The notes under the pieces are model-generated. The model was not told the DNA's origin and made no database searches. It saw only the letters and a program-made list of their open reading frames with translations. Of a DNA stretch of 43,798 nucleotides, positions 1 through 43,798 are shown one piece after another. Both the position numbers and the translations under genes were made by a program. The DNA is taken from the IMG/VR virus record IMGVR_UViG_3300024996_000142, positions 1-43,798 of that record; one strand, given 5' to 3'. Positions within the stretch are counted from its first letter, which is position 1; each line of letters begins with the position of its first letter. Source of the stretch: a virus (taxonomy: Duplodnaviria > Caudoviricetes).

Positions 1-1149
1 CTAAGTGCCTGATTTGCTTTTCCGGGGATAGCTCGGGGATAAACCAGCCTCCAGACGCTCCATTTCCTGGTCATCCTGCTGGCCATCCAGCCACTTGGCG
101 TAGGTGCGCAGGAACACTTCGACCGAGTGCCCGAGCTGCCGGGCGCAGAACGCGGGGGTCATGCCAGCCATCAGCATGGCCGTGGCGTATGAGTGGCGCA
201 TGTTGTAGGGGCGTCTGTAGCGAATACCCAACGCTTTGAGCGTGGGCGTCCAGAAGGATCGGCGAAACGCACGCTCGTCGCCCCATTGATTTTTGTAGCG
301 CGGATCGCAGAACACCGGGCCGCCAGCCACTTGGGTGAACTGGCGTTGCCGCGCGAGCGCCGTGTAGGCTCGGCTGTTGAGTTTTACCAAGCGGGCAACC
401 GCCGTCTTGGTAGTGCTTTTGCGTTTGCCGCGCACCAGCGCCTCGGCGACCAGTGTCGTCTTGTCGTTCAAGTCCACGTTGGCCCAAGTCAGCCCAAAAA
501 TTTCCGAGGTGCGCATGCCGGTCCAAAACCAGAAATCCACGAGATTGGCGACCTGGCCGGGGTAGCGCTCGCTGAACTTGGCGATGATCTGCTCGGTCTC
601 GTCGCGCGTGAATGGGTCGGGTGGTGCCTTTTGGTGCTTGGCTCGTGGCACGTCAGCCGTGGGGTTGCCTTGCAGGATGCCATCAAGCACCGAAAGCTCC
701 AGGGCCTCGCGGAGCACTGAAACGTAGTTGTTGACGGTTTTCCCCGTGAGGTCGGGCCGTGTGGCTATCGCTCGCAGAACATCAGAATGCTTGAGCCCGA
801 CGAGTGATTTATCGCCAATCAAGGACCGCCAGAATCTGACTGCGCTGGTGTACCCGGCTCTGGTTGATTGCTCGACTCGCAGGCTGGCAAGCCAGGTGTC
901 GAGGTGATCGGCCACGGTCACGCCAGCATGGGTGTCGCCATCGACGGGGAAATACTCGGCCAGACTGAATGTGCCGAGTCTGATCTTCTCGCGGATTTCT
1001 GCCGCTAGACGCTCTGCGTAGCGGATGTTTCCGGGCGATGGTGGCAGTGGGGCTCCGTTGAGGTAGACGGTGCGCCGCTCCTGCCTGCCGCCGAGCGTGA
1101 ACGTGATCCGGATCGACCGGGCGCGGATGTCGATGCCCTTTCCACCCAC
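1..1149 (-). CDS. int: Tyrosine recombinase (phage integrase) with N-terminal arm-binding domain
   Basis: TGMRTSE (catalytic R), TTKT, YNMRHSYAT, LGHS and final Y motifs; AAGGAG RBS 7 nt before the GTG start. Confidence 0.95.
   Translation of the reverse strand: MGGKGIDIRARSIRITFTLGGRQERRTVYLNGAPLPPSPGNIRYAERLAAEIREKIRLGTFSLAEYFPVDGDTHAGVTVADHLDTWLASLRVEQSTRAGYTSAVRFWRSLIGDKSLVGLKHSDVLRAIATRPDLTGKTVNNYVSVLREALELSVLDGILQGNPTADVPRAKHQKAPPDPFTRDETEQIIAKFSERYPGQVANLVDFWFWTGMRTSEIFGLTWANVDLNDKTTLVAEALVRGKRKSTTKTAVARLVKLNSRAYTALARQRQFTQVAGGPVFCDPRYKNQWGDERAFRRSFWTPTLKALGIRYRRPYNMRHSYATAMLMAGMTPAFCARQLGHSVEVFLRTYAKWLDGQQDDQEMERLEAGLSPSYPRKSKSGT
22..45 (+). repeat. Tandem CGGGGATA repeats (11-bp period), probable integrase arm-type sites, left end
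   Basis: ccggggatagctcggggataaacc; the same pair recurs at 42090-42111. Confidence 0.7.
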
Positions 1150-1334
1150 TTGCTGACTCCTTGGACGCTGATGTAGATCCGACTGTCGGGGCCTCGACGA
1201 TACTCGCGCCCTTCAAGCCACGTACCATCCTGAATCTTGTTGCGGATGGCTTTTTCTGTCAATCCGGTGATCGCCGCGGCGAGGGAAATGGTGACGTACG
1301 GCGCCGGAGCTATGTTGACGGCGTTGGTTTCCAT
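1005..1334 (-). CDS. xis: Excisionase (winged HTH); C-terminus overlaps int
   Basis: YVTISLAAAITGLTEKAIRNKIQDGTWLEGREYRRGPDSRIYIS, directly upstream of int. Confidence 0.85.
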   Translation of the reverse strand: METNAVNIAPAPYVTISLAAAITGLTEKAIRNKIQDGTWLEGREYRRGPDSRIYISVQGVSKWVERASTSAPGRSGSRSRSAAGRSGAPSTSTEPHCHHRPETSATQSV

Positions 1335-1344
1335 GGTTCTGTCC

Positions 1345-2736
1345 TCAATGCGCGGTACGCCGCAAGGCGTCCAGCAGCAGGTCTTGCACGCTGCGCTTGG
1401 TCTCGAGGCGCGCCATCACCAGCTCGTCCACCGTGCCGGTGGCGACGATGTAGTGGTGGAACACCGCGCGCTCGTGCCCGGCTTGGGCTTGACGCACGGG
1501 GCCGATGCGCTCGGTGATCTGCTGGTGGTGCTCCAAGTCCCACCAGTGGTCGAAGGCGACGTAGTGGTGCCCGCCGTCTTGCAGGTTCAGGCCGTGCCCG
1601 GCGCTTTGGGCGTGGGCCACAAGCATGGGGATGCGCCCGGCGTTCCAGTCGCGGATGGTCTGCGGATCGTCATCGAGCATGCGCGCCTGGGGGAAGGCGC
1701 GCAGGATGCACTCACGGCTGGGCACCCAGTGGTAGCGCACCAGCAGCGGCGCGCCTGCCGCTTCCTGTGCGATGGATTCGAGCGCTTGCAGCTTGAGGTC
1801 GTGCGTCTCGGCCCAAGTGCCCTTGGGGCTTTCCAGGTAGACGAAGCCGCTCGCCATTTGCAGACACTTGGCAGATTTGGCGGCGGCGTTGAATGCCTCC
1901 ACCTGGTGCTCGCCGATCTGGGCGAACATCTCGCGCTGCATGCCCTGATATTGCTCGCGCGCCTTCGGTGGCAGCTCGATGCGCACGATGCTGACAATAG
2001 GTTCGCGCAGGTCAAACCAGTCGGCCGGGTTCAGCGACAGGGCCACGTCGGCGAGCAGCTCCTGCATTTGCTGCTGCGCGAAGGGCCGGGGCTTGAGCTC
2101 GCGTGCGGCGGGCGTATTGCCTACCGGGATGCTCTGGAACCAGCGGCTTTCGAAGGCGCTGAAGCTGGCGCCCAGTCGTTGGCCTTTGTCCAGGAACCAT
2201 GCCTGGCCCCACAGGTCTTGCAGGCCATTGGGCGACGGCGTGCCGGTGAGCTCGATGAAGCGACTGGCGTGGCGGTGCGCGACGCGGGCGAGCGCGCGGG
2301 CGCGCTGGCTGCCCTGGCGGGTGCGAAAGGACTTCAGGCGCGTGGATTCATCAGCGACGATCTTGCGAAACGGCCAGTGCTCACCCAACTGCTCCACCAG
2401 CCAGGGTAGCTGCTCGTAGTTGGTGGTGTAGATGTCTGCCTTGCGCTTAAGGGCCGCCTTGCGCTGGGCGGGGCTGCCGACGATGGGCTGCACGACAAGG
2501 CCCTGCAGGTGCGACCACTTGGCCGCCTCGTCGGGCCAGGTGCTGCGCGCCACGCGCAAGGGGGCGAGCACCAGCGCAGGGCCGGGCTCGGTGAGCTCGA
2601 GGGCGTGCAGCGCGGTGAGGGTGGCCACGCTCTTGCCCAAGCCCATGCCCGCCCACAGGGCGCAGCGCGGCACGTCCAGCATGTGATCGATCATCGCGCG
2701 CTGGTAGGGGCGCGGGGTGAATTCAGCGGGGGTCAC
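1345..2736 (-). CDS. SNF2-family (SF2) helicase
   Basis: GMGLGKS Walker A, DEST, LTGTP, SAGHGLNLQ, and ERIG...RQ motifs. Confidence 0.93.
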   Translation of the reverse strand: MTPAEFTPRPYQRAMIDHMLDVPRCALWAGMGLGKSVATLTALHALELTEPGPALVLAPLRVARSTWPDEAAKWSHLQGLVVQPIVGSPAQRKAALKRKADIYTTNYEQLPWLVEQLGEHWPFRKIVADESTRLKSFRTRQGSQRARALARVAHRHASRFIELTGTPSPNGLQDLWGQAWFLDKGQRLGASFSAFESRWFQSIPVGNTPAARELKPRPFAQQQMQELLADVALSLNPADWFDLREPIVSIVRIELPPKAREQYQGMQREMFAQIGEHQVEAFNAAAKSAKCLQMASGFVYLESPKGTWAETHDLKLQALESIAQEAAGAPLLVRYHWVPSRECILRAFPQARMLDDDPQTIRDWNAGRIPMLVAHAQSAGHGLNLQDGGHHYVAFDHWWDLEHHQQITERIGPVRQAQAGHERAVFHHYIVATGTVDELVMARLETKRSVQDLLLDALRRTAH

Positions 2737-3059
2737 TGCGCCAGTTCCTCCAAAAAGGCGTCCACCGCCTCGATGCTGCCCAGCACACGCACGTCTTGCC
2801 CGGCGGCGCGCATGCGTTGGTGCTCGCGCGCCTGGGCGGCGGTGGGTTTGCAGCCGGGCGCCTTGAGCTCAACCCAGACGACGCGGCCCTTGGGCTTGCA
2901 CCAGGCGCAGTCGATGCTGCCGGGAGCGGCTGTGCGCACAGGCCACATCACTACGCGGTCGGGCGCGCTGTTGCGCCCCAGCCATTGCAGCTTGCGCACC
3001 TGGCCGCCAGCGGCTTGCACGCCGCGCACCAGGTAACGTTCGACCACGGATTCCCTCAT
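2733..3059 (-). CDS. VRR-NUC domain nuclease
   Basis: MRESVVERYL...APDR...VELKAPG..PT..Q; start reassigned to ATG 3059. Confidence 0.88.
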   Translation of the reverse strand: MRESVVERYLVRGVQAAGGQVRKLQWLGRNSAPDRVVMWPVRTAAPGSIDCAWCKPKGRVVWVELKAPGCKPTAAQAREHQRMRAAGQDVRVLGSIEAVDAFLEELAQ

Positions 3060-3196
3060 GACGGGATGGCCCTCCAGCGGCTGCCCAGCAGGCGCACGCA
3101 GCGCACCCAGCGGCGGGCGTACAGGCGCCTTTGCGGCGCCGTCCATTCATAGGTGCGAAAGGCTCGGCGAAATTGGGCGAGGCGGGTGGTGTTCAT
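3056..3196 (-). CDS. Small basic hypothetical protein (46 aa, MNTTRLAQFRRAFRTYEW...)
   Basis: Translated by hand; fills the gap and has an ATGA overlap with the VRR-NUC start; below the ORF-track cutoff. Confidence 0.55.
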   Translation of the reverse strand: MNTTRLAQFRRAFRTYEWTAPQRRLYARRWVRCVRLLGSRWRAIPS

Positions 3197-3214
3197 GTCA
3201 GGCCCTCCGCGTCG

Positions 3215-3865
3215 TCATCGTCGTGGGCCCCGTCCAGCCCCGCAGCGTCGGGCGTGCAAGCCGCTGGCGGCCCACTCGGGGGTAAAGCGCTGCCCGGGCG
3301 CCAGCGCCACAACGTCCGGGCGCAGAGGCATGACCGCTCCGAAGAACTCGGGGCGCTCTGGGATGTGCACGCGGGCGCACGCTTGGCCGAAGGGGGTCAC
3401 GCGAAGCCACCCGGCAACGTCTTTCTTTTTGCCCAGTGCCTCGGCCATCTTGACGAAGGGCTCCAGCAGACGCTGGTCGAACTGCGCGGGCGAGGGGCTA
3501 GCGCCTTGCGTAGCGGTGGCGCGTCGCCAGTTGGGCGGCGTGAGTTGCTCATCGTGCCAGGTGAGCTGGCTGCCGCCCAAGCGCAGCGCGGGGGGCTCGC
3601 CTGGGATGAGCGCTACTGCGGCGCTGTTCTTGGCGGGTAGCTGGGCGATGGTGTCGCAGGGGATCAACAGGTTGAAGGGTTCGCACGCTGCGGCATCGCC
3701 CAAGCGCAATGCGGCGTGGTGTTGTCCGTTCGTGGCCCACAGGATCAGGCCCTGCGGGCTGCTCTCGACCCACACGCCGCGCAAAATCGAGCGCAGGTCT
3801 TTGGGGTTGGCAAAACGCGCCAGCGCGTGCAGCACTTGGGCGGGGCACAGTTCGATTTCGATCAT
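3215..3865 (-). CDS. DNA polymerase III beta-clamp-like protein (about 216 aa)
   Basis: A..KDLRSILRGV...LWATNGQH and PNWRR motifs resemble DnaN central and C-terminal segments; follows the pol gene. Confidence 0.65.
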   Translation of the reverse strand: MIEIELCPAQVLHALARFANPKDLRSILRGVWVESSPQGLILWATNGQHHAALRLGDAAACEPFNLLIPCDTIAQLPAKNSAAVALIPGEPPALRLGGSQLTWHDEQLTPPNWRRATATQGASPSPAQFDQRLLEPFVKMAEALGKKKDVAGWLRVTPFGQACARVHIPERPEFFGAVMPLRPDVVALAPGQRFTPEWAASGLHARRCGAGRGPRR

Positions 3866-3866
3866 G

Positions 3867-5930
3867 TCACTCTTTCTTGTAGGCATGGGCCTCGAAGCCC
3901 GCCGCGGCCAGCGGCAGGCCATCGGCCCATGCGGGGTTGCTGGCCATCAGTGCGGCCAAGTGGGGGTGGTTGAACTCGGGGGTGTCGGGCGCTTCGCACA
4001 GCACTTCGTCGTGCACGGTGAGCACGATGCGGTAGCCTGCGGCCTCGACCTCGGGCATGCTGGCGGCAAGCACGTCGCGCGCGGCGGCCTGGGTGACGTT
4101 TTCCGCCAGCTTGCCGCCGTAGGTGGCCAGGCGCGACCACTTGCGGCTGTACTGGTTCACGCCCAGATAGGTGAGCTTGCCCTCTGCGTTCAGGGCCGCG
4201 CCGGGGTAGCACAGCGTGCGCCCCGAGGGCAGGCCGATGCGCAGCCAGGAACCGCTCTTGGCCACGAGCAGGCGGCCGCATTCGAGCGTGACGCCGGGGC
4301 GCTCCAGCGCCCGCGTGCAGGTGTCTTGCAGCGCGCGCCACAGCGCGACGGTGGCGGGATGGGCGGCGCGCCACAGGCGCTTGATGCCGTCGCAGGCGAT
4401 GAAGGTGTCGCTGCCCAGGCCGAAGTCGCCCAGCTTTTGCGCGCGCCGCCAGTCGAGGAAATCAGCCGCCTCGGCGCGCACGCTGGGCGGGATGCTGGGC
4501 CAGGCGGCTTCGGCCATGGCGTGCAGGTCGATGCCATAGCTGGCGGCCCCGGTGAGGAAGGCGCCGACGCCGCCCTCGTAGCCCAGCATCAGCTCTTGCA
4601 CCTTGCCGATCTGGCGCTGGTGTTTGTCCACGCTGTCGGGCGTGACGGCGAAGGACTTGGCGTAGGCGAGCTTGTAGAGGTCGGGGCCGGTGCCCGCGTC
4701 GTAATCGCGAAAAGCCCTCAGCTTCCAGTTCTCGCCCGCCAGCCAGGCAAGCACCCGGCCCTCGATGTTGGCCAGGTCGGCCACGACCAGCTTGCGGCCG
4801 GGCGGCGCGATGATGGCGCCGCGCACGGCATTGCTGGCCAGCTCCATCACGTTGTCGGTGAGCAGGTCGGCGCAGCCGAGCTTGAAGCCCTCGATGCCCG
4901 CATCGATCTCGGCCTGGGGCAGGCTGGCGCGGGCGAGGTTCTGAGGCTGAAACAGGCGCCCGGCCCAGCGCCCGGTGCGGCTGGCCCCACAGAATTGCAG
5001 CGTGCCGCGCAGCCTGCCGTCCGTGCTGGTGGCGGCCAGCAGGGTTTTGTATTTGGCGGTGCTGGTGGTGGTGGCTTGCAGGCGCACGGCCAGCAGCTCG
5101 CGCAGGTGAGCGGGCAGGTCAGGGTCTTGCAGGCGGCGCTCGAGCGTGCTTTTTTGCAGGTCAGGCAGTTGCACGCCGTGCTCGGCCAGCAGGTGCGCCA
5201 GCAGCGCGTCGCGCTGGGTGGCCGCTTGCACGGCGCCGCCGGTCAGGTGCTGGGCGCGGCGGGCCAGGTGCTTTTGTTCGGTGGCGACGGCGGCCACGGC
5301 CCCCCGCACCAGGTCAAGATCGATGGCCACGCCCCGGTCGTTGATGCGCTGATCCAGGCACCACAGGGCGCGCTCGTCGCTGGTGTCGTTCCAGCGTGGC
5401 ATCTTGCGGTAGAGCACGCGCATGGCCTCGACGTCCAGGCGCGCGTATTCGATGAAGCGTGCCCATTCGGCGGGGTGCGTCTCGCGCGTGGCGCGCTCGA
5501 TCTTGCTGGTCTTGGGCCGAGGCTTGCAGAACAGGTGGATGAGCTGGCGACCGTCCTTGTCTTTTGCCTGATCGACGGGCAGCTTGAAAATCTCGCATAA
5601 CGCGCCCAGCGAACCCGGCAGCGAGTGGGCCAGCGCCTGCACCATGGTGTCGTCGATGCGCTCGGGCGGCAAATCGATGCCCAGCGCGTGGCGCAGTACC
5701 GTGCGGTCGAAGGCGCTGTTGTGGATCACGACGCGGGTGGTGGGGCTCAGCAGGGCGCCGCTGAGGGCGGCCGGCATGGCGTGGCCGGTGGTTAGATCGG
5801 CCACCTGCACCGGCGCGTCGTCCAGCGCCCAGGCGATCAACATCACCTCGGCTCGCGCGGCGTAGCGGTGTGTGCCGTGGGTGATGGGCACGTCGCTGAA
5901 GGTTTCCAGATCACACCAGAGCGTGTTCAC
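3867..5930 (-). CDS. Family A DNA polymerase with 3'-5' exonuclease domain
   Basis: DLET exo I, HNSAFD, RTGRW, motif A ADLANIEGR, motif B RQIGKVQELMLGY, motif C VHDE; GTG start overlaps the HNH stop. Confidence 0.95.
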   Translation of the reverse strand: MNTLWCDLETFSDVPITHGTHRYAARAEVMLIAWALDDAPVQVADLTTGHAMPAALSGALLSPTTRVVIHNSAFDRTVLRHALGIDLPPERIDDTMVQALAHSLPGSLGALCEIFKLPVDQAKDKDGRQLIHLFCKPRPKTSKIERATRETHPAEWARFIEYARLDVEAMRVLYRKMPRWNDTSDERALWCLDQRINDRGVAIDLDLVRGAVAAVATEQKHLARRAQHLTGGAVQAATQRDALLAHLLAEHGVQLPDLQKSTLERRLQDPDLPAHLRELLAVRLQATTTSTAKYKTLLAATSTDGRLRGTLQFCGASRTGRWAGRLFQPQNLARASLPQAEIDAGIEGFKLGCADLLTDNVMELASNAVRGAIIAPPGRKLVVADLANIEGRVLAWLAGENWKLRAFRDYDAGTGPDLYKLAYAKSFAVTPDSVDKHQRQIGKVQELMLGYEGGVGAFLTGAASYGIDLHAMAEAAWPSIPPSVRAEAADFLDWRRAQKLGDFGLGSDTFIACDGIKRLWRAAHPATVALWRALQDTCTRALERPGVTLECGRLLVAKSGSWLRIGLPSGRTLCYPGAALNAEGKLTYLGVNQYSRKWSRLATYGGKLAENVTQAAARDVLAASMPEVEAAGYRIVLTVHDEVLCEAPDTPEFNHPHLAALMASNPAWADGLPLAAAGFEAHAYKKE

Positions 5931-6331
5931 TTTCGCCTCCACCGGGCGCCTACAAGCCATACGGGGGTCTTCCGGACCCCCGCGGCGTAGTCCATACGCA
6001 GGTTTTCACTCCGCGTGCCGTAGGCGAGGTTTGCCAGGCGGTTGTCGCTTGGCGTATGGTTGAGGTGCAGAACTTCGTGGCCTGCGGGGCGAGGCCCCAC
6101 AAATGCCTCCAAAACAAGCTGATGCACCTGCCGAGAGTTGCCCTTGCCGATGGCGACTGAAAGGTGGCCTGACTTCTGCGCCCCGGGACGCAAAAGGCGA
6201 CCCGGCGAAAGGCGAGTTGCTTCCCTGCCGCGCACGACCACGCGCACGCGGTGCGGGATTGAGCGCACGCGGCCTTCATCGCTCACCTGGTACCGGCCTT
6301 CGTGGCCGGGCACATTTCGCCAAGTTTCCAC
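5927..6331 (-). CDS. NUMOD4-HNH endonuclease
   Basis: ETWRNVPGHEGRYQVSDEGRVRS (NUMOD4) plus VHQLVLEAF...HLN...DNRLANL..GTRSEN; GTG start with AAGGA RBS. Confidence 0.9.
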   Translation of the reverse strand: METWRNVPGHEGRYQVSDEGRVRSIPHRVRVVVRGREATRLSPGRLLRPGAQKSGHLSVAIGKGNSRQVHQLVLEAFVGPRPAGHEVLHLNHTPSDNRLANLAYGTRSENLRMDYAAGVRKTPVWLVGARWRRK

Positions 6332-6355
6332 TTCAACTTTCCTTTCTTTGCTATC

Positions 6356-6446
6356 GCTTTCAAAGCAGCACAAACCCGTATCCGGGGCTCTCCTGCTGGG
6401 AGACTTTGTGGCGCCAGCAGCGCCGTCGTTGTGCCGTCTTGAAAGC
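6356..6446 (-). ncRNA. Putative structured cis-RNA element (18-bp outer stem enclosing three hairpins)
   Basis: Hand-folded on the minus strand; outer stem has 17 of 18 positions paired, including two G-U pairs. Confidence 0.5.
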
Positions 6447-6476
6447 ACCCGGCGCCAGGGCCGGGGCGCTTGGAGG

Positions 6477-7025
6477 TCAGGTCAGGGCTTCGGCGTCCGC
6501 ACCTTCGCTCACGTCGTCGAACTCATCGTCGCTGGCGGGGGCGCTACCGGCGAAGGCGTCGCCATCGCGCAGGAACTGCACGCCGCGCAGGCTGGCGTTC
6601 ACGCGCTTGCCGTAGTTGTTGTCTTGCGGCCAGAGCTCGATGCTGGCATTGACGTAGCAACCAGCGTAGGGCTTGCCGTCCTTCTCGGTGAGCGGCGTCT
6701 TGTCGGCATCCAGCACCAGCGGGCGCGTGGCGCTTCTGGCGCTGATGAAGAGCATCCCGGCAAAGCCGTCATAGGCGCTCTTGAGATCGCCGTCGTGCAG
6801 GCACAGCTTGTCGCCCGCACGCATCTGCTTGAGGTAGGCGTCGGCCTTGGCGCCCCACTTGTCCTTGGCGACGGCCTCGATCGCCTGGTTGATGGCCTTG
6901 ATCTGCGGGCTGCCCGCATCGATGAGGAAGACGGCGGAGAAGGCGGGCTTGCCCTCGCCGTTGACGGTCTTGGCCTCGTACAGTGCCGGGAAGGCCAGGC
7001 GGACGTTGCTGAGTTTGACTTTCAT
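6477..7025 (-). CDS. DUF2815 family ssDNA-binding protein
   Basis: MKVKLSNVRLAFP...YAGCYVNASI...GVQFLRDGDAF with an acidic tail. Confidence 0.9.
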   Translation of the reverse strand: MKVKLSNVRLAFPALYEAKTVNGEGKPAFSAVFLIDAGSPQIKAINQAIEAVAKDKWGAKADAYLKQMRAGDKLCLHDGDLKSAYDGFAGMLFISARSATRPLVLDADKTPLTEKDGKPYAGCYVNASIELWPQDNNYGKRVNASLRGVQFLRDGDAFAGSAPASDDEFDDVSEGADAEALT

Positions 7026-7210
7026 GGTTGGCTCCTGAAGTGCTGCGGGTTGAAAAGCTTGGCGCGGCGGGTGACTTCCTCCACCGCCTTGAGGCGGGCG
7101 AGGGGATCGCCCGGGGGGTTTTCGGTGAGGCTGGCACGGCGCAGTTGCTCGGCCCATGGCGCGGGCAGCACGCGGGCCAGCGGTGGCAGAAAGGGCGTGG
7201 GCTGGCTCAC
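7022..7210 (-). CDS. Hypothetical phage protein (62 aa)
   Basis: Overlaps both neighbours by 4 bp. Confidence 0.65.
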   Translation of the reverse strand: MSQPTPFLPPLARVLPAPWAEQLRRASLTENPPGDPLARLKAVEEVTRRAKLFNPQHFRSQP

Positions 7211-8463
7211 GTGAGCGCCTCTTGCGTGACGTCGGCAAAATCATCCGCCGTGGCGGCGAGACCCAGCGCAGGGCGTTTGTCGGCTTCGGGCGCGACGCTG
7301 GGTGCGCCATCGTCTTGCGTGATCAGCGCTTGCAACTTGGGCCACTGGCGAGGGCCGATACCACCTGCCTTGTGCAGCTTCTCGGCGCTGGTGGGGCTGA
7401 TCAACTTGAGCTCGTACATCTCCTCTGTCTTCAGGCGCATGGCCTTGAGCATCGCCTCGGCTTCGTCGCCGTTGGCCCACTTGCGCGCGCCCTTGCGCCC
7501 GGCCACCAGCTTGAAACCGGGGACGGGCGCACCCGCGAGCAGGCGCGTTTCGACTTCGGCGCGCACGGCCTTGAGCCAAATTTCCACCAGCGGCGCGTTG
7601 GCCATGCAGCGCCCGAGCGCGGCGCCGTCCAGCGTGGCCACCGACGTGCTGGCCTGCTGCAGTGGCTGGGCCAGTTCTTGCGTGGCGACGTCAAAGTCGT
7701 CCACCACGGCTGCCAGAGCGTGCTTGGCCAGCGCTGCGCAGGTGGCGCGCGCCGGGCAGAAGCGGCACTGCTCGATGCCAGGGTGGTAGTCGCTTTCCTG
7801 CGCGCCGTCGCGCAGCAGGCGCAGCGCGTGCTCGCCGCCCTGGCGGATGCGCGGTGCCATGGCGCGCAGACTCTGGGCGGGCAGGGTCCAGCTTGCGACG
7901 TGATCCAGACGCGGCTGCACGATGGTCATCGTCACTTCCTCGAGCTCTCCCAGCGGGTCGAGCGAAGCGAGCGTGCCCAGCGCGTAGAGCGCGAGCTGCA
8001 GGTTGTCTTCGGCCTGCACGCGCACGCCCCGGCCCCACTTGAGGTCGATGACGTGCAGCCGCTCGCCCTCGATCACCACGGCGTCGGCGGTGCCTTGGGC
8101 GCCTTCTTCGCCGGTGATGGCGCCGATGCTGAGCGCCTGCTCGATGAAGAGCTCGGCGGCGGGCGCCAGGCTGGAGCGCGGGCCGGAGGCTGTGCGCACG
8201 AAGTCAACGTAGTTTTGCAGCGCGGGCAAGTCGCCTTCGCTGAGGGCCACGTGCGAACCATCGGCGAGCTCGTGCGTGGTGCTGGCCAGCGCGGTGACGT
8301 CCAGGTGTTGCGTGAGCGCCTGCGCGGCGATTTCGTGCGCCAGCGTGCCTTCCAGAGCGTGCTCGCTGGGCACGTCCGGGATGCCTTGGCTGGCGAGCAC
8401 GCTGGCCGGACAGGCCATCCAGCGGTGTGCGCTGGACGGGGAGAGCAGGGCGTGTTGGCTCAT
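7207..8463 (-). CDS. DUF2800 Cas4-like PD-(D/E)xK exonuclease with Fe-S cysteines
   Basis: SPSSAHRWMAC, GTLAHE, GTAD, IDLKWG, QLALYA and CRFCPARATC motifs. Confidence 0.9.
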   Translation of the reverse strand: MSQHALLSPSSAHRWMACPASVLASQGIPDVPSEHALEGTLAHEIAAQALTQHLDVTALASTTHELADGSHVALSEGDLPALQNYVDFVRTASGPRSSLAPAAELFIEQALSIGAITGEEGAQGTADAVVIEGERLHVIDLKWGRGVRVQAEDNLQLALYALGTLASLDPLGELEEVTMTIVQPRLDHVASWTLPAQSLRAMAPRIRQGGEHALRLLRDGAQESDYHPGIEQCRFCPARATCAALAKHALAAVVDDFDVATQELAQPLQQASTSVATLDGAALGRCMANAPLVEIWLKAVRAEVETRLLAGAPVPGFKLVAGRKGARKWANGDEAEAMLKAMRLKTEEMYELKLISPTSAEKLHKAGGIGPRQWPKLQALITQDDGAPSVAPEADKRPALGLAATADDFADVTQEALT

Positions 8464-8891
8464 TGCACGGCCTCGGCTTGTGCGGCCTGCTGGCAGGCGG
8501 CGATGACCTGGGCGAACTGCTCGGGCTTGACGTCCTTGAGGCTTGTGGCTTTGAAACTCGCCAGCACGTCCACGGCCACCTGGCGGCCTCGGGCCTTCAC
8601 CAGCGCATTGACGGCGGCGGCCGTCGTGGCGTAGTCGGGGGCGCCTTCGGCTTCGGTTTTTGCAGGCTTGGTTGCCTTTGCGGGCGGGGTCTCGGGTTCT
8701 GCGGGCTTCTTGGCTTCAGGCGCGGTTTTCTCTTCGGTTTGGGGTTGCTCGGCGTTAAGCGCCTTGATGTTGACGTCCACCTCTTCGGGCGTGGGCTGGC
8801 TCAGGGCCAGGCCGCTTTGCAGGTGGGCCAGCAGGGCGTGCAGGGCGTGGAGGGCGGCGGTGTTCTCGGCCAGGGCGAGTTCGAGGCTCAT
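8460..8891 (-). CDS. Hypothetical phage protein (N-terminal helix, P/A/K/E linker, small C-terminal helical domain)
   Basis: MSLELALAENTAAL...GRQVAVDVLASFKATSLKDV; typical neighbour of DUF2800; start reassigned. Confidence 0.75.
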   Translation of the reverse strand: MSLELALAENTAALHALHALLAHLQSGLALSQPTPEEVDVNIKALNAEQPQTEEKTAPEAKKPAEPETPPAKATKPAKTEAEGAPDYATTAAAVNALVKARGRQVAVDVLASFKATSLKDVKPEQFAQVIAACQQAAQAEAVQ

Positions 8892-8901
8892 GGGTATGCT
8901 C

Positions 8902-9291
8902 CTATGCGGTTGCGGTGTTGAAAAGGGTTTCGAGTGCGTCCAGCGCGGCGGCGGGGTCGTCGGTGATGGCTCGCAGGCGGCTGCCAATGTCGAGCAGGGT
9001 CTTGAGTTCGTCCGGGCTGTCGATGCCCTCCCCATGCAACAGCGCAGCATGCTTCAGCAGGTCATGCACGCCGCCTTCGGGCAATGCATCACACAGTTCG
9101 GCAAGCTCGCCAGGCGTGAAAGGCTCGTGCTCGGTGATCAGGTCGGTGTAGGGGGTGAGCTCCCGTGCGTCTTCCAGCGCCTGCGTCAGGCGTGCGCGCA
9201 GCTCGCGTTCCAACGGCGTGGTGGTGAGTGCGTCATCCGCGTTGTCGGCGAAGAGGAGCAATTCCTCATCGGTGAGGGTGCGCAGGTTCAT
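8902..9291 (-). CDS. Hypothetical acidic phage protein
   Basis: 129-aa ORF, MNLRTLTDEELL...TTPLERELRARL, in operon. Confidence 0.75.
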   Translation of the reverse strand: MNLRTLTDEELLLFADNADDALTTTPLERELRARLTQALEDARELTPYTDLITEHEPFTPGELAELCDALPEGGVHDLLKHAALLHGEGIDSPDELKTLLDIGSRLRAITDDPAAALDALETLFNTATA

Positions 9292-9953
9292 GGCCGCCCC
9301 TTGGTGCGCGCCGCCTCGATGCGCGACGTAGCGACTTCCAGCAGCATCTGGTACTCGTGCTGGATGCGCCCGTCGTGTTTCTCAGCGCTGGCGGCCAAGA
9401 ACTCGGCAACGGTGCCTCGAAAGCCGCCGCGCGTCACTTCAAGCGTGTTGTTCTTGGTGTTGTAGACCGACAGCGTGCCATTTTCAGAGCCGACATGACT
9501 GAACCAGCAGATGAGGCCGTCGCCGGAGACCCACGCGTCGCCGGAGACCCACGCGTCGCCGAAGACCTGCGCGTCGCCGGAGACCTGCGCGTCGCCGGAG
9601 ACCCGCGCGTCGCCGGAGACCCGCGCGTCGCCGAAGACCTGCGCGTCGCCGGAGACCCGCGCGTTGCCGAAGACCTGCGCGTCGCCGGAGACCCACGCGT
9701 TGCCGAAGACCTGCGCGTCGCCGAAGACCTGCGCGTCGCCGGAGACCTGCGCGTCGCCGGAGACCCACGCGTTGCCGGAGACCTGCGCGAGGTTGTTTTC
9801 ATTTTCGACATAGCCCCCGAGGGTCCCCGGTGTTATGCCGAGGGCAGCGATGGCATCCAGTGCGCGGATGCGCTTGCCGGTGCGCCCTGGGGCGATGGTG
9901 ATCTCATCGCCGGGGACGAACTCCCAGCGGTTTTGCTGCACGGGGGCGGTCAT
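9288..9953 (-). CDS. Hexapeptide-repeat (G[DN]A[QWR]V[SF]) beta-helix protein
   Basis: RIRAL...G.LGGYVENENNL N-terminus, 14 tandem hexapeptides, C-terminal GF.GTVAEFL domain. Confidence 0.85.
   Translation of the reverse strand: MTAPVQQNRWEFVPGDEITIAPGRTGKRIRALDAIAALGITPGTLGGYVENENNLAQVSGNAWVSGDAQVSGDAQVFGDAQVFGNAWVSGDAQVFGNARVSGDAQVFGDARVSGDARVSGDAQVSGDAQVFGDAWVSGDAWVSGDGLICWFSHVGSENGTLSVYNTKNNTLEVTRGGFRGTVAEFLAASAEKHDGRIQHEYQMLLEVATSRIEAARTKGRP
9520..9790. repeat. Intragenic 18-bp tandem repeat, 14 full units plus partial flanks
   Basis: Minus-strand unit GGC RAC GCG (CAG/TGG/CGG) GTC TYC. Confidence 0.95.
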
Positions 9954-10081
9954 CGCGCGCCCTCCCGCAGACACTTGGCGATGGCATCGGCGCCGGTGGT
10001 GGCGCTGATCATTTCGCTGTGCAGCTTGCGGTGGTCGTGCACGAGGTAAAGCAGGCCGGGGATGACAGGGGTGGCTGACAT
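9950..10081 (-). CDS. Small hypothetical protein (43 aa), first gene after PL
   Basis: MSATPVIPGLLYLVHDHRKL...; ATGA overlap with the next gene. Confidence 0.55.
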   Translation of the reverse strand: MSATPVIPGLLYLVHDHRKLHSEMISATTGADAIAKCLREGAR

Positions 10082-10118
10082 GGGGTTTGCGCCTTTCGCG
10101 GTGTTGTTGTTGTGGTTG

Positions 10119-10158
10119 ATTCTACAAATGTAGAAACAAAATTGTCAACACGTGTAGA
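10119..10158 (-). promoter_or_regulatory. PL promoter with OL operators
   Basis: TTGACA (10148-10143), N18, TAGAAT (10124-10119); operators TCTACAAATGTAGA (10121-34) and TCAACACGTGTAGA (10145-58). Confidence 0.8.
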
Positions 10159-10177
10159 AATATTTTTCTACAGGCGC

Positions 10178-10208
10178 AAAAAAGCCGCCTCTATGGGCGG
10201 CTTTATTT
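10178..10208 (-). terminator. Rho-independent terminator of the cI operon (possibly bidirectional)
   Basis: AAAGCCGCC/GGCGGCTTT stem followed by T6 on the minus strand. Confidence 0.8.
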
Positions 10209-10284
10209 GTAGCGTTTTAAGGTTCTAGCGCTTACTGGGCATGCTCGGGCAGCTATAAAATTAGCGTAAAACCTCGGTGGATGG

Positions 10285-10596
10285 CTAGTAGTGATTGACG
10301 TTGTGTTCGTCGTACTGTTCGCCGTAGCGCACCACCACGCCATCGCGCAACGTGACTTGGTAGGTGCGCGGCCAGGTGGAGATGGCGTGCTTCATGCGCT
10401 TGTAGACGAGGTATTCCTCGTGCTTGTCACCATCGGCGCCCACCGAGACCGGATCACCCAAGGCATGGATGACCTGGGCGCGGGTCATACCCACGCGCAG
10501 GTTTTCGAAGTCGGCTGAGGTGCCATAGACCATGGCCTGGCAGCCCGCCAAGATGAGTGCGCAAAGAAATATAAGCGTCTTGAGAGGGTGGTGCAT
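10285..10596 (-). CDS. Lipoprotein, SmpA/OmlA(BamE)-like; possible superinfection exclusion
   Basis: Signal peptide with LAGC lipobox; LRVGMTRAQVIHALGDP motif. Confidence 0.75.
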   Translation of the reverse strand: MHHPLKTLIFLCALILAGCQAMVYGTSADFENLRVGMTRAQVIHALGDPVSVGADGDKHEEYLVYKRMKHAISTWPRTYQVTLRDGVVVRYGEQYDEHNVNHY

Positions 10597-10628
10597 AGCG
10601 GTCTCCTCGGGTTTTTGGTGCACGGTTT

Positions 10629-11111
10629 TCACTCCGCTGGCCGGTGCCAAGGTTCGAACGCAGGAACCCACGGTAAGGTTTCCTTCTCATGCCATTGCCC
10701 TTCGTGCACCCAACGGGCGAAAGCCCAGCAAGCTCCGTGCGCGAATTGGCTGCGCAAGATGGCCGCCAAATTGGTGTCCGATTCGTGCAGGCCGCGGCCG
10801 TAGTGTGCGGCGGTTGCAACAATGCTGGCTTTCATGTATCCAGCGCATCCCGGGGCGCCATCGTCAAGTCGGTAGCTTTGGACCTTGAACTTCCAAAAAT
10901 AGGTGTGCCACTTGCAGCGGGAAAGCAAAGACCCAATTGCACTATCCAGACCAACGTCGGGGTTGCGCGGGTGTCGGAAATAGTCGGCGGCCACGGTGAT
11001 GAGCGCGTGCAGTTCAAGGCTGCGGATCGGGGCCGCCTGTTTGGCCGTCCTGCGGCCGAACTCGATCAGGTCTATGGCCTGTAGCTCGTCGTGAGGGGCT
11101 CCGGGGCTCAT
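10629..11111 (-). CDS. Hypothetical protein (160 aa) coupled to cI
   Basis: ATGA overlap with the cI stop; Trp/His-rich; no family recognised. Confidence 0.6.
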   Translation of the reverse strand: MSPGAPHDELQAIDLIEFGRRTAKQAAPIRSLELHALITVAADYFRHPRNPDVGLDSAIGSLLSRCKWHTYFWKFKVQSYRLDDGAPGCAGYMKASIVATAAHYGRGLHESDTNLAAILRSQFAHGACWAFARWVHEGQWHEKETLPWVPAFEPWHRPAE

Positions 11112-11749
11112 ATCCTCTCGCTTTGCTTGTGCACGATGCGCCCCAGGATCACGCTGCCCGCGTCGCAAATCTTGCGCGGGTAAGCGGCCTGGTTGGGGTT
11201 GTCGCTCGATAGCCACCACTGGCCCGCGTCACGCACCAGGCGCTTGATCACGAGCTCGCCCTCATAGTTGACGGCGAACACGGCGCCGTCAAAAGGCTGG
11301 TTGTCCTCGGTGTTCACGACGACGGTGTCGCCATGGTACAGCCCCGGCTCCATCGAGCCATTGGCCACGCGCACGGCAAAGAGGCGGGCGGGCTTGTAGC
11401 CGTGGCTGGCAAACCACGCGCGCTGAAAGACGATGGGCGCGGCATCCTCATCGGTGTACTCGACGCCAAAGCCGGAAGCCCCGGCCGAGAGCTTGAAGCG
11501 CACGCGGCGGATCGCCGGGTAGTCGGGGTTGTCGTCGAGGGCGATAGCTTTTGGGGCCTCCGCTCCCTCCAAGGCCTCGACGGTCAAGCCCAAGGCTGCT
11601 GCAAGCGCCGTTGCATATTTCGAGCGGCTGCTGTCTCTGAGTTCCAAAGCGCTGATGGTGCCGACCTCGACCCCTGAGCGCTCCGCGAGATGCTCAAGCG
11701 TAAGCCCCGCTTTTGTGCGGTAGCGCCTGATGTTTGACCCTAGTGCCAT
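11108..11749 (-). CDS. cI: CI-like repressor (XRE HTH plus S24 autopeptidase)
   Basis: N-terminal HTH; SAG cleavage site, GSMEP Ser and VIKRL Lys. Confidence 0.95.
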   Translation of the reverse strand: MALGSNIRRYRTKAGLTLEHLAERSGVEVGTISALELRDSSRSKYATALAAALGLTVEALEGAEAPKAIALDDNPDYPAIRRVRFKLSAGASGFGVEYTDEDAAPIVFQRAWFASHGYKPARLFAVRVANGSMEPGLYHGDTVVVNTEDNQPFDGAVFAVNYEGELVIKRLVRDAGQWWLSSDNPNQAAYPRKICDAGSVILGRIVHKQSERI

Positions 11750-11755
11750 AGCTCT

Positions 11756-11822
11756 AAATTAAACAGTTGTTGAACATCAGGCAAGAACAAGTGTTGAGTT
11801 TTGATTTCTACACTCGTAGAAT
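11756..11822. promoter_or_regulatory. OR region: three 14-bp operators with divergent PRM and PR
   Basis: TAAACAGTTGTTGA (11760-73), AGAACAAGTGTTGA (11784-97), TCTACACTCGTAGA (11807-20); PR TTGAGT-N17-TAGAAT; PRM TTGCCT-N17-TAATTT on the minus strand. Confidence 0.8.
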
Positions 11823-11829
11823 TACTAGC

Positions 11830-12066
11830 ATGAACGCTTTCCATCAAGCCCTTGACAATGCCGGTGGCCCGGCAAAACTGGCCGCGCTGCTTGGATGCTC
11901 CGTGCAGGCCGTGTGCTTTTGGCGCGACGGCCTGAGGCGCATCCCCGCCGAGCGATGTCCCGACATCGAGCGCCTGACGGGGGTGCGCTGCGAGGAGCTG
12001 CGCCCGGACGTGAACTGGACGGTGTTGCGCGGCGCGCCGGTGGGGGAGGTAGTGGCTCATGGCTGA
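11830..12066 (+). CDS. cro: Cro-like (YdaS family) regulator
   Basis: AGGPAKLAALLGCSVQAVCFW...IPAERCPDIERLTGVRCEELRPD; divergent from cI; start reassigned to ATG 11830. Confidence 0.9.
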   Translation: MNAFHQALDNAGGPAKLAALLGCSVQAVCFWRDGLRRIPAERCPDIERLTGVRCEELRPDVNWTVLRGAPVGEVVAHG

Positions 12067-12223
12067 AGTCACTGCGATAGTCTTCGCCACGCTCTACATG
12101 CTCGCGCTGCTGGTGAGTGCGATGGTGCCCGACCGGCGCATCTGGTTCCTGCTGGTCTTCACCTGCGGCCCGGTGCTGGCGATAGTGTTGTGGCTGCATC
12201 GCGGACTTTTTTGGCATGTCTGA
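12059..12223 (+). CDS. Small membrane protein (54 aa, two hydrophobic segments)
   Basis: Hand translation MAEVTAIVFATLYMLALLVSAMVPDRRIWFLLVFTCGPVLAIVLWLHRGLFWHV; GGAGG RBS; overlaps both neighbours. Confidence 0.65.
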   Translation: MAEVTAIVFATLYMLALLVSAMVPDRRIWFLLVFTCGPVLAIVLWLHRGLFWHV

Positions 12224-12437
12224 CTCCAATATGGCCGAGCTGCGCGGCATGTGCCCGCAGGATGTGGTGGTGGCGCTGGACGCGATCGCGATGGCCAAGG
12301 GCACGAACCGCAACGCTTACGTGGTGCAGGTGCTCACCGCCGAGGTCAAGCGCTACCTGGACGAGCTCACTGTGGTGCAGCGCACGCTGCAGGGCAATCC
12401 GCTGCTGTCGGATGCCGAGGGGAAGGGGCGCGGATGA
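12216..12437 (+). CDS. Small RHH-like DNA-binding protein in the CII position
   Basis: AELRGMCPQDVVVALDAIAMAKGTNRNAYVVQVL strand-helix-helix pattern. Confidence 0.7.
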   Translation: MSDSNMAELRGMCPQDVVVALDAIAMAKGTNRNAYVVQVLTAEVKRYLDELTVVQRTLQGNPLLSDAEGKGRG

Positions 12438-13132
12438 CCCGACGTTTCTGGAACCCCGAGGAAGAGGCGCTGCTCGCCCGGCTCTACGCCGATCTGCCTG
12501 CGCCGGAGTGCGCGCGCCGCCTTGGCCGCAGCGTGAGCTCGGTCTACGGCCAGGTGAACAAACTGGGCCTGACCAAGAGCGCGGCCTTCTGGGCCAGCGA
12601 CCGCACCGGGCGCATACAGCGCGGACTGCAAGACCCACGCATGCGCGTCGGCCAGTTCAAACCGGGCTCGCCCCCTTGGAACAAAGGCAAGCCGGGCTTG
12701 ACAGGCCACCATCCCAACACGCAGGCGCACCAGTTCAAGCCCGGGCGCAAGCCCGAGGAAGCGCGCAACTACCTGCCAATCGGCTCCGAGCGGTTGAATC
12801 ACGACGGCGTGCTCGAGCGCAAGATGAGCGACGACACCAGCGTGTACCCCGCCCGGCGCTGGACGCCGGTGCATCGGCTGGTCTGGGAGGCAGCGCACGG
12901 CCCCGTGCCGCGCGGGCGCGTCGTGGTGTTCAAGCCCGGCCAGCGCACCGCCGTGGCGGGCGAGATCACGCTCGATCGCCTCGAATGCATCACGCGCCGC
13001 GAGCTCATCCAGCGCAACAGCGTGCACCGCCGCCCCGAGCTGGCGGGCATCTATCAACTCAAGGGCGCGATCACGCGCCAGGTCAACCGCATCAACCGCG
13101 AGGCCGAGGCGGCCGCGCAAGCCAAGGAGTAA
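12434..13132 (+). CDS. HNH-like endonuclease-domain protein with Myb-like N-terminus and FKPG repeats
   Basis: WNPEEEALL, two FKPG..P repeats, VHRLVWEAAHGPVP...LECITRRELIQRN; start reassigned to ATG 12434. Confidence 0.8.
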   Translation: MTRRFWNPEEEALLARLYADLPAPECARRLGRSVSSVYGQVNKLGLTKSAAFWASDRTGRIQRGLQDPRMRVGQFKPGSPPWNKGKPGLTGHHPNTQAHQFKPGRKPEEARNYLPIGSERLNHDGVLERKMSDDTSVYPARRWTPVHRLVWEAAHGPVPRGRVVVFKPGQRTAVAGEITLDRLECITRRELIQRNSVHRRPELAGIYQLKGAITRQVNRINREAEAAAQAKE

Positions 13133-13135
13133 CCC

Positions 13136-13414
13136 ATGAGCACGCCCCATATCAACACCCTGCGCGAGCACCTCCTGGCCACGCTGGCCGACCTGCGCAA
13201 CCGCGAGAACCCGATGGAACCGGACCGCGCCCGCGCCATCGCGCAGGTGGCCAGCGTGCTGGTGGACACGGCCAAGGTCGAGGTGGATTACGTCAAGGCC
13301 ACCGGCCAGGATCGCGCCGATTTCATCGAGCAGCCGAGCGCGCTGCCCGCGCCCTCGCAGGGCCCCACGGCGCACAACCCGTTTCCGGTGAGTGCGCGCC
13401 ACCATCTGTCATGA
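13136..13414 (+). CDS. Conserved hypothetical phage protein
   Basis: LREHLLATLADL...DRARAIAQVASVLVDTAKVEVDY; AAGGAG RBS. Confidence 0.8.
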   Translation: MSTPHINTLREHLLATLADLRNRENPMEPDRARAIAQVASVLVDTAKVEVDYVKATGQDRADFIEQPSALPAPSQGPTAHNPFPVSARHHLS

Positions 13415-15483
13415 CGGGCGTGAGCAGCATCAACCCCCGCCTGAAGGCGCTGCACTGCCCCGCGCCCCTGGTCGAGCTGCCCGGCTGGCTGGTGTGGCGC
13501 GAGGAGGCGAACCCCAAGGCTGACAAGCCGCGCAAGGTGCCCTACTACGCCAGTGGTGGGCGGCGCATGGGCAAGCAGGGCAGCGTGCAGGACAGGGCAA
13601 AGCTGGTGACGTTTGCCGCCGCGCGCGACGCGGCAGTGCGCACCGGCGCCAGCGGCGTAGGACTGGCTCTGCTGCCCGAGTTCGGCGTGGTGGCACTCGA
13701 TTTCGACCGCTGCGTGGACGAGGAGGGGCGCATCGACGACACCGTCGAGCGCCTGGTGAGTGGCACGTACGCCGAAGTCTCGCCCAGCGGGCGGGGCGTG
13801 CGCGCTTTCATGCTGGGCGATCTGGGCAACCACAAGAGCGCCTCGGGCGCGGACGCGCCTTGGGGTTTCGAGGTTTTCAGCTCCAACGGTTTCGTCACAC
13901 TCACGGGCGACGCGCTTGATGGCACCTACATGCTTTGCGCCGAGGACACGGTACTGCCGGTCTCGCGCGAGGTGCACCAACTGAGCGCGCGGCGCTTCGG
14001 CGGGCAGCCGCTGCAGGCGCCCGAGCGCGACGCTGATCCCTTGATGGAGCACGAGCCCCCCGTGGGCCTGAGCCCCGAGCAGCTCGGCGAGCTCTTGGGC
14101 GCGCTGGATGCGGACATGCCCTACGGCCAGTGGCTGGCGGTGGGCATGGCGCTGCACCACGAGACGGATGGCGAGGGTTTCGAGCTGTGGGACACCTGGA
14201 GCAGCCAGGGCAGCAAGTACGACGGCGCCGAGCAGCTCGCGCTCAAGTGGCAGGGCTTCGGGCGCGAGGCCGGGCGACCGGTGACGGCGCGTTACCTGCT
14301 CAAGCTGGGCAAGGAGGGCGGCGTGCGCCTGGCGGACGGCTCTTCGGGCGCGGCGGATGTGCTGCGCGAGCTGGACGCGCTGGACGAGTTTGATGACGTG
14401 AGCGGCGAAGTAGTCCAGCCGCCCTCGGTGGACGAGGTGGGCGAGAAGCCCGAGCGCAAGCTGAAGTTCCGCGTCGAGAGCGCGGATGCGTTCAGCCAGG
14501 GCGCCGAGCCGCAGTGGATCATCAAGGGCTTGCTGCCGCGTGCCGAGCTCGGGGTGTTGTACGGCGAGCCAGGCAGCGGCAAGAGCTTCATGGCACTTGA
14601 CCTGGCCATGTCGGTCGCGCGTGGCGAGCCCTGGCGCGGCATGCGCGTGAAACCGGGACGCGTGGTGTACGTCGCCGCCGAGGGCGGCGGGGGCTTCAGG
14701 AAGCGCTTGCGCGCCTACGCCCGCCAGCACGACATATCCTTGGCCGGACTGCCTCTGGGCGTGGTGAGCGTGGCGCCCAACTTGCTGCAGCGCATGGACG
14801 CGGTGGAGCTGATCCGCGCCATCCGCGCGGCCTTCCCAGGAGACGAGATCGCGCTGGTGGTGTTGGACACCTTCGCCCAAGTCACGCCCGGGGGCAACGA
14901 GAACAGCGCCGAGGACGTGGGCCGAGCGCTGGCGCATTGCAAGGCCATCCACCAGGCGCTGGCGGCGCTGGTGCTGCTGGTGCACCACGCAGGCAAGGAC
15001 GTGAGCAAGGGCGCCCGGGGCTGGTCAGGCCTGCGCGCGGCGGCCGACGTGGAGCTGCAGGTTACGCGCCTGCCAGGTGCCCGGGTGCTGAAGGTGACGA
15101 AGCAAAAGGACGGCGACGACCAGGGTGAGTGGGGCTTTGACCTGGAGGTGGTGGCGCTGGGCGAGGATGCTGACGGCGATGTGATCACCTCCTGCGTGGT
15201 GGTCGAGGCCGAGGTGCCGGTGGCGCAGGCGACAGGGCGCGGTCGGCCTGCAGCCTCGGGCAAGTGGCAGGCCTTGGTGGTGGAGGTGGTGGGCGAGTTC
15301 GCCCTGGCGCAGTCGCGCATGGCCGTGGCTGACGTGCTGGCTGAGTGCCTGGGGCGCGCCCCGGCGCCTGAAGAGGGCAAGCGCGATACGCGGCGTCAAC
15401 ACTTGCGCCGGGCCCTTCAAGACCTGAGCACGGGCGGCGATGCGCCTTATTTCATCGAGGACGATTACCTGGAGGTGGTTTGA
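13411..15483 (+). CDS. AEP primase-polymerase / PriCT-2 / RepA-type (AAA_25) helicase fusion
   Basis: KVPY, ALDFD, EVSPSG; YGQWLAVGMALH...WS; GEPGSGKS, VLDT and VHHAGK motifs; start reassigned to ATG 13411. Confidence 0.9.
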   Translation: MTGVSSINPRLKALHCPAPLVELPGWLVWREEANPKADKPRKVPYYASGGRRMGKQGSVQDRAKLVTFAAARDAAVRTGASGVGLALLPEFGVVALDFDRCVDEEGRIDDTVERLVSGTYAEVSPSGRGVRAFMLGDLGNHKSASGADAPWGFEVFSSNGFVTLTGDALDGTYMLCAEDTVLPVSREVHQLSARRFGGQPLQAPERDADPLMEHEPPVGLSPEQLGELLGALDADMPYGQWLAVGMALHHETDGEGFELWDTWSSQGSKYDGAEQLALKWQGFGREAGRPVTARYLLKLGKEGGVRLADGSSGAADVLRELDALDEFDDVSGEVVQPPSVDEVGEKPERKLKFRVESADAFSQGAEPQWIIKGLLPRAELGVLYGEPGSGKSFMALDLAMSVARGEPWRGMRVKPGRVVYVAAEGGGGFRKRLRAYARQHDISLAGLPLGVVSVAPNLLQRMDAVELIRAIRAAFPGDEIALVVLDTFAQVTPGGNENSAEDVGRALAHCKAIHQALAALVLLVHHAGKDVSKGARGWSGLRAAADVELQVTRLPGARVLKVTKQKDGDDQGEWGFDLEVVALGEDADGDVITSCVVVEAEVPVAQATGRGRPAASGKWQALVVEVVGEFALAQSRMAVADVLAECLGRAPAPEEGKRDTRRQHLRRALQDLSTGGDAPYFIEDDYLEVV

Positions 15484-15731
15484 TGCCTTTTGTTCGTGAA
15501 ACCCGGATTGGGGACGAGTACCTACGCGGAGGGCGCGTCTGGCGGGCTGTTGGCTTCGAGCCTTACACCCGCAAGGATGGTTCCGAGACCGAACTTGCGG
15601 TGTGGCGAGGCTACTGCACCAAGTGCAATCAGGCGTTTGAAGTGAAGACCCCTGGCGCCACCATTCTCGATGCTTCGGGCAGTTTTGACCGCAAACGGTG
15701 CCGCGCGTGCATCGACAAGAGCACGAAATGA
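15483..15731 (+). CDS. Small Zn-ribbon protein (CxxC...CxxC)
   Basis: CTKC and CRAC; TGATG overlap with the primase stop. Confidence 0.6.
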   Translation: MPFVRETRIGDEYLRGGRVWRAVGFEPYTRKDGSETELAVWRGYCTKCNQAFEVKTPGATILDASGSFDRKRCRACIDKSTK

Positions 15732-15945
15732 ACGCGCAAATTTTTACAGACAAGGTGAACGCGGTTGTTTTTGCGCAAATAGAACGCGCGTTTTCTTGCG
15801 CATACGGGGGTGCACCACGCACCAATAAATGCACCGTGGTGCACCGTGGTGCAGGGTGCAAGCCCGGAATTGCACCACTGCACCAGACCCCCTTTATGGG
15901 GATGGTGCTGTGGTGCAACGGTGCAGGGGGTTGGTGCGGTGCAGC
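15732..15945. promoter_or_regulatory. Putative replication origin: AT-rich tract plus GCACC/GGTGC iteron cluster
   Basis: About 15 GCACC/GGTGC pentamers in both orientations and a hairpin at 15870-15918, downstream of the primase-helicase. Confidence 0.6.
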
Positions 15946-16014
15946 CAAATCGATTTCCCGCCTTCACCACTGGCCGCTTTCTGAACGTGTGAAAAACAAC
16001 GGGTTCAGCGTCTC

Positions 16015-16230
16015 ATGCCCAGTCTGCAAAAAATGACAAATTCACGCGGGTGGCGGATCGGGCAGGATCATCCCCGGGCAAAGTACACCGACCGGGAAGC
16101 TGAGCTGGTGCTGGAACTGGCCGAGCAGGGGTGGGGCTCGCGGCGCATCGCGAATACGATGGAGATGCCTCGGCGCACGGTGCGCGACATCCTGAGCGGC
16201 AGGACGAGGGCACAGTGGGCGGGCGCATGA
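16015..16230 (+). CDS. Small HTH protein, candidate late-gene activator
   Basis: GQDHPRAKYTD...WGSRRIANTMEMPRRTVRDILSGRTR. Confidence 0.75.
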   Translation: MPSLQKMTNSRGWRIGQDHPRAKYTDREAELVLELAEQGWGSRRIANTMEMPRRTVRDILSGRTRAQWAGA

Positions 16231-16252
16231 CTTTGCCTGCGGGTGCTGCAAT
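16221..16252 (+). promoter_or_regulatory. Putative late promoter 1 (terS)
   Basis: GGGCGCATGA-N16-TGCAAT-N7-ATG. Confidence 0.7.
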
Positions 16253-16259
16253 CGCGTGC

Positions 16260-16724
16260 ATGGCTGCTTTGATGCTGACACCCGAAAAACTGGCTGCGTT
16301 CTGTGCTGCGCTTTCTGAAGCAGGAGGCAGCGTCACGCGGGCGTGCCGGGCCGTTGGCATCTCCCGGCAAACGGCCTACGAGTGGCGCAGCAACAGCCCG
16401 GAATTCGCCAAGGCGTGGGAGGTGGCGAAGGCACAGGGCATGGACGCGCTCGAGGACGAGGCGACGCGCCGCGCGTTCGAGGGCTTCGACAAGCCGGTGA
16501 CGTTCCAGGGCGAGGTGCGCGACACGGTGCGCGAGTACAGCGACACCTTGCTCATCTTTTTGCTCAAGGGCGGCAAGCCCGAGAAGTACCGCGAGCGTGC
16601 CGAAATATCGGGCCCTGGCGGTGGCCCGATCGAGTTGACCGAAGGCGAGCGCAGCGCCCGCGTGGCGGGGCTGCTGGCGCTGGCGCAGCACCGCGCGGAC
16701 CATGATGCTGAGGGGCTCACCTAG
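16260..16724 (+). CDS. terS: Terminase small subunit
   Basis: HTH (SVTRACRAVGISRQTAYEWR), LEDEATRRA, YSDTLLIFLLKG..PEKYRE; precedes terL. Confidence 0.88.
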   Translation: MAALMLTPEKLAAFCAALSEAGGSVTRACRAVGISRQTAYEWRSNSPEFAKAWEVAKAQGMDALEDEATRRAFEGFDKPVTFQGEVRDTVREYSDTLLIFLLKGGKPEKYRERAEISGPGGGPIELTEGERSARVAGLLALAQHRADHDAEGLT

Positions 16725-18315
16725 CCCGGGCGAGGTCGAGCGGCTGCTGGGCTACCTGAAGCCCGCCGAGCGCGCCGAGCTCGACCGCCTGCTGGCGCAA
16801 GCACCCCCCTGGCTGCCGCTGCCGGGGCCGCAGACGCAGGCATACACCAGCGACGCCGACGTGATCGGCTACGGCGGCGCGGCGGGCGGGGGCAAGACCG
16901 ACCTGCTCGCGGGACTGGCGTTGTGCGAGCATCAACGATCGCTGATCATCCGCCGCGAGAAGGCGCAAACCGAGGGCGTGGTGCAGCGCCTGACCGAGAT
17001 CACGGGCACTACGACCGGATACAGCAGCCAGAAGTCGATCTGGAAGCTGCCCCTGGGCAAGGGCGGCATCGTGGAGTTCGGCGGCCTGGACAACCCGGGC
17101 GACGAGCGGCGCTGGCAGGGCAGGCCGCATGACCTGAAGGCTTTTGACGAGGTGACCGAGCAGCGCGAGCAGCAGGTGCGCTTCGTGATGGGTTGGAACC
17201 GCACGAACGATCCGGGCCAGCGTTGCCGGGTCTTGATGACATTCAACCCGCCGACCTCGGCCGAGGGGCGCTGGGTGCTCGATTTCTTCGCGCCTTGGCT
17301 CAAGCCCGAGCACCCGCTGTACCCGACGCTGCCGGGACAATTGCGCTGGGCGGCCGTGGTGCCCGGGCCGGATGGCGAGATGGTGGACGCCTGGGTGGAT
17401 GGCCCCGAGGCCTTCGTGCTGGTGGATGGCAAGCCCTGCCACGTGTTTGATCCGGCCGAGTACACGCCCGAGCAGATCATCACGCCCAAATCGCGCACCT
17501 TCATCCCTGCGCGGGTGACGGACAACCCCTACTACATGGCCTCGGGCTACCTGGCGACGCTGCAGGCGCTACCCGAGCCGCTGCGCTCGCAGATGCTGTT
17601 CGGTGATTTTCAGGCGGGGATCGAGGACGATCCTTGGCAGGTGATCCCCACGGCATGGGTGCAGGCGGCGCAGCAGCGGTGGGCACGCCCGGCCAGGCTG
17701 GAGCCGATGGACAGCGTGGGGGTGGACGTGGCTCGCGGTGGGCGCGACAAGACTGTGATCGCCCGGCGCCACGGCATGTGGTTCGACGAGCCACTGGCAT
17801 ACGCTGGTGCGGACACGCCGGACGGCCCGAAGGTGGCGGGGTTGGTGGTTGCCGCGCTGCGCGACGCGGCGCCGATCCACCTGGACGTGATCGGCGTCGG
17901 CGCGAGCCCCTACGACTACCTGCGCGATCTCAAGCAGCAAGTGCTCGGCGTGAACGTGGCCGAGGCGGCCACGCGCCTGGATCGGTCGGGGCGCCTGCGC
18001 TTCTTCAACCTGCGCAGCCAGCTTTGGTGGGCGATGCGCGAGGCGCTCGACCCGCAGGCGAACACAGGCATCGCGCTGCCACCTTCGGCAAGCTTGCTGG
18101 CGGATCTGTGCGCGCCGCGCTGGGAGCTCTCGGGCAGCGTGCTGAAGGTGGAGAGCCGCGAGGCCATCATCAAGCGGTTGGGCCGCAGCCCCGACTTCGC
18201 CAGCGCCTACGTGCTGGCGCTGATGGACACGCCCAAGCGCGCCGCCCTGATGGCCGCGATCGAGGGGGCGCATGAAAAGGGCAGGCGCTCCTACGATCCC
18301 CTGCGCAACATGTGA
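16702..18315 (+). CDS. terL: Terminase large subunit
   Basis: YGGAAGGGKT Walker A, AFDE Walker B, TFNPP, GVDVARGGRD nuclease and RSPD motifs. Confidence 0.95.
   Translation: MMLRGSPSPGEVERLLGYLKPAERAELDRLLAQAPPWLPLPGPQTQAYTSDADVIGYGGAAGGGKTDLLAGLALCEHQRSLIIRREKAQTEGVVQRLTEITGTTTGYSSQKSIWKLPLGKGGIVEFGGLDNPGDERRWQGRPHDLKAFDEVTEQREQQVRFVMGWNRTNDPGQRCRVLMTFNPPTSAEGRWVLDFFAPWLKPEHPLYPTLPGQLRWAAVVPGPDGEMVDAWVDGPEAFVLVDGKPCHVFDPAEYTPEQIITPKSRTFIPARVTDNPYYMASGYLATLQALPEPLRSQMLFGDFQAGIEDDPWQVIPTAWVQAAQQRWARPARLEPMDSVGVDVARGGRDKTVIARRHGMWFDEPLAYAGADTPDGPKVAGLVVAALRDAAPIHLDVIGVGASPYDYLRDLKQQVLGVNVAEAATRLDRSGRLRFFNLRSQLWWAMREALDPQANTGIALPPSASLLADLCAPRWELSGSVLKVESREAIIKRLGRSPDFASAYVLALMDTPKRAALMAAIEGAHEKGRRSYDPLRNM
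18266..18297 (+). promoter_or_regulatory. Putative late promoter 2 (inside the terL 3' end, ahead of hydroxylase-GNAT-portal)
   Basis: GGGCGCATGA-N16-TACGAT. Confidence 0.7.
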
Positions 18316-18911
18316 GACCACCCGTGCACCTTGCCCTGAGCGCTTCGCGCATCGCCACCCGCATCGACGTTCACCCGCTGGTGGACGCGATCGCCGCGCG
18401 CCCGCACCTGTGGGCGCTGCGCACCTTGCGCCAGGACTACCCGGGCAGCCCGCACGCCGACACGCAGGCCATTTGCCTGCGCCTGCCGGAGAACGCGCTG
18501 ACCTGTCCGCGCGACTTGCAGGAAGACCTCACGGCCACAGCGACGCCAGAGTGCGCGCAGCTGTGGGAGCCATTGCAAGGCGTGTTCCTGCCCTTGCTTC
18601 GGGCGCTTCGAGTGTCCCGGCTGGGGCGTGCGGTGATCGTGCGCCTGCCCGCAGGGGGCCAGGTGGCTGAGCACGTCGATCAAGGTGCCTACGCCAAAAC
18701 GTACAGCCGGTTTCACCTGGTGTTGGCCAGCACGATGGGGTTCCGCTTCAGCGTGGGTGAGGAGGTGCATTCGATGGCCCCGGGTGAGTGCTGGTGGTTT
18801 GACCATCGCCAGACGCACAGCGCGCGCAACGAAGGCCCCGGCGATCGCATCTCCTTGATCTTCGACGTGCAAACCCCGTGGTTCACGGTTGGAGGGCAGG
18901 ATGAGCCTTGA
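18312..18911 (+). CDS. Aspartyl/asparaginyl beta-hydroxylase-like 2OG-Fe(II) oxygenase
   Basis: RLPAGGQVAEHVD (HxD), RFHLVL, GECWWFDHRQTHSARN (distal H) and DRISLIFD (2OG-binding R). Confidence 0.88.
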   Translation: MRPPVHLALSASRIATRIDVHPLVDAIAARPHLWALRTLRQDYPGSPHADTQAICLRLPENALTCPRDLQEDLTATATPECAQLWEPLQGVFLPLLRALRVSRLGRAVIVRLPAGGQVAEHVDQGAYAKTYSRFHLVLASTMGFRFSVGEEVHSMAPGECWWFDHRQTHSARNEGPGDRISLIFDVQTPWFTVGGQDEP

Positions 18912-19350
18912 CATTGAAATTCGCGAGATCACCACGGGCGAGGTGGTGGCGCGCCCTGACCTGATGCAGGCGCATTGGGACGACATCTGCCGCATCAAGC
19001 AATGGCCTTGCGCGCCGGACGTGCCGCGCTTCGAGGCCCTGGCCAAGCTCGGCGTGCTCTTGATGCTGGGCGTGTTCGTGCAAGGCGAACTGGTGGGCTA
19101 CTCGATCAACATCTTCGGGCGCCATTTGCACTATGACTTCATGCTGATGCAAAACGACGCGCTGTTCTTGCTGCCCGAACATCGGCAGGGCCGTGCCGGG
19201 CTGCGCCTGTTGCGTGAAACGGAGCGCCGGGCGAAGGAACGCGGCGCGGCTTACATGGTTTGGCACGCAAAAACAGACACGGCTCTGGATGCCATGCTGC
19301 CCAAGATGGGCTATGGCGTGCAGGACATCCTCTACAGCAAGGAGCTTTGA
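18901..19350 (+). CDS. GNAT-family acetyltransferase
   Basis: GELVGY, LFLLPEHRQGRAGLRLLRETE (motif A), MGY; start reassigned to ATG 18901. Confidence 0.88.
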   Translation: MSLDIEIREITTGEVVARPDLMQAHWDDICRIKQWPCAPDVPRFEALAKLGVLLMLGVFVQGELVGYSINIFGRHLHYDFMLMQNDALFLLPEHRQGRAGLRLLRETERRAKERGAAYMVWHAKTDTALDAMLPKMGYGVQDILYSKEL

Positions 19351-19351
19351 A

Positions 19352-19894
19352 ATGGCTTTCTCCGCAGTGATCGGCTCGGTTGTCGCTGGAGCGGCTGTCG
19401 CGAATGAGAACGGCCGCCGTGCAGCCAATCAAGCCGAGGAGGCTCGCAACCAACAAGCCTCCGCCCAAGCAGCTCAGCAGGCGCAGGCTGATGCTGCACT
19501 TCGACAGCAGCAAGAGCAGTTCCAGATCCAGCTCGACAAGCAAAACGAGGCCATGCAAATGCAGCAGGCGGCGTACAACGACCAGCTCTCGCAGGCGCGT
19601 GTGGCGCAGCAGCAGCAGGCCGATCAGTTCAAAACCGCTCTTGAGCAGTCCAAGAGTTCTGCCGAGCAGCAGGCTGCCCAGTCGGCGGCGCAGCTTGGAG
19701 CCATGCAGCAGCAGTTCAAGCTGCAGGAACAATCCTTCAACAAAGCAAACCAAAAGCAGCCTGACCTTGCGGGCATAGATGCGAAGAACCGCCAGGCGGC
19801 ACGTACCGGGCAGGGCGGCACGTTGCTCACGGGGCCAAGCGGCGTGAAGAAAGACGACCTGCTCCTGGGCAAAAACACATTGCTGGGGGCGTGA
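19352..19894 (+). CDS. Gln/Ala-rich pre-portal virion protein
   Basis: Hydrophobic N-terminus, long Q-rich coiled coil, C-terminal GTLLTGPSGV...LGKNTLLG; AAGGAG RBS. Confidence 0.8.
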   Translation: MAFSAVIGSVVAGAAVANENGRRAANQAEEARNQQASAQAAQQAQADAALRQQQEQFQIQLDKQNEAMQMQQAAYNDQLSQARVAQQQQADQFKTALEQSKSSAEQQAAQSAAQLGAMQQQFKLQEQSFNKANQKQPDLAGIDAKNRQAARTGQGGTLLTGPSGVKKDDLLLGKNTLLGA

Positions 19895-19895
19895 A

Positions 19896-21572
19896 TTGGC
19901 CGATCCGCTTGCCCTCGTCCGCGATCGCCTGGACGCCCGCTGGCAGTCACTCAAGAGCGAGCGCGCGAGCTGGCTTGCGCACTGGGAGGACATATCCCGC
20001 CACCTGCTGCCGCGTTCGGGGCGCTTTCTAAACGCACGCCCGAACCAAGGCGCGAAGAGGCACAACAACATCTACGACAGCACGGGCACGCAGGCGCTGC
20101 GCGTACTGGCCGCCGGGATGATGGCAGGCATGACCAGCCCCGCGCGCCCCTGGTTCAGGTTGACCACGAGCGACCCCGAACTGGCCAAGTATGGCTCCGT
20201 GAAAGTGTGGCTGCGCGACGCCACCGAAGCGATGCGTCAGGTGTTCCAGCGCTCCAACACCTATCGTACGTTGCACACGATGTATGAGGAGCTGGGCGCG
20301 TTCGGCACCGCAGCCACTATCGTGAGCCCGGATTTCTCCACCGTCATCAACAACGTGCCGCTCACTGCGGGTGAGTTTTGCATCACCACGCGCGAGACAG
20401 GCATGGTCTCGGCCTTGTACCGCGAGTTCCAGGCCACGGTGGCGCAGCTGGTGGCTGAGTTCGGCATCGACGCGGTTTCACCTGTGGTGAAAAGCATGTA
20501 CGACCGAGGGCAGCTTGAAGAGTGGATCCCGGTGGTTCACGCGATCGAGCCGCGCGCCGATCGGGATGCGCGCAAGCGCGATTCGGCAAACAAGGCGTTT
20601 CGCTCCACCTACTTTGAGCAGGGTGCGCGCCCGGGGCAGTTCCTGCGCGATTCGGGCTTCGATGAATTCCCTGCGGTTTGCCCGCGCTGGGAGGTCTCGG
20701 GCGGCGATATCTACGGCCACAGTCCGGCCATGGAGGCGCTGGGCGACATCAAGCAGCTGCAGCAGGAACAGCTGCGCAAGGCGCAGGGCATCGACTACAT
20801 GACGAACCCGCCGGTGCAGCTGCCCACGGGGGCCAAAAATCACGAGTTGGACTTGCTGCCCGGCGGCGTGACCTACGTGGACGCGGCGGGGCCGCAGGGC
20901 GGGGTGCGCCCGAGCTTTGAGGTGCGCCTGGACTTGAACCACCTGCTGGCCGATATCCAGGACGTGCGCCAGCGCATTCGCGGCTCTTTCTACGCTGATT
21001 TGTTCCTGATGCTGGCGAACCAGCAGGATGCGCGCATGACGGCGACCGAGGTGGCCGAGCGGCACGAAGAGAAGATGTTGATGCTCGGGCCTGTGCTCGA
21101 GCGCTTGCACAACGAGATGCTCGATCCCCTGGTGGGCATCACGTTCACGCGCATGTTCGAACTCGGCGCGCTGCCACCGCCCCCACAGGAACTGCAAGGC
21201 AGCGAGCTGCGTGTGGAGTACGTTTCGATGCTCGCGCAGGCGCAGCAGGCCGTGGGAACCAACAGCGTCGATCGCTTCGTGTTCACGCTGGGTCAAGTGG
21301 CCCAAATCAAACCGGAGGTGCTCGACAACCTGGACAGCGACCATTGGGCCGAGGCCTACAGCGACATGCTCGGCGTTGATCCGCGCCTGCTGGTGCCTGC
21401 GGAGCAGGTGGCCCTCGTCCGACAACAGCGCGCCCAAGCCCAGCAGCAGGCGCAGATGCAGGCTGCGATGCCCCAGCAGGCGCAGGCGGCCAAGGACGTG
21501 TCCCAGATCGATCCGGCGCAACTGCAGAACGTGATCGGCATGTTCAGCGGCTACAACAGCCCGGGCGCATGA
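19896..21572 (+). CDS. Portal (head-tail connector), T7 gp8-like
   Basis: YDST, TSPARPWF, GDIYGHSP, MTATEVAERHEEK motifs. Confidence 0.95.
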   Translation: MADPLALVRDRLDARWQSLKSERASWLAHWEDISRHLLPRSGRFLNARPNQGAKRHNNIYDSTGTQALRVLAAGMMAGMTSPARPWFRLTTSDPELAKYGSVKVWLRDATEAMRQVFQRSNTYRTLHTMYEELGAFGTAATIVSPDFSTVINNVPLTAGEFCITTRETGMVSALYREFQATVAQLVAEFGIDAVSPVVKSMYDRGQLEEWIPVVHAIEPRADRDARKRDSANKAFRSTYFEQGARPGQFLRDSGFDEFPAVCPRWEVSGGDIYGHSPAMEALGDIKQLQQEQLRKAQGIDYMTNPPVQLPTGAKNHELDLLPGGVTYVDAAGPQGGVRPSFEVRLDLNHLLADIQDVRQRIRGSFYADLFLMLANQQDARMTATEVAERHEEKMLMLGPVLERLHNEMLDPLVGITFTRMFELGALPPPPQELQGSELRVEYVSMLAQAQQAVGTNSVDRFVFTLGQVAQIKPEVLDNLDSDHWAEAYSDMLGVDPRLLVPAEQVALVRQQRAQAQQQAQMQAAMPQQAQAAKDVSQIDPAQLQNVIGMFSGYNSPGA

Positions 21573-21594
21573 CTCTGAAACACGCTCCTACAGT
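21563..21594 (+). promoter_or_regulatory. Putative late promoter 3 (head operon)
   Basis: GGGCGCATGA-N16-TACAGT-N7-ATG. Confidence 0.7.
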
Positions 21595-21601
21595 GCCCCC
21601 C

Positions 21602-21904
21602 ATGTCCACGTACGACCCGTTCGAGCTGCAGGTGCAGCAAGCTGCGGCAGCCAGCGCCACGCAGGAGAGCGAGCGCGAGGCGCGCCAGGCGGCCGAGCAC
21701 CTGCGGGCGGTGGTGTCCACCTTGCCTGGGCGACGTGTGCTGTGGAGCGTGCTGGTCGATAGCGGCTTGTTTCGCAGCTCCTACACCGGTGGGGACGGGA
21801 CCATTTTCAACGAGGGCATGCGCAACGTGGGCTTGCGGCTGGTCGCGCGGATCCGCGCCGCCTGCCCCGACGACTACCTGCGCATGTTCGAGGAAAACGC
21901 ATGA
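21602..21904 (+). CDS. Bbp19-like small post-portal protein
   Basis: GRRVLW...FRSSY...FNEGMRNVGL...CPDDYLRM; start reassigned to ATG 21602. Confidence 0.8.
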   Translation: MSTYDPFELQVQQAAAASATQESEREARQAAEHLRAVVSTLPGRRVLWSVLVDSGLFRSSYTGGDGTIFNEGMRNVGLRLVARIRAACPDDYLRMFEENA

Positions 21905-22482
21905 CCGAAGAAGTTTCCAATCCCGGCGCTGCCGCCGCCCCGGCGGCCCAAGCTCCAGCGGCGCCTGTCGCCACCCCCGCCGCTGCCCAGGTTCCAGCAA
22001 CCGCGGCGCCTGTCGCCGCCCCCGTCACCGCCCCTGTCACCGCCCCAGCGCCGCGTGCGCCCGAGCAGTACGAGGCGTTCACGCTGCCCGAGGGGCTGAC
22101 TGGCGACGCCGCGCCGGACTTCACCGCGTTCAACACTTTGGCCAAGGACCTCGACCTGAGCCAGCAGGACGCGCAAAAGCTGGTTGATTTCCAGGCCAAG
22201 GCCGTCAGCGCGTCGCGCGCGCAGTGGGCCGAGGCGGCACACGCCGACAAGGAATTCGGCGGCGAGAAGCTCGACGAGAACGTGGCCGTGGCTCGCAAGG
22301 CGATCGACACCTTCGGCACGCCCGAGCTCAAAGCCTGGCTGAACCAGACGGGCATCGGCAACCACCCGGAGCTGATTCGGGCCTTCTACCGCGCGGGCAA
22401 GGCGATGTCGGACGACAAGATCGTCGTCGGCAAGCAGGCGCCCGCCGCGACACGCAGCCTGGCCGACCGGCTGTACGGATGA
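21901..22482 (+). CDS. Probable capsid scaffolding protein
   Basis: A/P-rich N-terminus, APEQYE, LSQQDAQKL, GNHPELIRAF..GK.MSDD; precedes the MCP. Confidence 0.8.
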   Translation: MTEEVSNPGAAAAPAAQAPAAPVATPAAAQVPATAAPVAAPVTAPVTAPAPRAPEQYEAFTLPEGLTGDAAPDFTAFNTLAKDLDLSQQDAQKLVDFQAKAVSASRAQWAEAAHADKEFGGEKLDENVAVARKAIDTFGTPELKAWLNQTGIGNHPELIRAFYRAGKAMSDDKIVVGKQAPAATRSLADRLYG

Positions 22483-22515
22483 TTTTTTGACCGCCGCCAC
22501 TAAGGAGCAACACTC

Positions 22516-23541
22516 ATGGCAAACCTGAACCTTGGTCAGTTGACGCTGGCCGATTGGGCCAAGCGCCTCGACCCGGACGGGAAGACGGCGGCCGTGGCCG
22601 AACTGCTTTCGCAAACCAACGAGGTGCTCGATGACGCGGTGTTCGTCGAGGGCAACCTGCCCACGGGGCACCGCGTGACGATCCGCACCGGCCTGCCCGC
22701 CGTGTACTGGCGCTCGATCAACGCGGGCGTGCCCGTGGGCAAGAGCTCGACCGCGCAGGTGGACGAGTCGGTGGGCATGCTCGAAGCCTACTCGCGCGTG
22801 GACAAGGACCTGGCCACGCTCAACGGCAACACCACGGCGTTTCGCCTGAGCGAGGATCAGGCCTTCCTCGAAGCCATGAACCAGGCACAGGCCCAGACGC
22901 TGATGTATGGCAACCCGGCCACCGATCCGCGCCAGTACCTGGGCCTGGCCCCGCGCTACAGCGCCATCTCCGGTGCAGGCAACGGCGCGAACGTGCTCGA
23001 CGCGGGCGGCACGGCCTCGGCCAATACCTCGATCTTCCTGGTGGTTTGGGGTGAGAACACGGCGTTCTGCCACTACCCCAAGGGTTCGCAAGCAGGCCTG
23101 AGCCACAAGGACCAGGGCGAGATGACCGTCTACGACGAGAGTGGCAACCCCTACCAGGCATTGCAAACCCACTACCAGTGGAAGAACGGTCTCGTGGTCA
23201 AGGACTGGCGTTACGTGGTGCGCATCGCCAATATCGACACGGCCACCTTCGCCGCGATGTCGGGCACGCAAGCCACCTCGGCGGTGGCGACCAACATCAT
23301 CCACTTGATGGCCCGCGCGATGGATCGCATCCCGAATTTCGGCATGGGGCGCGCCGCGTTCTACATGAACCGGTCGGTGCATTCGCTGCTGCGTCGCCTC
23401 GCCATGGAAAAGTCGGTCAACTCGCTGGCGCTGCAGCAAGGGCTCGACCAATTCGGCAATGCCAAGGTGTGGGGCACGTTCGACGGTGTGCCCATGCGCA
23501 AGGTCGATCAGATCCTCAACACTGAAGCGCGCGTCGTCTGA
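22516..23541 (+). CDS. Major capsid protein (BPP-1 Bbp17-like)
   Basis: TLADWAKRLDP, ELLSQTNE, RTGLP, DWRYVVRIANID; TAAGGAG RBS. Confidence 0.93.
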   Translation: MANLNLGQLTLADWAKRLDPDGKTAAVAELLSQTNEVLDDAVFVEGNLPTGHRVTIRTGLPAVYWRSINAGVPVGKSSTAQVDESVGMLEAYSRVDKDLATLNGNTTAFRLSEDQAFLEAMNQAQAQTLMYGNPATDPRQYLGLAPRYSAISGAGNGANVLDAGGTASANTSIFLVVWGENTAFCHYPKGSQAGLSHKDQGEMTVYDESGNPYQALQTHYQWKNGLVVKDWRYVVRIANIDTATFAAMSGTQATSAVATNIIHLMARAMDRIPNFGMGRAAFYMNRSVHSLLRRLAMEKSVNSLALQQGLDQFGNAKVWGTFDGVPMRKVDQILNTEARVV

Positions 23542-23557
23542 ACAAGGAGATTGAACC

Positions 23558-24025
23558 ATGTACATCGACAAGCAAACACTGCTCGCGGGCACGCAGAACG
23601 CAGACAACACCATCTCGGCGCAGACCGTGACGGGCGCCTCGGCCGTGGTGTCCGACAACGCCATCGACCTGCGCGTCAAGCGCGACGCGGGCAAGGGCAC
23701 CGCGTTGTACGGCGCCTTCCAGGTGGCGACCGCAGCCGCAGGCGGCACGGCCATGGAATTCCAGATCATCGCCGCCGACGACGCGGCGCTGTCGAGCAAT
23801 GTGCAGGTCGTGGGCTCCACCGGCGCCGTGCCGCTGGCGCAACTCACCGCTGGCGCGCGCGTGGCATGCAGGCTGGGCCCGAGTATCGGCAACACGGGCC
23901 AGCGCTACCTCGGCGCGCGCTTCGTGCCCACGGGAACCATGTCGGCGGGTGCGTACATCGGCGCGCTGACCGTGGGCATCCAGGATGGCCAGACCTTCTA
24001 CCCGGCGGGCTACGCCGTCATTTGA
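23558..24025 (+). CDS. Capsid cement/decoration protein (Bbp16-like)
   Basis: MYIDK, SDNAIDL and QRYLGARF; immediately after the MCP with AAGGAG RBS. Confidence 0.8.
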   Translation: MYIDKQTLLAGTQNADNTISAQTVTGASAVVSDNAIDLRVKRDAGKGTALYGAFQVATAAAGGTAMEFQIIAADDAALSSNVQVVGSTGAVPLAQLTAGARVACRLGPSIGNTGQRYLGARFVPTGTMSAGAYIGALTVGIQDGQTFYPAGYAVI

Positions 24026-24036
24026 GGAGCGAAGAC

Positions 24037-24225
24037 ATGGCGAAAAAGTATCGCGTGCTGCAAAAGTCCTTCATCAACAACGCCATCCGCGAGGAAGGCG
24101 AGGAGGTCGAGTACGACGGCGAGCCCGGGCCGAACCTGGCGCCGGTGCAAACCTTCAAGCCCGCCAAGCCCGCCAAGGACGCAAAGGACGACAAGCAGCC
24201 CGCCAAGGACGCCCCCCTGGCCTGA
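24037..24225 (+). CDS. Small head-associated hypothetical protein (62 aa)
   Basis: MAKKYRVLQKSFINNAIREEGEEVEYDGEPGPNL; GAGGAG RBS. Confidence 0.75.
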   Translation: MAKKYRVLQKSFINNAIREEGEEVEYDGEPGPNLAPVQTFKPAKPAKDAKDDKQPAKDAPLA

Positions 24226-24253
24226 GTTTTGCGCACCCGTGATTGATGGGGTT

Positions 24254-24278
24254 CGGGGGCCAGCGTGCCCCCGTTTTT
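24254..24278 (+). terminator. Rho-independent terminator after the head operon
   Basis: CGGGGGC-cagcgt-GCCCCCG-TTTTT. Confidence 0.85.
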
Positions 24279-24293
24279 GTTGGAGATTGAAGC

Positions 24294-24896
24294 GTGGCCT
24301 CCGAAATCGACATCTGCAATCTGGCGCTGGCGCTGCTGGGCGACGATGCCACGGTGGCATCGATCGACCCGCCCGAGGGCAGCCCGCAGGCCACGCATTG
24401 CGCCCGTTTCTACCCGATGGCGCGCGCCATGCTGCAAAGCATGCACGAGTGGAGCTTCTGCACGCGCCGCGACGCCTTGGCGCAGTTGACCCGGGTGCCG
24501 TCGTATGGTTGGCAAGTGGCCTACGCGATGCCACCCAAGCTGGCGCGCGTGATCGAGGTCGTGGGCGAGCAAGGCGAGCCGCTGCTGGATTACGCGGTAG
24601 AAACCCTGGATGATGGTCTTCCGGTGCTCTACGCGAATGCGCAGGGCGTGCTGATCCGCTACACGCAGTTCGTCACCGATCCGGCGCGCTTCCCGGCGGC
24701 GTTCACCGACGCGCTCACCTGGCTGCTGGCGTCGATGCTGGCCGGGCCTTTGCTCAAGGGCGACGCGGGCGCCGTCGCGGCCAAGCGCTGCCTGGACTAC
24801 TTTTACACCGCGAAGCTGCCACACGCTCGGGGGGTTGATGTGGCCCAGCAGCGCGGCAAGCCCGCGCATGTCGCCCCCTGGATGGCCCAGCGATGA
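24294..24896 (+). CDS. Tail adaptor (tail tubular protein A, T7 gp11-like)
   Basis: SEIDICNLALALLG...HEWSF...F.DAL...LA. Confidence 0.85.
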   Translation: MASEIDICNLALALLGDDATVASIDPPEGSPQATHCARFYPMARAMLQSMHEWSFCTRRDALAQLTRVPSYGWQVAYAMPPKLARVIEVVGEQGEPLLDYAVETLDDGLPVLYANAQGVLIRYTQFVTDPARFPAAFTDALTWLLASMLAGPLLKGDAGAVAAKRCLDYFYTAKLPHARGVDVAQQRGKPAHVAPWMAQR

Positions 24897-27073
24897 GCAA
24901 CGTGCGCACCATGCAGCGCTCCTTCGGGGGCGGGGAGGTCACCCCCGAGTTCTGGGGGCGAATCGACGACTCGCGTTACCAGACAGGCCTCGCGCGGTGC
25001 ATGAATTTCATCGTCAAGCCGCAAGGGCCCGTGGAAAACCGTGCCGGAACAGTATTCGTGCGCGAGGTCAAGGACTCCACCAAGGCCACGCGGGTGATGC
25101 CCTTCACCTTCTCGGCCGAGCAGACCATGGTGCTCGAGGTGGGCGAGGGTTACCTGCGGTTTCACACGACGGGCGCCACGCTCATGCATCCGGCCGCCCC
25201 GGCCTACGACGCGGGCACGGCTTACGAGACGGGCGACCTGGTTGCCTCCGGCGGCGTGACCTACTACTGCATCAAGAGCGTTACGGGCACCGCGCCCCCG
25301 GATGCCAAATATTGGTATGCGCTGCCCGCGTCGGGTGAGTACGAAATCCCGACGCCCTACCTCGCGGGCGAAATCTATGACATCAAGTACGCCCAGAGCG
25401 CTGACGTGATGACGCTGGTGCACGTGGGCCACTCACCCATGGAGCTGCGCCGCCTCGGCGCCGCCAAGTGGGTGCTGGTGCCCATTGCCTTCAATTCCAG
25501 GCTTACCCCGCCATCCGGGGTGAGCGCGACGGCTTCCGGGGGCACGGGCACCACCTATCGCTATGTCGTGACATGCCTGGGCGAAATGGAGAGTGATGAG
25601 TCCATCCCCTCCGCCGAAGCCACGTGCAACGGCAATCTTTTCGCCTCGGGCGGGAAGAACACCATCACCTGGAGCGCCGCGAGCGGCGTGGCCACTTATT
25701 GCGTCTACAAGTTCTCGGGAGGCATGTTCGGCTACGTCGGGCGGGCCAGTTCCACCACTTTCGTGGACGACAACATCGCCGCCGACACCAGCCGAACGCC
25801 GCCGGTGGAGCAAACCCTGTTCGGCGCCGAGGGGGACTATCCGGGCGCGGTGAGCTATTTCGAGCAGCGCCGGGCGTTCGCGGGCACCATCAACCAGCCT
25901 CAAAACCTTTGGATGACCAAGAGCGGCACCGAGTCGAACATGAACTACTCGTTGCCCGTGCGCGACGATGACTCGATCCAGTTGCGCGTGGCCGCGCGCG
26001 AGGCCACGCAGGTGCGCCACATCGTGCCGCTGGTGAACCTGCTGCTGCTCACCAGCGGCGCCGAATGGCGCGTGACGTCGGTCAATTCCGACGCCGTGAC
26101 GCCCAGCACCATCGCCGTCGCGCCGCAGTCCTACATCGGATGCAGCGAGGTCACGCCGGTCGTGATCGCCAACAACATCATCTACGCCGCCGCGCGCGGC
26201 GGGCACCTGCGCGAGATGGCGTACTCGAGTGACGCCAACGGTTACGTGTCGGGCGACCTGAGCTTGCGGGCCCCGCACCTGTTCGACGAGCTCGTGATCC
26301 GCGACATGGCCTATGCCAAGGCGCCCTATCCGATCGTCTGGGCTGTTTCCAGCAGCGGCAACCTGCTGGGTTTGACCTACCTCCCGGAGCAGCAGGTGGG
26401 CGCGTGGCACCAGCACCAGACGCAAGGCGCTTTCGAGTCCGTCACGGTCGTGCCTGAGGGGCAGGACGATGTTCCCTATTTCGTGGTGCGCCGTACGGTG
26501 GGGGGCGTGGACAAGCGGTACATCGAGTTCCTGCGCCCGCGTCACTTCGTGGATCCGCAAGACGCCTACTTCGTAGATTGTGGGCTCACGTACAGCGGGG
26601 TTCCCGCCGGTGAAATCACCGGGCTTGACCACCTCGAGGGTGAGACCGTCGCCGTGCTGGGCGACGGCGCGGTAATGCCGCGTTGCAAAGTCTCGGGCGG
26701 CAAGATCACGCTGGCGCACGCGGTGTCCAAGGCTCATGTGGGTTTGCCGATCACCTCGGAGATGCAGACACTGCCCGTGTCTTTCGAGGCGCCAGGCTTC
26801 GGCCAAGGCTTGGTGAAGAACGTCAACCAGGTGTGGTTGCGCGTGTACCGCTCGGGCGGCATCTTCACCGGCCCGACTTTCGACAAGCTCACCGAGGCCA
26901 AGCAGCGCACAACCGAGGCCTACGGCTCGCCGCCCGAGCTCAAGACCGACGAGCTGCGCCTGACGCTCGACCCCACCTGGGCGCGCGCCGGGCAAATCTG
27001 CTTGCGTCAGGCCGATCCGCTGCCCCTGACGGTGACCAGCATGGCTCTGGACGTGACCTTGGGAGGGGCCTGA
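24893..27073 (+). CDS. Tail nozzle (tail tubular protein B, T7 gp12-like)
   Basis: QRSFGGGEVTP, YAQSADVM, PGAVSYFEQR, AWHQH and Q.DPLP motifs. Confidence 0.9.
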   Translation: MSNVRTMQRSFGGGEVTPEFWGRIDDSRYQTGLARCMNFIVKPQGPVENRAGTVFVREVKDSTKATRVMPFTFSAEQTMVLEVGEGYLRFHTTGATLMHPAAPAYDAGTAYETGDLVASGGVTYYCIKSVTGTAPPDAKYWYALPASGEYEIPTPYLAGEIYDIKYAQSADVMTLVHVGHSPMELRRLGAAKWVLVPIAFNSRLTPPSGVSATASGGTGTTYRYVVTCLGEMESDESIPSAEATCNGNLFASGGKNTITWSAASGVATYCVYKFSGGMFGYVGRASSTTFVDDNIAADTSRTPPVEQTLFGAEGDYPGAVSYFEQRRAFAGTINQPQNLWMTKSGTESNMNYSLPVRDDDSIQLRVAAREATQVRHIVPLVNLLLLTSGAEWRVTSVNSDAVTPSTIAVAPQSYIGCSEVTPVVIANNIIYAAARGGHLREMAYSSDANGYVSGDLSLRAPHLFDELVIRDMAYAKAPYPIVWAVSSSGNLLGLTYLPEQQVGAWHQHQTQGAFESVTVVPEGQDDVPYFVVRRTVGGVDKRYIEFLRPRHFVDPQDAYFVDCGLTYSGVPAGEITGLDHLEGETVAVLGDGAVMPRCKVSGGKITLAHAVSKAHVGLPITSEMQTLPVSFEAPGFGQGLVKNVNQVWLRVYRSGGIFTGPTFDKLTEAKQRTTEAYGSPPELKTDELRLTLDPTWARAGQICLRQADPLPLTVTSMALDVTLGGA

Positions 27074-27074
27074 C

Positions 27075-28064
27075 ATGGGCTTCAGTTCATCGCAGATCGC
27101 CACGGCAGGGCTGGCCTCGCAGGCCTTCGGCCTGTCCTCGAGCGTGGTGGGGTCTTACTACGGCGCGCGGGTCGGGGAAATCCAGACGCAAACGCAGGCT
27201 CAGGCCATCCAGCATCAGGCGGCGATGGACGTCTACAACGCGCGTTCTCAGGCGCTGACGCTCACCGGCCAGGCTGATCTGGACTGGATCAGCGCTCAGG
27301 CGCAGCACAACGCCACGCTCACCGGCGCCGAGTTCTCGGTGCTCTCCGCGCAGGCTCAGGCTGATCAGGCCCTCGGACGGGCGAGCATCGCGCAGGTGGA
27401 GGCCGGGGGGCGGGCGGCGGCACTGGAATACTCGGCGCAGGCGGATGACCTGCAAGCACGCTTGTCGGAGCTTCAGGCGCAAAGCTCGCTGCTCCAGGGG
27501 GAACGCAAGGAACAGGGTTCGCGCCTGCAATACGCGCAAGCCAAGAGCAAGGCCACGGCCTCGATGGCGGCGCGCGGGCTCGACCTCGGACAAGGCTCGG
27601 CCCTGGCCGTGCGCAATTCCGTGGATCTGATGAGCGAGCGCAACGCCATCGCCATTCAGCAGGACTCGCTGATGGCCGCGTTCGGTCACCGCATGCAAAG
27701 CGCGCAGGCCAGTCTCAGCGCGCAGTCCAAGCGGGCCGGCGCCAGCGCGGCGGTGGCCAGTGCGGCCTCGCAAATGAGCCTCACGAAGGCCGAAGCGCAG
27801 TACAGCACGAGCATGGCACGCATCAACGCCGACGCCACGCGCGCGCTGTCGGCGGCGGGGCTGGTGAGCACCCAGGCCGCGGGTGACTACCAGCGCGCCA
27901 TGGCCGGGGTCATGGTGAACAACGCTTCGGCGGCGGGCATGGTGCGCGCATCGATGGCGCCCACCTATGCGGGGCCTTCGGCGGGCCTGGCGGCTTTTGG
28001 TTCATTGCTGGGGGGCTCGGGCCCCTTGATGCGCTCGTGGTACGCCTGGAGCAAGGAGAACTGA
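27075..28064 (+). CDS. Internal virion (ejection) protein, Ala/Gln-rich
   Basis: Hydrophobic termini, MAARGLDLGQGSA motif, position after the nozzle. Confidence 0.75.
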   Translation: MGFSSSQIATAGLASQAFGLSSSVVGSYYGARVGEIQTQTQAQAIQHQAAMDVYNARSQALTLTGQADLDWISAQAQHNATLTGAEFSVLSAQAQADQALGRASIAQVEAGGRAAALEYSAQADDLQARLSELQAQSSLLQGERKEQGSRLQYAQAKSKATASMAARGLDLGQGSALAVRNSVDLMSERNAIAIQQDSLMAAFGHRMQSAQASLSAQSKRAGASAAVASAASQMSLTKAEAQYSTSMARINADATRALSAAGLVSTQAAGDYQRAMAGVMVNNASAAGMVRASMAPTYAGPSAGLAAFGSLLGGSGPLMRSWYAWSKEN

Positions 28065-28065
28065 C

Positions 28066-30378
28066 GTGGGTCGAATCACAGTGCCCGGTTTTCAGTCGGT
28101 GGTGCAGCCGGGCAGCATGCCCACGCCGCAAATGCCGGGGGTGGGGGGCGACCCGACGATGACCGCGCGCCTGGCGGGGCAGGCCATCGAGCAGGGGCAG
28201 CAGATCAGCCGCGGCATGGCCGAGTTGGGCGAGGCGGGTTTGCAGATCGCCACCGACATGCAGCGCGAGGCCAATCGCGTGCAGGTGATCAGGGGCCAGA
28301 ATGATGCCCAGCGCGCCATCCAGGAGCTGAGCTTTGGCGTGCAGGGCAGCGACGAACCCGGATTCCAGAGCTTCAAGGGGCAGGCGGCGCTGGGCGATCT
28401 CAACGGTGCGGATCTGAGCGCGAGCTACGCTGACAAGCTCAAGCAACGTCTGGATGAGGTGTCGGCCAGCTTCGGCAACGACGCTCAGCGCAGCGCGTTC
28501 GCCGTCTGGCGTGGCACGGCGGAGGCGGATTTTGCCGGGCGCGTGCGCAGCCATCAGCAACGCGAGTTCGAGAGCCTGAAGCGCTCGACGTATCAAGGCG
28601 CGATCGAAATCGGCATCAACAACGCCGCCGCCGACTGGCAGAACGATGGCAAGGTGCGCGAGGCCATCGACGGCACGCTGGTTCCCGGCAGCGACGACGA
28701 GCGCTATGGCGGCGTGCGTCAGGCCGCCTACGAGCTGGGCAAGGCGCAAGGCAAATCCGCCCTCGAGATCGAATACGACGTACGCAAGGCCGTGAGCAGC
28801 GCACACGTCGGCGTGCTGGCGCAGGCACTGGCCAACGGCGACAGCCGCCGGGCGATTGAATACCTGCAGGCCCACAAGGGCGACATGCTCGAGACCGACG
28901 TGCTCAAGGCGGACGGGCAAGTGCGCGAGTTCGTGGACACCGCCAGTTCGCAAACGGCCGTGAGCGCGGCTGTCAAGGCCATGGCCAACCGGTTCCAGCC
29001 GACCGACATGGACAAGCTCACCGGCATCGTGCTGGGGTTGGAGAGCGGCGGACGCGACACGGACGCCCAGGGCAACCCGCTCACTTCCAGGGCAGGCGCC
29101 AAGTACGCCATGCAGGTGATGCCTGAAACGGCCAAGGCCCCCGGCTTCGGCATTCGGCCCGCGGCCGACGACGGCGCAGCCGAATACAACCGCGTCGGGC
29201 GCGAGCTGCTGGGTGCGCTGGTCAAGAAGTACGGCAACGTGGGCCAGGCCCTGGCCGCCTACAACGGCGGGTCAAAAGACGTGGACAGGGCCGTAGAAGC
29301 CGCACGCAAGGCGGGTGATCCCGACAACTGGGTGCAGCACCTGCGCGACTTCAAGAGCCCCGAGGCCTTTGCCGAGAACAGCGCCTACGTCAAGAACGGA
29401 CTGGCTCGCCTGGCGGCGGGCGACGGGGCACCCGCCCGGCCCACGTTGCAGGATTTCACGCAGGCGGCTGTGGCGCAGCTCGGCCCCAACCCTTCGCCAC
29501 AAGCACTCAAGCTGACGCAACAGGGCGCCGAGCACCAATACGGCGTGATCGAGAAAGCGCTCAAGGCACAGGACGATCAGGCCGTGGCCGATGCCATGCG
29601 CGCCCTGCAAGCCAATGGCGGGCGGGTCGATCTGCTTCCGATCGCCCTGCGCTCGCGTGTGCCGCCGAAGGAGCTGGACAATCTGTATGGCTACGCCGAC
29701 CGCATCGCCAAGGGCGACGACCGCACCAGTGAATGGCTGTACGCCAAGCTGGCGGGCAACCCGCAGCAACTGGCAGGCATGAGTGATGACCAGTTTTACG
29801 CGCTGCGCAAGGAGCTTTCGGAGGGTGACTTCAAGCACTTCGCCAATGAGCGCGCCAAAGCGCAGGGCAAGGCGCTGCCCGACGCGGGCAAGGCGGGAGA
29901 CCTCAACAGCAGCGCCATCAAGAACACGTTGGATACGCGGCTGCGGACACTGGGGATCGACCCCACGCCCAAGGACGACGGCGGCAAGGATGCGGCGCGC
30001 GTGGGCGCGATCCGCCAGTTCGTTGATCAGTACTTCACGGCGGCGCAGAAAGAGGCGGGCAAGAAGTTCAGCGATGCCGAGGTGGCCACGCATATCGACG
30101 CCTTGTTCGCGCAGAACGCCACGTTCAAGGGCTGGTTCTCCAACAGCAGCAAGCCCCTGCTCTCCATGAAGAACCCGGGCGACATGCCGACAGCGGATCG
30201 GGAAAACATCCTCTCGGCGTTCAAACGCGCAGGCAACGACGCGCCCACGGATGCGCAGGTGCTGGGCGCGTACTGGAATCTTGAACTGGCGCGGCGCAGC
30301 GCCAAGGCTGCGCCCAAGTCGCAGGCGCTGAGCCCTGCATTCTTCGATTTCGCGCGCAGCCTTCTGGAGCCAAAGTGA
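28066..30378 (+). CDS. Internal virion protein with lytic transglycosylase (SLT) domain
   Basis: LESGG, AGAKYAMQVMPETA and ALAAYNGG motifs. Confidence 0.88.
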   Translation: MGRITVPGFQSVVQPGSMPTPQMPGVGGDPTMTARLAGQAIEQGQQISRGMAELGEAGLQIATDMQREANRVQVIRGQNDAQRAIQELSFGVQGSDEPGFQSFKGQAALGDLNGADLSASYADKLKQRLDEVSASFGNDAQRSAFAVWRGTAEADFAGRVRSHQQREFESLKRSTYQGAIEIGINNAAADWQNDGKVREAIDGTLVPGSDDERYGGVRQAAYELGKAQGKSALEIEYDVRKAVSSAHVGVLAQALANGDSRRAIEYLQAHKGDMLETDVLKADGQVREFVDTASSQTAVSAAVKAMANRFQPTDMDKLTGIVLGLESGGRDTDAQGNPLTSRAGAKYAMQVMPETAKAPGFGIRPAADDGAAEYNRVGRELLGALVKKYGNVGQALAAYNGGSKDVDRAVEAARKAGDPDNWVQHLRDFKSPEAFAENSAYVKNGLARLAAGDGAPARPTLQDFTQAAVAQLGPNPSPQALKLTQQGAEHQYGVIEKALKAQDDQAVADAMRALQANGGRVDLLPIALRSRVPPKELDNLYGYADRIAKGDDRTSEWLYAKLAGNPQQLAGMSDDQFYALRKELSEGDFKHFANERAKAQGKALPDAGKAGDLNSSAIKNTLDTRLRTLGIDPTPKDDGGKDAARVGAIRQFVDQYFTAAQKEAGKKFSDAEVATHIDALFAQNATFKGWFSNSSKPLLSMKNPGDMPTADRENILSAFKRAGNDAPTDAQVLGAYWNLELARRSAKAAPKSQALSPAFFDFARSLLEPK

Positions 30379-33300
30379 ACGAATACGATCAGGCCATCCT
30401 CGGTGCTGGCGGCGCGCAAGGCGACGAATATAGCCAGGCGGTGCTGGGCCAGCAGGCGCAAGACGGTATCTCCTCACGCCTGGGGTACCTGGTCGGCAGC
30501 CAGCAAGACCCCGACGCCTACGCCGAGGCGCGGCGCGTGGCGGCCAGCACCGGCGTGCCGGTGGATACCGTGCTGGCGCGGCCCGCGGACATGAAGCACC
30601 AGGCCGCGATGGGCCTGATCGACTTCGACGCACTGGTCGCCACCGCACCCGCCACGGCGGCGCTGCTGGCCGACGTGCAAAAGGCCAGCGTAGCGCACGA
30701 CGACGTGGGCAGCCTGCAGGCTGTGGAGGGCACGCTGGGCGCGCTCGGCAAGAAAGACCTCGACCGGCCGAAGGCATTGCAAGCGCTGGTGGACGCCGGG
30801 GGCTTCGCTGGCGGCACCCTGAGCGCTCTGGCCTCGGCCCTTCCCAAGTTCAACGAAGGCGCCTGGGGCGCGCTGCGCGCCGCTGGCGACATCCTGCCCA
30901 GCGCCATCGGCCAGCCCATCGCGGACTTCGCGGCGCGCATGGGCCAAACGCAGCGCGCCCTGGCCGACAAGCTGATGCCCAAGGCTGAGGGCCTGCTGGG
31001 GGCGAGCTGGTACTCGGGCATGCAGTCCTTCGGCCTCAACGCCCTCAACCTGCCGCTCGCTTTCATCCCCGGCGGACAGGAGGCGGTGGCCGCGCGCATT
31101 GGCACATCGCTTACGCCCCTGGCAACCGCAGTGGCCGAGCAGGTGGCGCCGCGCATGGCGCCGGTGCTGTGGTCCATGGGCGCCACCACGGGGGGCATGG
31201 CATACGGCGAGGCACGCGACAGAGGCGTGGGGGTGCTGCCCTCTCTGGCATTCGGCGCGTCGCAAGGCGTGATCGAGGCGGGTACCGAAATGATTGGCAT
31301 GCCCGCGCTGTTCTCGTTGCTCAAGCCCGGCAAGTTCGCCGCCAAGGCGGCCGAGTACATGCTCAAGGAGCAGGGTGGCGAACAGCTCGCCACGCACTTG
31401 CAGGACCTGAACGAATGGGCCACGCTGCACCCGGAAAGGCCCTTCACCGACTACCTGGCCGAACGTCCGGCGGCGGCTGTGCAGACGGCGCTTTCCGTGG
31501 TGTTCGCGGGCGCGGCGCAGGCGGGTACGGCGCGCGGCGTGGGCCACGTGCTCTACAAGGCGCATCAGGACTCGGAAAAGGCCCTGGCCAGCCAGCAGCA
31601 GGCGGCGCTGCTGGGTCAGCTCACCCAGATCGCGCAGGCCGACAAGCTGCTGGCGCGCGAGCCCGAGACCTTCCAGGACTTCGTGCAGCAGGCGGCCGAG
31701 GATGGGCCCGTCGAGCAGGTTTACATCGATGGCAACACGCTGATGCAGTCGGGCCTCGTGCCCCAGCTCGCCGAGCTCTCGCCCGCGATCGCCGCGCAGG
31801 CGGACGAGGCGGCCAAGACCGGGGGGTTGGTGGCGATCCCTGTGGGTGAGTACGCCGCGCGCATCGCGCCCAGCGAGCATGCCGCTGCACTGCTCGAGCA
31901 CCTCAAGACAGATCCCGAGGGCTTCTCCCGCGCCGAGGCGCAGGTCTACTTGCAGACGCAGGGCGAGCAGCTGCAACAGGAAATGGTGCGTGCGCTCACC
32001 GACTCGGTGCGGGCCGAGCAAATCCTGGCCGACGTAGCCTCAGTGCGCGAAATCCTGAAAGACGAGCTGGTGAATGCGGGCCGACGCCCCGACGTGGCCG
32101 ACGCCGAGAGCGCGGTGCTCGGCGCCTACTATGCCACGCGCGCGCAGGACCTCGACCTCAAGGCCAGCGAGTTGTTCGAGCAACGGCGCCTGCGCATCGG
32201 CGCCGAGCCCTTGGACGGCGAAGTGCTGGGGCAAGCGCTCGCGACGCAGCCGCCTGAGGACTGGGTGCATTCAACCAGTGGGCAGGATGCCGCGGCGCTG
32301 TTCAACGGCCAGACGCAGGCGCGGGCGGTGTTCTGGACGGATTTGCAGGGCAAGCTGGCGCAGGACGCGCCGGACCTTGCGGGGTATTCACACTCCCTCG
32401 ACCGCAGTCGCGCCGACCACATCCGTAAGCAGCATGGTGACGCGGGGACAGAAACTGCCAGGGGGCAAGTGGCCGTGACGGGGGACGACCTGGCCCGTAT
32501 TCCGGAAATTGTTACCAGCTATGACGCCATCGATACCGACGTGCCCATCAAGAATGAGCAGGGTGGCCAGACGCTGCGCGGCGTTGTATTTGCCAAAAAG
32601 TACGAGGACGCGGTGGTGGTTTACACGGCGGTGCAAAACCGCAAGCGCCAGGACCTGCGAGGCGCGACTTTGTGGAAGTATCCCCCAACGACCGATGCCC
32701 AGACCGCTTTAAAACGGGCCACCTCCGGCCTAACGTCCGAAACGCTTGGGGGCATGGACGCCAGTGTATCTCAGGGCGGCGGTTTGCACCAGGGCGCGCG
32801 CGGCGCCTTCAGCCCCGAACACCTGGCGATCACACTGCTTAAGGGCGCCGATCTTTCTACCACGCTGCACGAGGCGGGGCACTTCTTCTTCGAGAACGAT
32901 GTCGCCCTGGCCAGCGAGATCGTCGCGCGCCAGACGGGCGAACCGACCGAGGGCGAGCAGCGCATCCTGCGCGACGTAGGCACGGTGCTCACCTGGCACG
33001 GCCTGAAGGGTGATGTGCGCGAGCAGCTCGCCGAGTGGCACAACCTGCCTTTCGAGGAAAAGCGCAGCCACCACGAGCGCTTCGCGGAGTCTTTCGAGCG
33101 TTACCTGTTCGAGGGGCGCGCACCCAGCCTGGAGTTGACCGGCTACTTTCAGCGCTTTCGCACCTGGATGGCGGGCGTATACCGCTCGATCAAGGAGTTT
33201 CTCGCTCGCAATCCGCGCGCGGGTGCGCTCAATCCGGAAGTGCGCGCGGTGTTCGACCGCATGCTGGCCTCGGACGATCAGATCGCTCTGGCCGAACAGG

Positions 33301-36300
33301 GGCGCTCACTGGTGCCGTTGTTCGAGGATGCCGAGCAGGCGGGCATGACGCCCGAGGAGTTCGCCGCCTACCAGGCGAGTGGCCAACAGGCCACGGCCGA
33401 CGCGGTAGACGAGCTTCAGGCGCGCGGTCTGCGCGACATGCAATGGCTGCGCAACGCGCGCGGACGCGAGCTCAAGCGTCTGCAAGATGAGGCCAAGGGC
33501 CTGCGCGCCGAGCACGAGCTTGAGGCGCGGGTGGAAGTCTTCAGCGATCCGCTGTACCGGGCCTGGCGGTTCCTCACGAACAAGCTGACCGAGGAAGACA
33601 AGTTGCCCGAGCCAGTGCGCACCAGCACCGGCCAGACGCTGAACCCGGCGCAGGATTCGCTGCTGGTGGCGATTGCCAAGCTGGGCGGCATCACGCGCGA
33701 ATCGGCGGCCACGCACCTGGGCGTGCACGCGGATGACTTCCGGGCGCCTTCTGGCGTCTTTGGCGCGCCGGTGTTTCGCAAGACGGGTGGGCTCTCGGCG
33801 GATGCCATGGCCGAGCGGCTGGTCGAGCACGGCTACCTGATGCCGGATGCTTCCGGCGCCGTGGATCTGCACCAGCTCGAAGACAAGGTGGCAAGCGAGC
33901 TGCACGGCGAGCCTCAGTACAGCTTCGCGCGTGATCTGGGGGGCATGGGCCAAACTGAGCCCCGGGCGGGGGAAGGCGTTGACGTCGCAACCCTGGGCGC
34001 GGCCCGCCTGGATGAAGGCGAACTCAAGCTCATGGGCTTGCAGCCCGAGGTATTGGCCAGCCTGAAGGCGCGGCGCATGGTGGCCAGGAACGGTTTGCAC
34101 CCCGATCTGGTGGCCGAGCAATTCGGCTTTACCAGTGGCGACGAGCTGGTGCGCAAGCTGGCGGCGGCCGAGACCCCGCGCGAGATGGTCGAGGCGCTGA
34201 CTGACGTGCGCATGCTCGAGGCCCATGGCGAGCTGGCCACGCCCGAGGCCATCGAGCGGGCAGCCGATGAGGCGGTGTTCAACCGAGCGCGCCTGCGCAT
34301 GGTGGCTGCCGAGGACGCGGCGCTGGCCAGGGCCACCGGCAAGCCGCGCGTGCTGGAGAGCGCCGCGCGCGAGTACGCGGCCGCCTTGATCGCCCGCCAG
34401 CGCGTGCGCGATCTGCGCCCCAGCCGCTACACGCAGGCGCAAACGCGGGCCGCGCGCGAGGCCGACAAGGCGCGCAAGGCGGGCGACGTGGCCCGCGCGG
34501 CGGCCGAGAAGCGCAACCAGCTCTTGCAAGCCCTGGCCGCGCGCGAGGCCTTGCAAGCGCGGGAGGACGTGCAGCGCATGGTGCAGTACCTGCGCAAGTT
34601 CGACCGCAAGGTGGCCGGGCTCGATGTTGGCTACGCCGATCAGATTGAACAGCTTCTGGAGCGCTTCGAGCTGCGCGAGCGATCGCTCAAGGCCATCGAT
34701 CAGCGCGTGGCCTTCTCCAAATGGCTCGACGAGCAACGCGAGGCCGGATTCGAGCCGGACGTGCCGGACGCCCTGGTGAGCGAAGCCAATCGCCAGAACT
34801 ACAAGAACCTGACGGTGCAGGACCTGCGTGCGCTCTACGAGACCGTGCGCCAGATCGAGCACCTGGGGCGCCTGAAAAACCGCCTCCTGCTGGCGCAGGA
34901 TGCGCGCGAGTACGCCGCCATCCGTGACGAAATCGCGCAAAGCATCAACCAGCATGCGGGCAACCGGCACGCCGACAACCGCACGCCCAGCACCAACTGG
35001 GGCAAGGCGGGAAAGTGGCTCAAGGCCCAAGGCGCGGCGCACATCAAGGTCGCGAGCTGGGCGCGCATCATGGACGGTGGGCAGGACGGCGGGCCGGTGT
35101 GGGAGCATTTCGTGCGCCGGGCCAACGAGCGCGGCGACATGGAAACCGGCATGCGCGCCGAAGCCACCCAGAAGCTGGCGGCGATCATCGCGCCGGTGCG
35201 CAAGCTGGGCGCGATGAGCGGGAAGGGGGCATTCTTCCCTTCGCTGGGCATCAGCCTGAACCGGCAGGAACGCCTGGCGCTGGCGCTGAACACCGGCAAC
35301 GAAGGCAACCTGCAGCGCCTCCTGGATGGCGAGGGCTGGACACGCGAGCAGATTCAACCAGTGCTGGATTCGCTCACGTCAGTGGAGTGGCACGCCGTGC
35401 AGGCCCTGTGGGACCACTTCGACAGCTACCGCCCGTTGATCGCGGCCAAGGAGATCAGGGTCTACGGCAAGGAGCCCGCCTGGGTGCAACCAGCAGCATC
35501 AAGCATCATCGCGGCGGACGGCATCCACGTGCTGCTGCGCGGTGGCTACTACCCCATCAAGTACGACCCCGCGCGCAGCCAGCGCGCCGAGGAACACGTG
35601 GACGCCGAGGCCGCCAAGCGTGAGCTGCGTGGGGCCTACACCAGCGCCACCACGCGGCGCAGCTTCACCAAGACGCGCGCCGATCAGGTGAAGGGCCGTC
35701 CGCTGCTGCTCACGCTCGATGGGGTGTACGGGGGCGTCAACGACGTGATCCACGACCTGGCGTGGCACGAGTGGTTGATCGACACCAATCGGCTGCTGCG
35801 CTCGCAAACCATCGACGAGGCCATCCGCAGCCACTACGGCGCCGAGGTCAAGCAGCAATTCAAGACCTGGGCGCAAGACATCGCCGAGGGCGATCGCGGT
35901 GCGCAGGCGGCGATGGATGCGGCGCTGGGCCGTCTGCGCCAGGGCGTGAGCGTTTCGGGCCTGGGGTTCAACGCTGTGGGCGCCATCATGCAGCCGTTGG
36001 GGCTTTCGCAGTCCGTCGTGCGCGTCGGTGCGCCGTGGATCGGGAAGGCAGTGCTGCGCTATGTCGCCAGCCCCGTGCGCCTGTCGCGCGAAGCCAATGA
36101 GATGTCCACCTTCATGGCCAACCGCACGCGCACGCGGTTTCGCGAACTCAACGAGCTGCGCAACCAGGTGCAGGATCAGGGGGCTTTCAAGGAGCACGTG
36201 GGACGTTACGCCTACTGGCTGATGATGCGCTTTCAGCAGGTGGCCGACGTGCCCACCTGGCACGGCGCCTACGACAAAGCCCTGGCCAGCGGCGAGACCG

Positions 36301-36947
36301 AAGAACGCTCGCGCGCCCTGGCCGATCAGGCGGTGATCGACAGCCAGGGGGGCGGCGAGACCAAGGACCTTGCCGCCATCGAGCGCGGCGGGCCGGTGCA
36401 AAGGCTGTTCACCGTGTTCTACAGCTTCATGAACACCGCGCTGAATGTAGGCGTGGTGCAGGCCAAGACCGCTGATACCCCGGCCAGGCGAGCCAAGCTG
36501 GCGGCCGACATGCTGCTGCTGTACACCGTGCCCGCCGTGCTGGGCGCGTTGCTCAAGGATGCCATCACGCCAGGCGACGACGGGGACGATGACGAGAAGC
36601 TGGTGCGCAAGCTGATCGCCGAGCAGATTTCGTTTCTGCTGGGGTTGTTCGTGGTGGGGCGCGAGTTCGCCGAGATCGGCAAGATCGCGGCGGGGGCCGA
36701 TGGCGTGCGCGACTACACCGGCCCCGCAGGGCTGCGCGTGGTGGCCGATGCCATCAAGTTCAGCCAGCAGGCCAGGCAGGGCGAGTTCGACGACGCCTTC
36801 CGCAAAGCCTTGGTCAACGCGGCGGGCAGCACCATGGGCCTGCCTGCGGCCCAGATCAACCGCAGCATCACCGGGGCCAAGGCACTGGCCGAAGGTGAAA
36901 CCGAAAACCCGGCCGCGCTGGTGCTGGGCTACCAGAAGCCCCGGTAG
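30375..36947 (+). CDS. Large ejection/polyvalent protein (2190 aa) with PBECR-like insert and HExxH metallopeptidase-like motif
   Basis: HIRKQHG..RGQ..IPEIV segment; ADLSTTLHEAGH; T7 gp16-like position. Confidence 0.85.
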   Translation: MNEYDQAILGAGGAQGDEYSQAVLGQQAQDGISSRLGYLVGSQQDPDAYAEARRVAASTGVPVDTVLARPADMKHQAAMGLIDFDALVATAPATAALLADVQKASVAHDDVGSLQAVEGTLGALGKKDLDRPKALQALVDAGGFAGGTLSALASALPKFNEGAWGALRAAGDILPSAIGQPIADFAARMGQTQRALADKLMPKAEGLLGASWYSGMQSFGLNALNLPLAFIPGGQEAVAARIGTSLTPLATAVAEQVAPRMAPVLWSMGATTGGMAYGEARDRGVGVLPSLAFGASQGVIEAGTEMIGMPALFSLLKPGKFAAKAAEYMLKEQGGEQLATHLQDLNEWATLHPERPFTDYLAERPAAAVQTALSVVFAGAAQAGTARGVGHVLYKAHQDSEKALASQQQAALLGQLTQIAQADKLLAREPETFQDFVQQAAEDGPVEQVYIDGNTLMQSGLVPQLAELSPAIAAQADEAAKTGGLVAIPVGEYAARIAPSEHAAALLEHLKTDPEGFSRAEAQVYLQTQGEQLQQEMVRALTDSVRAEQILADVASVREILKDELVNAGRRPDVADAESAVLGAYYATRAQDLDLKASELFEQRRLRIGAEPLDGEVLGQALATQPPEDWVHSTSGQDAAALFNGQTQARAVFWTDLQGKLAQDAPDLAGYSHSLDRSRADHIRKQHGDAGTETARGQVAVTGDDLARIPEIVTSYDAIDTDVPIKNEQGGQTLRGVVFAKKYEDAVVVYTAVQNRKRQDLRGATLWKYPPTTDAQTALKRATSGLTSETLGGMDASVSQGGGLHQGARGAFSPEHLAITLLKGADLSTTLHEAGHFFFENDVALASEIVARQTGEPTEGEQRILRDVGTVLTWHGLKGDVREQLAEWHNLPFEEKRSHHERFAESFERYLFEGRAPSLELTGYFQRFRTWMAGVYRSIKEFLARNPRAGALNPEVRAVFDRMLASDDQIALAEQGRSLVPLFEDAEQAGMTPEEFAAYQASGQQATADAVDELQARGLRDMQWLRNARGRELKRLQDEAKGLRAEHELEARVEVFSDPLYRAWRFLTNKLTEEDKLPEPVRTSTGQTLNPAQDSLLVAIAKLGGITRESAATHLGVHADDFRAPSGVFGAPVFRKTGGLSADAMAERLVEHGYLMPDASGAVDLHQLEDKVASELHGEPQYSFARDLGGMGQTEPRAGEGVDVATLGAARLDEGELKLMGLQPEVLASLKARRMVARNGLHPDLVAEQFGFTSGDELVRKLAAAETPREMVEALTDVRMLEAHGELATPEAIERAADEAVFNRARLRMVAAEDAALARATGKPRVLESAAREYAAALIARQRVRDLRPSRYTQAQTRAAREADKARKAGDVARAAAEKRNQLLQALAAREALQAREDVQRMVQYLRKFDRKVAGLDVGYADQIEQLLERFELRERSLKAIDQRVAFSKWLDEQREAGFEPDVPDALVSEANRQNYKNLTVQDLRALYETVRQIEHLGRLKNRLLLAQDAREYAAIRDEIAQSINQHAGNRHADNRTPSTNWGKAGKWLKAQGAAHIKVASWARIMDGGQDGGPVWEHFVRRANERGDMETGMRAEATQKLAAIIAPVRKLGAMSGKGAFFPSLGISLNRQERLALALNTGNEGNLQRLLDGEGWTREQIQPVLDSLTSVEWHAVQALWDHFDSYRPLIAAKEIRVYGKEPAWVQPAASSIIAADGIHVLLRGGYYPIKYDPARSQRAEEHVDAEAAKRELRGAYTSATTRRSFTKTRADQVKGRPLLLTLDGVYGGVNDVIHDLAWHEWLIDTNRLLRSQTIDEAIRSHYGAEVKQQFKTWAQDIAEGDRGAQAAMDAALGRLRQGVSVSGLGFNAVGAIMQPLGLSQSVVRVGAPWIGKAVLRYVASPVRLSREANEMSTFMANRTRTRFRELNELRNQVQDQGAFKEHVGRYAYWLMMRFQQVADVPTWHGAYDKALASGETEERSRALADQAVIDSQGGGETKDLAAIERGGPVQRLFTVFYSFMNTALNVGVVQAKTADTPARRAKLAADMLLLYTVPAVLGALLKDAITPGDDGDDDEKLVRKLIAEQISFLLGLFVVGREFAEIGKIAAGADGVRDYTGPAGLRVVADAIKFSQQARQGEFDDAFRKALVNAAGSTMGLPAAQINRSITGAKALAEGETENPAALVLGYQKPR

Positions 36948-36948
36948 C

Positions 36949-36980
36949 GGGCGCATGAAACCCCCGGGAGGGTGGACAGT
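36949..36980 (+). promoter_or_regulatory. Putative late promoter 4 (tail fibre and lysis)
   Basis: GGGCGCATGA-N16-GACAGT-N8-ATG. Confidence 0.7.
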
Positions 36981-36988
36981 GCGGGGCC

Positions 36989-37876
36989 ATGACTGTCGCA
37001 TCGTCCATCGCCCAGGCGGGGCCCTTCCTGGATACAGGCGGCCTTGATTACCCTTTCACCTTGCAGACGCCCGACGCCGCGTCCGTCAAGGTGATTCGAA
37101 CGACGAAGGTGGGCGACCTGTACGCCGACGCGACGCTGGCGCCAGGCACGGATTACAGCGTCACGCTCAACCCGGATCAAGAGAGCACGCCCGGGGGCAC
37201 GGTGCACGTCACGGCCTCGGTGGCGGGTACCTACATCACCGTGGTGCGCGATGTCGAGGCGACGCAAGGTACCTCCATCCCGAACCAAGGGGGGTTTTAC
37301 CCCGAGGTGCTCGAGCGCGCCCTGGACAAGCTCACCATGCTGGTGCAGCAGATCAAGGCGGACATTTCGCGATCACTGCTGCTCTCCTACGCCGACACGG
37401 AAACCACGATCGACTCCCTCGTCAGCTCGCTCGTCGGCGCCGCCGACACGGCTGTTCAGGCGGCCAGTGCCGCGTCAGGCAGCGCAGGGGTCGCCTCGGG
37501 CCACGCCACGGCGGCGCACGACAGCAAAACCGCCGCCGATGGCTCTGCGCAACTCGCGCAGGCTTGGGCCACGAAAACAGACGGGATGGTGGACGGCGCC
37601 GAGTACAGCGCCAAGAAATACGCGCAGGACGCACAAGCCGCCGCGCAACTGGCGACCGGTGGCCCGTTCTCCCCCGTCACCGCCCTCTCCGTCACCCGCT
37701 CTGGCGGCGCCATCACGGGCGGCAGCTTCGTGCACAACGGCGCGGCGGGCACGTTCAGCCTGAGCCGCACTGGCGGGCTGTTGTCTTCATCGAGCATCAC
37801 CAGCGGCGGCAGGACGCAGACCAGCACCTACACGCGCACAGGCGGCGTGATTTCTTCCGTATCCACCTCGGGGTAG
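36989..37876 (+). CDS. Tail fibre with T7-like N-terminal anchor; short adaptor type
   Basis: GTDYSV..GGTV, FYPEVLERALDKLTMLVQQ; Ala-rich stalk; C-terminal [TS]R[ST]GG repeats. Confidence 0.8.
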   Translation: MTVASSIAQAGPFLDTGGLDYPFTLQTPDAASVKVIRTTKVGDLYADATLAPGTDYSVTLNPDQESTPGGTVHVTASVAGTYITVVRDVEATQGTSIPNQGGFYPEVLERALDKLTMLVQQIKADISRSLLLSYADTETTIDSLVSSLVGAADTAVQAASAASGSAGVASGHATAAHDSKTAADGSAQLAQAWATKTDGMVDGAEYSAKKYAQDAQAAAQLATGGPFSPVTALSVTRSGGAITGGSFVHNGAAGTFSLSRTGGLLSSSSITSGGRTQTSTYTRTGGVISSVSTSG

Positions 37877-37879
37877 CAC

Positions 37880-38608
37880 ATGGCTCTTGATCTTGACATT
37901 GCAACGCTCGACGAGATCGAGCAACTGCGCTCGCACTTCACCCTGCTCAACGGCTCGCCCGAGGCGATCAGCGTGCTGCTCGATCCGGCGGTGACGCCAT
38001 CGTCCTTTGCGACGTGGCTCTCAGGCAGCGGCAAGCTGGCGCTGTTTGAGCAACTGATGGCTGCACCGGCTGCTGTCGGTGCTGTCGCGGCCAATGCCAC
38101 GGCGATGGCGGCGGTGGCTGCAAGCTCGACGGCGATGGCGGCGGTGGCTGCAAGCTCGACGGCGATGGAGGCGGTGGCTGCAAGCTCGACGGCGATGGAG
38201 GCGGTGGCTGCAAGCTCGACGGCGCTCATGCAGATACATGCCAGCGACACCGCCCTCAACGCCATCAAGGCCAGCGCGACGGCGATTGCCGCCATGCGAG
38301 GCTCCGCCAGGTACTTGCTTTCCGCCAATCAGGTTTACAGCGGCTCTGGCGTAACGATAGGCGGCACCACGAGCGGCGCCAGCTACATCGTGGTCGGCAT
38401 TTCTTCAAGTAATTGGGTTGCGGGGGCTGCGCTCAGCGTCGACACCCGACGTAGTGGCTCATCGATTGCCAACACGGGGCTCAACCCTGGCAAGCAATCC
38501 AGCGACGGCAAGGCGATAGATCTTGCCATCCCCATCGTCGGCCCGTTTACCGGCAAGGATGCTGGTGGCTATTCCTACGCCATCGGCCTCGTGCGCTGTG
38601 ATGTTTGA
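37880..38608 (+). CDS. Putative tail-associated protein with 10-aa AMxAVAASST repeats
   Basis: Follows the tail fibre; tandem repeat; beta-rich C-terminal domain. Confidence 0.7.
   Translation: MALDLDIATLDEIEQLRSHFTLLNGSPEAISVLLDPAVTPSSFATWLSGSGKLALFEQLMAAPAAVGAVAANATAMAAVAASSTAMAAVAASSTAMEAVAASSTAMEAVAASSTALMQIHASDTALNAIKASATAIAAMRGSARYLLSANQVYSGSGVTIGGTTSGASYIVVGISSSNWVAGAALSVDTRRSGSSIANTGLNPGKQSSDGKAIDLAIPIVGPFTGKDAGGYSYAIGLVRCDV
38101..38224 (+). repeat. 30-bp tandem repeat, four copies
   Basis: GGCGATGGMGGCGGTGGCTGCAAGCTCGAC at 38101, 38131, 38161 and 38191. Confidence 0.95.
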
Positions 38609-38619
38609 GGAGTCGAGCT

Positions 38620-39279
38620 ATGCGTATTCTTCTTGACACCACCGGCGCCATCGTCGGCTACACCAACAGCGCGGACTACGCGGTGCAGCCGGGGCAGAGC
38701 CTTGTCCCGGCGCCTGCCGAGTTTGAAATCGAGTCCGCTGTGGAATGGGTGTATCAGGACGGCGCCCTGACGCACGACGCGGCGCTGGCCCTTGCCAGCG
38801 CCAAGACGGCCCGCATCGCGCGCATCAAGCAAGAGGCTGCCGCGCTGATCGAGCAAAGCGATTGGCAAGTGCAGCGCGCGCAGGAGCGCGAGCAGGCGGG
38901 CTTTGCCAACGTGGCTGACGTGGCGGCGGTGCTGGCAGTGCGCGAGGCGGTGCGGCAATCGAGCAATGCGGCTGAGGCGGCGGTGAATGCTCTGACCGAC
39001 ATTGCCGACGTGCACGCCTTCACTTGGCAGGCTGACGATGTGACCGTGCCCGCCCCGCGCTTGATGACGCATGAGCAGTTCATCCAGCGCTTCACCTCTG
39101 CCGAATGGGAGGCGATGACGGGCGCCGCGCGGGCCAATGCCGCGATGGATGCGTGGATGCGCCGCTTTTCGCTGGCGCGCGTGGTGAACCTGGATGATCC
39201 TGCCACGCAAGCCGGGGTGCAGGCGCTGGAAATTGCCGGGTTGCTGGCGGCGGGCCGGGCGGATGAGGTGCTGGGATGA
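38620..39279 (+). CDS. Probable tail fibre assembly chaperone
   Basis: AKTARIARIKQEAAALIEQSDW...R.AVRQSSN and FIQRFTSAE...VNLDDP...GRADEVL modules; GAGGAG RBS. Confidence 0.65.
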   Translation: MRILLDTTGAIVGYTNSADYAVQPGQSLVPAPAEFEIESAVEWVYQDGALTHDAALALASAKTARIARIKQEAAALIEQSDWQVQRAQEREQAGFANVADVAAVLAVREAVRQSSNAAEAAVNALTDIADVHAFTWQADDVTVPAPRLMTHEQFIQRFTSAEWEAMTGAARANAAMDAWMRRFSLARVVNLDDPATQAGVQALEIAGLLAAGRADEVLG

Positions 39280-39989
39280 ACATCGCCAACTTGCTGCAAG
39301 ACGCTGGTGTGCCGCCGACGCTATGGCCTGAGGCGCAGGCGTGTCTAGACCGCGCGCTTGAGACCACCGGCGGCACGCTGGGCGCGATGACCTGGCGCAA
39401 GCATTTCGTCAGGTTCTTCAGGGCGGGGAAGATCGCCAAGATGCTCCCGTGGACGGCAAACCGTCTACTCGATGTTGATCCTGATCTTGCAGCCTGGGAC
39501 ATTGCCCCCATGCTGAACATCACGAGCAACGGCGATAACGGCGCGTGGGTCAGTACGCCGGACGGCGGCAGGCCGATCCAGGATAGCTGGCTTGACCCTG
39601 ATCCGACGAGTGCCGATTACCGCGCGGCGGTGGATGCCTGCTACTGGGCGCCCGGCCACCACCCGCGCTCACCCGAGGCACGGAAAGCGTGGTACCGCCG
39701 CAATGCCTGCGAGTACGCGGCGTGGGATCGAGGCTCGCCCGTGGGTGCGACGGCGATGGAGTGGTCTGGCAACGGCATCACGGTGCTACGCAGCGGCCCG
39801 GCGTGGCACATCTTCGGCGTCGTACCGTGGCTCGGGCCGCTCAAGATGAAGGTCGACATCGGCTACGCGGTCGGCAACGTCTTCGGCGTGGTCGGCGGCC
39901 GTCGCGTGCAGTGCTGGTACCCCTTGCCGAGCCACGAGCTGCGGGCTTGTGTGGTGTGGGTGCGCCATCCAACATGGAGCAAAGCATGA
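39276..39989 (+). CDS. Hypothetical Trp-rich protein
   Basis: 237-aa ORF with ATGA overlaps on both sides. Confidence 0.7.
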   Translation: MNIANLLQDAGVPPTLWPEAQACLDRALETTGGTLGAMTWRKHFVRFFRAGKIAKMLPWTANRLLDVDPDLAAWDIAPMLNITSNGDNGAWVSTPDGGRPIQDSWLDPDPTSADYRAAVDACYWAPGHHPRSPEARKAWYRRNACEYAAWDRGSPVGATAMEWSGNGITVLRSGPAWHIFGVVPWLGPLKMKVDIGYAVGNVFGVVGGRRVQCWYPLPSHELRACVVWVRHPTWSKA

Positions 39990-40342
39990 GTGTGACTCGC
40001 GAAGCCGCTGAAGCCACCATCGCCGCCGCCGCGCCGAAGATCACGGTTGCGGGAGTTGCGACGATGGGCGCTGGCTGGCTGACCTTGGACAGCCTGGTGA
40101 CGATCATCGGCGTACTGGTTGCCATGGTGGGTGGTTGGGCCACGGTGTACTTCAAACTTCGAGGCGACCGGCGCGCGGAAGCCAAGCGCTATGAAGAGCA
40201 CGAGGAGCACGCGCGCCGCATGGAGTTCTGGGATCAGTGCATCGCCGCAGGCGGCGCGATTTCACCGGCCATGGCGCAGCGTGCGCAAGACCTGGGCATC
40301 GCGTTGCGCGAGAGTGACGTCGCGAAGGATGAAGAGTCATGA
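39986..40342 (+). CDS. Holin (probable pinholin)
   Basis: Two hydrophobic segments then a charged tail; immediately upstream of the endolysin; start reassigned. Confidence 0.75.
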   Translation: MSVTREAAEATIAAAAPKITVAGVATMGAGWLTLDSLVTIIGVLVAMVGGWATVYFKLRGDRRAEAKRYEEHEEHARRMEFWDQCIAAGGAISPAMAQRAQDLGIALRESDVAKDEES

Positions 40343-40848
40343 CTTCACCTCGCATGCTTGTCGCATCTCTGAGCGCCGCCGGTCTGATCGGCATTGCCAT
40401 CTTCGAGGGCTACGCGCCCGTGGCCACGCCGCCCGTGCCCGGCGATGTGCCCACGGCTGGCTTTGGCAGCACACGCAGCGAGACCGGCCCCATGCGCGCT
40501 GGCGAGCGTGTTGACCCCGTGCGCGGCCTGATCCTGCTGGCGCGCGACGCGAGCGAGGCAGAGCGCATCGTGCAGCGCTGCGCGCCGGTGCCAATGTACC
40601 AGCGCGAGTTCGACGCCTACGTGAGCCTGGCCTACAACATCGGGCCAGGCCGGGCGGGCGTGAAAGATGGCTTCTGCGTGCTCAAGAGCGGCCAGCCCTC
40701 CACGCTCGTGCGTCGCCTGCTGGCGGGCGACTACGCGGGCGCGTGCGCTGAGATTTTGAGCTGGGACAAGTTCAAGGGCAAGCCGCTGCGGGGCTTGACC
40801 AACCGGCGCCAAGACGAGTATCGGCGCTGCATGGGAGAGTCGCAATGA
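40339..40848 (+). CDS. GH24 lysozyme, probable SAR endolysin
   Basis: Weakly hydrophobic N-terminus, FEG..GDVPTAGFG, AYNIG and GLTNRR motifs. Confidence 0.9.
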   Translation: MTSPRMLVASLSAAGLIGIAIFEGYAPVATPPVPGDVPTAGFGSTRSETGPMRAGERVDPVRGLILLARDASEAERIVQRCAPVPMYQREFDAYVSLAYNIGPGRAGVKDGFCVLKSGQPSTLVRRLLAGDYAGACAEILSWDKFKGKPLRGLTNRRQDEYRRCMGESQ

Positions 40849-40958
40849 CCCTCGTCCGCCTTCTGGCGACGTTGACCGGCTATGTCGTCTGGCTCATGTT
40901 CTGGCTTGGCGCTTTTGGTTTCGCGCACTTTGAGTTGATTTTCAAAGGGGTGCAGTGA
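40845..40958 (+). CDS. Small hydrophobic protein (37 aa) within the lysis cassette
   Basis: MTLVRLLATLTGYVVWLMFWLGAFGFAHFELIFKGVQ; ATGA and TGATG coupling on both sides. Confidence 0.55.
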   Translation: MTLVRLLATLTGYVVWLMFWLGAFGFAHFELIFKGVQ

Positions 40959-41515
40959 TGTTGACCTGGCTGCGCGCGAACCTCATGACCGGCCTGTCGC
41001 TGGTACTCATCGTGCTGCTGGGTTTGCAGACTTGGCGCCTGCACAGCGAGCAACTGGCGCACCGCGACTTGCAAGTGAGCGTCGAACGAGACCGGCAGAC
41101 ACGCACCGCCGCCGCGCTCAAGGCCGTCAATGACAACACGACCAAGCAAGAGACCCACGCAACCGCTTCACAGGAGAACGCCAGTGACTTGCTCGAAACA
41201 CTTTCCCGGCAGCGCGACGTTGCTCTCGTTGCTGCTGCTCGCGCTGAGCGGCTGCGCCTCGATGAGTCCCGCAGAGCCGCCACTTACCGTGCCATGTCCG
41301 AAGCCGGGGCCGCTGCCTGCCGCGATCTCGCGCATCGGGCTACAGCCCTCGACGAACGTCTTGCAGAAGGCGTCGGCGTGGTCGCTGAACTCAGAAGCGT
41401 TGTTGAACGCAGAGATGCCGAAGTCAGAGCCTTGAGGGGGCAGATTGATGCAGACAGGGCCCTTTTTGGGCAACCGGGCCCGCCGGATGCGGGCGTCGAT
41501 GAAAGGCAACCATGA
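40958..41515 (+). CDS. Rz: i-spanin (Rz-like)
   Basis: N-terminal TM segment plus periplasmic coiled coil, after the endolysin. Confidence 0.8.
   Translation: MLTWLRANLMTGLSLVLIVLLGLQTWRLHSEQLAHRDLQVSVERDRQTRTAAALKAVNDNTTKQETHATASQENASDLLETLSRQRDVALVAAARAERLRLDESRRAATYRAMSEAGAAACRDLAHRATALDERLAEGVGVVAELRSVVERRDAEVRALRGQIDADRALFGQPGPPDAGVDERQP
41184..41435 (+). CDS. Rz1: o-spanin lipoprotein (Rz1-like), embedded in Rz in the +1 frame
   Basis: AGGAG RBS, GTG start, LLSLLLLALSGC lipobox, Pro-rich mature part. Confidence 0.8.
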   Translation: MTCSKHFPGSATLLSLLLLALSGCASMSPAEPPLTVPCPKPGPLPAAISRIGLQPSTNVLQKASAWSLNSEALLNAEMPKSEP

Positions 41516-42099
41516 ACAAAATCTACGAAGGCACAAAACGCCTGTACGCCAAGCCCATGACTCGTGGCGAATACAACGCATATCGCGGCTGGGAGGTGCC
41601 CGCCGACGAGAACCCTGCTGATGACGGCTATCTCGTCGAGTACGTGGACGGTGGCAAGGCCAACGATTCGCGGCACGCGGGGTACATCTCGTGGTCGCCC
41701 AAGGACGTGTTCGAGCGCAGTTACAAGCCGGTGCAGTGCGATCCCGTAGGCTCGCTGGAGCGCGAGATTCAGGCCAAAGCCAACGTGGCGCCGCGCGTGA
41801 CGCCGCAGGACATTGAGGCCGAGATTGCCAGCGAGTTCTATTTCACCGCCGCCGATGGCGTGCGCGGCGAATCCGAGATGGGCACCAGTCCGGCGGGCCG
41901 CGCCAAGTCGCTGGAACTGCTGACCTTCTGCGTTTTGGTGCTGAAAAATGGTTTCACCGTCACCGGCGAATCGGCATGCGTCAGCCCGGAGAACTTCAGC
42001 GCCGAGATCGGCCGCAAGGTTGCCCGGCAGAAAGCCGTCGAGAAAATCTGGCCGTTGCTGGGCTTTCGGTTGCGCGATCGGCTGACGGATCGGGGATAA
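41512..42099 (+). CDS. Two-domain protein with C-terminal N4 gp49/Sf6 gp66-family domain; candidate anti-defence sponge
   Basis: N-terminal YEGTK..A.PMTRGEYN.YRGW..GYLVEY..YISWSPKDVFE; C-terminal APRVTP...TFCVLVLKNGFTVTGESACVSPENF.AEIG. Confidence 0.8.
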   Translation: MNKIYEGTKRLYAKPMTRGEYNAYRGWEVPADENPADDGYLVEYVDGGKANDSRHAGYISWSPKDVFERSYKPVQCDPVGSLEREIQAKANVAPRVTPQDIEAEIASEFYFTAADGVRGESEMGTSPAGRAKSLELLTFCVLVLKNGFTVTGESACVSPENFSAEIGRKVARQKAVEKIWPLLGFRLRDRLTDRG

Positions 42100-42111
42100 A
42101 CCGGGGATAAA
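42090..42111 (+). repeat. Tandem CGGGGATA repeats (11-bp period), probable integrase arm-type sites, right end
   Basis: tcggggataaaccggggataaa; matches 22-45. Confidence 0.7.
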
Positions 42112-42190
42112 ACGCAGCAATCCACAGTAGCTCACGGGTGCTGTTCCCTGTGGGAGATGCCTGTTGGTTGCTTTTGGTTCCCTAATCGGC

Positions 42191-42217
42191 TGGGTTCGAG
42201 CCCCATCAGCCACCCCA
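42191..42217 (+). other. attR core: 3' fragment of a tRNA, most likely tRNA-His
   Basis: TGGG-TTCGAGC-CCCA T-arm followed by TCAGCCACCCCA acceptor strand ending CCA; no D or anticodon arm upstream. Confidence 0.8.
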
Positions 42218-42235
42218 TAAATGCTAAGTCTGCTG

Positions 42236-42475
42236 CTACATAGTTTGTAGCCGTGGGAAATTTAAAGGCCTCCGTGGGAAATCGCGGGGGCTTTTTTCAT
42301 AGAGACTTCCGCTTGGAAACCCGGCTGCGCTCGTACACGCGGGTGGTTGTTGCCGGGTCGGTTTGCCGCCGATGGGGTGGTAGCGGTAGGTGATGGTCTT
42401 GCCGTTGCGCCACGGCCGCGCTTCCATGAGCGGCAGCAAGCCCTGGGCGCTGGCGCGTTCGCGCTTGGGTGGCAT
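42236..42475 (-). pseudogene. Truncated integrase remnant of a second element
   Basis: MPPKRERASAQGLLPLMEARPWRNGKTITYRYHPIGGKP resembles an integrase arm-binding N-terminus; no catalytic domain; CCGTGGGAAAT repeated at 42251 and 42272. Confidence 0.6.
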
Positions 42476-42888
42476 TTCAAGTGCCCCAGTTCAATCAGTT
42501 GTTGGTAGCAGTCTGGTCCTGGCGTTCGTTAGGATCCAGGCGACGCAGCATATCGTGCGTGATGTGTTTCCAATGTGTCGTCGATGACGCTCCACCAGTG
42601 AATGCCGATTTCCTCGATCTGGCTTAACACATCGAAGGCGGTGATCGGGTTGGAGGTTGGTTCGATTGTTCCAGCGCTGGACTGCTGAGGGGCGGAAGCA
42701 ATCGTCTGGCTCCCTTCAGCCTGGATTGCCGGTGCGGGTGCGAGTGTTGTGGAGTCTGTTTCCTTGTGAGAAGGGTTGCGGGTCAAGAGATCACACGGTT
42801 GGCGCCGTGTGGGTTCGGACGTCGGGCTGGCAGTTGACGCTGCCAGTCCGAAGTTTTTTTGGCTGAGGGCCTGTCAAATCACACAGAT

Positions 42889-42934
42889 TCGTACATACGA
42901 TTTGCTTGCCTTGATCCCTGATCGTATGCACAAT
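42889..42934 (+). promoter_or_regulatory. brnTA promoter and putative operator
   Basis: Palindrome TCGTACATACGA (42889-900) and degenerate copy TCGTATGCACAA (42922-33); TTGCCT-N17-CACAAT-N6-GTG. Confidence 0.6.
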
Positions 42935-42940
42935 TAACCC

Positions 42941-43219
42941 GTGCTGATCGAATTCGATCCTGTCAAGAACGAGAGAAACATCGCCGGTCGCGGACTGTCG
43001 TTCGAGCGGGCGGCCGAGTTTGATTTCAGCAGCGCCATCGTTGGTGTGGATGACCGCAAGGTCTACCCGGAGGTGCGTTATGTGGCTGCTGGCTACCTGG
43101 ACCAGCGCTTGCACATGCTCTGCTTCACTCCGATCGAAGGTGGCATTCGTGTGATCAGCTTTCGCAGGGCGAACAGCCGGGAGGTCAAGGCATATGAGCA
43201 AGCGCGCACCACTGATTGA
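42941..43219 (+). CDS. brnT: BrnT family toxin (RNase)
   Basis: IEFDPVKNERN..RGLSF..A..F...Y.EVRY...RVISFRRAN.RE. Confidence 0.92.
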   Translation: MLIEFDPVKNERNIAGRGLSFERAAEFDFSSAIVGVDDRKVYPEVRYVAAGYLDQRLHMLCFTPIEGGIRVISFRRANSREVKAYEQARTTD

Positions 43220-43472
43220 TGCGGACGGCGAGGTTCGCGAACTCACGGCAGAGGACTTGGCCAAGTTCCGGCCTGCCCATGAGGTGCTGCCGTTGGCGCT
43301 GCAGGAGACGCTGGGTATCCGTCGGCGCGGCCCGCAAAAGACACCCACCAAAGTGTCAACCACGATCCGGTTGTCTCCGGAGGTGGTCGAGTTCTTCCGC
43401 AGCACCGGGGAGGGCTGGCAGTCGCGCATGGATGGCGTGCTGCGCAAGTACGTGGCGCAGCATTCGCGTTGA
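43194..43472 (+). CDS. brnA: BrnA family antitoxin
   Basis: RGPQKTPTKVSTTIRLSPEVVEFFRSTGEGWQSRMDGVLR. Confidence 0.92.
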   Translation: MSKRAPLIDADGEVRELTAEDLAKFRPAHEVLPLALQETLGIRRRGPQKTPTKVSTTIRLSPEVVEFFRSTGEGWQSRMDGVLRKYVAQHSR

Positions 43473-43576
43473 GTGGAGGCTTGCATCACGCCCAGCCTCC
43501 GGCGATGAGGTTGCGCAGGATGGCGGGGCTCTCGATGAAATCTTCGGCGTCGCACTTCTCCATGTGCTCCAGCACG

Positions 43577-43798
43577 GTCAACCCCGAATGGAGCGCACCC
43601 GAAGTGGCCCGCGCACTGCGGGCTGATCAATTGCCCGCGCCGCTGCGCGCCAAACTGGGCGGACGTCCCAAGGCAGCGGCCACCAAGGAAGCCGTCAAGT
43701 TGCGCCTCGATCCCGACTTGCTGGTCGTGCTGCGCGCCACCGGTGACGGCTGGCAAACCCGCGTCAACCGCATCCTGCGCGAGCGGTTTGCGCTGTAA
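43577..43798 (+). pseudogene. Second, orphan BrnA-like antitoxin, probably 5'-truncated (ORF track start 43469)
   Basis: NPEWS...GGRPKAAATKEAVKLRLDPDLL..LRATGDGWQTRVNRILR; N-terminal part of the ORF looks unrelated. Confidence 0.65.

Follow-up and report, generated by a model that had tools for sequence, protein, structure and literature searches.

The last gene before the right attachment site (attR) of the 43.8-kb provirus analysed here raises the question of whether one small phage protein carries one counter-defence activity or two. The initial annotation, made from the sequence alone, had described a fused two-domain protein after the lysis cassette and had proposed that each domain might sequester a different immune signal. 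The fused protein is real. The Acb4 identity of its C-terminal half and the fused-sponge design are already published, and the lead is the N-terminal domain, here called domain X. The window, meaning the whole stretch of 43,798 nucleotides, has an integrase gene at 1-1149, and the terminase, head, tail and fibre genes lie on the plus strand upstream of the lysis genes and the fusion gene. The features of the right end are the following:

39986 to 40342, plus strand: holin, PF16082 (Pfam and PHROG matches)
40339 to 40848, plus strand: endolysin, phage lysozyme PF00959 (Pfam and PHROG matches)
40955 to 41515, plus strand: Rz-like spanin (phrog_6197, E 1.2e-28), its TGA within the ATGA overlap
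41512 to 42099, plus strand: X-Acb4 fusion gene, 195 aa (ORF list, translation, homologues)
41512 to 41736, plus strand: domain X, residues 1-75 (PHROG, AF2, homology to the N-terminal domains of N4 gp49 and RyR Tad)
41746 to 42096, plus strand: Acb4 domain, residues 79-195 (Pfam, phmmer, Foldseek, AF2)
41797 to 42081, plus strand: PF13876 core, residues 96-190 (Pfam profile)
42191 to 42217, plus strand: attR core, the tRNA-His 3' end (96% over 27 nt to the BPP-1 attachment site)

The ATG of the fusion gene (41512-41514) overlaps the TGA of the Rz-like spanin (41513-41515) as ATGA, and an AAGG lies 5 nt upstream of it; the coupling to Rz was thus correctly described. The position as last gene before attR also holds, since no plus-strand ORF of at least 40 aa starts between the fusion stop (42099) and 42191. 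Lying behind plus-strand structural and lysis genes, the gene is probably expressed late, together with the lysis genes, and no sigma-70-like promoter was found in 40900-43000. Full-length homologues of the fusion protein are 53-81% identical to it. A database protein of 122 aa (P0038) begins at residue 74, a GTG codon, spans 41731-42099 and comprises the Acb4 half only; this start, which lacks a clear ribosome-binding site, is either an alternative gene call or an internal one. Within Rz, in another frame, an ORF at 41130-41435 (plus strand) has a lipobox-like LLLLALSGC and is a candidate Rz1/o-spanin, with no PHROG match at 1e-5.

The two-domain anatomy was confirmed by separate PHROG matches, which fall in the N-terminal part (phrog_872, phrog_32732 and phrog_18865) and at residues 82-193 (phrog_322), and by the full-length AF2 model (mean pLDDT 90.8, pTM 0.57), in which confidence dips at residues 71-90, around the junction placed near residue 75 at first sight. 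The low pTM and the dip are expected for two independently placed domains. All motifs quoted earlier for the two halves are present in the translation: GTK..A.PM at residues 7-16, GYLVEY at 39-44, YISWSPKDVFE at 58-68 and FCVLVLKNGFTVTGESACVSPENF at 139-162. Searches of NCBIfam and PADLOC with the whole protein returned no family.

The assignment of the C-terminal half to the Acb4 family, made in the initial annotation, was corroborated by profile, sequence and structure. PF13876, which corresponds to the Acb4 family (Chang et al., 10.1101/2024.12.30.630793), is matched over positions 1-81 of its 82 with an E value of 4.6e-32 and 110.8 bits against a curated cut-off of 27. With phmmer, this half matches SPO1 Acb4 (9E4W, E 0.0034), and in Foldseek with the full-length model ranks 1-10 are all 9E4W (probability 1.0, E 0.002-0.007, TM by target 0.63-0.70). 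Like 9E4W, the AF2 model of the half shows a three-stranded sheet flanked by helices, those at the N-terminal side and a long one at the C-terminal side. Its sequence is 41% identical to gp48 of coliphage N4 over 100 aa, and the query and gp48 share a longer insert, while the query differs from these Acb4 proteins in carrying domain X. Among the SPO1 ligand contacts K36, F48, E49, V56, Y57, F62, N63, I66, T70 and K81, three of ten are identical in the query (F148, F162 and I166). The residues K36, E49, Y57, T70 and K81 are replaced, the K36 position having been mapped by ungapped extension, and N4 gp48 departs from SPO1 Acb4 at the same five polar positions. Since these residues are not kept, the specificity of the query probably follows that of the Gram-negative Acb4 members, which are reported to bind 3'3'-c-di-AMP in addition to the 3'3'-cGAMP bound by all eight homologues tested (Chang et al.). 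Expression of N4 gp48 has been reported to trigger Panoptes, gp48 acting as a sponge in Panoptes assays (PMC12657230). Taken together, family and fold make it very probable that the Acb4 half works as a sponge; the few SPO1 contacts kept and the weak cGAMP binding reported for the Acb4-Sequestin fusion count against it. Proteins with the X-Acb4 layout are already within the published table of Acb4 homologues (Chang et al.), where the SWSP motif of X has 52 matches, and the two such rows shown are X-Acb4 proteins from Clostridia.

Two sponges in one polypeptide have precedents. The Acb4-Tad2 fusion of Pasteurella phage Pm86 is reported to block CBASS as well as type I Thoeris (Tal et al., 10.1101/2025.07.12.664507). 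The same two activities are reported for an Acb4-Sequestin fusion, gp59 of Pseudomonas phage Ab09. Like the query, both join Acb4 to a second small module, but in them both halves are characterised sponges, whereas the second half of the query is a candidate only. The dual-sponge idea of the initial annotation is the leading reading and is partly supported, in its Acb4 half, with ligand binding by X as its hypothetical part.

By sequence, domain X falls outside the known sponge families. It had no match to PDB sequences when searched alone and two non-significant ones as a profile, and among 55 members compared with Pfam no family was common to more than two and none matched PF11195. The hhalign probabilities were 0.3% for Tad2, 0.5% for Sequestin and 0.2% for Acb4. 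Nor was there a profile match to Sequestin (PF21825) or Acb2/Tad1 (PF24729), which are an all-helical hairpin while X is mainly beta. In the AF2 model of X (76 residues, pLDDT 93.6) a helix is inserted into a small beta barrel similar to SH3 and Tudor folds. The nearest structural neighbours of this model are all weak: DUF1653 (Z 5.0, rmsd 2.7, 57 residues aligned), the RNA-polymerase-interaction domains of CarD and Mfd (Z 4.7) and, lower, Tudor and SH3 domains. In Foldseek, SPO1 Tad2 chains occupy ranks 1-4 of 350,542 chains with non-significant scores (E 0.59-1.2, TM 0.30-0.34), and a single Atlas row aligns X with a part labelled PF11195 at TM 0.78. The Tad2 chains were among the Foldseek candidates that were re-aligned, yet are absent from the 50 VIA-align entries listed; a shared fold is still compatible with this. 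When the sponge families were set aside, the named Atlas clusters gave one unnamed match to X, at 0.79. No Pfam or profile link to Tad2, Sequestin or Acb4 backs the proposed binding of a nucleotide signal by the N-terminal domain, and no solved sponge resembles that domain clearly in structure.

The sequence of X is strongly conserved. Across 349 copies, conservation is 90% or higher at 30 of 76 positions, and K9, R18, Y21, N22, R25, W27, S60 and W61 are near-invariant; R18, Y21, N22, R25 and W27 reach 95-99% in these 349 copies of the query's subfamily. Within the same proteins the conservation of X exceeds that of its partner (0.59 vs 0.32 for Tad2, 0.57 vs 0.30 for Sequestin), a comparison biased by the choice of proteins through their similarity to X. 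With 11 K/R, 12 D/E and a pI of 5.7, X is near neutral. It has 75 aa, occurs in phages and is also found as a stand-alone protein, and so shows the trait of the sponge class of being smaller than about 100 aa.

Homologues of X are abundant, and those sampled are mostly fused to a sponge. The X profile matched 2,608 of 1.84 billion representatives (50% identity clusters, E <=0.001). X occurs from Proteobacteria to Clostridia. A sponge Pfam domain is present in 82 of the best 150 representatives (78 above the curated cut-offs and 4 below): Sequestin in 39, Tad2 in 33, Acb4 in 12 and the Acb2/Tad1 hairpin in 6, with 8 carrying two. Five more of the best 150 cluster together, and one of them matches a solved Tad1 (E 8e-16). 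Using our own HMMs, built partly from the same 150 proteins, 92 have a sponge partner, 8 are X alone and 50 have other or truncated extensions; X is N-terminal to the sponge in 87 of the 92 fusions. The IMG/VR viral loci gave 576 confirmed matches, and in the best 80 of these a known sponge is fused in 77 (Tad2 51, Sequestin 12, Tad1/Acb2-type 13, Acb4 2, one of them having two), X is alone in two and the partner is unknown in one; after 90% de-duplication the fused share is 47/50. The earlier remark that this domain is often fused to Tad2 (DUF2829) proved right for 51 of those best 80 loci. Longer X homologues number 1,246 and short ones 127, and 113 of the 120 longer homologues listed, the query included, have a sponge Pfam domain. 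These partner samples are biased towards sequences close to the query.

The partners also change readily. Copies of X at least 85% identical to that of the query occur in eight different architectures, and on a weakly resolved X tree (111 of 225 de-duplicated copies, with a few noisy labels from our own HMMs) the partner labels need 53 changes, against a minimum of 5 and 62 when shuffled. X is attached to at least five known, structurally unrelated sponge families, namely Tad2, Sequestin, Acb4, Tad1 and RyR Tad. Many X proteins are of stand-alone size (72-85 aa), an Atlas cluster of 78 aa has 114 members, and in one viral locus (L007) an intact 77-aa X ORF with no sponge neighbour lies between ORFs that, on reading their translations, are terminase-like and portal-like. 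Further partners of X include WDGH (PF25311), a nucleotide pyrophosphohydrolase, a Mu Gam-like domain and small unnamed domains (P0281, P0324, P0350/P0364 and P0292/P0333); by the logic of fusion, these are candidate counter-defence modules. Some X-containing phage genes are labelled 'Anti-CRISPR protein', a label that was given no weight.

Two relatives of known layout are N4 gp49 and RyR Tad. In coliphage N4, gp49 is an X-Tad2 protein whose X is 51% identical to that of the query; it adjoins the Acb4 protein gp48, and its X is fused to Tad2 and not to Acb4. The second is RyR Tad, gp68 of Pectobacterium phage CB1, which has the same layout as the query, with an X homologue ahead of the sponge domain, but whose own sponge is a gcADPR binder with RyR repeats, unlike Acb4. 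Its N-terminal domain is aligned to X by hhalign with 96.6% probability (E 6.6e-10) and by BLAST with 35% identity over 66 aa, and both match phrog_18865. These matches indicate that the two are homologous, a link newly drawn here; the accessible text of the RyR Tad paper does not connect this domain with other sponge families, and presents it as a fold whose function is not known, frequently an ORF by itself, whose dimer in the crystal is swapped at strand beta1 (Fedorova et al., 10.64898/2026.06.04.730250). In the same work the gcADPR pocket lies in the C-terminal domain, gp68_C alone is active, and gp68_N (residues 1-86), tried by itself against type I Thoeris, 'had no apparent activity'. 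The sole tested homologue of X thus speaks against signal binding, and among the results it weighs most against a second sponge. The test is limited in scope to one defence system and a divergent copy: the X of RyR Tad is without R18, Y21, N22, R25 and W27, and the motifs YNxYRGW and GGKxN are missing from it.

The explanation that we favour, tentatively and with slightly less than an even chance for the whole, is that of an Acb4 sponge against CBASS joined to X as a second signal-binding module. The Acb4 domain would assemble into a tetramer and sequester the cyclic dinucleotides of CBASS late in infection, when the gene would be expressed together with the lysis genes; both the tetramer and the binding of cGAMP, cUA and c-di-AMP are predicted from family members. 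X would be an independent counter-defence module binding a different immune signal, presumably other than that of type I Thoeris, in pockets at the interface of its own dimer, as suggested by the crystal of the divergent RyR Tad homologue. Candidate pocket residues are the near-invariant K9, R18, Y21, N22, R25, W27, S60 and W61. Fusion to many unrelated sponges points to X as a sponge by guilt by fusion, the reasoning through which Sequestin was discovered, and the stand-alone X genes and the conserved arginine and aromatic residues tip the balance towards X acting in its own right. The odds of X being a second sponge are brought below even by its bias to the N-terminal position, its near-neutral charge and the gp68_N result. 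Sponge pockets are positively charged and X is not, and X is alone in only two of the best 80 of 576 viral loci whereas Sequestin is mostly stand-alone; both count against X as a sponge. That X itself binds a signal we therefore regard as nearly, but not quite, an even bet. That it founds a large unnamed sponge family, perhaps for a signal with no known sponge or one still undiscovered, is a little more doubtful than the reading as a whole.

A less likely explanation, though the one that survives best among the alternatives, is a single-function Acb4 sponge in which X dimerises or stabilises, so that any sponge attached to it gains in avidity, expression or stability. The strand-swapped dimer and the inactivity of gp68_N alone fit such a role, as do the N-terminal position in 87 of 92 fusions, the indifference to the partner and the scarcity of X alone in the best 80 viral loci. 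The partners, however, oligomerise and work without X, since SPO1 Acb4 is reported to form a tetramer without it (Chang et al.) and gp68_C is active by itself. A pure scaffold also leaves unexplained both the intact stand-alone X of L007, which has no sponge neighbour, and the strong conservation of Arg, Tyr and Trp.

Rather less probable again is that X, as an SH3/Tudor-like barrel, binds a protein, either inhibiting a sensor, synthase or effector or docking the sponge near the source of the signal. Many SH3/Tudor-like folds bind proteins, and the closest structural neighbours of X are DUF1653, CarD/Mfd and Tudor/SH3 domains, although Z values of at most 5 indicate no more than a common barrel. 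Protein binding would account for the stand-alone copies and the near-neutral charge, and has a precedent in Tad3-Tad8, which are reported to be protein-binding inhibitors (PMC13728456). A single conserved protein target is not obvious, since X occurs on sponges against both CBASS and Thoeris and from Proteobacteria to Clostridia.

It is very improbable that X represents a Tad2-like domain that has diverged strongly, making the protein a cryptic Tad2-Acb4 fusion: the Foldseek ranks 1-4 of SPO1 Tad2 and the Atlas row would agree with it, but those Foldseek scores are non-significant, PF11195 is matched by 0/55 members, hhalign gives 0.3%, and the commonest partner of X is a real Tad2 domain. 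Equally remote is a role of X in shielding the phage from decoy-signal systems set off by sponges, such as Panoptes, which would explain its attachment to any sponge given that Acb4 triggers Panoptes, but N4 encodes X in gp49 and is nevertheless reported to be Panoptes-sensitive through gp48 (PMC12657230), and X is also fused to the gcADPR binders Sequestin and RyR Tad.

Sequestin was found by querying Pfam families for fusion partners and is described as mostly stand-alone (Tal et al.); X has no Pfam model and would have been missed by such mining. The SWSP motif has 291 matches in the Sequestin table of Tal et al. and two in the Lockin table, the rows shown being X-like by eye, and their screen table of 126 rows has no SWSP or GYLV match, motif searches of it having yielded no X member. 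An X-Tad2 protein is entered under 'known homolog' (Hadary et al.), and X is not one of the seven sponge families in the accessible text of a review of October 2026. In the open literature, bioRxiv supplements and subscription papers aside, no paper devoted to X was found, the N-terminal domain of RyR Tad being its sole mention. If X binds a signal, it would be a major addition to the sponge families and could be used to fish for new immune nucleotides; as a scaffold or docking module, it would be an accessory common to sponge families, of which we found no description. Its presence in gp49 of coliphage N4 makes it readily testable and a cheap experimental lead.

The ends of the prophage were also analysed, and one further feature overlaps the fusion gene:

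42091 to 42109, plus strand: tandem CGGGGATA pair, overlapping the fusion stop codon, with a twin pair at 23-41

Pairs of CGGGGATA spaced 11 bp at both prophage ends give 4 matches against 0.40 expected, and none of 100 shuffles scored as high; they are likely arm-type sites of the integrase. A 13-bp repeat at 33-45 and 42090-42102 was considered as the att core and rejected, because 42191-42217 matches the BPP-1 attachment site and the repeat is a tandem pair at each prophage end. No whole tRNA was reported by ARAGORN, and Rfam gave no significant match at 42050-42400. After the tRNA-His 3' end, a hairpin followed by a T run (about 42265-42298) looks like a terminator. Just outside attR, a 79-aa ORF at 42236-42475 (minus strand) has a motif that we take to be that of an integrase N-terminus; it has no PHROG match at 1e-5 and may be what is left of an earlier element at this tRNA. 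Also outside attR, a BrnT/BrnA toxin-antitoxin pair lies within 42941-43798, and the ORF after it resembles, by eye, a second BrnA. Elsewhere in the window, an 18-bp unit is repeated in about 15 tandem copies at 9464-9843.
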